DNA from: Paragordius varius
Taxonomy: Eukaryota; Animalia; Nematomorpha
Length of the DNA: 64,000 nucleotides
Direction of reading: 5' to 3'
NCBI GenBank assembly: GCA_964247055.1
Contig: OZ176053.1
Span: 3,720,001-3,784,000, forward strand
The translations under genes were made by a program, and so were the position numbers. Under the pieces are notes generated by a model, which did not search any database, was not told the DNA's origin, and worked only from the letters and a program-made list of their open reading frames with translations. Shown here one piece after another: positions 1-64,000 of this stretch; positions within the stretch are counted from its first letter, which is position 1, and every line of letters starts with the position of its first letter.

Positions 1-1514
1 TATAATCTAGTCTTGATGATACCAAACCCGAAATATATTTAATGCTCATTCACTTATTTATTCATAAGAAACTGCTTTTTAACACTCATTTATATCTTTG
101 TAAATTTTTGTAATTAGCTAAATTTTTATCAAATAAATTTGTATATCACAATTTTATTTAATTAATTAGGTGTTTTTATTGCCGTTCGATTTCAAAGTAA
201 ATGTTATGATACGTTGGTTTCTGCCAAATGCATGAGAAATTTTGTTCAACTTTTTTTCATTCTATTATGATAAATCCAATTATAGGAAAACCTATTACAC
301 CAAATTAAAGTTTAACCGCGTAATAATTTAAAGGATTAATTGATTTAAATGTTTATGATCCCTGATTTTAAACTTTTTATTTAAAATCGTTGGTAAAATT
401 AAGGGAAAAACATTTTTAAAAGGGTACACATAATAAAATGTGTAATAATATATTTTTATACAAGAAATTGAATAAATGTTAAGAATGTTATATATGAATA
501 GTTAATGAAAATAGAATTAAATCCGCATTAATTAAAAGGGATTACCCTGAATCCATACAAAATGTGCCGTTCAAAATTATATTATGAAAGCACTAGCATT
601 TTGCATTCGATTTTATATACCAAACACATTATAATCCAAAATAAAAGTTTTTGGCGAAAAAAAAGAAAAACTATAAGAGAAGTTTATTTCTTTGTGAATT
701 TTATCGTTATTTAATCCTCGGTCGTCATATCTATAAAATTATGATCGGAATAAAAGCTGTTTTTCAAAAGCATATAAATTTTTGCCGGTTCAAAAACCGG
801 AACTGGGGCACATATATAATTTTCCTTTTATTTCTTTCCTCTATACATTGTAAACTTCATTTAGCATGTTTTCTTTATTAAATTAGGATAAGTTTGACGT
901 AGCGTTAATATGGTTGTATTAATTAATCTTATAATTAATAATATATGAAACCGAAAACAGAACCATTAGACTAAAAATCAATGGAAACAAAATGATAATC
1001 AAATAATTTTGGAATAATTATTTTTTAAAAACATTTGCATGGGGCTCTTTTCAAAACAAATTATAGAATCTTGTTTTACAGCATGGTTTAACAATCCGCT
1101 CAGGTACAACAAAAACTATTTTTATTATAGAAATGTTTACATATATTATTCAAATAAAATGTGTATATATTTTGCAACACAGATATATGATACACTTCTC
1201 AAATTTACGAAAATTGGAATTCAACAAAATGAATTCGGGTTAAGTCAAATACTGAAATTTAATAATCAATCAATTATAGCCTAAATGTAATATAATATAT
1301 ATTTAAAGCGTCGGATTCGTTCGATTTACCATTTTAAAGTAAAAAACTTTTTTAAAGCATAACTAGAAAATATTTCGCATCCTTAATAATCTAATCGATA
1401 AATAGTATTTTTAAGGTAAAATTTTATATAACAAATATACGTACAAGAACAAACAATTTATTAATAAAATGATATAAAAGCGACGACTAACATTACAAAA
1501 ATCATTAAGTAAAA

Positions 1515-4500
1515 TTATTTCTTGAGAGTTGATACACCTGCGGCTAACATCTCGTCCACCAACAGAATATTGCCAGCAATGACGGTACTAAAAAATAGCC
1601 ATAAAATATTATATCCAAAATAAATAATTTATATACAAAACAAATGCCAAGATTAATTTTTTAAGGCCAACAAAGTCCTATTGCCACCTCTCAGCGGTGT
1701 TAAATCATTAGTTGTACACAAGGGCATGTGTTACGTAAAAAATCGCCTCAGATAACCATAAAGGATAAATATCATAAATATAAATTAAAAGCTCCGCGTA
1801 GCCCTACCCTATTTGCATACTACTATGTTTTCATTTTTGTATTAATAATTTGTTCAACCAACATTAGTGTAAATACTAACCAGAATATTTTCATATATAT
1901 ATATATGTTTTTAAATTTTATATCTAAAATTTCTTAAAACCTAAATTGTGGGATATTAACCGTAAAAACCGGTCTAAGCGCTTATTGCAATTCACGGGCA
2001 TAACCAGTTATACCAAGGAATGGTCTTTGTAGTTTCAATATGTTTGTAATTATATACCAATTTTATAATATTATCTAATCAGGTGATAAGTGTATGTTTG
2101 ACATTTTTAACTGTTTATTTCTATAAGCGGTTACAGTAACGGTCATAAATGTATATTTCTAACCGCTCAAATCCAACCTTGTATTGGAATATATATAAAA
2201 TATAATTCTATGATTAAATAAAATACCTAGAGTACAGACTATGTTTAACGACATTGTAATTGTCCCAAATACCCATATCCGAAGGATTTATTGGTAAACC
2301 TAAATTATAACACCAAAAAAATTACATGGTTTAAAAATAAGTAAAAAACAGTAAACTATATAGTTATGAATTATAATATATAAATATAAATGATTGCAAA
2401 ACAATTCATCACCAACATTTAACAGGTAAAAATATAATTCATTAAAAAATTATATACCAGTATCCAAATCTAAACCAATGTAATATTGGCCTTTAGATTG
2501 GGAGAGTGCTTCCAAACACTTTATAAGAGTCTCTTGAATATCGAAACCCGAATTCGCTGCAAGTGTCGTCGGAATAACCAATAAAGCCTGAGCATAAAGT
2601 TCAATACCAAGCTTCACCTTTCCTAATTTAAAGGTTAAAGGTTATATATATAATTTTTATATACCATTTGCACTTCAAGAGTGCCCTTAAACATTCTTCA
2701 AGTTGGTCCTTAAAGATTTCAAGTTGTTCCTTAATTTAAGCTTTAATTTATCTATAATTTTAGATGTAATTTTTTATTTTATTATGTTTTAACCTAATTT
2801 TCCTTATTTATTATATATTATTCATTTAAAAATAAAAATTTTCATTCTAAAACCATTTTTTTGTTTCAAACATAATTTTTCCAATTCAACAAAATTATTA
2901 TTCTATGAATGTTTTAAATGAAAATTTGTAATTAATAACCTAGAAAACCTAGATATTTCTGTTAAAATCATATTAATATATAAAATATTTTTAAAAAAAA
3001 TTAATAAAAATAGACTGTTTCTGAATGATTAAAAGTTGATACTGATTTAAAGTCATTGTAAAATAAAATATAAAATAGATGAATAATACACGATTTGAAT
3101 GGTAGTTAAAAACATAAAAAAAGGCAAAGGACCAACTTGAAGTGTTCAAGGGCCAACTTGACAAAATCAAATGGTATAAATTAAATTAATTTTTTAAATT
3201 TTGCAAATCGTATATAAAGATTTTATATTATAAATTGGACATTTAAAAATTGATTTTTAATTTACCTTGAATATTGGGATCATTCGTATTTTCATCCAAC
3301 ATCTTGCGTAAAGATTGATAGCATTTAAGGTAAAATGCACCAGCGCCCGGGATAACTCCTAATTATAAGCAAAAAATATGTTTTTAAAAATGGATAATTT
3401 GCATAAAACAGACTTGTTAGAGGAAATTGTAAGGATTTTTTGGTTGATACTTCACTACTTTTAAATCCTATTTTGCATAAATTATATACTTTAATAATTC
3501 TTAATCATGTGAGAATCCAAAATAAAACAGTATAAATTTTTTATACACTCATAAACCAAATGACAAAAAAATGCAAAATATAAAAACAATATTTTTGGTT
3601 TTATTTTGATATAGAAGTTTATTTTACTGAATAAAATATGAATGTTAATATTTTAATAGTGAGTTTAGGTAGTAAATAATTAAAAAAATTTATTTTAATA
3701 TAGTTTTAAATTTATTTTGTCTTTTAAGTGTGACAAAAGAAAAACGCCATCTTTTGGCCTGAAATTTTATATACCTAAACTATATGATTTTAGGCTATTT
3801 ATATATTGAAAATATCTCCTAAAATGATAATAAACCATAATATTTCAAATTTTATCATTATTTTTTTGAATTATCCTTAATTATCCTTAATTTTCACTTT
3901 TTGCCCGATGATTTTCTCTCAATATTTCAAAAACTAGGTTGTCAACAAATAATTTTTGCGGCAAATGAATACGCTGGTCATAAGCTATCTCATGAAAAAA
4001 AGATTTTTTCGTTAAATCAAAATGACCCTCTTTTTTGCACACAGTGTATATATTACTTAATATTTAAAATACTTTTATTATTTTCTCTATAAAAAATTAA
4101 AATTTTTATTGCATATTATCATGTTAATAATGGACCAAATTTTAACAGCAAAGAAGAATGAGGAATTTTCTCGATTTCTAAATTATGTCGTCGCGTAATA
4201 TTTTACAATCAATACCAACCTTCTTCAATGGCATTTTTAACTGCACGCAATCCATCTTTGAGCGCATCTTTCGTTTGAGTCATCAAATATTTGGCTGGTC
4301 CTTTGATTACGACTGTGACAGATTTGGGATCTTTGCACTCCTCAACAAAGGTATATTTCTCTTCACCCTACATGTAACACAAAAATGTGATATTGAAACG
4401 ACAGAAAAGACCAATTACTAATATATATTTTATTTAAAATGCGCTATTCTCTTAGCCTTGATATTAAAAAAGGATTGGGAAATAAAAAAATATAAAATAA

Positions 4501-7500
4501 GTATTGAATAAAAAAAAGCAATGATTAAATACGATAGGAAATTAAAAGGTTATTAAAGATTGAGGGTTGTGTAGTAAAATTATAACAATTATAATAATGA
4601 CCAAACTATAAGTCGAAATAACTTATAGTGTACTTTTGTACTATGATATAATCTTTATTAATACGAATAAACTTTTTTCAAACGCAAACCGTGTTTTCAA
4701 CATTAATTACTGAGAATAAAACTTGTAAAAAAACTTTTAGATTACCAAAATATGTTCGTAAACTATTCCAGCATGACCCAAACAATCAGGTGTGAGATTA
4801 TCCAGGTTATTCATAGCCTTACCACCACAGGCCAAAACTAATCTATTTTTAATATATATAGTAATAATAGAAATTATGCAGACAAAACGTAAAAAGATAA
4901 GTCAAAAATTTTTCAATATCAACCATATCTCTTAAATAATTTCTATATATACCATTTAGAGTTCAAATTTACCCTTGAACAATACAAATTAACTCTTAAA
5001 CAAATTAAAATTCACCCTCGAACAATTTAAATAACCCTAAATATAAATTAATTGTTTTTTAAAATTAATTACTTATATTTTTTATATTTTTAAAAAATGA
5101 AATTTTGTTTAAAATTAAAATAATACCGAAAAAATAAACTGTGTCATTTAAATATATTTCATATAATGATGAGTTATATTAGCCCGAAAACATATAATTT
5201 ATTTTTAGGGTGAATTTGAACCAATTTACATCTCTGTTTCTTACATGGTAATTCAAAACAATGAGTAATATCTTAAAAATTTTTTAAAAACAATATTTGT
5301 CTTTGTTTTTACGTTTTGTATGTAAAATTTCAATTTTACCGAATATAATTTGTGGAAAAGATAAAACTAAAAATAAAATTTGAAACCTTTCCATATTACG
5401 TTTTTTGGCTCGTCGCAAAGCCATGATTCCTTCCTTAGCTAATAAATCTAAAGCATAAGGATCAATCCCCTATAAACAAATAAATAATATAATTAATAAT
5501 GCATAGTGTTAATTAAATATTATTTATATTGGAAAACATTTTGCTAAATAGTACGGAAAAAAAAACTAGAATTTGAAAATTACTATCTTAAATATTTTAT
5601 TTTTCGCAATTAACGTAAAAATCCTTTTTTCTAAAATAATAATATGTATAAAATAAAAAACTCTTTTACCCTAAAAAACACTTAAATGATCCAATACCAT
5701 TGTAATTTTTGTGTCGGTTTTTAATAAATTATATTTACTAATATGCTAATTATTCTACTTATTGTTTAATGATAATATAATTAATTTTTTCAAAAAAAAT
5801 GTATAAAAATACTTTTTGATTAATCACAACGAATCCTGGTTTATCTTTTTTACCATCACAAACCAATTTTTTGAGGGCAACAATTTTAGCGACCCTTTCC
5901 TCCACAAATTGATGTTCGGAAGCAACAAGATTTTCTCTGGCCGAAGCCGTATTGTAAAAAAATCCAGAATTCACTTCACTTTAATAAAAGTGAAATAGGT
6001 TTAAAGCATAAAATTAACAAAAGAAACTATTTTAAAATTTCGGGGAATCGTTTGAACAAAGAACTTAAATTTTATTACAGAACAAAAAATAAATTTTAGA
6101 ATGAAAATAACCATATTTTGTTGTCAATAATATGCACATTCAATAGGTAATTAAAACAGTGTTGATTCAATAGATAAATATTTAAAGCACATTTTGAAAA
6201 TTAAAGGCAAAAACATTTAGGTTTTTTAAACTAGTTCCAATTTTTTTACCATAAAAGTATAAAAAAAAATACGTCTTTTCATATTCCAAGCTAATATTAC
6301 ACGTCAAGATATAAGCATTAGTCACTCGTTTAGGCATATTGGGATGACGGGCTCCATGATCTAATACAAGTCCTTTCACTAATCTAATATGTAAATTCAA
6401 AATTAAAATGTGGTGTGACAACATAAATTTTTGTAAATAAGTATATTAACAAGTCATTGCCTTTTCATTTTTAGCAAACGATTACATTTCAAGATAGTTC
6501 GGTGTGCCCGAGCTTACGCGTGTAAATATACTGTTTTTAAAGTTGCTTGGTTAAAACTTAATTTCCAAACATTTTTCCTATGTATTAAAGAAAAGCTATA
6601 TTTTTTAAAACCTAACTTCTAGAGTCTAAAATTGGGAAAGCTGTAAAACCTAATGAGGAAGAGTTGTTTAAATATAATATACATCAATAACTTGGTGCTT
6701 AAATGTAACTTGCCTTTATCACGTTGATTATTTACACTTTTAAACGATAAGATATATTTATTTGCATGATGTATTAGCGTTTATTTCAAAACAGAAAAAA
6801 TGGTGCGGAAAAAGTTTTATAAGAAAGTGGTTAATTTGTTAGAATTTAAATGCCCAGTACCCCGAAATTCAATTTTTTTGTATACATTTTTTATTATGTG
6901 AGCAGTTAATATAATTTAAAATGATTCAAAATAATATATGCAAAGTAAGTTTTAGTTTTTTTACAAAATCCTACATTGTAGTAGATGGTTAAAAATAAAA
7001 AAACTTTGTTTCCGTTTCGGTTTTGTGACGCATCTCCTGAATCTCAATGCGGTGCAAATCAATGTTTTTATCCTTGTCTTGAATACAATGAATGGCATCA
7101 ACAACAATCTATATCAAAAATATTTGGTGATAAAAAAAACTTTGATCATACCCTTCTTTAGATCAATAGGATACCCTTATCTATTGTAACGCCATTTTGA
7201 TATGTTTATAATAAAAAAGGATTTGTGCTTTTTCTTACAATATATGATTGTATAAATATTTCTCAATTTTTAAATATAACTGTTTAAGTTATTTATTTTC
7301 CGCATATAAAAAAAATGTCCAGTTAAATAATACCTGCGCTAATATATCAGATATTTCTGCGGATATTTTGCTTCGAATAGAGGTTTTGGCGACATTCAAT
7401 AGGGTCATATCATCAATCTTGGTTATTTTCATTTTCTCTAAAATCTTTTTTGAGAGAAACATTGTTAAAACCGTTTAAGGGAAGCATATACAAATTTAGT

Positions 7501-7948
7501 TATTACCTCTAAACAATGTTTTTGGGCAATGTCCCAACCATCACTTAAAATTGTTGGATGTACGCCTTCCACTATATAATTTTCAGAAAGTTTAAGCAAT
7601 TCACCCACTAGTAGGACAATGGTTGTTGTTCCATCACCCATCATATCATCTTGCGCTACTGCAGCTTTAGCAATCAATGAGGCCGTGGGATGTTTAATTT
7701 GCTGTAATTAACAAAATAAAATACCATTTCATTTAACAAAACTTGCCCGTCCTTAGTTAATTTTATTTCGCCAGCACCAGATACAAGCCTAAAAATAATT
7801 AAATCACTTACAATTTTAGCGTTCCTTTAGGACCCAGGTTTCCTTTCATTACTTCCAAAAGACCTTTTGCCGCAGTGATGTTTACGGCTAATGCTCTTGA
7901 AGATTTAGCGACTTCCGAATTTGGATTTAAAACTTTTAACATAGGCAT
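1515..7948 (-). CDS. CCT6: T-complex protein 1 subunit zeta (CCT/TRiC chaperonin), 14 exons, 539 aa
   Basis: Exons: 7948-7812, 7788-7725, 7701-7507, 7444-7334, 7108-7005, 6383-6273, 5978-5813, 5469-5387, 4842-4746, 4367-4220, 3358-3266, 2622-2458, 2299-2227, 1587-1515; all GT-AG and phase-consistent, 1620 nt total. Translation shows [85 protein letters not shown] and C-terminal [23 protein letters not shown]. Confidence 0.97.
2662..3176. mobile_element. Foldback/MITE family A copy in CCT6 intron 11
   Basis: Imperfect terminal inverted repeats TACCATTT...AAATGGTA flanked by TA on both sides; subterminal ~20-nt tandem units (ttcaagttggtcctt) mirrored at the other end. Confidence 0.65.
3405..3990 (+). 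repeat. Dispersed repeat family F in CCT6 intron 10
   Basis: Aligns by eye to 36235-36760 (direct) and 35740-36225 (inverted), e.g. ataaaatatgaatgttaa-attttaatagtg-gtttag-tagtaaataat. Confidence 0.75.
4950..5345. mobile_element. Family A MITE copy in CCT6 intron 8
   Basis: Begins TACCATTT followed by caaatt(c/t)accct(t/c)gaacaat tandem units; contains gagttatattagcccgaaaaca, shared with the copies near 33395 and 49640. Confidence 0.6.
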
Positions 7949-8679
7949 GGCTAAACAAAAATGGTATATAAAAGCTACAAGCTGATTTTAAACATTGATA
8001 GAGTGGTACTCTAACTAAGGCCAACACGCAGCATGCGGCCTTATATGCCTTTTATAAGCCGAAATTATATTTAATTTTGATCTACTTATATAAATATATA
8101 TCTGTATATGTATTCCACAACCATTCAATATTTGTCGGTGCATAAGGTGATTTTGCTATTAGAAAATATTTTATTCAGTTTAAAATTTTTGGCGAGTAAA
8201 TCATTAAAAATTAAAGAAATTTTTTATAATTACATAAAAAAGAATTTAATGCAATCCTCCAAACAACTTCTTATTTCAGGCAAACAGCAAACTGCGAATG
8301 GTTTTAGAGTGCTCACAGTAATGTGTTTGACGGCTATACCTGTTATATATTAGTTATCCGACTTTATTCATATGCTGTAACAGCATATAAGAATATATTT
8401 TTTAATTAAACCAATTAGCAGATTATATCTTTATATATAGATACAAATAATAATGTACACTTTCTTTTTTAGACGATTACATTTTGGCTATTTGTAACAA
8501 GCCCAACACTGTTTTAATAGTTGTTTTGATTAAAATGATAAACATAGTTTTCTTGATAGAGATAAAAATTTTACACTTTTACTAACTTCTCTCTGATATT
8601 CGGATGATACTGATTTATTTGCTTACTGCATTAGCGGTTTATAAAAATTAAAGAAAGATAAAACGGAGAAATAGTTCAA

Positions 8680-9120
8680 CACTCCATTTCCTTTGGGTAT
8701 TTATATTGAGAGAATGAAATTTAATATCTAAAAAAGAATTTAGGGTATTAAGCCTAAAATTTTTTTAGCTTTTTAAATGCATCATAAAAAGTTTTTTTTC
8801 AAATGTAAAATTAAAAAATCATCATCTAAATCTTTTTCGCCCCCAATTTTTATATATTTTTTTAAATGGCTAATACAACCAAATAAATATATATTATGGT
8901 CAGAAAATAAATTAATTAAGCTTTCAGGCTACTTTTTACCAGCAGGAACTTGATATATTTTTATTTCAATATCAGCTGTTCGTTTCAATCGTGCTTTGGA
9001 GCTGTCCAAATTATAGAAGTCGCAAGAATGAAAAATTATATGTAATTTAATACACAAAAACAATGTATAGTTATATCAACTAAAATAACTAACAAAAAAG
9101 TAGTTTATATAGAATTAGGC
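8680..9120 (+). mobile_element. piggyBac-like MITE family B (right end not found)
   Basis: Starts CACTCCATT like the 53848 copy; body (aagctttcaggcta...atcagctgttcgtttcaatcgtg) matches 29730-29930 and 54110-54320. A more diverged copy follows at ~9190-9540. Confidence 0.6.
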
Positions 9121-10195
9121 TCTGGGATTTAGAATTTAAATCTCTCAAAAAATATTTTGGAATGGGCCAATTTAAAAATAGCCTTTTTTTACCATAAGAC
9201 GCATAAAGCATATTTTTTAAAATATGTTAAACTTCAAAAAACTTATTTTGCCGCATTTTTTTTATTTATATAAATCGTGAATATAAAAGGCTGTTAAATG
9301 TTTATTATGATTGAAAAATATAAATATTTATCTTTAACTGCTTTTATTAAAATTTACCATTTAATTTTTAATACCCCATTTTAGTCTCAGCTCTTCTTTT
9401 AAATCGTGTTTAAGTGCTATTTCTATAGAAGTTTAAAAATATTAAATTCTAACTAAGTGTTTTCTCTGATGGAGAGTAGGGTTTAATATATTTTCAGTTA
9501 AACAACTTTTAAAAGAGTAGTTTGTTTACTATTTCAAGTGGGGTGGAAATCCAAAAATTCATCGCGTACAAAAAAATTAATACAATGAAGTGTTCAAAAA
9601 TGCATATTTTACTGATGCTAAAAATTTTGACATATTACAATTTAAAAATATGTCCCGGAGTGCAAAACTGACCCAGCTATATGAAGTGTTGAAAAAGAAT
9701 TTAAAAAATAATGAAATAAAACTTTTTTTGAAAAACGTTATTTCCAAAAAAATGAAACTCAATAATAAAATAAGCATAATGGTAAACAAAAACGCCGTTT
9801 TCTATCCTAGGTTTTTAATTTTTTTAATTTTTTAATTTATGGTTATTTTAGCATGCGGCTGTTTAGTTTTTGCGTTTAGCCTTAAAAAAAGACCTTAAAT
9901 TAAATCCCAAAAAACGTTGCTATTTCCGTAAGCCAAAATAAATATTAGGTTTACCTGACTATTAATCACCAAAAATAATCGTCAAAAATCGCTAGGCGAA
10001 AATGCCTCCAGGCGAGAAGGCGAAAGCCGTGAAGTTTTTGAAAATTTTGATACAAAATACATCGGCCCTGAATTCGTCTAATTAATAAAAATATTAAATG
10101 GTGTTTTTTTAACAACAAGAATAATTAACGAATGGCTTTTAGTTCATTTATGTTTGCACAGAAAATAAATATCATGTATTATTTTGGTACTTAAG

Positions 10196-10899
10196 GAAGA
10201 CCAGGAGGTGGAGCTGACATAAGGCAAAAATGGGTGTTAAGAAATTATGCAGAAAGTCTGGTCATATATTTAAATGAAATCCATATTTTTTAATGCAAAG
10301 AATAACGGACTTTTAAAATAACTTTTAGTTTGATTTGCTTTAAAGGAACATCAGTAAAAAGTAACAAATATTATCAATCAAAGAAATCAATCAAACAATA
10401 GTTTAGACATCTCTTAAATCCAATTGATATAAACACCTAATTATAAATCAATAATTACCGAGCATTTTGTCAAGATTTTACCATTAGTTTTATTTCAATT
10501 TTATATGTTGCAATATGCAATTTACTATATTAAGTCCAGAATACCGCATGACAAAAGCGAGGCTTTGAAAAATTTAAACGTCTGGGATCATTTATTTTCA
10601 TGCCCAAATACTTGTTTATCAGTATAGGAATTCAAGATGAAAAATTTTTGACCCACTAGAAGATTATATAAAAAGATTAATATTATTTCATATATGGTGA
10701 TTTTTAAGTATCTTTTAAAAAAAATTGTGTACCGTTTATATTTTTCATTTTTATAATTATGAAACATATTTATAACCTTATTTGAATACCAGAAAAGAGA
10801 GAGGGAATGGAAAAAATCTCCAATCTGGGTCTTGCATTTAGCCCATATTTAACAATTTCATTTATTGCTCTATTCTTAATAAATAAATATATTCAATAA
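10196..10899 (+). CDS. Possible exons of an unknown gene with a hydrophobic (GPI-signal-like) C-terminus; model incomplete
   Basis: AG/GT-bounded open segments 10196-10260 (GRPGGGADIRQKWVLRNYAESL), 10535-10621 (SRIPHDKSEALKNLNVWDHLFSCPNTCLS) and 10793-10899 (KREGMEKISNLGLAFSPYLTISFIALFLINKYIQ*). The last junction is not phase-consistent without a further exon. Confidence 0.3.
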
Positions 10900-11521
10900 T
10901 ATTTACGATTCAGAACAAATATTTGTTTCAATCCCTATCCTACAAATAAATAAGCGACTTTAATTTATGTATTTCGTGCCTACAGTGGTTAGGATCAGTT
11001 TTTGATAATAAACTAAATACATTAATATATTATGTATAAACTATGAAAAATCCGGGATATAACTGTAAATATTTCAATCGCAATGACATCAAAAAAATTT
11101 AAAAAATATAGTTGAATAAAATACACACCTAAAATACTGAGTTTACATGCGTGTTCCAGATATATTTTTTGGAGGAGTTTAGTTGACTCAGAATTGTGTG
11201 GAAAGATTGAAGCAATTTTACGCAAACCTATAAATTATTTGTTATATACTTAATTTTCTGTCCTCCAATTTAAAGATTTCGAAAACTGGGTAGATTTTTT
11301 TTCAAAAAAACTTAAATATGCGTCGAAAGATTGAAGCTTTACTCAAACCTATATATTATAGAAATATCCTTCAAATAACAGAACTCAAAAATTTGGTACT
11401 CAAGTTATACCACTTTAAATGTTAACAAGACTACTAGCAGCAGACTTATGATAAATGTATGATATTTATTCAAAAATGTAAGCATAAGAGGACGTAAGTA
11501 CTTACGTACTTACTTTAACAT

Positions 11522-11610
11522 GGGTCGTTGTATCGTACTGATTCGGTAATAAGCACGAAAATAGTCAACCTGCTATTCGCAAAGGGTGCCATATATAGCC
11601 TTATGTTTTC
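11522..11610 (+). ncRNA. Degenerate hammerhead ribozyme copy (same family as 32195-32298)
   Basis: tcgta-CTGATTC-ggtaataagcac-GAAA-ata-GTC-aacctgctattcgcaaagggtgccatatatag; collinear with the 32.2 kb motif, core mutated but GTC cleavage triplet retained (11564-11566). Confidence 0.6.
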
Positions 11611-12541
11611 AGTTCAATTATCTTCTCTGTTTTATAACTCTATTATTCGGAATTTTCATGGGCTAATACAAATTAATTATTGATTAAACAATATTAATAT
11701 ATTAGTATTCATAATAAATATTCATTATACCATTTTAGTGGTTCAAAAAATATTACATTTTTTGTCCGACATGTTACCGTGTTTCAAATTAAAGATTCGT
11801 ATTTATGTCAAATATTTAACACTATTTTTCTTTTTTTATTAACTTGGCATTTTCCAATCCATTTTTCAAAGGAAGATCTTAAACTTCTGCCTTAATCATC
11901 TAATCCGTTTTTATGGTGTCTAGAAACATAAAATTTTTGTAAAAGAATTGATTGATTATAAGCTAAAATTGGGGCTGATGTTTGCATAAAAAATGGCTAT
12001 GCGACTAATTTTTTCTCACTATTATAAGTTAAACCGATATTACCAAATATTTATGCATATTAATATGGCGATAAATTTTGTAAATTTTATATATTAAAGC
12101 ATTTCAACTTTTGTCATATTCAAACAATTTTCAAGAGTCGTTTATCGAATTAAGAGATCTGCTTTAAGTAACCTAATTATAAGCATTTCATATTTTGTAT
12201 TCAAAATGCTTATTTTGCTCTTTAATTATTTTAAATATAATCAAATAGGATAAATGATAGTTGAAAGCTGAAAAGATTTTCAATAACAAACAATTTAGAA
12301 TAAAAAAGAAAATAACAAAAGGTGGTTATATTCAAATTTTGTCACTCTAATAGAATGTCAAAAAAGGATTTACCTTAAATTGTTTATATGGTTGACGCTG
12401 TTTAATTCATACATCCGATATGTAATTACAGGTATATGTTCTTTTAGAAGATAAAATTAAATAACTATATATCCCTCATTTAAACATCTACATTGATTTT
12501 AGCACCAATCAACTAGTTACAACTATATTTATGTAACATCA

Positions 12542-13357
12542 ATGATAAATCCATCACCCGATGATAATCAGGGCGAAGGAAACAAGACAGAAAATATGAT
12601 GAGAAAACAACAGTCTCGTAGTAATAGTAAAGACCCATTCGCAACGCCCAAAATTACACGGACCCCATCTCCATCCCCATATTATTTAGATTCGAATGCT
12701 GCTGCTGTATCTAGGCCCCACGGTTCGCATCGATCCTTGAATACTCCGCAAACGGGCTTACGGAGTCATTCATTGGATTGGAGACAGAGGAGACTCGATC
12801 AAACCAATTCTCATTCTCGTACCAATTATAACCGTCATTATCCGCCAAGTGTACCAGCGGTAAGTAATTTAGATTCTTTTAGTGGTGTCACGCCAAACAC
12901 CGGTAACCGATTAAACACAACTAGCAGTAATGCCAGGCATAATGTTAATAACAACACAAGTTACAATACAAGCGTAGCCACAAGTTTTGGCTCTTCACCC
13001 CTATTTTCACCATTCTCGGATGAATCGGAGTACATTGATACGCCTAGATCCCAAAACTATATGTATGGGACACATAATACCCAAGCAGGCAATATTAATA
13101 AAGTACCAACTGATGTCGGAAACAATAAAAAAAGAGGAAAACGCAATGTTGGAATTCAATATGGGAATGGAAAAGATCGCCCAACAACTTTTTTGCAATG
13201 TTTGATGGGACAAGATTCTGAGTTGGAGGAAAAACCGTTTATATATACAGCTATATGGCTCATTTGTATTGGTTTAATTTTATCATTCCTTATATTTATT
13301 ATAGTTATTTGTTTCCTATTATTGTATGAGATGAAACATAAAATCTTAATCCATTGA
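12542..13357 (+). CDS. Intronless 271-aa orphan protein: S/N/T/R-rich low-complexity region plus one C-terminal transmembrane helix (tail-anchored-like)
   Basis: 816-nt ATG-to-stop ORF with GC clearly above the flanks; TM segment FIYTAIWLICIGLILSFLIFIIVICFLLLY followed by 9 residues. No recognised domain. Confidence 0.8.
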   Translation: MINPSPDDNQGEGNKTENMMRKQQSRSNSKDPFATPKITRTPSPSPYYLDSNAAAVSRPHGSHRSLNTPQTGLRSHSLDWRQRRLDQTNSHSRTNYNRHYPPSVPAVSNLDSFSGVTPNTGNRLNTTSSNARHNVNNNTSYNTSVATSFGSSPLFSPFSDESEYIDTPRSQNYMYGTHNTQAGNINKVPTDVGNNKKRGKRNVGIQYGNGKDRPTTFLQCLMGQDSELEEKPFIYTAIWLICIGLILSFLIFIIVICFLLLYEMKHKILIH

Positions 13358-13689
13358 ATATAAAATATTTGCACACTCATTCACATACATATTGGATTAA
13401 AAGTAATTATTATATTTCGACAATCATATATTTATGTATTGTTTGTAAGTTCTAATATAAACTGTAATAAATCAATTATATTTGATACTGGATAGTTTAA
13501 CTATTTTAAGCAAATATATCTTTAATTGCTGTCAGCATAAAATCTTTTCAAGTTAATTTACCCACAAAATTTTGTCCAAAATTTATAATCTAATTTGGTG
13601 AAGGGATTTATAAGATTTTTAAAAATCCCAATATTCGTTTTATTCAATTCAATATCGGATGTTTTTCAGAAATTAGTTTTGCTACTTCA

Positions 13690-14690
13690 AATTTAAAGGT
13701 CTATTTTGATTCAAAGCGCACCGAACCAGGCCAAACCGCGGCGTGCTAATAACAACAGCTGAATTAATTAATAAGCCTAGGGCATGAGTACAATGCGATC
13801 ATGTGTTTTATTATGCGCAGTTTTAAGCATTTTCATAGTAAAACTTTGGTTGGCACTGTCAATTGTCATAGGTTATATATTTGGAAACGTGCGAACATTC
13901 GTAACATTTATATTTGATTTCACATCCCGTATGCAGCGAATATTTTGGATAAATAATGACTTTGGCTGTCCAATATTACCCTAAGGTGCTCTTAGTATAA
14001 ATAGTGGGCGTCTACATAACAAATATCAACTGTTTTAGAATCAATCTTCTAAAAAAATTATGCAATTGGTATAAAGATGAAAATTTGGGAACGAATTATA
14101 TTTTTAATTATTGAACTTGTAAAAATTAGATATTTTAAGAAATAGTTCATATGCTAAACATAAAACTTATAGCAATGTAGGCATTTACAGTATTTTTTAA
14201 TTAACATGTTTTGCGATGCCTGAGTTTACCACATTAACGACTGGCATTCTCTTAAATCCAAATGTGTAAAATTATATACTCTTCTAAGTTTTTATGGAGA
14301 GCTCGATTCTTGAGGACGAATACGATGTTTTCGTCAAAAATTATTGTCCAAGGTTCCTGTAAAGTATTTTGCATAAGGCGTTAATTTATATATATTTTTG
14401 TTATTATGGTCATAAGGCCAAACATTCAATAGACAAATCGATTTTGTCTTTGTTTTTTTTTCATTAATTAAATGATGCATAATAAATTTATTTAAAAATG
14501 TAAATTAAAAACAACGATAGAAAAACTATTCAATGGATCAGGGAATAGCAAAAAAAATACACTATAAAATATTTCAAATTGTAATAATTTAAATCAGTAT
14601 GAAAACGGATTAGCCGATGCCAAACGCGCCGACCTTTGGTTAGAAATTTAAAACTGGGCCGAACCTATAGACATATGTCCAATAAATCAT
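13690..14690. other. Unresolved coding-like segments
   Basis: GC-elevated blocks at ~13700-14030, 14210-14360 and 14600-14690; hydrophobic ORF 13784-13984(+) and an AG-bounded open segment 14356-14280(-). No consistent gene model found on either strand. Confidence 0.2.
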
Positions 14691-14802
14691 GGATCAATAA
14701 AATATACAGTTCATGGTATAAATAAATTATTTATTCGCTAGATATGTATATAGATATAGGCAAAACATCCCTTATACAAAAATAAGGATATGGATTGAAA
14801 AA

Positions 14803-17800
14803 CTAAGTTCTGTAAAGAGCTCTTGGAGGTGGATATTCAACGGGTGGCAGTTCATTTATGAAAAAGTCCCCAGCATAATATCGATCAAACGTTCGATCTG
14901 ATCGATAGGCCAACAAACAAAAGGATCCTAGCGAGTTTACATCCGTTCTATAAAAATATAGAATATTAATTTTGTTGCGAAAAAAATGGATTTAAGAAAC
15001 TTTCGCCTCTCGGTTTTTAAACTTGTCAAAACTTATGGAATAAAAATTATTAACTATTATATAGAATATTTGAAATAAAAAAAGTAATAATTACAGTAAA
15101 ATTATATCGAGAAAATGTAAAAAATATAAAACAATTAAAAGACAACCTTGTTTTTAAAACTTTCATTTTTCCTATATAAAGTATTTAATCAGAATTACAA
15201 AATATATAATTGTGTTATACTTTACATTTCCATTAAATGAGTATTATTATAAAAAAATCAAATTAAATCAAGTATGGTTGAAAAAAAATGTTTGTCATTA
15301 TATTTTACAGTTTGTCTGAATAAGCAATATTGTAAAAGTCTCTCTCGAAAAAAAAGTTAAATAAATATTTTACCGCACACACATATCATAACATGAAGTT
15401 TGTGAAAAAACATAAATTATCATGGTAAAAAAATTTGCCTAAATAGGAAATATTTTTTGCCTAACCATAATTTAAATATTATTAATATTTTCTTTTATCT
15501 AAAAGGTTAAAAAATATTAAGCATTAGTTAAATTAACAAATTTCAATATTGATTGATGACCGTAATAGCAAATGTGACGGTAAAAAATTTTAAAATGGAC
15601 TTAAACACATGGAAAAATTTTATAATCAAAAGCAATTTGACTACTACCACCTCTGCATTATTTGATTTATCCAAAATTATGAATTCTAAAATTATACCGT
15701 TCCTGGATTCCCAAATCAGCAAATCCCAGGCTCCGAGGATCCATTTCTTCATTAACGAATTCTAATTCTAGCATTGCCGGAGTAAACTTCCTATCGTCCA
15801 TCCATCGTAAAATTTGAGGAGATACGGTCTTAATAACATATGTGATATTAAACTTAAAATTACAATTTAATTTATGGCCATGGCAAATACAGAGTTTACT
15901 GAATGTGTATGACAAACTATCGCAAAATATTACAGAAATAATCAAAATCGTTATAGTATCAAAAATTATGAAAACCGCAAACAAAAATGATATTTTAAGT
16001 CATTTTTATCAAGGCTTTTTAATATATATATAGTTTACTTTGATCCAAATACCCAGGTCTAATTCTTTACGTTGGTAATCCATAACTTCAGGTTCGTAAT
16101 GCATAAGTTGATGCATCCAATCACACAGTTCAGCTAGGGTGTATGCATATGGACCCGTTAAATAGAATCTATTGAAAATTTCAAGGGCTTTTATGTAATG
16201 ACTCAAGTAAATGTTAATTATAAATTAAAATAAATTTACCAAAAAAAGTATCAAATAAAGACAATATACACAAAAATTTAAATTGTTTCTAAATTAACGT
16301 TATTATAATTTTACTTTGTGTTTTGCTGTTGTAATTGTAATTTTCACTGTAAATTTCCCCCAAAACATTCAAATATTTGATCAATTTTTAATACAAGTAA
16401 CTTTAAAAAAATAGCAGCAATTGAAAAGATGATCAATCAAAGTATAAACATTGCAAAGGCAAACATATTTTATTTCGAAGATATGGCATATACCTTTTCC
16501 CAGCAACCGCTTCCAAAGGCATAAGAGGTGACACAATCTTGCCAATAGCTTTGCAAACATCATAAACGTAAACAGGGGCCTTGATTGTCTCCTCGCCCTT
16601 CTTCCAAAGCGCGACACAATCGCCCGAATGCCGCCAATCAGAACCGTACAAATTAAAGAAACGATCATTGAATCTATTATTTACATAATGATGAAGGGGA
16701 TTGACAAGTTTCTTTAATATTTGTAATCATTTAGTTTTAACCACTTTATTTAAAAAAGTGTATATGATATAATTTATTACGTTTTTCATCAAGGTCGGTG
16801 TCAATAAAAACTAAATTTAAGGTAGAATCACAATAAATTACGACATAATATAAGAATATTTAGCCAAATAATCTCTTATGATTTATGCGAAATAAAAAAT
16901 AAACGATTGGAAAAGGTATGTTATAGTATTCAAAAAGTGTAAGTATTATAAATTATTAGCGTTATAAATTAATACATTAATTCCCTAAATATTTGTAAAC
17001 CATGCAGGATTCGCTTTTATTAAATAACTCTTACGGTCAGAATCCGGTTAAATATTTTATAGGACTTTTCTAATAGCAATAATTTATATGGGTCCACATG
17101 TTTAAAATAACCGTATAGATTTATTTAATAATAATCAATGAAAATTAAAACATATATATTCGCCATTTTCATAAACAAAATTTAAATATGGTTTTGGCTT
17201 TAACACGAGACCTATTTGGTAAATCTATTATAATTAAATCTACTATGTCATATTTTGTTGATATAAAAAATTGAATCATTACAACTATTTAAACACAATG
17301 AAATAACCCGTATATTTGAATTTGTAAAAATACCATAATTTACTAATATAAAATTATATAATAATGGTCTTCTAAGGTTAATATATACATGTTACTAGTT
17401 TCAGGAGTTTGGGAATAAAAAATATGTAAATTTAAAACCCAAAAATGGTAGCTGGTTTGATAATTGTAGCATTTGGGAATTCGCTTAGAACAGCCTCTTC
17501 GCCTAAACCTTTTGTTTTTAAAAATTTGTGTGATTTTTTTGGATTTAATAAGGTAGGACCATTAATTTCATAGGGATTAGCCCCAAAATGAGACATTTGC
17601 ACAAATTTAGACACTCCGCATTCTTTTGCAATTCTAGCTAATTTTCGCGGAATCTCTATATGAGTTTCTTCAAATGTGTAATTTTTTGTTTCAATCAAAG
17701 ATCCTGTAAGCAATTTAAATTCTAATTTTACCTATAAGATTGATGACAACATTAGAATATTTCATTGACTTATAAAGGTTTGCATCATCAATATCATTAG

Positions 17801-18104
17801 GCTGGTATTTGATCAAAAGAATTTGTCCAAGATCACCGTAAACTCTAAAAGTATCTATCCATTGCATATCACAACGATGAGCAATAATCATTTGGGTTCC
17901 TTCACGGCCTAATTAATATGTAAGATTAAGCTAAATACCTAAGTAGTTTACCAAGGCTTCTCCAACAAATCCATTTCCACCAAATATTGTAGCAACAACG
18001 CCATTAAAAGATGATCTTCCACCGGCACCTCTTTTATATGAGCTTAAAGTATCGGGTGTAAATCTTCTCAAACTTTGTTTTAGCAAAGGTATTAGCCTTA
18101 ACAT
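14803..18104 (-). CDS. NDUFA9: NADH dehydrogenase (ubiquinone) 1 alpha subcomplex subunit 9 (39 kDa, SDR fold), 7 exons, 397 aa
   Basis: Exons 18104-17939, 17908-17732, 17703-17439, 16673-16494, 16168-16039, 15828-15698, 14947-14803 (1194 nt, phases consistent). Presequence-like MLRLIPLLKQSLRRF, then RGAGGRSSFNGVVATIFGGNGFVG, GDLGQI, NVVINLIG, ATIIKPATIFG, APVYVYDV, GFADLGI. Confidence 0.95.
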
Positions 18105-18299
18105 GTGCTATAAGCCATCATTTGTTATTCCATATGACTAAAATATAAAATGAGCCCAAAAATGGATCTTACATTTACCATTAAACACAAAAACCTCTTT
18201 TCTAAAACTGATATAAATTTAGTATAGCTGATAGATATACGAATATCGCAAATCGAATTATCATACAATATACTATTTACCTAAAAATAAAATATTTTA

Positions 18300-18809
18300 C
18301 ACTTAGATACAACACATTCATTTCAGCCCTTCGATTTAAATTGAAATATTTCGAAAAATATGAAATGAATTGAAACCATGGAAAAGGTATGCAATTATAA
18401 AATATAATCGAAAATATAAAGAAATTTATTCGAATACTTGATATTATTTATTTATAGGTTAAACCCAAAGGTAAAAATTTAGCCAACATGACATTTGTGC
18501 ACAAGCTAAATATGAAAATAATGCAAAATATACCACTTTTTGTATTTACATTATTGTTAAATGTGATTTTAATAAAATTGGAAATATTTTAGGCTTAAAA
18601 TCAAAAAACGATATTTCCGTAAAATGCTGTAAAAAAATGACGTCCAAAGAGTTTGATATAAAACTATTTTCTCATAATAAATTTTTATAATTTTAGCTTA
18701 TATATATAGTTTTTATTAGGATAGGTGCGACCGTATCTTTCAGTATTTTCTTAAAAAGCAATTTAAATATTGTCTGGGGTATTTAGATACCCCATTTTGA
18801 ATCAAAGTG
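18300..18809 (-). mobile_element. piggyBac-like MITE family C, reverse copy
   Basis: Reverse complement of the 19213-19783 element; ends CACTT...AAGTG flanked by TTTA and TTAA. Confidence 0.8.
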
Positions 18810-19212
18810 TTAAATAGAATTAAGTTTCTATATAATTGGTCGGAAATTAAAATATAATAATAAATTATCAATATTACAGTGGATTTTTTGTATGTGTTCT
18901 CCATATATAATTTTTAAGCATAAATAAAGTTAATTTGGATGTTTGCTATAAACACCAATGTATACAATAACTAAATATATTTACATTTTTATAAAATTTT
19001 ATTATTCATCTTTTAAAATAAGATATGCCTTAGAACTTGCTGTATTTTCTAGTCCGAAAGAACTCTGGAATGTTTTCCGTTTTATCAAAACAATGATCCC
19101 GTCATCGGTAAAAAATGGAAACCTTAATTCAGAGAATTGTTTAGCCGTGATATAAATCTAATAGCTTATGATTAATAAGCCATCTTAAATTTAACAAACA
19201 GGTGTGGTTTGA

Positions 19213-19783
19213 CATTTCGATTCAAATTGGGGTATCTAAATACCCCAGACTTTAGAATTTACAAAAAAATACTGAAGGAAACGGTCCCAATTTAAATTTA
19301 TGCTTCTATCCTGATAAATATTGTATAAATATGCCAAAATATCTTGATATATTTTTTTTTGGAAAAAAATTTCCATCTCAAACTACTTCGACGCCATTTT
19401 ATTTTAAAAAAATTTTGCAAAATATGGTCTTCATTTAATTTTAAGGGTAAAACTAAAGCTTATTTTTTATATAAATTACATCTAACATTGACAAAAATAG
19501 AAAAAGCGGTTTATTTTGTATTATTTTTTAATGTTGCAATTTGACACATGTCACGTTGGCTAAATTTTAACCTTTCAGTTTTAACTCAAAATAAGTAATA
19601 TCAAGTATTTTTGAATAAAATTTTTTATATTTTTCGGTTTATTAATGTTATATAAGTGCAAAATTTTGCCATGGTTTCGATTTGTTCCATACTTTTTAAA
19701 GTATTTGATTATAAACAGGCCTGAGGTATCCAACTACCCCAATTTGAATCGAAGGACTAAAATGAGTGTGTTGTATCCAAGTG
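19213..19783 (+). mobile_element. piggyBac-like MITE family C
   Basis: Flanks TTGA/TTAA; perfect 19-bp internal inverted repeat TTCGATTCAAATTGGGGTA (19216-19234) / TACCCCAATTTGAATCGAA (19735-19753), placed asymmetrically (25-nt spacer before terminal AAGTG on the right). Confidence 0.8.
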
Positions 19784-20119
19784 TTAATCAATTATTTTTG
19801 CAAATTAATATTAAGAATTCTGTTGTTTCTTTTTTTACAACTCAATTTTTCAATTTAGATTATTTAAATTTTATTAAGGTCGGGGTTATCTATTTATATG
19901 CAATAAATACTTGTATAGAATTCGTGTGAAAATTCTTATGGATCACATTTGATTAAAATTTCATATAATTAATTTAAAGATAAAAATTAATAAATTAAAA
20001 TTTATTAAATTATTTGATCCAGGCTAAATTTAATTTTTGAAAAATATATTCTGAAACGGATATTTTTTACAAGTGTTTTTTTACAATCTACATTCACAAA
20101 TTAGAGTATAGCGTGTGTT

Positions 20120-20710
20120 ATGTCGTTACCAATAAAAGTATTATCTGTAGTTCTTGCCGGCTACTTTATATTCATCGGTGTTACCAAAGTTACAGATAAA
20201 GTCGATAGAAATTTTTTCTTAGGACATGTATTATACCAATTTAATTGTAGGTGAATGATTACAAGAAATTTGTTTTGAATATACGGAACCCAATTAAACA
20301 ACACACTGGATATCTTATAAAATCCAAATATTTAAGAAGAGGAATAGGTGGAGCTGAAATTTTATTTGGATTTTTTATGTTACCTCTCTTTCCAAGTACA
20401 CTTATTTTATTATATTATAGGATTTATTTCAAATCTTTCTAACCTAGTTTTACTCGCTACGGTTGGCTTAATTATTTTAATGCACATCAGTCTGCAACGA
20501 GGAATTGAGTATCTGGCAGCTCCGATTGTTTTTGCTCTACTTTTATTGGCACGACTTATAATGGTTTATCAAACAAAAACAATTAAGCACACATACCAAC
20601 CACCCAAAAACTATACTCAGTATGACAAAAAAGAAAAACTTAGCGATAATGAATCGGAAGAAACAGAACAATCGGATTTGGATGAAGGTGGTGATCAAAT
20701 GGACGATTAA
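20120..20710 (+). CDS. TMEM35: TMEM35/NACHO-family membrane protein (DoxX-like), 3 exons, 180 aa
   Basis: Exons 20120-20227, 20251-20395, 20421-20710 with 23- and 25-nt GT-AG introns. MSLPIKVLSVVLAGYFIFIGVTKVT, LRRGIGGAEILFGFFML, APIVFALLLLARLIM parallel the NACHO TM segments. Confidence 0.88.
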
Positions 20711-20890
20711 TTTTTTCAGAGTCTCAGTTTGCCAAAAAATAAATTAATAATAACTAATATTATTATGTTGTACATGCTTTAGTCACCATATTGAATGATT
20801 GTATATCTTTAAAATTACTAAACACCCTATCTTTTTTTTAAATAATACTTTATTTTATTAACATAGCTCAATTTGTCAATAAATTTTGAT

Positions 20891-21784
20891 TTAATATTCA
20901 TTGGTACATTCAAACAAATATAATTCATGATAAAAATTATTTTCATGCCCTAACGTTTGGTAGTTATTTTCAGATATCATATCTTTGATATAGGTTTTCA
21001 TATCCACTATAGAATTTTCTGTGTCTAACATTGGTACGATTTTTTTATTAACGATAAATTCCAAATCATTTCCATCTTCGATACAATAAAATGATACCTT
21101 ATGCAATTTATATGCAGAAATTTTATCATATTTCTTCCCAACTATTTCGAATAAGTGTTTAAAATTTTGCGGCGACGCTTGTTTGATGGGAGAAAAGGGG
21201 TGCGAATTCATCCATGGTCTTTGCCACGGTGTTCCAGATTTAAACTTTATTTTTTCGATTTTAGACATTCTGATTGGTGGAACATTCCAAGTTAAAAAAT
21301 ATATAATACTTTTGGATAGTGATAGTTGATTTTGCAATTGACTTAAAAACATCTCTATATCATCTATCCAATTAATTGCTGAATAAACGAATATGATATC
21401 ATACTGTTTTTTTAATGTGGGCTCCGCTAATGAATCGATTGCACCGTAATTGATATTCATATTAGATTCAGATATATCTTTTAACTTTATTTGTATAGTT
21501 TTTTCGGTAATTGTTTGGTTAGACATTTTAAGCTCTGTTGTACTTGTTATGTCATTTAAGGTACCAACATAATCATTTATATCAGTATCCATGTTTATTA
21601 AACTTTCTTTGGGTTTCAGCCCTTTTGCAAACATAGGGGATATCCTATCAAATTCCTCGGTTTCTTGCAAAAGTATCAACATATTAGTGACTTTGTTTTC
21701 TCGAATAAATCCATATCCAATTATTTCGAGTGCGTTATTAACTATAACATTTTCCATTTTGTCTGTGCACAAAAAGTTAGACAT
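20891..21784 (-). CDS. Intronless class I SAM-dependent methyltransferase-like protein (JHAMT/trans-aconitate MTase-like), 297 aa
   Basis: Long open ORF; QYDIIFVYSAINWIDDIEMFLSQLQNQL resembles the fDxxfSxxxxhWv motif of JHAMT-like enzymes; glycine-rich motif I not evident. Confidence 0.6.
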   Translation of the reverse strand: MSNFLCTDKMENVIVNNALEIIGYGFIRENKVTNMLILLQETEEFDRISPMFAKGLKPKESLINMDTDINDYVGTLNDITSTTELKMSNQTITEKTIQIKLKDISESNMNINYGAIDSLAEPTLKKQYDIIFVYSAINWIDDIEMFLSQLQNQLSLSKSIIYFLTWNVPPIRMSKIEKIKFKSGTPWQRPWMNSHPFSPIKQASPQNFKHLFEIVGKKYDKISAYKLHKVSFYCIEDGNDLEFIVNKKIVPMLDTENSIVDMKTYIKDMISENNYQTLGHENNFYHELYLFECTNEY

Positions 21785-22424
21785 TTTTTTGTTAAAAAAA
21801 TAATACTCTATTTCGTTTTAAAAGCCTAATACTTCAAATATTTTGAATGAACTTCAGTTTTATTTACATTCAATAACATGTACATATAAGTTTGTTTTTA
21901 TTTATAAACATTTTTATCCATTTATATGCATGAAAGCTATCCCTTTCAACACTATTACTTATATGTTACTGTAAAAATTAAAGAAAATTATCATCAGCAA
22001 CTAAAAATAACCTCTACAGTAAGATGTGAGATACAAACATATTTATTTTATCTTTTTTTATAAGAAAATTTGCTCAATAATTTTGGGGTAATTAGAATGG
22101 TACGGTTATTAATTTAAAAAACATAAAAATACATCTACCATTTTCATACAATTTCATCCCATTTAATTATTGCCCCATTAATAGATAAGTATGAATTCTG
22201 CCTTTTTTAGCGTGATATTCTTAAATCTTACCCAGTTACTGATTAAACAATAAGCTTTATTTTTAAGTTAGCAGAACAGTTAGCCCCTTACGAAGGTGGA
22301 GCTTCCATATATTATATTCAAAAACCTTTTTTAAAAACCCAAACCAACTCTTACTCTTTGATGAAGGGCTTAAACGTTATGTAACTCGTGCCCATAGAGG
22401 GGTGGCATAGAAAACAATTATACA

Positions 22425-22830
22425 ATCTACAATTCAAATCAGCCTCGAACAATTCAAATTCACCCTTGAACAATTCAAATTCATCCTAAAAATGACTTTC
22501 GGGTTAATATAACTGCAATATATCTTTATGGCATAGTTTATTATTTTTTCAGTATTATTTTAATTTTAGAAATTTTATTTTTTATAAAACACATAATTTA
22601 TTTTAGGATGATTATAAAATAGACTGCCAAAATCTATGGAGAAGATTTTAGCATTATAAATTTTTCTTAGAATGAAAAGGTATAATTGTGAAAACATGAT
22701 ATATATATATATATATATATATTGAGTGTAAATAAGTACATTGGTCGTTTGAAAAAGATATTTGTCTCTATATTTTTACGTTCTGTCCATATAATTTCAA
22801 TTTTTACTATATATATATTATGGTGTGCCA
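22425..22830. mobile_element. Family A MITE copy (partial)
   Basis: Tandem caattcaaattcacccttgaa units at 22430-22480 and the tttacgtt(c/t)tgtcc(a/g)tataattt arm shared with 5300 and 33640. Confidence 0.5.
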
Positions 22831-22877
22831 AATTTTGGGTCAAAAATATAGCTTTTTTTAATTTTTATATTTTAAAT

Positions 22878-23126
22878 CAGGGGTGTTCAACACAAATGGC
22901 TTTGCGGGCCGCATTCAAAATATATATGGGCATTAAATAATTTATTAGATTTCAAACATAATTCAAAAAAAAAATTTGGAAAGACTTATTTAGAAAATTT
23001 GTCCAAGCAATATCAATTTTATCAAAATTTTGTGAATATTTTATGCAAATTATGGATTCCAAATTTTTCGCGAGTCGCACAGAAATCTCGGCTGGCCGCA
23101 TGCGGCCCGCGTGTTGGCCACCTCTG
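22878..23126. mobile_element. hAT (Charlie-like) MITE
   Basis: TIRs CAGGGGTGTTCAACAC / GTGTTGGCCACCTCTG; 8-bp flanks TTTTAAAT / TTTTAATT. Confidence 0.85.
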
Positions 23127-23781
23127 TTTTAATTCGACATACCAACTTAAGTGAAAAAAATTGGGGGCATGTTGAAGGATTAAAAAACTGAGTTAACTGT
23201 TTAAAGAAATAGATAATGGCAAGAAAATATTCACTTTAACCAAATTTGTTTATGTTCTAAATTATATCATAAGCTATACAATGTTTGGATTTAAATTCTC
23301 CATTTATGTGTGCCGCAAAAGTCTAAAATTATAGCGATCGGTTAAAATGAGCTGGTATCTTTATCATAAACGCAAAAGGCAGGGATTGCGCCATTGCAAT
23401 ATCGACTCAATTATTACATTAAAGGCAAGAATGATACTATGGTTTAAATTTTTTAGCAATAATTTTGTTTCGTATTTTAGAGTTTTTTGAAGCATGCTAG
23501 AAAGCGTATAAATATTATAAAATCACTTCAAAAATTTGATGCCCGCTGTATTTCAATTATCTGACTTTTATTAAAATTTAAAAATATTAAAGTTTTTTCT
23601 TACTACTAAAATGTTTTCTACCCATCGACTATTTACAAAACATTTTGACTATATATAAGGTGACCAGATTTTTTGAAGGAAAAAGCGGGACAAATCTGAG
23701 AAATGGGGGGGGGGGGTTATGAGGTGGGGTGTACAACCAAAAATTTTTATACAAAAAATTTATTGTAGTATTTATTTATTT

Positions 23782-25337
23782 TTAACACAAATACATTATA
23801 TATAAAAAAATATTTAAATCATTGGTATATTTTTTATTTGAGTGAATGCGTATTAGCAGATTGTCATCACAAGAATTTGTCAAATTATATTTGACAGATA
23901 ACACGGCCTTTAAAGTCTCAACATTTAAATTTGATTTTTCCGATGTCCACATCTGATTTACTGTGGAAAAAACGCGCTCAGTAGCAGCGTTGGTTCCATT
24001 AATGTTATCCAATAAAAATGATCAATTTCATTAAATTGCACCGTCCAGTCTTCCAATAATCTTTACAGTTTGTATAAAACATTTTTAATGGAACAAGATA
24101 TCTTGGCGATTTATTAAGCCTTGTTTTTCTAAATTATTTATAATATTGCGATTGGTTACTGGTATAAAATTATTTTATAACCTTTCTACATTGGAATTTT
24201 AGGTTACTAACTTCATTGGCTACTTCGTTTGCCGAAGTTTTGTACTTTCTATCAATTTAATAACATTTTGAAAGAGAGAAGCTTGATTATGTAGGAACTC
24301 TAACCATATTGAAGAATCACTTTCAAAAAACTTTTCCAAAGTTGTAGGACATTTGTCCTGTGATAAAAAAATAGGATTTTAAAGTATCATTTTTTAAAAT
24401 TCCTTCGATAGCTGGCAGAAGAGCAAACCAACGAGTTTTACAATATCCAAGCATTTTTTTAATATTGAACTTCTGCATTTCCACAGAATTTTTTAAGCGT
24501 TTCAACGCGTACCGTGTATATAAAAATAGGAATATACATTAACAACTACATTTTCCACATCTAGGGGTAACAAATCAGCAGCTGTTTAAATAGCGTTGTG
24601 TGTTATAAGCGCTACACACCCAACGTCAATAATGGATTAAGATTATCTGTTAATTACTGAAAATTATTTTTTGTTTCCCTCCTTGCTTTTCCACCGAAGT
24701 TCGTATTGGTGTACCGCAATATGCGATGATTTTGTCTTTTAAAATATTTTTTCCTAGAATATTCATTATTGAAGTAAAATTATGTCTGAATTCGCACCGG
24801 GTAGAGAAATAAAACTTAAAATTTTAATTTTACTCCGGTTTCTGGACAAAATATTTTATTAACGTGGGAAATATTTTTGTTTCCTGATTTGATACATCAG
24901 AGTATGGCGATATGAAAATTTTCAGGAAATCTTTTTGTATTCAGAAAATGCATGTGGCGAAAGGACAATGCATACAATGCCTTCAGCCTTTGTACGGGCA
25001 CGAATAACATGTGAGGTACAATCCATAGATCTAATGGAATGATTGTAATTAACGCGTGAAAAGATGAAACGCCTTGGGCTAGTGCCAAATTCTTTTCTTC
25101 CTCTCCAAAAGCGGTTTTACGATAAAAATCCCTCATTTTGTGAGATGATGCCACCATATCTAAACATCTTTTATGTTTCTGTATTTCCATATGCTTTGTA
25201 ATATTATGCTTACCGCCATGTGGTAGAGTGAACCCCTAACAGAAAGTATTAACAAATGATTCATTTTTCGTTTTTTTGATAAAAGGAAATTCTTTCATTA
25301 AATCATCGTTAAATTTACAACCTCTTTTTGTACTCAT
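23782..25337 (-). pseudogene. hAT transposase pseudogene
   Basis: ATG at 25337; BED-finger remnant TFC*GFTLPHGGKHNITKHMEIQKH with an in-frame stop; LGYCKTRWFALLPAIE; C-terminal dimerisation motif NAATERVFSTVNQMWTSEKSNLNVETLKAVL; pieces lie in different frames. Confidence 0.9.
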
Positions 25338-25349
25338 ATTTTAAACTAA

Positions 25350-26425
25350 TCTATATATTTATAAAAATGGAAAATGCTGGCTTTGTGATCTGGTACCGGA
25401 AAACCGGTAGACCCATTCAAATCCAAAGTTCGAAAAAATATAATCATTAATGAATGCCCCAACAATAGCTTCGCCCTTTTTTTGAAATAGGCCCCCAGTT
25501 CGGGCCTACCCCGTGTGAAAAACGGTTTTTTTTAAAACAAGTCGACAAAATCGTGTCTTTGAGACAATTTTCTGGAGAACGTGTTGGACCATTCAATTTC
25601 AAATATGATTTTTGTTTACTTATTTTCGATTGCGCCGAACATAGTAAGCTCGCTTTTTTGATTAAGGCCCTCTTTTTACCCGCTCCCCCCGTAAAATGCA
25701 ATTTTTTTAAAAAACAAAGTCCACAAAAATAATTTTTTAAATCTATTTTTCGCCCTAGGTATGAGACCGTAAAAAAATATGGATTCCACGTATTCTCTGT
25801 TAAAAGGCAAAAATTTTAGTCAAGCGGTTCTTTGATGGTAGCTGCTGGGTAGGGAGCTACCCGCAAACTGATTCCTCATGTAACTTTGTGATCTGTTTCC
25901 GGAAAACCTGTGAACCCAATCAAATCCAAATATCGAAAAAATATAATCATTAATAAATGTCCCACAATAGCTTCGCCCTTTTTTTGAAATAGGCCCCCAG
26001 TTCGGGCCCACCCCGTCTGAAAAACGGTTTTTCTGAAAACAGAAATCCACAAAAATCGTGTCTTTGAAGAGACAATTTTCTGGAGAAAGTATCATTCAAT
26101 TTACTTATTTTCGATTGCGCCGAACATAGTCGTCTCGCTTTTGATTTAATCCCTCTTTTCCGCTCCCTTCGTAAAATGCCATTTTTTTCAAAAAACAAAG
26201 TCCACAAAAATAATTTTTTAAATCTATTTTTCGCCCTATTAAACAATATATTAATTAGTATGAATGCTCCGTTTAAAAATTCCTATAAAATCATATCTAT
26301 TAAATAATGTTTCGAAATAATCCACATATGTGGATCATTTTATTGTCCCTTATTTCAAATAGCCCTCCCCCCCAGAAGTCTGAAGGACTTATTCTGGCTG
26401 CGTAGCAGCACGAGATTTACGCTAG
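25350..26425 (+). mobile_element. Non-autonomous Helitron
   Basis: A|TCTATATATTTATAAAAATGG 5' end; 3' hairpin GCTGC-GTA-GCAGC (26397-26409) then CTAG|T; no TSD; internal ~500-nt duplication (25381 vs 25884); same termini as 41029-42967. Confidence 0.88.
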
Positions 26426-29419
26426 TATTAATATAAAAAATATTATATTACCTTAATTTTCTGGAGTAAACGTATAAGCTACCGTTGTGATATTAATTTG
26501 TCTTTGTGATAATGTTGGCAGTAGGATTAGGAAGCAAAGTGTATAATCATATGATATAAATTTGAAAATAAATATTTTTAATTTAAAAATAAAAAACTTT
26601 AATTTAAAATTGATACAGATTTTAAAGATAACTAATGATAATAAATTTAAACGGATAAAAAAAAAATAAATTTTATATAAAAAACTTAAATGTATTTAAA
26701 AAAATCTTTTTTTATATAATCGTGAAAAAGCGGGACATTTCAAAAACGCAGCGGGAGGCGGGACAAAGTGTGAAAAAGCGGGACTGTCCCGCCAAAAGCG
26801 GGACGTCTGGTCACCTTAACTATATATTGCTTTTTAGAGTCTATTGATTTATATCAATTATAGGTAAATAGTCTAATGTATATTCCAAAAAAATTTCACG
26901 TTTTTTTACTAGCATAGGGCAAAATTCAGGGTCAATTTAAGAGAACGTCTTGATTAATCTTGCAAGGGAAGAAATTTGCGGTCATTATTAAATTTATGAA
27001 GTGCACAATCATATCTGCGGGTCTATTACACAGAATGAATCAAATCTGTCTGCTAATTACAAGGGTCCTTAAATCATGCGCTATTTGAAGTATCTGCAGC
27101 CTTTATTATATTCAAAGATGCTCATATATTTTCCGGATATTAGATGCACGAAGCTAAAAATCCCTTGATTATTCTATCCCAGAAAATACAGTCGTCCATT
27201 ATGGGCCCTTTCTGGACCCGAGCAATAATTTTTAAAGCGTTTTTAACATAGGACGATCATAGACATTTGAAACGTAACAAAACTTTTGGAAAAACCACGA
27301 CTGTTGTTGTAAAAATGATGCTAATTCACATTAGTGCTAAAAGAAGTCAAGAGCCACTTTTTACTGTAATAATTGAAACTATAAAGACAAAACGTGAAAA
27401 CCAAACGACAAATATAACTATTAAAATGACAATCATAATTTTATTTTGAATTATATAATTGAGTTTTTACATCTCTATTTCCTATTTCCCAACCCAAAAT
27501 AATGGGTTATTTAAAAAAACCAAGATTTTAAAATAGTTGACTTTTTAAAATAGGGTCTTTAAATATTTACGTTTTGTGTGTGTAATTTCATTTTTTATTG
27601 TAAACCCACACCGTGGAAAAATTGGTGTTTCATAAAAAGCAACCATCAAGTATTAAAACCGAATTTCCGTAAATCGTGCAAGCTCCTTCTATCATTCATA
27701 GGTGTTTTTTATTCATTTTATGCGCCGTCAGAGCGATGCCATTTTTCTAAATTAATCACAATTGTTTTTCGCCAAAACAAAGTCCAAACAAATATTTCCA
27801 TTAAGCAATATTTTGGAAAACATATGTGACAATATAAATTTGATAATGACACTAGGTCCCCTTATGAAAGCGTAGATTAAACACGGTGGCAGCAAAAAAT
27901 ATACAGTTATGAAACACATATCATTGGATCTTTAATCTAATTAATATCGAAGCGTTGACAGGTTAGAAAAATGATACTTTGATTTTACAATAGCTAAAAT
28001 CAAAAAATAATATATTTGTCGCATATTAAGTCGATTAAATTAAATACAATATAGAACGCAACAACGAAATTTTATTTATTAGTAATTATAAGGATATTCC
28101 TTAACGCAAAATATTATTGATAAAGATTAAACATTTTTCAGAAGGTCTTAAAGGTAGAAAAATTAAGGCTAAAAATCGCTTTTTGGCTCCTAAATTCGAA
28201 TCAAATAAACTTGTTATTATGCGGTAATATTAATTTTTATTTTATCTAAAATCGCGTAATAATTTAAGGCAAAAGAAATTTTTGATAATTTGCAACGAAT
28301 CAGAAGTATAATTTTTCAAAACATTTAATATATATTATATACTTTTCTATTTATTTCGATAGAAAAAAAAGATTTATCAGCTAAGTTTTTAGATTTAAGA
28401 AGTTTTTATACCCAAAAGCTCCAATAGCTCAAATGACACCAACATGTTGAATACAACTTTCAAGCCTAAAAAGTCCCTAAATTAAAAAGAGCCAATATAT
28501 CTTTTTTCATGGAATTGTATAGAAAAAGTATTTTTAATATATATTAGATGTTTTGTAAAAATTATACGCTACTTCCGTTCTGGTGTAATTTTTAAAAAAT
28601 TTCTTTTTTATAAAAGGCAAACACGATATATTGTATAACTCTAAATATATAGTAAATATATGATAGTTAAAAGGAAAATTAAAATCTTTTACCGCATAAT
28701 TACAAGTTTATTTGATTAATTTATTACAAAGTAATAATTTATGTGGGAAAGATCAAGTTAAAAAAGATGTGTCTTGATGTTGTTACTTTTTATCTGTGTA
28801 ATTTTTTTTCCTGTACTATAAAATTGGCACAAAATGGAATTATATAATTTTTGAGGCGCATTACAGTAAAAATTGAAATTATACGGACAAACGTAATATA
28901 AAGAGAAAATTTAAAAAATCGAGATTTAAAAGTTATGGTTTTCTTTTAAAAATTTCTTTATATTTAGGGTTTGTCTGTATATAATTTTCTCTGTATTAAA
29001 AAACATTTTTGAAAATTACTAAATTTATAGTTTATTAACGCTAGTCCGCAAAAGATTATATTTTTACTTTAAAAATTGTCAATATCAAGATGGTGGATTT
29101 TTGAAATTTTAAGAGGCAAAATTGAATAATAAATACGTATATTTTATAACTTTATATTTTGCTATAATTATTTTTTTTAAATGCGTAAAATTCCATTGTA
29201 TATATTAAATGGCTTTATGAATCTTTATATATAATTGATTAAAAATAATATCTACCCATCGCATTTTATGAAAGTTTTATTCTCTTTCTAATATAATTTT
29301 TGGTCGATACATCTATCATAAATTCAAAAGAAAAAAGCATCCAGTACATATCCAAATTCACTTTATTACTTCATGTGGTAATTTTATATCCAAGAAAAAT
29401 TTAAATATATTTAAGGTAT

Positions 29420-29940
29420 TAAATATACTTTCCTTGCCTTTTTTGCATGCGTTAAAAATTTTATTAAATAAAATTGGGAAAAAAATCATCATCCCAAACT
29501 TTTGCGTCGCCATTTTCTTTAAAAGTTTTAAATCGCTGATACTAATCCTAGAAAAATTTGAATATAAAGTATTTAAATTACGCCGAATTTTAAAATATGC
29601 TTTCTTTACCTTTTTTTGCATGCGTAAAAAAATTTCATCTTAAACTTTTTCGCCACTATTTTTTTCCTTAAATTATCACTGATACTAGAGAATTAAAATT
29701 ATGGTTCAATAAAATTAATAATTATTATCATCAAAAAGCTTTCAGGCTATATTTCAGCAAATTCTTGATATTTATCTAAAATCAGCTGTTGATTTCAATC
29801 GTGTTTTAAAGATCTCCCAATTTTAGACTCTAGTTAAAAAAGTATAAAAAAATAATTTTTATCTAATGCATGAGAACAATGTTTGATAATTAAATCAAAA
29901 AGAAATCAACTCTCAAAACAGCAGTTTAATTAGTTACAAG
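29420..29940 (+). mobile_element. Family B MITE body with internal ~150-nt tandem duplication
   Basis: Matches 8750-9100 and 53920-54320; ccttttttgcatgcgt(t/a)aaaa...(c)gctgatact occurs twice (~29430 and ~29605). Confidence 0.55.
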
Positions 29941-30215
29941 ATTAAGATACATAATTACACTAAAATGTCAACACAAACAAAAAAATGAAAATGTAATGAG
30001 TATAAACTGACATAACGCAAAAATACAGACAAATATTTTTCAAAAAGAACAACCATACTTTTTTACATTTTTATTTTACCCTTAAACAATAAAGCTATTA
30101 GATGGATTTGAAAAAAGAGAATAAAAAAGTAACGCGTTTTTGGAAAAAATATTTATCCATATTTACGTTTTGTGTTTATTTAATTTGTATGTAAAGGTGA
30201 AATAGTGATTAAAAT

Positions 30216-30555
30216 CAGTGGTCTCCAACACTAATGACTTACCATGCTGCATTTTTGACTCGAAAAACGCGGGTCGAATAAAAAAAATATTTGGAAAATA
30301 AATAGTTATTATATTTTTTAAGAAAACAATAACAAGTATAAATGCTTTTATATTTACCTGATAGTTTCTTACTTAAATTTGAATGGTGTTCAGAAATAAA
30401 TTTTTTATGAACAAACCAATCATTCTAGAATTAAAAAGTTAAGAAACGGTTCCATATTTTTGATATATTTGAAAATGAGAATTATTCGTAGGTCCCACAA
30501 TATAAAATCTCGAAAGACCGCGTAGGCTCGCAGGGCCCGTGTTGGACATCCGGAG
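30216..30555. mobile_element. hAT MITE (degenerate right TIR)
   Basis: Left TIR CAGTGGTCTCCAACAC; right end ggcccGTGTTGGACATCC; no clear TSD. Confidence 0.55.
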
Positions 30556-32124
30556 TGACATTATATATTTTAAAAAAATCTTAAGGATGAAACTAATCAA
30601 AAATCACAACCAATAATTATTATTTTTTAGATTCAAAATATAATAAAATACTTATAAATGGCGCGCGTGTCGCCAAGGATATTAGAAAAAATTTGTAATT
30701 ATATTCTAAAATAAAATTAACATTGCATTTTAAAATAATTTTCCTGCCCCGAAAGCAATATCAACTCAAATATCAGTGTTTTGATATAATTAGCACAAAA
30801 GTGGAAACTTATTTAAATGACTATTAAAAACAAAACAGCTTAAAGTTCTTAAACTCTATTACACATTCATTTCAGAATATATATGACTCAAGATTTCTAA
30901 CTTGTAAATTTTAATTATCATTATAAAATATAAGATATAACGTGCACTTTCGTATTTAATTAGCTTTAATTTAAAATCACTTTGGAGCAAAATATACGCC
31001 AAATAAATATATGTGCGCATTAATGAATTCAATTTACAGTATATAATTATAGATTCAAAAGACCGATGTTTTTTTTAAACTTGAGTATTTTATTACAACT
31101 TATTGTTTTAAATTGCATAAAAGGAAATAGAGATGTATATTTGTAACGCATTATATGGATTACATTTGTAATTAAATAATTTATATAAGAAAAATCAGGG
31201 TTTAAAAGGTATGGTTGTCTTTAGTAAAAAATATTGTCTTTATATTTTTACGTTTTGTCCGTAGTAGATGAGTAAGAATTTTATGTCTTTGCCTTTTGGG
31301 TCTAAGGGCTTATAATATTTACACTTTTGTGGTATTCAAAAAATCACAAATTAGCTAATTTTCTTAGAAAGCCAAAGGCCTAATTTCAATCTACATCATT
31401 ATTTATATTATTTAAAATAATTCGATGTGGGTTCCGACATCTTAAATTGCGCACTATTTTTAATATATACGACATCAAAACAGGGTATTTTTAATAAAAT
31501 AGCTTTCTTTGCAAAGCAATTAAATTACAGTAAAAATTGAAATATACGGACACAACTGGAAAAATAACAGACAAATAACCCTAAAAAACAACCATATTTT
31601 CGAAACCTTGATTTTTTTAACACATGCTAACTTTTTTGGCTCGCAAATACAATGGTGATGTAAATTGGTTACATTTTCTTTTCTAAATTTCCAAGTAACC
31701 ATATAGTTTATGTAGCAAATATCTAGCTTAGTATGGTTGCCTTTTAGAAAAAAATATTTTATTTATATTTTCACGTTTAGTCCGTATAATTAATTTCTGT
31801 TAATAATTATCGTTCTATTAATTTTCTATTTAATTTTCGATCATTATATTACAGATTTTCAACTGTTGTTACAAAACATAATCAATCCGTCATTTACCAT
31901 TACAATAATATCATCCTTATCTTATGTTTCTTAACAAAATAGAGTGCTTCTAAGTTAATAAATTGATTTCTATGATATCCCTATGTAGCTATACTCAAAA
32001 TCTAGGGTAACCTAGTGTTGATATTCGGTTTATTTTCAAATTTTCAGTTTAATTTTCATAAATGTCAATTAAATTTAATTTAAATTCGTATAACCGACTG
32101 CATTTGACCAAAATTGCAAAGTTG

Positions 32125-32188
32125 CATATATATATTTATATATATATATATATGTATATTATATAATATATATATATATATATATATG
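32125..32188. repeat. (TA)n-rich microsatellite; others at ~22700, ~38755, ~43453, ~55068
   Basis: Directly visible TA runs. Confidence 0.9.
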
Positions 32189-32194
32189 CGAAAT

Positions 32195-32298
32195 CGATAT
32201 GTGAAAACCCCAAGTCAAATAGTTGGGTCGTACTGATGAGTGCTAACAAGCACGAAACTAGTGTGCGATTACTATTGAAGAAAGGGTTTCACATATCG
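32195..32298 (+). ncRNA. Type I minimal hammerhead ribozyme with extended helix I
   Basis: CTGATGA (32233-39), stem II GTGCT-AACA-AGCAC, GAAA (32254-57), palindromic ACTAGT stem III, helix I GGTCGTA/TGCGATT extended by AATAGT/ACTATT and CGATATGTGAAAACCC/GGGTTTCACATATCG; cleavage position 32263 is G. Confidence 0.85.
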
Positions 32299-33394
32299 TT
32301 TATAATTTCTGTTAAAAATTATCGTTCTATTAATTTTATATTTAATTTTTGATTATCATTATATTACGGATTTTACAACTCTTATTTTTAATGTATAAGC
32401 CCAATTTATTTTTTGAATTTTATGGTATATTGAACTATTGTACGAACGGTATATTAACATATTACCTTTTGAACGATTACACTTTGGGGTTTTTTACATC
32501 TCAGAGATAAATGTTATAAATAGTTTATTAATAATATTTCATACTATTTTACGAACATATATTTCAATAACTAAATTTAATTTTTAAATAATCAGCAAAA
32601 TATTAGCATTTCAGCCTATCACTGTTATAACTTAAAACCTAGGATCATATTTTGGAATATTGGAACAGGACAGCAAACAAGCTAATAACAGAAAAATTTA
32701 AATTAGAATGACATAAAACATAATAACAAAAAGACTAATAATATCTGTGTAAAAAAGACAACCATAATTTTTGACTCTTCGAAAAAATTAAAAGAGTAAT
32801 TAATTTCTAATTAAAAAGGACCGTATTTAACGTGATTTTCTGACTCATTCTTCATGTTTGCGTTAAAAAAAGTAGGAAATTCTATCAGTTGAAAACATGA
32901 TTGCTTTTTGAAGAAAAATATGTCTACAGCACAAATCACTTATCAACTACTATATTTTACCCAAACACTCACTTGATAAGGTGTTCAGAAAAGAAGACAA
33001 ATAGCGTTTTATTTTATTATATTATTTTGATATATCTTATATTTATGATTTTAATTTCTAATCACATTTAACGCCAATATTTGGATTTGTAGTTCTATTA
33101 AAATGCGAAATTCCTCCAAATCTATTTTTTAGGCTTTGTTTGTAAATATTTAATTTTTATTGTATTTAAATATATTACGAAAGGTTATAATAGTGAGGGG
33201 GTGCATAATAATAGGGAGTCATTGTTAATGAACGTTCTAAAAAACTTAAATGAGCATTCAAATTTATGTAAAGTTTATGTTTTCCATGTTTTGAAGCAGG
33301 GATGTTTAACAAAATGGGTCGCAGGCCGCCTTTCAAATATAAATATAAACATTTATAAATAATATATTAAATTTCAATAAACATTTTAATGTAT

Positions 33395-33690
33395 AATGAG
33401 TTATTTAAGCCCGAAAACACATAATTTAGTTTTTGGTTAAATTTAAATTGTTGAAGGGTGTATATGAATTGTTCCTAGGTGAATTTGTTTGAATAGTAAA
33501 TGGTATACTTACAATTTGCAATCTGAGTTCATCAAAAAATTTTCATATCTAATCCTTATTCTACAACTTAAATCAATGATATAAAATAAAAAAATCAATT
33601 TAAAAATTATCATATCTTTTAGAAAAAAATTATTATTTTTTATTACGTTTTGTCCGTATAATTTAAATTTTTACTGTATAAATTACTTAT
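33395..33690. mobile_element. Family A MITE half copy
   Basis: gagttatttaagcccgaaaacacataattt, inverted tandem units, AAATGGTA ending at 33505, then the ttacgttttgtccgtataattt arm. Confidence 0.55.
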
Positions 33691-34729
33691 ATATACATTT
33701 GAATTTCAGGGGGCCAACTCACACTTAACAGAAATAATCATATAAACTCAAATAACAACCCTGGAAACAATAATAAAAATTCTCGTTTAAAAACTACATT
33801 TGTACATTCGACACCCCAAAAACCATCTTCGAACAGTAATTAAAGCAATTAAGGCTTTAAAAATCAAAAACTATATAAATGTTTTAAAATATATATAAAA
33901 ATACTAAATTTGGGAAAAATTATTTGATATATTTAACAATGTTAAAAAACTTTTATCCTTAAATATTTTAACCATATTAAATATTTAATAAATTGAAAAA
34001 TATTTTAATCTGAATTTCATGATTAAAAATTCCACTATATTTATCGAATTTTTATATATCTCGTTTTTACTATAAGCATATCATGTTACTAACTCCAACC
34101 CTAAATTGTAATAGTAATGTTCGACATTCAAATTATTTTTTTGAATATTTTTGAATAATTCATTCTTTGATAATAAATCATTTTAAACTTTTTTGGATGT
34201 AAAAATATATTTTCTATATTATAAATTCACCCAATATAGATATTTAAAATGTAAATTACCTTGCAATTTTCCAAAAAACCGGTATCATTTTAAAATAATG
34301 CTTATTTTTAATTCATTTATAATGTGCCATCCTTAGTTGAGCCACTTTTTTGTATTTGACCCTGTGTTCTGCCTGTAAGAACGCCACCTTTAGTAGAACA
34401 AAAAATCGCCGTAATCAATATTCCACAAAACGTGTGGCTCCATTTAAATTCAATCATGGCTATCTCATTTTCCTTTATTAATGCGCTGATCAAAGTCGGG
34501 CCACCATTTTAAAAACCTAATTTAAACTTGAATGGGTACAACTAGTATATTTAGTAATATAAATTTTATCATATTCAAAAAGTATTTAATTTTTGATATA
34601 AAATCAAACATTGTTTTCAATAGGTATATATGGTGAAAAGACGAAAATTTATAGAAAAACATTTATTGGTATTTTTATGAGGAATTCAAAAGGGTTCATT
34701 CGGCATGTTTTTGAGACAACGACATTGGA

Positions 34730-35691
34730 TTAATATTTAGCACTCAAAAATGTTCCCACGCCATATATACCAGTGTTTAAGTACCCAAATATCTAAATAA
34801 AATATATAATCATAGATTTATATATTTACACTTTTCATAAAATAATATTTTGGGACGGAACTAAAGTCATCAAGTATTTTTAAAGACGGTCTCAGTCAGT
34901 TTAGGGCAATTTCACCCTTTTTATAAAGTTCATTTTTTATACCCTATAAGTAATAATAGGTTGCAATTTTTTTATCAAATATTGACAGAATTAGCATTCA
35001 CAAGAATTTTTATTGGCCTGAAGATATAACAATAAAAAAATATATTTTTTTGTTTTAGCGAATTTATTTATAATTGATTACCGCAGCAAAAGTGTAGGCG
35101 GTGACATTGGCTTCTGAAACCAGAACATAGGTAGAGCTCATTGCACACAAAATTGAAGCGCAGATATAAAATCCCAGCTCCTAATTAATTAAACAGGATC
35201 CAGATATACTATTTAAAAATTTTTTTTAAGAAAACCTTTTAAAAATTAAATACTTTGGCCTGTCTGGAAAATCGTAGCCAATGATAATTATATATGCACG
35301 ATATTTAAAAATATTTTTAGTGTGACTTTAAATTTAAAACAAGAGTCTTAAAATGAAATTACATAATAATTTTAGCTGAATATACCGCTTTATTCCATGA
35401 GAAGATGATGCGATCGTAAAGTGCAAAAAGCAATACTATTAAAAGAGTTGCAGTTAAAATAAGGCAAATAATCGTTATTATCATTAAAAAGGTGTGGGGC
35501 CAAGCTCGTCTAGCTTCTGGAACGATCAAACACAAAATGCATAATATTCCAAATATCTATATTCAAATACATTTTATCAATTATAAAATATAATGTATTT
35601 TAGGATTGGACATACAACATATATAAAAACTGATTGCTTTACAGTAATTCACCTTCATAAGAGACTCCAATTTTGGAAAAAAACGCATCAT
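34730..35691 (-). CDS. MARVEL-domain four-TM protein (CMTM/plasmolipin-like), paralog 1
   Basis: Exons 35556-35386 (IFGILCILCLIVP...FSWNKA), 35180-35082 (ELGFYICASILCAMS...YTFAA), 34792-34730 (IFGYLNTGIYGVGTFLSAKY*), all phase 0. First exon tentative (ATG 35691, MMRFFPKLESLMK, donor after 35653). Confidence 0.8.
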
Positions 35692-35739
35692 GACTCTTTC
35701 TAAATATATATATTTATATATATGGCAAAAAAATTTGAC

Positions 35740-36760
35740 ATTTGAAATATCGAGAGAAAATCAAAATTGGGCAAAAAGTGAAAATTAAGGATAATTAAAA
35801 AATAATGATAAAACGTGTATTAGGTTTATTATCATTTTGGGAGATATTTTCAATATATAAATAGGCTATCATATTGTTAGGGTTTATAAAACTCAGATCA
35901 AAATATCGTGTTTTTCCTTTAACATTAAATGACAATTTTTTTTATTAAATTACATTAAAATATTTTTTTAATTATTTATTATCTAAACTCATTATTAAAA
36001 TCCTAACATTCATATTTTATTCAGTAAAAATAATTTATTTAAAATAAAATTAATACAAGATTGTTTTTTTAATTTTTTGCCATCTAGTTTATGAGTTGAT
36101 AATAAATTTACTGTTTTATTTTGGAATCTTATATGAGCGGCAATTATAAATTATAAATTAGAGCAAAATAGGATTTATACCAGTAGTGAAATATAAACTG
36201 AAAATCCGTACAAATTTCATTAAAAATATCTTGTTTTAACACAAACTGGGTTACAGGGATTTGTACGGATTTTTTATTAATATTCCACTATTTGTGTATA
36301 TGATCTTGTATTTATATTCTTTAGAATTCTCGATCATTTAAGATTTCAAAATAAAACAGCAAATTTATTATACGCTCACAAACCAGATGACAAATAATGA
36401 AAAAATATTTTTTTAATTTTATTTTGATATTATAATATTTTTTACTGTATAAAATATGAATGTTAAGATTTTAATAGTGGGTTTAGCTAGTAAATAATCA
36501 AAATTTTAATATAGTTCATAATTTTTTTGCGTATTAGGTATGTTAAAGGAAAAACAGGATTTACCTGAGTTTTAATAATAGCTATAACTATATGATTTTG
36601 ATCAATAATATATTGTAAATATCTGATAAGATAATAATAATTTTATCTAAAGTTTAATCATCATTTTAATTAAACTTTTTCCCTTTTTGCTCAATTTCAA
36701 TTTCCTTTCATAGGTCGTCAACAAATAAAAATTTTGCGGTAAGTGAATTCGCTGGTTATA
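35740..36760. repeat. ~1-kb imperfect palindrome of two inverted family F arms
   Basis: 35740-36225 is the reverse complement of 36235-36760; innermost AAAATCCGTACAAAT / ATTTGTACGGATTTT flank a ~40-nt spacer. Confidence 0.75.
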
Positions 36761-37944
36761 AATCAAATGAAACAGAGTTATTAAAACAGGTGTTCAACTT
36801 GTCCGCAAAAAAATCATAAAATAATTTTATGCTAAATATTTTACAAAATTTTACAATTTATGATGAAAATAATCAATAAAAGACAAAAAATATTTTTTTT
36901 ACCTCAGAGCTCAATATTTTATAAAAAGACCTAATGTCATGAAATATTAGAATTTTGATCACTAAGAAACCCAATGCTTATTTAACGTTTGTTCTGGTTT
37001 ATAGGAGGTTAGTTAGTTAAAAATCTCGTTTCAAACGCGAAATGGAACATGAAACCGGTTTTTGCGTTCTGGTTTCCCTATATATCAGTCATAAGACATA
37101 TTTTGTGTTACAATTATTTGGCTGCACCGACCACGGTTGGAAAAAATTATACATTTTTAAGCAACTAATCCACATAAGAAATGCATTTACCTGATTTGCT
37201 TAAAAATATTTTTAATATAAATTTAAAACGGCATTTAAGTTTTTTAAGGGGTTAACTATTTGCCCAAAACCTATCATAATCTGACGTAGCATTTTTAATG
37301 TGTTTACGGATAGAAATATGAATTATATTGGATAATCGGGATATGCGTGGTAAATGTATCATTGATAAAACGCCTTACTATGTTTAGTATTTTAACGATT
37401 CCATCTGAACTCCATAGATACCAGTTGTTCATCCTGAATTACCGCAGATAAAAATTGAATGGATTTAAATTTCCTCCTTTCATACTATTTTGTATACATG
37501 CAGAGTTTGCCTAAAAACACATTCATACCCATTTGATTGTTGGAATTTATAAAATTAAATGTAAAATATGGTTTATGTATGTTAAATAATTTTGTTATTT
37601 GCTATAATGTTCATATTCCACCATTCTAACCAACCAATCAAGCTTAGAAATTCCAATCGAATCAATGATATAAATCGAAATTGCGTAAAAAAGAAAGAAA
37701 GAAACATATTTTAGAATCAAAGCATAAATTACTATGTAAAATACAAAAAAATAAAATTATAAAACAAAGCAACACAGCTGAATGCATTATACTTACAAAA
37801 GTAAACAATGCGAATAACGCATTATTTTCATTAGTTATTTACATAAAAGTCGCATTTCAGCCGTCTAAAATTAAAACCGTTCTAAAAATTTAAATTATTA
37901 AATTTACTCAGTGATAGAATTCGTTTGATTCTCTATTAAACAAG

Positions 37945-38748
37945 ATGGGTTCCCGATATTTACGGAGTGTCCAAGGAATTCTCAAATTATTCCAAATAGT
38001 AAGAATAATTACAGTATGCATTTTAATGGTTGGTTATTACCCACTATAGTTGGGAAATTGCAAACAGTAATGCATGGAAAAAACAACAAAATTTTTAATA
38101 AACAATTATTTCCATACACTACTGTGTTGCTAATTGTCCAACTATAGTGTGAAATAAGCAACCAATAAAAGGTATACTGTATTATAAATATTCATCTAAC
38201 TCCTTTCGATATATAAATTTATCAATCACGTAAAATAAACAAAAAGCGCACACATAATTCATATATTTGATAAGATAACTTGCATAATGACTCACTTACA
38301 ATTAATTTAGGTGTCTTTTTATCTTTTTTTTATATAGTGACAAACAAATGTTATATATATTATATACAGTATGAGTAAGTGTACATCAAGAAAGTTATTA
38401 TTGCCAAATAGCATATATAACAAAGGGCAGTATTATTGGTATTTATTTTTTTCACTTTTTACTATTATTAGCCAATAATAATTCTATTTGAATAATTAAT
38501 AACTTTTTAGCATTATACTTACTCATACTTTAATTACAATATTTCAGCTATTAAATATTTTAATTGGCATATTAGGTGTTTGGAATCATCATAATAATAT
38601 TATTTGCCGTATCTAATTATCGGAGATGGTGGGTCCATAATTTTCTCTTTTTCCTGGCAGTCGTTTGTACAATCATAACGTTTCTCCTACTCCTAGTATC
38701 CGTTTGTGATATTTATAACACTATACTCTGGCCATGGAAATCTATAGT

Positions 38749-38786
<38 letters not shown>

Positions 38787-40624
38787 TATTATATATCACA
38801 GATTGCCGATATCAAAATCTTATAAAATTTAAAAAATTATAAAGACATTGTTTTTGCAGGATGTTGTCATGGTAAAAATACAACATTTTTTTTGCAACAT
38901 TAGTCACATCCGGTATTAATTATATTTATGCCTACGCAGCCAAGTCATTATATTGACTTTTACACTTGCAAATCATGTTCACCCGTACAATGCAAATTGA
39001 GGTTGTTTTAAAATCTAATATTTTGTTAAACATGTAAGGCATTTAATTTATTTGAAAAGTTTTCTCCTATAGAGGGGTGTCCACAGAAATCTTCGCGGGC
39101 TGCTTTGATATTTTTGTTTTTTTATTTATTTTAAGCTCAATTATGGATGATATATCTAAATAATCTTATTTTGATTGCAATCCAAATTTATTTTTTTAAC
39201 ATTTTTTGCACTTTTGATTAAGTGAAAACGCGTGCTTGACACCTTTGCTCTTATATTACATATTAATGCACTACAAAATTTTTTTAAAAATACTCTTATT
39301 TTATGGTATAACAACCTGAAGCCAATTAACAAAATTATTTTTGCTAATTTTATCATGTTCCTGGATTTGTTTTTGTCTTATTAATTGCTCAAAGTAATTA
39401 ATTAATTAACTTTAAGCCGTGGAATTTACAAACACCATATTTTATTCAAAAGTTTTAAAATCTGAACGGCGGCGAAATAGTGTGATATTGGTACTATTTT
39501 CATTTTTTATAATTTAGCCTATTTATTATTTTTATTGAGATGTAGCCGAATAAATTGGAACCGCTTTCTTTAGTAATTTTTTAATAGTAATTTAAATTTG
39601 GCCTGGGTTACTTACCCCAATAGAAAAGCTTTGATGGGACACTTTAAAAGCCGATTAATTTGTTTTAACATTTACATATTAAACGCAAATATTGTTTATT
39701 ACAAATCAGTGGTCAAATACAGCTTAAAATCAAATAAACCAAAAAAGGAATCGAATTTACCTTTTTATAGTGATTCTTATCCAACTTAAACCGGATCGGT
39801 TTGTGTAACCGGAGAAATGATTTCAAAAATCTTATGTGTTTTAGAGCCGGCTATTTGGTTTTTTTTATTTGCAAAAATATTGCTTGGAGTATGTATATAT
39901 CATTCATAATTACTATTTTTTATAAATAAATTAATATACATTTTTCGGATATATTTTTCGGATATATTACGTCTAATCATGCGTATAGGAAATCGGTTTT
40001 CACATTGTGGCAGCCATACTCTATGCTATTGGGTCCAGCCTATTACTTTATTCCCGATATAATGTAACTGCGTGGACGATTGCTGGGGTAATGATTTTAT
40101 TAGTTATTAAAATTAATAAACCTTTATTTTTCACCAATTATTTTTTCCAATTTCTATCCAATGATTTAAGGATAAATTTCCCATAATTTGCTCAACACTA
40201 AAAAATTATCTTACGCATTTACAATTTTCACGGTTTATTTACGAAAGATATTTTTATCTATGAAAATCTTATATTTTAAATAAATGGGATAATTGGAAGC
40301 GCTATTACCCAATTCAATTTCCGATTAAAAATAAGCATAAATAATTTTTACTACCAAACCTTTTATGTCGCTTGAAAAATAACCTTTGATTGGCTTTGAA
40401 AGTTGCGGATTCACGATAAAATTACTGATTTGCCCTTGGGGAATAATGCATGCTAAACTATAAATAATTTCTCAACTACATAATCACATTTTCTAAAAAA
40501 CAATAAATAACCAAATTTAACATAAAATTTTTTAGCATATTTTTTATTCACTATTTGATATTAGGTCTTTGGATGCCTAAATACCGCATTGTATGGTTTA
40601 CATACGTATTTCTCTGCAGATTAA
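37945..40624 (+). CDS. MARVEL-domain four-TM protein (CMTM/plasmolipin-like), paralog 2, 4 exons, 127 aa
   Basis: Exons 37945-37998 (MGSRYLRSVQGILKLFQI), 38576-38746, 39989-40087 (EIGFHIVAAILYAIG...), 40565-40624 (VFGCLNTALYGLHTYFSAD*), all phase 0. Confidence 0.88.
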
Positions 40625-40911
40625 TATAGTATCCATATATCAATCAATCTTATGCATCTCTTATCTCAAATCGTTATTTTGTAAATAAAGCAAATTTGCA
40701 TTATATGTGATATTTTTAATGATGACTTATATTTTGAAGATTGTGATTTAAAATAAATTTTTACGCGACAAAGTTCGGGTTAAAAAAACTAAATTAATAA
40801 GCATTTTTGACAAATAGGTATCAAAATTTACATTCTTATTTTGGTCGCATATATATTTTTGGAGAAAGGTATATTTTTTTACATGTTATTTACGAACAAA
40901 AGTATCTTGAT

Positions 40912-43240
40912 CAAGGGTGTCCAACACACGACGGTCCTCCAAATTGCAGTCGGAAAAAATTTCAAGAAAACTAAATTAATATAAAATTTTATAATTTAAG
41001 AGAATAACTTTTTAAATTTATAGATATACTAGCGTAAATCGTGTTGCTACGCAGTCCTAGGAAGTCCTTCGGACTTCTGGGGGGGATAGGGGGGCTATTT
41101 GAAAAAGGGACAATAAAATGATCCATATATGTGGATTATTTCAAAACATTATTTAATAGCTATGATCTCATAGGATTTTCAAAACGGTGCATTCATACTA
41201 ATATATTGTTTTCTGGTAAAAGGCCCCAAATTGACGGCTAAGGGAAAAAACGTAAAATTCACCTTTTTATGGGAAATATTTAATGCTTTATTGGACTCGT
41301 ATGGCTTCTTAATTTTTTTGAAAATTAGCTTTAAAACGGCATTTTGTGTGGCGTCTCAGTTTTAAACCAGTAGACCCCTACCCATAGGCCTATATAGAAA
41401 AAGCACTAAGTTATATTTTTTGCCTTTATAGGGAAAATATTTGGTATCATCTTTGAGACCATCGACTCATGGATTATTCGAAAAAATACCTCAACACTAA
41501 ATAATCGTTATATGATGTATTTTTAGGGCCTAAAGGCCCTAAATTAACGGCTAATAAAAAAGGCCTGATTTTTACCTAGTTACGGGTAATATTTCTAACT
41601 TTAAATGAGCTCATTTTAAATAGTTCCACCGCAATTTCTATATAGTGGTAAAGTTTTGAGCGGGTACTTCCCCAGAGGCAGGTATAAAAAAGCGTCGGGC
41701 AAAATTTTTGTCTTTATATGGGGAATATATGGAATTATAATGTCCATATGTTCCTATTCTTGGAAATATTGCTTCAAAACCAAAAAATTGTTCTATGGCG
41801 GCGAATTTTTCAGGGCGTAAAACTTTTCTTAGTGACTGATTGAAGTAACCCCCTATACTAAAATATTATTTTATTAAGGGGTAATAATATTTTATGCCCT
41901 TATTGAACTCATATAGTCTCATAAGTTTTCTGAAATTTGGATAGGCATCTGTATCGATATAGTGATGCATTTTTACGCGGGTAGCCCCTCACCCTGAGCC
42001 TATTTAACCGTTTAAAAAATCCGCTCGACTTAAATTTTTGCCTTTTTACGGGTAATATTTCAGGCCCTAATAAAACTTATATGGCATGTTTCTGAAAATA
42101 AATCCTAAACAACCCAATTTTGAAATGGTGGCGCAGTTTTAGGCGGTAGCTCCCTGGCCAATATAAAAAAGACGTTCGATAATATTTTTACCTTTATATG
42201 GGAATACCTGGAATCATCATTCATTCCATATGCTGTTAATAGTTTGTGGAAGAATAGCTTCAAAACTAATTAAGGCGTAAGGGGCCCATTTAACCTAATT
42301 TAAAAAAACCAGTCGACTTAAATTTTTGACCTTTTACGGGTAATATTTTAAGCAAGGATTGAACTCATATGGCCTGATAAGTTTTCTAAAATTTAGCCCC
42401 AAAGGCAGGCTATTTATATGACGGGTCAGTTTTTAGCGGGTATCTCCTTACCCAGCAGCTATCATCAAAGGAACGCTTGACTAAAATTTTTGTCTTTTAA
42501 CAGGGAATACCTGACCTGGAATCCTTATTGAATTTTTACGGTCTCATACTTTAGGCGAAAAATAGTTTCAAAAAATTATTTTTGTGGTTAATTTTTTTGA
42601 AAAAAAGTGGCATTTTACGTGGGGAGAGGGTAAAAAGAGGGCCTAAATTAAAAATGCGAGCCGACTATGTTCGGCGCAATCGATAATAAGTAAAAAAAAT
42701 CATATTTGAAATCGAATGGTCCAACACGTTTTCGAGAAAATTGTGTTAAAGACTCGATTTTGGCGGACTTATGTTTTCAAAAAAAACCCGTTTTTGACAC
42801 GGAGTGGGCCCGAACTGGGGGCCTAATTAAAAAAAAGGGCGAAGCTATTGTCGGGGCATTCATTACTGATTATATTTTTTCGATATTTGGATTTGAATGG
42901 GCCTACCGGTTTTCCGGAAACAGATCGCAAAGTCACCACTTTCCATTTTTATAAATATATATATAGATATCATTTACTACATATACTTTATCATTCTCAA
43001 CAATAATTTCTAGAAAATATTTCAGCATGTTCGATAATTGGAAAATGCTATTTTGAGGCCTTTTAATATTTAGACATACTACATATTACTCTAAATTAGA
43101 GATTGTAAAATACTTTGAGCTCTTTAAGGTAAAAATTATTGTTTATTCAAAACAATACCTAAATATAAATATATTCATCTCCGTTTGTTATGTTCTTTCA
43201 ATGCGCCCCGCCGATGTTTTAGAATATTTGTGTTAGACAC
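40912..43240. mobile_element. hAT MITE split by a Helitron insertion
   Basis: Left end CAAGGGTGTCCAACAC; right end ttcaatgcgccccgc...ATTTGTGTTAGACAC matches the 22878 and 47810 family; terminal bases of the right TIR are lost. Confidence 0.6.
41029..42967 (-). mobile_element. Non-autonomous Helitron with internal ~290-nt tandem array
   Basis: Minus-strand A|TCTATATATATATTTATAAAAATGG 5' end and gcgtagcaacacgatttacgCTAG|T 3' end; termini match 25350-26425; about five diverged internal units (markers near 41224, 41537, 41999, 42284). Confidence 0.88.
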
Positions 43241-43278
43241 AGATCTAGGTGAAAAAAATCAAGTAAACAAGTAAAGGG

Positions 43279-43452
43279 TGTAGCGTCGGAAGATCGTCGG
43301 CCACCTGCCGTCAAGGCAATCCCTACCCACCCGTAATGCATTGAGCTTCAGAGCGGGGAGACACAAGGAGGTTGGGTTTGACGTTAGTATCTACATACAT
43401 AATAAAAGCCTTCATGTTAGATGTGTTAATGGGAGTTAGTATTGTTAATAAG

Positions 43453-43457
<5 letters not shown>
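43279..43457 (+). mobile_element. Possible solo or 5' LTR
   Basis: Starts TGTAGC, ends GCTATA (one mismatch to GCTACA), GC-rich body with AATAAA near 43400, followed by (TA)n; no TSD seen. Confidence 0.35.
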
Positions 43458-43491
<34 letters not shown>

Positions 43492-44046
43492 GAAATGTTA
43501 ATTTCGCATTGTTATGTAGGTAAAAGCAATATTTGAGTTTAAATAACCGTACAAACAGGGTTTGATTACTCCAGAAAGTAATGTCAAAGGTCTATGTCGG
43601 GTCAAATGTAGAAGTAATTTTAAGCTCTTATCTTTGGTGTGGAAGGGGGTCTTCTTTTGCTTCTAAATGAGTGTGGCCTTTAGGTAAACCAATTTTGGAG
43701 ATGACATTACAAGCGTCAACGTTACCCCTTCGTGCGACCATGTTTCAGTTGTACCCTCAACTGGGACGCTAACCAGGGATAAGTGGTCGTTGACCTTGCT
43801 CTGAGCTAAGTATCAACTCCGACCAACAGAGATGTCAGAGATTGGTAACCAGCCCTGCTCAAATATCAGCGGCTCCAACATTGCCCAGGACGTCGTCCCA
43901 CAATAATTGGCTAATAGTCTACTCACAGTCGCGTCTTGCATGCTTTATACATTCAGTGGTACATTTTGTTCGTTGGATATCTGTGTGAAGCAGTCTATAT
44001 TCTTAACTAACTGTGTAGGTGTTTACCATTAACAGATTTTGTTGTA

Positions 44047-44267
44047 ACATCAATACTAGCTGACATTAAGAAAGCGTTGTAAAATAAAAATTTATACCTT
44101 AATTACATGAATACTAACTGACATTACCAGAGCGTGTTAAATAAATTTATACCATAATTACATCGATACTGACATTAACAAAGCGTTGTAAAATAAAAAT
44201 TTATACCTTAATTGCATCAATACTAACTGACATTAACAGAGCGTTGTAAAATAAAATTTATACCTTA
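44047..44267 (+). repeat. Tandem repeat, 4 x ~55-58 nt
   Basis: Units start at 44047, 44105, 44160 and 44214; consensus acatcaatactaactgacattaacagagcgttgtaaaataaaaatttataccttaatt. Confidence 0.95.
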
Positions 44268-45347
44268 TCTAGCAGTGGGAATTAACCTTAAAATACTACC
44301 GACTTCGCAATAGTACCATTCAATCTGGAGCAAAGTATCCGGTTCAAATAAAAGTTGAATATTGGTAATCAGCCCTCAAATATCAGCGGTTCCGATGTCA
44401 TCGTCATATAGCAGGAAAGTTTTGCGTTGGTTTCCAACGGGATAGGATTAGTAACTCTGGTGCGTTTCCTCGTTGTCAAGAGCTTAAAAGTGATCGAGGT
44501 TTTCGGGGTATAATCGTAATCGCGTTCTCAGTTGGCCACAGTTATTGAAGTTTTTTCGGTAAGTTTTAAACGGGGTCATTAGGAATTTACAGTCATTGTT
44601 CGATTCTAGCCTGGAGAGGATGTTGCGTCAGCCGGTAAACATAAAAGTATAAGCGATCGTTATTATGCTGAAAAAAATCAAATCACAAAAATTTGTTAAA
44701 GGGCGCTTGTAATTTTAAAATTAACACAAAAAAGCCGCGATCGTTAAATAATATATAAATTACGTTAACTTCATGTTAATTATGTAAATTATTTTCTGTC
44801 ATATTACGACATGAAATAGTTGGGATAATATTATTATTTATCTTTGGTTGTATAAAAATATTTATGACAGCTCATTGTTTTACGGAAGTCAATAGATGAG
44901 CATAATATTAGGGTCAAAAATTTCATTTCTTTATTGGCAACAGATTAATAATAATAATAATAATTTACTCTACACTGTTCAAACATCAGTTATTCAAACA
45001 AGTTGTTCCGAAATGAACGATTAAATTAAAAAATGTCTGATCAGCGCATTTAATACTTCTAAAAAAATTCTTATATTCGAAATTATAATAATAATTTATA
45101 CAATATATTTTCTCTAAGAGTATTTTTTAAATTGATGGTTAAGCTATAATATTTGTGGTATGTTTAATCAATGAAATTTTAACCATAAAAATAGATTTTT
45201 AAATTTGTAACAAGATTTTAATGTCTGAAAGATAATATGAAAGGTCAAAGACGGCTCGCGCCCTACTATTTGATAATTATGAAATACATTTTCCCGCAAA
45301 GCGACATGAAATTAAAAACTGCAAACGTACTGGTTTAACATAAAATA

Positions 45348-45936
45348 CACTTGGATTTAAAACTATTTCAACAAATGAAAGACATATGAAAAAATTTTAT
45401 CACATATATCAAGATTCGCATGGTGCTTTTTGTTTTGAGACTAAGTGATTTAAAAAAATTGATATCCACGTTTGCAGTATGTGCTTATATAAAAATACCC
45501 GAAACTGGTATAAAAAAATTTTATTCAAAAATACTTTATATTACTTATTCTAAGCTAAAACCTAAAGGTAAAAATTTAGTCAAGGTGACATGTGTGCAAT
45601 GGTAAATTAAAAAAAATAATACAAAATAAACCATTTTTTCTATTTCTTTCAATGTTAGATGTAATTTAAATAAAAAATTAGCTTTAATCTTACCTTTAAA
45701 ATTATATGAAGACGATATTTTGCAAAAAATTTTGTAAAATAAAAATGGCGTCGAATTGGTTTGAACATGAAACTTTTTTATTCATAACGAAATTATATTT
45801 AGATATTTTGGCTTATTTATATATTTTTTTGAGATAGAAGCATAAATTTAAGTACCGTTTCATCCAGTAATTTTTCAAAAATTCCTAACTCTAATTAGGT
45901 CTGGGGTATTTAGATACCCCAATTAGAATCGAAGTG
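45348..45936 (-). mobile_element. piggyBac-like MITE family C, reverse copy
   Basis: Ends GGGGTATTTAGATACCCCAATTAGAATCGAAGTG|TTAA at 45936; body matches 19250-19590; far end degenerate and its coordinate is approximate. Confidence 0.7.
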
Positions 45937-45989
45937 TTAAATCGCCACAACAGGCAAATAAATGTATATTATCCTTAAAAAATGCAAAT

Positions 45990-46073
45990 AATCAATTAAA
46001 AGCTTTCAAGCTACTTTTATCAGAAAGCTCTAAGATATAAAACTACCCCAAAAGGTAAATCAAAAAGGAAGTG
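45990..46073 (+). mobile_element. Family B MITE right-end fragment
   Basis: aagctttcaagcta...ACTACCCC...GGAAGTG|TTAA, ending 125 nt before the GTPBP4 ATG. Confidence 0.55.
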
Positions 46074-46198
46074 TTAACAAATAAATAGGTTAGTGTAAAT
46101 TTTTTTTTAAATTTTTATATTTTTAACTCATATACCCTTTTTACATATGCGGAAGCTTATTATTTATCAAACACATCACTCTTTTAGGTTAAATAGGC

Positions 46199-49100
46199 AT
46201 GGTTCAATATAATTTCAAGTCTATATGCGTCGTTCCTACGGCAAAAGTATATATTAATTATATGTTAGGATTTTGTAGATATCGTTTTATCCAAAACACA
46301 AAGAAAAACTCCTACTGTTGTCCATAAGCATTATAAAATCTCCCGAATACGTCAATTTTATATGCGGAAAATAAGGTTGAGTATTAATTAAATATAGGTT
46401 TACTCAACAAAACTTTGAAGAGATGTTTGCAAAAATATTAAGTGAATTTCCAAACATAGATGATATGCATCCATTTTATTCAGACTTAATCAATATATTA
46501 TATGATCGCGACCACTATAAAATAGCTTTGGGTCAAATACACAAAGTCAAACAATTAGTAAGTAATATCGGGAAAGAATATCTCAAATTATTAAAATTTG
46601 CTGATTCCTTGTACAGATGTAAACAATTGAAAAAGGCTGCTCTCGGCAGGTTTGTCATTATTCTTTGAAAATTTATTATTTGCATGTACATTATATTTAC
46701 TTTCAATATATATTATACATATATAATATATATCCTACTTATCTAGAATGGCTACACTTATGAAAAGACAAAAAGAAGGTCTTGAATATCTGGAAAGTGT
46801 CAGGCAACATCTTTCCCGTTTGCCTAGTATTGATCCCAATCAGCCCTCGATTCTCATATCTGGTTTCCCAAACGTAGGCAAATCTAGTTTTATAAACCAG
46901 GTTAATTTTTATCTATACGATTTTTAACATTTTATTTTATTAATATGAATTTTATTATATATATTTTATCAGATAACCAGAGCAGATGTTGAAGTACAAC
47001 CATATGCCTTTACGACGAAATCTTTGTATGTCGGTCATACAGACCATAATTATTTGAAATGGCAGGTTTGAAATATATTGGATTGTAAATTTTTTGATTT
47101 GTTTTTGCAATGTATAAAATTTTAATATTTGAATAAATTAAACAAAATATTGATACCGTTTTTAGCTTTTCAAGGGTTCCGCTAAATTATGATTTGAAAG
47201 ATGGGAGAAAGTGGTTTTTTGTTAGATGAAGACGTTAATTTGTGATTAAAATTTATTTAAATCTTCAAGTGTTTTCCAACCTTAAGATGTATATTTATAT
47301 ATCCATAGATAAGATCCCATACATATTTTAAATAATTATTTGTATTATTGATCATAGAATATCATTTTCATTGGTGCAGGAAAAGGCATTTAAATATTTT
47401 AAACGATAAGGTCAACGAATTCAAGGAAAAATGGAAAAAATGGTATTTAAGCAGACATATTATATTTTATATAATTATACTAGGTCATAGATACACCAGG
47501 TATTTTGGACAAACCTTTAGAACAAAGGAATACGATAGAAATGCAGGCTATTACCGCGCTTGCCCATATCAAAGCAATAGTTTTATATTTTTTGGATGTT
47601 TCGGAAACTTGTGGATATAGTTTGCAAGAGCAGGTTAAATATCCATTTTTCATTATATATAATTATTTAATAATAATATTTTATAATATTTATTATGTTT
47701 TATGATAGATTACGCTGTTTCAAAACATTCAACCTCTCTTTGTCAACAAGGTAAGATATGAGATTAATAATATTTATTCATTATGGAATACACTTACGAT
47801 AATTTAGATCAGGGGTGCCCAACATGCGGCCCGCAAAAATTTAATATCCTAAATTTGTAAAAATATGTCAAGATCTTTTGGCAAATTGATGCTTAAACAA
47901 TTTTTTTAATTAAATTTACCTACCTAATTGGCAAAAACTAATAAAAAATGTTTTATGTTTAAATTTTTTGGGTCCCACGTTTGAAATATAATAAATTATC
48001 AATGAATGTTCATATATATGCGAATTTTCATATTTTTTAAGTCAAAAATGCTGCCCGTGATGCCATTTGTGTTAGACACCCCTGTTTAGACTGTCGATTA
48101 TATTATATTAAATTCCTAATAATATTAAATTAAACAAAAATATTTTTTTGACGTAATATTACTTTTAAAATATGGGTCATATCTACATCCAAAGTTTTAC
48201 TTCTATACTTAACTTTAAATAATTTTTTACGGGATAATTATTTATAGTACCATATGTTATTTAAATAAGCCGAATCGTAAACTGTACTCATTGTAATTGA
48301 TGCTGTTAGGCTGCAATTATATAAATTACTATAATTTAATTAATTGAGTAAATATTTCTATACAGTGAAACAAAAATGTGCATAACTATTAATCTGGTTT
48401 AAATTATAAACATTTATTTTGGTAATTTATAATTTCCTAAAGTTGATTTATCATTATAAGGCCTAATCCTTCATGTATATAGATGTTTTTTTTACTAATA
48501 TTAGATTAACTGAATGAGTTTTTATAAAAGAGAAATTAACATAGTTTAGACTATGTATATCCCTGAAAATATTTAGCCCATTATGATTGTTGTCAACAAG
48601 ATTGATATTAAACCGTTAAGCGAATTGGAGCCTGAGAAACGTGAATTAATTCAACAAACCTTTAACTTGACCCCTGACCATTTTGAAAAAATTATGAATA
48701 ATAATAATAATGTGGACACAGAATTCGACCTTGAAGACGCCATGGATAATGATGAAGAAAATGAAAGCGCTAAGCCTGTACCAATACGCTGTATAAGTGC
48801 CCTTACTAAACATGGTGTTATCGCACTCAAAAATGAGGTACAAGAATTAAAAATTTGATTAATATGTTAATTATATGGTAGTATAGCACAAAATTAAGTT
48901 GCAAATTTAAAATTGATTGTAAATTTGTGTTAAATGATAGGTAAAAATAAGAAAATATGTTAATTATAGATAATCGAAGCGAATCATTTTATTTATGGTT
49001 TATGGTTTTGTATGTTACATTAATGTAAATTATTAAGAGTATTTTAATAAATCGGGATAATATTAAGATTTGTTTAATAAAATTATATAGTTTTATGCCA

Positions 49101-52100
49101 TAAAAAAGACATAATTATCTACGAGTATGTTTGGTTTTTATTCATTCATATATCTTAAATCTTTCAAATTTTGTATTTATGAATAGCAAAAAATCAGATT
49201 TGGTAACGATCCTAATTTATCAATTTAAAGGGCTGACCTCTATATATGTCCGCATTATATATAATCTTATTAGGCATGTGATCGTCTTTTAGCCTACAGA
49301 ATCGAACATAAAACCAAAAGTGGTAAGAAAATGGATCTAATCGCTAATCGTTTACGCATTGCGGTGCCCAAAAACATAGTACATTTTATTTTTTACTCAT
49401 CATTATTTATCCAATATTATTTTTTAAGGTAATTTTAAATCCCTTGTTACTTAATAATATTACCGAATCTTAAACTTAAAAACATTTATAAATAAAAATT
49501 AATAAATATGGGATAAAATGTGTTGTTCATCTATGTATATGTATATATATCCTTTATCAACTAACATTAACTTTTCTTATGTAAACTATTTTCTCAAATT
49601 CACTTTTGAATATTTCAAATTGACCTTAAAAAATTTTGTGTTTTCGGGCTAATAACTCATTACCAATATGAAATATATCTTTATGGCTTAGTTTATTATT
49701 TTTTTATTTTAATTTTAAACAAAATTTCCTTTTTTTTTAAAAAAAATATAGATAATTTTGAATCTTAAATAACCATAATTTATTTAAGGTGAATGCGAAT
49801 TGTTCAAGGGTGAATTTAAAATGTAAATGGTATATAATATCTTAAAAATTTAAGTTGGTGTAATACTTGTTTAAAATGAATCACATGTACTTTATTATTC
49901 ATAAAAACAACTATTTATGAATCTTTACTACTAACCAATATAAAAAGATTAAAAAGGCCCGTGAACCATTTATACCAGCAAAAGCTTTACAGCGCTTAGA
50001 ATTAAGGAGAGAAGCAAATAATCGCGTTACGCAAATGCTTGAAGAGAATATACATGACACTAAAATTGATATGGATGAACTTAGGTCCGAAATGATGATG
50101 GAAGCTGCTGAAGCTAAAAAATTGGTATTTATATTTTTTTGCAAAATTTCCAATAATTTTATTTTTTAAATTACCGAATTTCGTTCACCACAAATGCACT
50201 CCAAACAAAGTAAAAAGTTTACCAATATAGTTACTGCACCTTACTATGAGAACTTGATAATAGCTCTGACAAAACATATTTTTTGATTTTTATATTTAAA
50301 TCATAATTATTTTTATCCACCAAATTATTATCTTTGATGGGTATGATAATTCTATCCACCAATAATTATTTTTCTGATTCATTTTTTTGTCTTAAAAAAC
50401 TATGAATTTAAAAATAAATCGAAATTTGATAAAAAAAATTGTCAAAAATTTTGCAATTACCAATGTAAATATTAATCAGACATCACTTTCCACTTGATAG
50501 TGGTTGGCCTAACTCAATATTTATTTTGTTTGAAAATACCATCTATTTCGAATAACTCCTGTCTGGGCACTTAGACCATTAGAGAAAGTTTGATACATAA
50601 TTGTATATAAAAGTAATGGATTTTAGAAATTAAGCTTTTAAGTAGTTATAATTATATTATGTGTTTATTTTTTTACCAAACTTAACTATTCTTTGTTGGG
50701 GTAATATTTTTCAGAATCATCGAATTGCTGCAAGATTTTGCCTTTTTATGCATCATGCCTTTTTATATTATCTACCTTTTCAATAACACCATTTGTATTG
50801 TTAACACCAGTGGTATTCATCAAAAAATTTTGAAGGGTTAAAAAAAAATTTTCCTTGTCTCATTGGCCGTATGAAAATATTTTAAGGCTGTTTGACCTAT
50901 TTGCAAACATTTCTACTCCAAATAAGTACATCAAAAAATTATATATTTCAGGACCATAAAAAGAACTTGTAAGGCCGCATTCGACCCGTAGGCCGCGGTC
51001 TGAGTGCCACTAGTTTAGACTTATTATAATTTTCGCAATATCATATTTTCGATAAATAGATTCGTTTCATAATAAACCTATTTTATTTATTTAGGAAAAA
51101 GATATTGAACAGGAAGAAGGTGATGATTATGTGTTAGATTTGAAAAAACGGTATGATTTGCCAAACCCTGATCATAAGTATGATGCTATTCCTGAAATTT
51201 GGGAAGGAAAAAATATTGCTGATTTCATCGATCCAGATATAATGAAGGTTGCGGAATCTTAATTAGAGTCATTTTTTTATAAAACAATTCTTTTTTGGCC
51301 TTAATATAGCAATAGAATCGAATCACCTTAAATGTATAATAAATTGTTTTTTCTTTAGAGATTGGAGGAATTGGAACAAGACGAAGAATTTAAAGTATCC
51401 TCCGGTTTTTATGACGACTATGAAGATTTCGAAGATGAGGAAAAATATGAAAGCATCAAAGATTTGGCTAAGAAGTAAGTTAATTTTTAACTCTTTTGCA
51501 ACACAATTTGGATGTAAAATTTTAATAATTTTTGTAATCAAAAAGATTCCCTTTCACGATTATAATGCGACATTATGTCTTCGTGCGTATAAAAGTTCTC
51601 ATAATTTTGTGGTAAATTAGAATAGATCGCAAACAACATTGAATTTCTGTTTTTTCAACCATATATATATTTTTTTGACCATTGCATGAGTTCCTTTGTC
51701 TCATAAAAATATAAAGGGTTAAAATTTGTTTTCAGACTTTTATTATTCATTATTTAGTTTATACCAATTTTTTATCATTTATTTTTTGACCTGGTATATA
51801 GGATTCGTAACAAAAAAATGTTGATTATGGCTGAAAGTCGAAGAAATAAATTTAGCAATAAACGGCGTTTGCCTCGAAATAAGGTGGCTAAGAACGCGAC
51901 TGCTGCTGAAGAGCTTCAAGAACACATGGCTGATTTGGGAGCCACGCATTTGAAAGCGATTGATTTCGTAAATTTTCTTGCTTTTTATATTGTTTTACCT
52001 CATGGTAATCGTATTTTACAAATTAAAAAATTTTTCTTAATAAATCTATATATTTTATTGTTAAAACTTATCTAAGTTACACAATTAAGAATCGATGGTT

Positions 52101-53066
52101 TTACAGCAAAAACATTTGCCTAGATTTGCGTATAAAAAGTTTGCAAATACATTATTAGATTATTTCAGTTTCTATATAAATACGGAATTACTAAGTATAA
52201 ACATGCAATTTTTAATTTCCTTTTATAAGTTGATTTATAAACGCTTTAGAAAAATCTTAACAAATCTAACATACGAAAACGCAAACGTTATTTTACTATG
52301 GATGAAGACGATGCCGATAACATTAATGATGATTCCATGGAAGTTGACAATACAAATAAAGGTTTATTACTGTTTGATTACAGCGAATTAATTGTTGTAA
52401 AATCCTGATTTTTATATTACAATTACTATAGCGTTCATCAATTAATTTCTATCATTTTTAGGTAATTTGCAATTACAATTGCGCGGCAAAAAACGGAAAC
52501 ACATGGCTTTGATGGGAGTTCAACCATCGAAAAATGCAACCGGAACTAAAAAAATGACTTTAGTCAAAAAGGCAAGAATAGACCCGGCCACAGGAGCAGT
52601 TTCTAGTAATATACGTGGCCCGCTGCGGAGAGATCTGCAAGGAATTCGGGATAGAGAGGTTTTTTTATTTATATTACCTTATTGCTTGTTGGTATTTCAA
52701 GATAAAGTTCGATTGTACTTAAATTGTTTTAATTTTAGTGTTTGACAAACCTCCCTAGTTAACGATAATCATAATTTTATATATATTCGATTTTTTACGA
52801 ATTTACATAATTCCAATTAAGATTTTATAATAACTCATGAAAAATCAACGAATTGATGTTTTTTACATATACTCTAAGTTTTTTGACTAATAATTTTTTT
52901 TTAATTGCAAAAGATGAAACTTCAAGTTGATCGAATGAGTCAAAAAGCTCTCATTCCATTTAACATGGATGGTCGGGTAGGTGAAGCTGATCGCCATATT
53001 CATGATTGGAAACCAAAACATTTGTTTTCCGGAAAACGAAAAATGGGTAAAACTCAAAGGCGTTAA
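46199..53066 (+). CDS. GTPBP4: Nucleolar GTP-binding protein 1 (NOG1), 16 exons, 761 aa
   Basis: Exons 46199-46246, 46269-46375, 46398-46649, 46747-46900, 46973-47065, 47484-47633, 47709-47750, 48577-48837, 49274-49378, 49948-50124, 51095-51247, 51359-51474, 51802-51967, 52250-52361, 52462-52658, 52914-53066 (2286 nt). [25 protein letters not shown] (G1), YAFTTKS (G2), DTPG (G3), NKID (G4), C-terminal [28 protein letters not shown]. Confidence 0.97.
47810..48084. mobile_element. hAT MITE in GTPBP4 intron 7
   Basis: TIRs CAGGGGTGCCCAAC / GTTAGACACCCCTG; flanks ATTTAGAT / TTTAGACT (TSD-like, offset by one base). Confidence 0.85.
49595..49832. mobile_element. Family A MITE copy in GTPBP4 intron 9
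   Basis: caaattcac tandem units on the left, tgtgttttcgggctaataactc, and inverted units ending AAATGGTA at 49832. Confidence 0.6.
50808..51012. mobile_element. hAT MITE in GTPBP4 intron 10
   Basis: TIRs CAGTGGTATTCA / TGAGTGCCACTA; flanks GTTAACAC / GTTTAGAC; similar right ends near 57450 and at 63785. Confidence 0.7.
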
Positions 53067-53239
53067 ACATTACATTTTTTTCATAATATATGTCTAGAAT
53101 AAATTGTAATAAATTTATTTCAAACGTTGACGAAATTCATTTTTGCTATATTGCATTAAGCATGTGCAAAAATGGTTAAAAAAATAAATTTTGTTTACCC
53201 TAAAAATTATAATTAATACAATTAAAATTTATTTCGATT

Positions 53240-53540
53240 CATAGGGTTGATTGAAAAGTCAAACAAATGGTCACTTTTTTTTATTGATTGATTTTTTCAT
53301 AGTCGTTTGACAAGCAGAAGTTTTGAGAGCGCTTTTTATGCGTTTCGGTCCTTTGTGATTGCCAACGGTGAAAGTAAGTTGTACGTAAATTATTGCGTTT
53401 CAGTATTTCAAGATATATCTTAGGTGTGTTGTCGCATCATGTGAACTAAGATAGCGAATTTATCATCATTATATATTATGTGCTATGTTTGGTTTAATTT
53501 TAGTTCGGTATAGAAAACTTATCTGCTAGTCATTTAGTGT
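53240..53540 (+). mobile_element. Possible mariner/Tc1 5' remnant
   Basis: AGGGTTGATTGAAAAGT resembles mariner TIR starts and is followed by GC-elevated leader-like sequence; no intact ORF. Confidence 0.3.
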
Positions 53541-53847
53541 TTGGCATCCATTTTTTATTTTTTTGGTAAAATATCAATTTTAAAATTTATAAAGCATGAC
53601 TGTTTTGTTTATGATAGTTAAACAGGAGTCATAAAAAATTTAGTTCACTCTTTGTAAGCGGAAAAAATGCTACACAGTGCGCACAAAATTATATATAATA
53701 TAATATATATATGTATCATTCCATAATTGAGAACTTCAGTATGCCGAATTTTTATGATAAAAGCGGTTATAAAAAATAAAAAGTTATTTTCTGCAAAAAG
53801 TCGAAAAATGTATTTGTTTGATAGATTAATATAGAGGAGACCCTTAA

Positions 53848-54389
53848 CACTCCATTACTTTTAGGGTAGTTTTATATCCTAGAGCGATTTGAAATTGAAC
53901 ATCTAAAAAAGTATATAAGGTGTTAAGCCGAATTTGATTATTTCTCTTTAGCCTTTTAGCATTATGCAAAAAAGTTATTTTTTAAAAAAATGTAAAATTA
54001 TAAAAAATAATTATCTTAAACTTTTTTCCGACATTTTTTTCTATAATTTTATTTAAATCGCTAATGCAACAGTTAAATAAATCCATATTATGGTTTGAAA
54101 ATGTGAAGGATTAACATTAAAAAGCTTAAAAGCTTATATTTTTCCAGAAAAAAATGATATATTTTGATTTTAATATTAGGTGTTCGTTTCAATTATGCTT
54201 TCGAGTTGTAACTCTAGAAGTTACAAAACTGTAAACAATATAAGCTTCTTTATCTAATTCATGAGAACAATGATTGATAATCAAATTTTAACTAAACTTT
54301 TAAAACTGTAGTTTAAGTACAAATTTGACCTATGGGATATACTACCCCAATATGTAAAATAGGATAAAAAGTTAAGGGGTAATTAAGTG
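53848..54389 (+). mobile_element. piggyBac-like MITE family B, near-complete
   Basis: TTAA|CACTCCATTACTTTTAGGGTAG ... CTACCCC ... AAGTG|TTAG. Confidence 0.7.
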
Positions 54390-55078
54390 TTAGTTCTCAA
54401 AACGAATTAATACAATTTTTTAATATATGTAAATGTAGCCAATTTATCGTTCTAGTAAATTATTTAAGATTATGATAAATGTATATTTTTAATAATAGGT
54501 ATCCACGGGAGTGATGTAAATATATAAATCTCTTTAAACAAATTTTTTTACTAAAATCTGCCAATTTTTGTTTTGATAATACTAAAAAATATAATTCCAG
54601 GTACTAAACCGAGAATTTAATTGTGTAGGATTTCATTCGGTTGTTAACTTCATTGGTTTTAAACTTTTTTCCCACATACACTTCTAATAACCATTTTTGG
54701 GTAAGATGATTTTATATATGTCTAAGAATATCGCCCCAGATGAAAGCTTTAATTGGTTTTTGTTACAAATATGGTTTTTAACCAAAGACACTAATATTTA
54801 TAAGATAATAATAATAGTTTAAGTAAATTTGCACAATTAATACACAAAATAACTTGAAATTATAGGTATATTCTGATATAATAATAATCTATCAGAGATG
54901 CTTTTTGTCGGGCTTAAGAATGTAAAAAGAAAGTTAATTTACTCTATCAAAATACTAGCGCACATTATGGTGATGAAAACTAATTGCTTCTTCCCAAAAA
55001 TATCATTAAAATATAATCAAATATTAAACATGCATAAAATCGGGGGGTATATAAAGTATGTGGGGATATATATATATA

Positions 55079-56036
55079 GGGTGGGGTGATAAAAAAGTGG
55101 CAAGCGTGGCAAGTTGAGCAAGTTTACTTAAGCCAGCAAGTGTACACTTGAAGATCGGTGATAAAAAATACACTTAAGTCAAGTCTTTTGCTTGTAAATG
55201 TAACATTTTTTTGCCAACCAATTCGAATTTTACAGAATTTTTTTTGATCATTTTCAGCCAAAATTTATGAAATAAGGCACAAAAAGATAAACAATTAATA
55301 CAACATGCATAATGACGTTTCTTATTTAATATTGTAGAATTTTTTAAATATCGAGCCTAATAATAATTTTTAGATTGATGAAATCGCCCTTAAAATACTT
55401 TCCATTTCTTTATCACATTACATTTGTTTGGAATCCGTTGGCAAATATAATGGGAAGATGTTTATACAACATAACATAATTATTAAAAAACATTACATTC
55501 GAAATAAATTTATGATAAAATAAATTCTTTACATTGATTAATAGTGAAGCAACCTTTTGCTTTTAATAAGCGAAGATTTGAAACAAGATTAATATTTAAT
55601 TATTAAATTTTTGAGAATTTAATTTTTTTGCGGTCACGGAATCGATATATTTAGCATATTTTTATATGCCCTGTTTTTTATTTAGCAGAGTTTTTCTATA
55701 AATTTATCCTCTTTTGTATCCACCCATTGAATAGATTCCAAAATTAATCAAATTAAAAATTTATAGCATTAACAAAGGTTTGAATTACATACAACCTAAA
55801 TTTTATATATAAATAGTTACCAAAATAATTTTATACATATTATCTGTCAAGTGTGCCCTACACCACACTTGCAAAATCTTTAAGTTTTACTTGATCATAT
55901 GATTTTTTATCACCTCCTTATCAAGTTTTCTTGCTTGACTTAAGTCGTGTAATGTTAAATTTTTTTATCACAAGAAAGCAAGCTGTGACTTGAAAAACTT
56001 GCAAGTCAAGTCATAAAATTTTTTATCACCCAACCC
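55079..56036. mobile_element. Non-autonomous TIR element (~960 bp, hAT-like)
   Basis: TIRs GGGTGGGGTGATAAAAAA / TTTTTTATCACCCAACCC; many subterminal (G/T)CAAGT and TGATAAAAAA repeats; inserted in a TA-rich tract, so the TSD is ambiguous. Confidence 0.8.
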
Positions 56037-56363
56037 ATATAATAAATAGATGATTGTATGAGATTTCTCACGGTTTTGGTTTTCGGGTTTATAAGTAATA
56101 TAAGAAAGTTTGCCACTTTTGTGGCAACTACTAACTAGAAAACAGAAAAATTTTATTCTTTGATAAATATGGTAAAAGCTAAATCAATGGTACCCACCAA
56201 AAAAATATGGCGGGCAGAATTTAATTATGCTTTTGAAGGACCATATATAACGATATTGCATAGCTTTGAGATACATACTCAATGTCCACGAAAAATACAT
56301 ATTAATAGGAAAATTATCAGTATATTGATATGGTGCTGAATTTGACACCTACAAGTGATTTGA

Positions 56364-56801
56364 CACTTCGATTCAAATAGGGGTCTCTAAGTTCTAAATT
56401 AAATTTATTATTTTTAAAAAACAACAAAAGGAAACGGTCCCTATTTAAATTTGTGCTTCTATCCTAATAAAATTATATAGATAAGCTAAAATATTCAGAA
56501 CAATTTCGTTTAAAAAAATTTCAAGTCAAACTACGGCCATTTTTTTGCAAATTTTTGCAAAATATCGTGTTCATTTATTTTTAAAGGTATAATTAAAGCT
56601 AGTTATATTTTTAAATCACATATATCATCAATAGAAATATGAAAAGTGGTTTAATTATTTTCAATTGAGACAGTGCACACATGTCTCGTTGATTAAGTTC
56701 TTATCTTTAGGTTTTACAATCAAATAATTTTAAACAGGCCTGACGTATCCAACTACCCCAATTTAAATCAAAGGACTGAAATCAAGTGATGTTTTCAAGT
56801 G
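56364..56801 (+). mobile_element. piggyBac-like MITE family C
   Basis: TTGA|CACTTCGATTCAAATAGGGG ... TACCCCAATTTAAATCAAAG ... CAAGTG|TTGA; the same 4-bp flank on both sides. Confidence 0.8.
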
Positions 56802-57509
56802 TTGAATAAGTTATTATTTTGTAGAAACTTCTCCGTCAGAAGATGGCAAAATTGGCTAATTCTTGAAAAAACATTCTTTGATGTAAATATTTAGAATATA
56901 ATTAAATTTTTTGTGGTACATACTCGGTCATATTTATTTTAATAATCCCATTTAGGAAGAATTTGATACTTTCGGAGTCTACCTCTAAAATTTAAAATTT
57001 CATAAAAATATTAGTTGCTTTTATGGAATGCAAACTTTGGTTATATATTTTGGTATGACGTTAGCTTTCATCAAATTTAATTTAACCATATGTACTCTAA
57101 TTTTACCATTTTCGATATGAATCTGTTACCACAAAAGTGTAAATAACTTTTTTAAATCATTGGTAAGGGCCCAAACGAATAATGATAATCCTAATATAAT
57201 TTCCTCTCAAAATCGATATCATATTTGGCTGATTCTGTGTAATAACATATCCGCACAAAATAAATTTTTATACGATAAAAATCTTATATCAAAAGAACGA
57301 AAATTATTTTGAATTCTAAAAAATAAATAACTGTCTAAAGTTGTTTTCTATTATATAAATTTATTTAATAAAATATGAGTATGAATGATTCAGGACCATA
57401 AGAAAGCATCTTTAGGTCTGTATGGGGCCTGTTATTCGTGGTTTGAGTATCACTTACACTTTTTTAGATTTTTCGTGTTTTGAACTACGCTAAAACTAGA
57501 AAAACAATT

Positions 57510-57850
57510 TAATTAACTCAATTCAATTTGTGGCATCTAACCTCAGATTACATTTAAGTTAATTTTGAAAACTAATGCAAAAAACGGTTTTAATTTAATT
57601 TACTTGTATCGTAATAAAAATCATATAAATATGCCAAAAAATCTAAATAATATTTAGCATTGAGAAAAAAATTATATCAAACCACTAGGATGCCATTTTT
57701 ATTATAAACATAAATATGAATTTATTTTGCATTATTTTTCAATGGTTTTATTTTTTTCATATTTTCAAAAATATTTGATAAACATGCCTGGAGTCCCCAA
57801 CGACCGCAATTTGTATTTGATGACTGAAATGAATGTGTTGTATCCAAGTG
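57510..57850 (+). mobile_element. Family C MITE (diverged), plus an extra right-end fragment at ~57911-57975
   Basis: Ends gactgaaatgaatgtgttgtatccAAGTG|TTAG at 57850; body motifs match the 19213 copy. Confidence 0.65.
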
Positions 57851-58030
57851 TTAGGTAAAAAGTTTTAAAATATCTTTAATATATTTACTTTTTCAAAAAT
57901 ATTTTATTTTAAACAGGCCCATCGTCAACTACTCAAATTGTATCTGAGGACTGTAGATATGATTTTTATCCAATACATATCCCTGCTTACACAACATTTT
58001 CATGCATTTTTTGGTTAGGAACCGGTAGGC

Positions 58031-61000
58031 ATGTCTGATCTTACAAGATATCGGGATCAAAATGAATCTTCATCAGAGTGGAACTATCGAAAATCTTTTT
58101 TAGAATATTATTACGAAGAATACAAAAATAATATAAATTATTTAATCTGTTTATCTAAAATATATTCAAATATGAAATATCTTGGTTGCAGGTGATTCAA
58201 TATGTTATTTTTTAGTTATGCAGTTTTGATGCAAGAAAAAGTTAAAGACATGGCTAAATTATTGCAATCGGGTAAGGATATTAATTTATAGTAGATCAAT
58301 AAAACTATTATAGATAAAGTTTTAGACTCAAATATCTTAAATAATATAATCGATAATAAATTACCGAAAATAAATATTAATTATCTGCAAGAAAAAGGTT
58401 TGAACTTGGATGAATCAATAGTCCCTTCAAATAATTATAAATTGCTTGCCAAAAATAATTTGTATAAAATTTTTGAAAACACAAACAAAAATATACCCAA
58501 CATTTCTAAATTAAAGTATCTATAACAAATTACTTTTAAGCGAAATATTTAATTTGGATGAGTTTCCTTTCTTCATCGCCCAGAACAGTATTGTATTAAA
58601 AAGCTATTTTTCTGCCACATTTGATATAGTTATGGATGAAAAAGGATTTTTGTATATTTTTTGGTAATGAATAATTAGTGGTGTTGTTTATGTGAATGGT
58701 TATGAAATATCCAGTGCGGGTCCATTATCATCTAAACAAGAAGTTCAAAATATTTTAACCAGACATGTCTTAAACGTTTTCCAATTTTTTTGCCCCTTTA
58801 TAATTGAAGTAATTGTATTATTAACAAATTTTAGAAACAAGTTTTACCACAATCCAATTACAATCAAATTTTTGGTGCCATAGATCCAACCACGGTAAGA
58901 TATTAATTATAAAACCTTTTGATGTTGCCAAATTTTTAATTATAAATTACAAAAATCGGTTTGGCGCACGTACATACCAAGCTTAATTCGAAAACAAATG
59001 TAAGGTTATACATTTTAATAGTTACTTGAAAAAATAAATCAAAAGTTAAAATATAATTTTAAGTAGTAGGGCTTATCGGTTATGGATGTACTCATGCCTA
59101 TTAATTTTAGACTTAAAATAACTAGTTGTAAACCTTGTTGCGTTTACTTATGATTAAAATATAAATAATAAAATTATGTCGTTACGATGTGATAAATTTT
59201 TTATCAAGTTAACCAGGTGTAGTCAAAAATTTAAATATAATTATCGACAGTAGGGCTTACAAGTTATGGAAGCACTCATGACTATTAATTTAGGCTCATA
59301 AAATAGCTAGTTGTAAACCTTTCATCTACTTTTACTTATAATTAAAATTAGAAAAAAAATAAATATAAAATTATGTCTGTTACGATTTGATATTATTTTT
59401 ATCAGGGTAACCAGGTGTAGTCAAAAGTCTTTTTCGGGTTTTTGGTAAATAAACCTAATTTCAATCAAAAATCAATTATTTAATCCTGCGTGTGGCCAAT
59501 TAATGCGAAGGGATAATAGTTTAAACGCCTGGTTAGGAGAGTACGGCAGATGCGGTAGAATTTCTCATCTAAGCGCTTTTAAGATTTTTCACGGGTTTCA
59601 CATGTGAGACTGACAGCAAAATCTTTTTGCACTGACTTCTGACCCATTCCCGTTTTTTGATTAATGTATGATTTGAATTAATTTTGGGTTGGCGATAGCC
59701 TTTTACGTTTCCCAGTGCTTCAAAATTTTCGAATGTACAATACCCCTCTGGTCTCATCAGACACGGAGAATGGTCTTTTTGCCGTAGCGATTTGGCTTTG
59801 GTACTGCTGAATGGCTCTCGTGAAAGCCAATATTTCTACCACTTACCCGTAACTTAAGGCAATAACGAGTTCTTTTGCTTGAAGCAGGATATCACAAGTC
59901 AATTTGCGATTTTGGGTTTGCTTTCACATAAATTGTATTGAACCCATATACGGAGTGTATTGGTTTTCCCATTGCTCATAGACATAAATGTTTTCGTCAT
60001 ACATAAAAAATCCTGGAAGTTGCCCTATAAAAACTCTTTTTATAACATTCGAAATTGTGTGGTCTACCATATAATTCACATTCATCAACTTTTAATTTTC
60101 GAAACCATGTTTCAAATGTTATCTATGAAGTATCTTCATCAATATTTCTACCAGCAATCGATATCAACATTTTTCTTTTAATGTTATAAATAGGTGCCGC
60201 AAATATTCAATTTCAGACACAAAATTAGAAATGGTTACTGAATGATAATAACTTCTTGAATGATCAAATATCATTAATGTGTTTACTGATACCAACTTTA
60301 TTTTAACTTGTTCAACTGCTGCTTAGTGCTGCTTTGTCTAACACAATGATACATTGTTGCTTGCTCAATGGTTTAGTAAAGTTGGTGTAGTTTTTTCAAG
60401 ATATAAAAAAATTTATTATGCTAATTTACCATTACCAAAAACGTTCTTAGTTCTTTTTTATTTTTCATGTAGTTGTATATTGTGGCTTTAAATTTATCTG
60501 ACGGGCGCGTACCGAATCTGTCTAAATTATAATTAATTTATTTATTTTGTTTATGAACCGCATCGCATTTCTATGTTCTGTATTATCAACTTCAGGAATT
60601 ACAACGTCATCTAAATAGACAATCGAAATTTTTGCGTTTTTCAGCAAACTTTATAGAAACATTTAGAAAATGATTGGAATTCATGTAAAACTAAACGGCG
60701 ACTTTCAATTCGTAATAATTTTAAGGCCTCGTTAATCGGTAATTGTAAGGCGTCGCAAAGGTCAATTACTCTAAATGCTGATTTTTTATTTTATTAAGAA
60801 ATATATACCGAATAATATCGGATTCATTGTTGCAACCCGCGTGGGTTCGGATCCCTTTTTCGTCGCCAGTAAGGATATGATAATTTTATTTATTCAGGAA
60901 ATAATGTTTTGTACGAGTTGATCACAGATGTGTCATAAAAATGTGTATAAATAATTACAACACAAAAATATCAAATGTGTATTGTTAATATGCGTAAATG

Positions 61001-62619
61001 TTTGAACTTATACTAAACTATTGAGCCTTATATTTGGTTTTTATAATAACATATATTTTAAATTATGTCTAGACAGCATTATGACCATAACTCAAGTTAA
61101 TATTATTTATTATTATTTGACTTTTCAAAAATCTAAAATTTTGACTCACCTATTTTTGTGTATCATAAAATTGTTTCTTGTAAATCCAAGAAACTAATTT
61201 AAATTTTTTGTATATACCATTTTTTAGCCATATATTGTATAAAATTTTTTGCTTTATATTGAATTTTCAATGCAAATGCGAAACAATATTTGTACATTTA
61301 TTGCATTTGTCCTTCTTATAGTCTTAAACTTTTAATTCTACGGATTATAAAAATACGTTATTGACTATATTTCAAAAATTTGGAAACGCCTTCCTCTATG
61401 TACATGTTTATGAAACTAGATAATAAATGCTAAAAAGTTTGGCGAAAAGCTCTCCCAAGAATCAGTCGGGTTTAAGATGTTATCAAGAATGGGTTGGAAA
61501 GGAGGAAATCTTGGAAAAAGTCCTAAATGTTTAGATGATAACGAAAATGCTAATGAGTTTGTTGAAAATCCTGATGTGCCAAATGCGAATTTTACGAGTA
61601 AACTTCTAAATTTGCCTGTTTTCGGCGATATTTAATAAATTCGTCTTTTACTCTTTTTATCTATTTATCATATAATTTATTGGTTATATTATATAATATT
61701 TTTTCTAAATATGAGCTAATATATATTTGTTTTTTTATGGAAGTTTTTCATTGGTAAAGAATGAATGAAAATCACTTATAAAAATTTTACTTTTTATAAG
61801 GTAGTTATTATTTAAATACTATATTATTCATGGTGATTATGATTAGATGTTTTGGAGAGAGTTTTGCACAGTACTCACACACTTAATTTTCATGGTGTTG
61901 AGAACAATACAAATGATTATAAAAAAGCCCTAAAATCTATCATCAGAAGGAACTTTATCTCTTATTCTCAATGGCTATTTGATCCAAATTTAAATCATCA
62001 TCTGCGTGTAGACAGGGATTACAATGATATTAATAACATTATAGAAACTAAAAATTCATTTTTTAATCCAGAAAATCCTGATGAATCTTGTCTCATTGAC
62101 TATAATTTTGATGCGCTAATTTTTGATGAAACTTTGACTCCCGAGATTAGAGTATGTAAACAATTTTAGAAAATTCTTGATGTTAAAATTTCAAATATAT
62201 ACTTTTAAGATTTACCTAAAGTCAATTACATATAAATTTAGTGTTTTCATAAGTTGTACTTTAAAATTGTATAGTTGCATGTATCAATCATTTCTTATAC
62301 ATCCTTATTTTTTTCATAATCAATTTTTATTTGATAGAAAATTATACATGATTATTCTCGTAAAAATGGCCTCATTAGCGAATCATATACAAAAAATGAT
62401 GATAATACTATATCAAAAAAGAAGAAACACAAAAACGATATACGTATTTTAGTAATCAAACCATTTGCATATAACGACATGTTAATATTTTTAGTACATG
62501 TTCGACTTGGGAAATTATTGCGTGAATCTGAAAAGGATGCTTCTAAAAAATCTGAATTTGATTTTTTATTACGATATTACAAAATGTTTAAAATATTTGA
62601 TAAAGCTATATATGTATGA
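58031..62619 (+). CDS. NKRF: NF-kappa-B-repressing factor-like nucleolar protein (XTBD + dsRBD-like + G-patch + R3H), 9 exons, ~494 aa
   Basis: Exons 58031-58191, 58216-58271, 58314-58515, 58541-58651, 58679-58808, 58835-58894, 61420-61597, 61847-62151, 62338-62619, phases consistent. XTBD: YRDQNESSSEWNYRKSFL...LICLSKIYSNMKYLGCSY; G-patch VGFKMLSRMGWKGGNLGKS; R3H FDETLTPEIRKIIHDYSRKNGLISESY. The 3' end could splice on to ~62816. Confidence 0.87.
59064..59427 (+). repeat. Two-copy direct repeat (~165-180 nt units) in NKRF intron 6
   Basis: agtagggctta...gttatgga...actcatg-ctattaattt...aaccaggtgtagtcaaaa at 59064-59228 and 59248-59427. Confidence 0.85.
59480..61032 (-). mobile_element. Truncated LTR retrotransposon (Ty3/gypsy-like): 5' LTR, PBS and decayed gag-like region, antisense within NKRF intron 6
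   Basis: Candidate LTR 60869-61032 (GTAAGG...CCTTATA, AATAAA on minus strand) followed directly by PBS TGGCGACGA; GC-elevated, stop-ridden reading frames (LDDVVIPEVD, ISNFVSEIEYLRHLF, TFETWFRKL). The gag identity is inference. Confidence 0.65.
60838..60868 (-). promoter_or_regulatory. Primer-binding site complementary to the 3' end of tRNA-Ser(GCU), including CCA
   Basis: Plus strand CGCGTGGGTTCGGATCCCTTTTTCGTCGCCA matches the T-arm, acceptor stem and CCA of eukaryotic tRNA-Ser(GCU) (recalled ...CGCGTGGGTTCGAATCCCAYCCTCGTCG-CCA). Confidence 0.75.
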
Positions 62620-62982
62620 AATAAATTTATGCTATATTATGCTAAATATTTTTATAGACACTATCAAAGAATGATTATCACGGATGGGTTGGGATAAAAT
62701 TCCCAATTAATCCAATTGATATTTGTAATATAAATTTTTTTATATATAATATGATAATAGGCCAGTTTGAAATTATACTTGCCCTTATAGGCGCATTACA
62801 CAAAAAATATTTTTGATATTGGATTGTAAAAAAAATTTTCATATATACTTTTAGCCACCAAATTTTTTGATTTTTATAAAGAGCTTTAAAACTGGCAATT
62901 TTATGATTAAACAATAAAATTAACTTTTAAACAATGGGTCTTACCAATAAATTAAATGGGTTAAATAAAGTTTTTGTTTTAG

Positions 62983-63501
62983 CACTTAGATTTAAATTGG
63001 GGTATTTAGTAACCCCTAGACTAATATTCTAAAAAAAAACTACTGAAAAAAACGCTTTCGATTTGGAACTATGCTTCTATCCTAAAAAAATTATATAAAT
63101 AAGTAAAAATATCTAAATAAATTTAATATTAAAAAAACTACTTTGACGTCATTTTTAATTTAAAACATTTATTGAAAAAATCGTATTTATTTGATTCTAA
63201 CGCTTAAATTAAAGCTAATTTTTTAAATAACTAATAGCATTGATATAAGCATAGTGGTTAATTTTGCCTTATTTTGTGTCTAACTAATGCACACATGTCA
63301 TATGTTCTAAATTACCTTGAGAATTATCCATAAAAAAAGTAATATTAAATTATTTTAAATGAATCTTTAAATGTTAAGTTAGTGCAAACTATTGCAATAA
63401 TTTAAATTTGTTTTATATAAGTATTTGATATTAAGAGGCTTGGGCGTCTTAAGGCCTCAATTTGAATCGGAGGACTGAAATGTATATGTTGTATCTAAGT
63501 G
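62983..63501 (+). mobile_element. piggyBac-like MITE family C
   Basis: TTAG|CACTTAGATTTAAATTGGGGTA ... CAATTTGAATCGGAGGACTGAAATG...CTAAGTG|TTAA. Confidence 0.75.
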
Positions 63502-64000
63502 TTAAGTGCAATATAACGACAAATAATTAGCCTCATGCAGATACTTATACAATAAATCGATTGACCAATGTTTGCGCGTTATACCAAAATATTTTAATAC
63601 CATTTTTTACAAAATGGGCATATTTGGATATTAACCAATATTTGGCAATATGTTTTACCGTATTTTTTAAATCTATTAATCACACTTAAAATTTTTGAAT
63701 TAATATTTCTGAGTGGAAAAAAATTTATCCATGCAAGGCTATTTTTAAGACCGCATGCCCATGGGCCGCGATTTGAGTATCACTGAAAAGGTTTTAGTAT
63801 ATTTTGACCGAAATTTTATGAATTAATTTCATATTAGCGGTTTTTTCAATGAACTGTAAAAGTTGTTTTTATATTTTAGTCAATTATTTTTACTATATTT
63901 TCATAAATATAGAAACAGTTCAAAATGTCTTGCTTTTATATACCATGAAATAAAATGGTAAACATCTTAATATAAAGACAAAATCAAATAATGACTATTA

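Follow-up and report, generated by a model that had tools for sequence, protein, structure and literature searches.

A hammerhead ribozyme in Paragordius varius, very probably part of an old copy of a non-coding retrozyme family of the Penelope type

The hammerhead motif

The window, by which we mean the whole stretch of 64,000 nucleotides from Paragordius varius that was analysed, contains one occurrence of the hammerhead core pattern, against 0.01 expected by chance in 64 kb. The motif is located at the apex of a long hairpin. The surrounding stretch is AT-rich and filled with repeats; from 29.6 to 37.7 kb of the window, all ORFs are shorter than 70 aa. Ten window ORFs searched against Pfam yielded no more than two weak matches, a hAT remnant and DUF3522. 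The elements of the hairpin are as follows.

32195–32298 (+): long hairpin (104 nt) with a type I hammerhead at its apex, the stem being an extended helix I
32227–32232 (+): 5' strand of proximal helix I, GUCGUA, paired with 32264–32269 (pairs 19–24/57–62 of alignment A1)
32233–32239 (+): catalytic core CUGAUGA (positions 3–9), located by pattern search
32240–32253 (+): helix II hairpin, GUGCU / loop AACA / AGCAC, the G10.1–C11.1 pair included
32254–32257 (+): core GAAA
32257–32262 (+): minimal helix III, the palindrome ACUAGU, with two pairs around a 2-nt loop
32263 (+): cleavage-site nucleotide 17, a G (triplet GUG)
32264–32269 (+): 3' strand of proximal helix I, UGCGAU

The core conserved in type I hammerheads (Rfam clan CL00010), C3 U4 G5 A6 N7 G8 A9 and G12 A13 A14, is complete in CUGAUGA and GAAA. 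Three helices surround the core, which is open at helix I, and the G10.1–C11.1 and A15.1–U16.1 positions are both paired. Beyond the 6 bp of proximal helix I lie an asymmetric internal loop and a long distal helix closed by 32195/32298. The strand from 32195 to 32298 folds with −40.3 kcal/mol (z = −6.3 against 200 shuffles). All the parts of the hammerhead listed in the initial annotation (CUGAUGA, the 5-bp stem II, GAAA, the ACUAGU stem III and the extended helix I) are in place, as is the G at the cleavage site. The cleavage triplet of hammerhead ribozymes is N-U-H, with G the sole base barred at site 17. The window copy, with GUG, departs from this rule, whereas the family to which it belongs (family 1, described below) conforms to it; G at 32263 is an exception in a family with C in 92 of the 100 listed exact-core copies. 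Whether or not other family members are active, the window copy is therefore expected to lack catalytic activity.

At gathering scores, the Rfam scan of the window gave no match; a permissive scan gave Hammerhead_HH9 with 21.3 bits (E 0.023, cut-off 52). The genome-wide search with Hammerhead_1 that had been proposed as a check did find matches, to this model and to HH9, but all of them lie under the gathering cut-off. The best come from a second hammerhead family (HH9 38.4 of 52 bits; Hammerhead_1 33.2 of 34 bits). The scores stay under the cut-off because helix III is minimal. An architecture with a very short palindromic helix III has been described (PMC4209133). The min-HHR of the pLTRs of Penelope-like elements (PLEs) has a 7–8-bp helix II and a 4–5-bp helix I (PMC4209133); judged by its predicted helices, the window ribozyme is the canonical metazoan type I form and not the min-HHR typical of Penelope pLTRs.

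Extent and age of the window copy

The hairpin is one part of a longer copy of family 1, which was delimited with the reference unit of the family.

31791–32386 (+): whole family 1 copy of 1.17 units, 5'-truncated and solo, located by BLAST of the reference unit
31791–31868 (+): tail segment, first occurrence (left direct repeat), unit positions 39–116
32124–32189 (no strand): internal (TA)n microsatellite, expanded relative to the reference unit, in which the corresponding TA run is short
32303–32386 (+): tail segment, second occurrence (right direct repeat), ending at unit position 116 and so in the 'short' 3'-end class

The copy aligns with unit positions 39 to 454/455 (31791–32262) and then with positions 1–116 (32264–32386), and coverage by other genomic copies drops sharply near 32386. 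The two occurrences of the tail segment are identical at 67 of 78 aligned positions. Compared without gaps as direct repeats over 57 nt, 31791–31847 and 32303–32359 are 91% identical with a spacing of 512 nt, and the match runs on to about 31859/32374. The locus was initially described as a 512-nt unit bounded by these direct repeats. Repeats and spacing are real, but the repeats do not bound a unit. The ~75-nt repeats exist because the window copy exceeds one unit, and they represent the overlap of a 1.17-unit copy and are not LTR-like. The spacing is 512 nt instead of ~450 nt because of the internal (TA)n expansion.

The body of the window copy is ~87% identical to the reference unit; its hairpin is ~95–96% identical to that of the family, and by this measure the ribozyme appears to be the best-conserved part of the copy. 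The window copy lacks an inverted arm, and its flanks share no word of at least 8 nt that could represent a target duplication; left of 31522, beyond the neighbouring MITE, no family 1 remnant was found. Cleavage and propagation are not to be expected of the window copy, given its G at site 17 and a body ~12% diverged from the family majority. Its sequence marks it as an old, mutated and presumably inactivated solo member of a recently active family. The copy is predicted to be dead, and nothing ties it to host gene function.

A MITE-like repeat of ~270 bp with inverted termini (31522–31790) abuts the left end of the window copy, and the repeat is also present at 31220–31263 and 33615–33658. 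It has 963 first-look matches genome-wide (~70% identity). The extra short repeats around the window copy are due to this abutting repeat.

Family 1 across the genome

The genome comprises 110.6 Mb in 44 contigs. As family reference, a natural unit was used (L059:1181–1635, 455 nt from cleavage site to cleavage site) and not a consensus. The 114-nt hairpin has at least 357 first-look genomic copies, and those that were scored are 92–96% identical. The exact 31-nt core, with the base at site 17 left free, occurs 104 times in the genome and 0 times for the reversed control. Among the 100 listed exact-core copies, site 17 is C in 92, U in 6 and G in 2, the window copy being one of the last two. 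The family is thus characterised by GUC, from which the window copy departs by mutation. Intact CTGATGAG..CGAAAC cores number 217 genome-wide, compared with 1 for the control, and most of them come from family 1.

The family 1 unit measures 445–455 nt with a GC content of ~0.25, and no open frame of 110 codons or more is present in family 1 elements. The whole unit folds with −84.8 kcal/mol (z = −4.2). Units are arranged in arrays of two to three with a tandem spacing of 444–455 nt (for example, the cores at C4:11695910, 11696354 and 11696799), and the search for tandem copies that had been suggested at the outset was thus productive. Other full-length copies show 94–100% column identity among themselves. 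As most copies are this much alike and have intact target duplications, the family is not a relic and has been active recently; the window copy is older and diverged. The initial annotation had seen here the remnant of a non-coding hammerhead retroelement. A dispersed, non-coding hammerhead family with Penelope-style insertions is indeed present, but only the window copy, and not the family, is a remnant.

Covariation with a second hammerhead family

A second hammerhead family with an unrelated body is present at loci L031–L056 (for example, G000:C4:786563–786634 and C1:3529103–3529175). Its ribozyme architecture is identical to that of family 1, and it also forms head-to-head pairs, 300–500 nt apart; by contrast, every helix sequence differs (palindrome ACGCGU, helix II GUCC/GGAC). 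In a structure alignment of the two families, 98.8% of the cells are paired, compared with 16–48% when the partners are slid. Ten of the 20 base pairs are changed on both sides, which is effectively one contrast between two families. These compensatory changes indicate that the fold has been kept and not the sequence. The original reading had depended on the existence of further copies that keep the core with covarying stems; hundreds of core-bearing copies were found in addition to the covariation.

Architecture of the insertions

Thirty distinct family 1 insertions were surveyed. The 5' truncation points vary from copy to copy, and many copies are longer than one unit. Most insertions are composites in which two arms face each other via their 5' ends; among the 100 listed cores, the close inverted pairs are head-to-head, minus then plus, in 17 of 17 cases. 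In 12 loci, a whole composite is enclosed by target duplications of 12–18 bp (for example, L058 and L023 with 18 bp, L021 with 16 bp, and L057 and L007 with 15 bp). Outer ends are of two classes, one at unit positions ~115–123 and the other at ~149–158, and about 14 of 20 composites have one end of each.

PLE insertions are 5'-truncated and form partial tandems, which give rise to pseudo-LTRs; next to them lies an inverted copy that is likewise 5'-truncated, only one end bears a tail of 30–40 bp, and the target duplications vary in length (PMC8557442). Family 1 displays this Penelope-type architecture, with partial tandems, an inverted 5'-truncated arm, a one-sided tail and a variable duplication. 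Going by the positions of the ends, the ~35-nt asymmetry in family 1 is the one-sided 'tail' of PLEs (PMC8557442).

One head-to-head composite (L008:870–1689, G000:C4:5136971–5137790) is located inside an older, diverged Penelope ORF. Its target duplication measures 13 bp (ATATTATGGATAT); codons 700–705 of the ORF are found on both sides.

Units within an insertion are 95.5% alike, compared with 93.3% between insertions. Rolling-circle copying of one RNA circle is not clearly recognisable from these values, and unit likeness was dropped as an indicator, the difference being too weak and variable.

Penelope-like elements of the genome

A scan for GIY-YIG revealed long open frames that likewise occur in head-to-head pairs. 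Penelope candidates number 349 at first look and fall into at least four lineages. An intact ORF of 788 aa (L073:5349–7712, G000:C1:4914348–4916711) encodes an RT with a C-terminal GIY-YIG and resembles protein clusters with RVT_1, GIY-YIG and HTH_animal. The youngest lineage has a 2.7-kb unit (L073:5190–7880, with relatives in L074–L076). Its copies show 95–100% aa identity and some are uninterrupted, which points to recent activity. The other lineages, with open frames of 650–890 aa, are ~65%, 40% and 31% identical to the youngest; members of such lineages are located at C5:11238034–11240154, C1:6261593–6263533, C7:2026537–2028615 and C10:2825758–2827611. Copies of the youngest lineage have inverted arms and 9–12-bp target duplications, and its composites end 27–37 nt and 64–78 nt past the unit junction, which is the same ~35-nt asymmetry as in family 1. 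Intact Penelope-like ORFs with the same insertion architecture thus coexist with family 1, and the machinery for family 1 insertions is present and apparently functional.

Family 1 elements have no telomerase-like RT or GIY-YIG ORF of their own; such ORFs are located elsewhere in the genome. It had been proposed to look for Penelope RT/GIY-YIG ORFs that carry the hammerhead. Intact ORFs were found, but the hammerhead is absent from the one lineage examined. In four 10-kb loci of this youngest lineage, cmscan gave no hammerhead at E up to 1, and a relaxed CUGANGA..GAAA search of both strands of its 2.7-kb unit gave no core. BLAST of the family 1 unit against 16 Penelope/GIY-YIG loci gave no match except an unrelated family 1 fragment in L070. 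Family 1 showed no similarity to the pLTR or 3' end of an autonomous element in the one lineage compared. Canonical PLEs with a C-terminal endonuclease have been reported to carry hammerheads universally, which makes the youngest lineage unusual. The apparent absence of a hammerhead in the youngest autonomous lineage could help to decide whether the ribozyme serves or parasitises the retroelement.

Identity of the element

In all likelihood, the window contains one old solo copy of a ~450-nt non-coding retroelement family that is a non-LTR retrozyme, that is, a non-autonomous element of the Penelope type. Family 1 is a new member of the already described retrozyme or Penelope-associated class.

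Mobilisation by a LINE RT, as for a pol III-transcribed, SINE-like element of the Schistosoma Sm-alpha kind, would account for a dispersed family that is short and non-coding and has a hammerhead of the canonical type I form. The genome does contain LINE-type RT ORFs, and RVT_1 matches in L045 adjoin a hammerhead of the second family. However, family 1 ends without an A-rich tail, which argues against a SINE mobilised by a LINE, and its 3' ends map to two internal sites separated by ~35 nt. Insertions typically have head-to-head arms and partial tandems, and the duplications vary from 12 to 18 bp. Ends, arms and duplications all fit the Penelope hallmarks and the genome's own Penelope copies, and we consider a LINE-driven origin improbable.

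Still less probable is a fold-back or MITE-type DNA transposon, with the arms serving as terminal inverted repeats and an incidental hammerhead. Composites with long inverted arms and flanking duplications resemble such elements, and genuine MITEs are abundant in the genome, one of them abutting the window copy at 31522–31790. Against this, the arm lengths, internal junctions and duplication lengths differ with each insertion and the outer ends are unequal; a cut-and-paste element would keep both its ends and its duplication length fixed. Solo and tandem forms are common. The core is intact in ~160 copies, and in a second, unrelated family compensatory changes preserve its helices. A ribozyme recruited by the host to process a host transcript at the window locus is the least credible explanation, as the window copy has the forbidden G at its cleavage site, is a single diverged copy among hundreds with nothing to set it apart, and is embedded in AT-rich DNA full of repeats whose ORFs all fall short of 70 aa from 29.6 to 37.7 kb.

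Comparison with known systems

Metazoan non-LTR retrozymes are repeats of 150–450 bp with no LTR, PBS or PPT, a low GC content and target duplications of more than 4 bp (Cervera & de la Pena 2020, PMC7229834). Family 1 resembles them in having a type I hammerhead in a short, AT-rich, non-coding repeat that occurs both in tandem and dispersed (PMC7229834), target duplications of more than 4 bp, coexistence with PLEs and no LTR, its terminal repeats being the overlap of longer-than-unit copies. The 445–455-nt unit is at the upper end of the 150–450 bp range. Family 1 differs in occurring in short arrays of one to three units and mostly as head-to-head composites, and not in long tandem arrays. 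Metazoan non-LTR retrozymes are defined by unit-length linear and circular RNAs, which are predicted for family 1.

With the hammerheads of PLE pLTRs, family 1 shares a palindromic, very short helix III, which implies a dimer (Cervera & de la Pena 2014, PMC4209133), and motif pairs on opposite strands at distances of 100–700 bp (PMC4209133; Craig et al. 2021, PMC8557442). Family 1 and PLEs also have in common partial tandems, an inverted copy with 5' truncation, the one-sided 30–40-bp tail and variable target duplications (PMC8557442). Unlike PLEs, family 1 has no RT/GIY-YIG ORF. Its helix I of 6 bp with an internal loop and helix II of 4–5 bp differ from those of the PLE min-HHR, and, in contrast to PLE-borne hammerheads, the one autonomous lineage examined has neither a hammerhead nor similarity to family 1. 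Newt satellite 2 and Schistosoma Sm-alpha also combine a canonical metazoan type I hammerhead and an unstable helix III with short genomic repeats; family 1 differs from the former in not forming a long satellite array and from the latter in having no SINE-like A-rich tail.

Proposed life cycle

From systems of matching architecture and biology (PMC4209133, PMC7229834, bioRxiv 10.64898/2026.07.22.740005), we infer self-cleavage, dimer action, circular RNA and a mobilising RT for family 1. Tandem copies would be transcribed, and the type I hammerhead would cut after GUC, probably as a dimer. Helix III, with two pairs and a palindromic sequence, is too short for a stable monomer, and for this reason dimer action appears probable. 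A thermodynamic prediction gave a gain of only ~2 kcal/mol for the dimer, and the minimum-energy fold favours an alternative pairing; such predictions are uninformative for a ribozyme that depends on its tertiary fold. Unit-length RNAs would be set free by this cleavage, and a host ligase may close them into circles. The unit RNA would then be copied into nicked target DNA by a Penelope-like RT / GIY-YIG endonuclease whose gene lies elsewhere in the genome. The predicted outcome is insertions that are 5'-truncated, longer than a unit and often head-to-head, with 12–18-bp target duplications.

With family 1, a further animal genome is known in which hammerhead mini-retroelements display the full set of structural hallmarks of Penelope-type integration. 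The evidence is exceptionally clean, with intact target duplications, a one-sided tail and head-to-head arms, and supports the current view of animal retrozymes as non-autonomous passengers of PLEs. The idea that hammerhead elements are parasites of PLEs has been raised before (PMC8557442). It is possible, although we hold it rather doubtful, that ribozyme and RT live in separate elements here, with hammerheads confined to ~450-nt non-coding elements that borrow the integration machinery of PLEs, that hammerhead elements are parasites of PLEs and not a part of them, and that sense intronic copies, of which the G-mutated window copy might be one, could be selected to lose cleavage.

Further occurrences and neighbouring repeats

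Family 1 is also found in public runs labelled as three other organisms, in 236, 20 and 44 contigs of X5, X6 and X8, respectively. These contigs show 85–99% identity (aligned to L059:1219–1673), their summed depth peaks over the ribozyme, and site 17 is mostly C with a minority of T. The occurrences could reflect close relatives, mixed samples or transfer. Among the public runs searched for family 1, no RNA run had the sequence, and the possible RNA run X18 gave no contig, which is no proof of absence.

Elsewhere in the window, a remnant of a hAT-type transposase (weak Dimer_Tnp_hAT) is located at 23782–25190 on the minus strand, and a similar frame is present in locus L023. Repeated open frames at 25447–26246 (−) and 42706–42954 (+) have the common motif …NGPTR.PENC.KDTI…GPNWGPISKKG… and are probably another repeat family; the copy at 42706–42954 had no match in Pfam.

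Partial GIY-YIG-like matches are located 7–9 kb from four contig ends (C7:7794–7928, C28:8476–8598, C3:14411901–14412020 and C4:14188756–14188875). Those in C7 and C28, the two compared, are ~32% identical to the Penelope endonuclease. The positions suggest a common subtelomeric element. A family 1 tail fragment lies ~900 nt upstream of the C7 copy.
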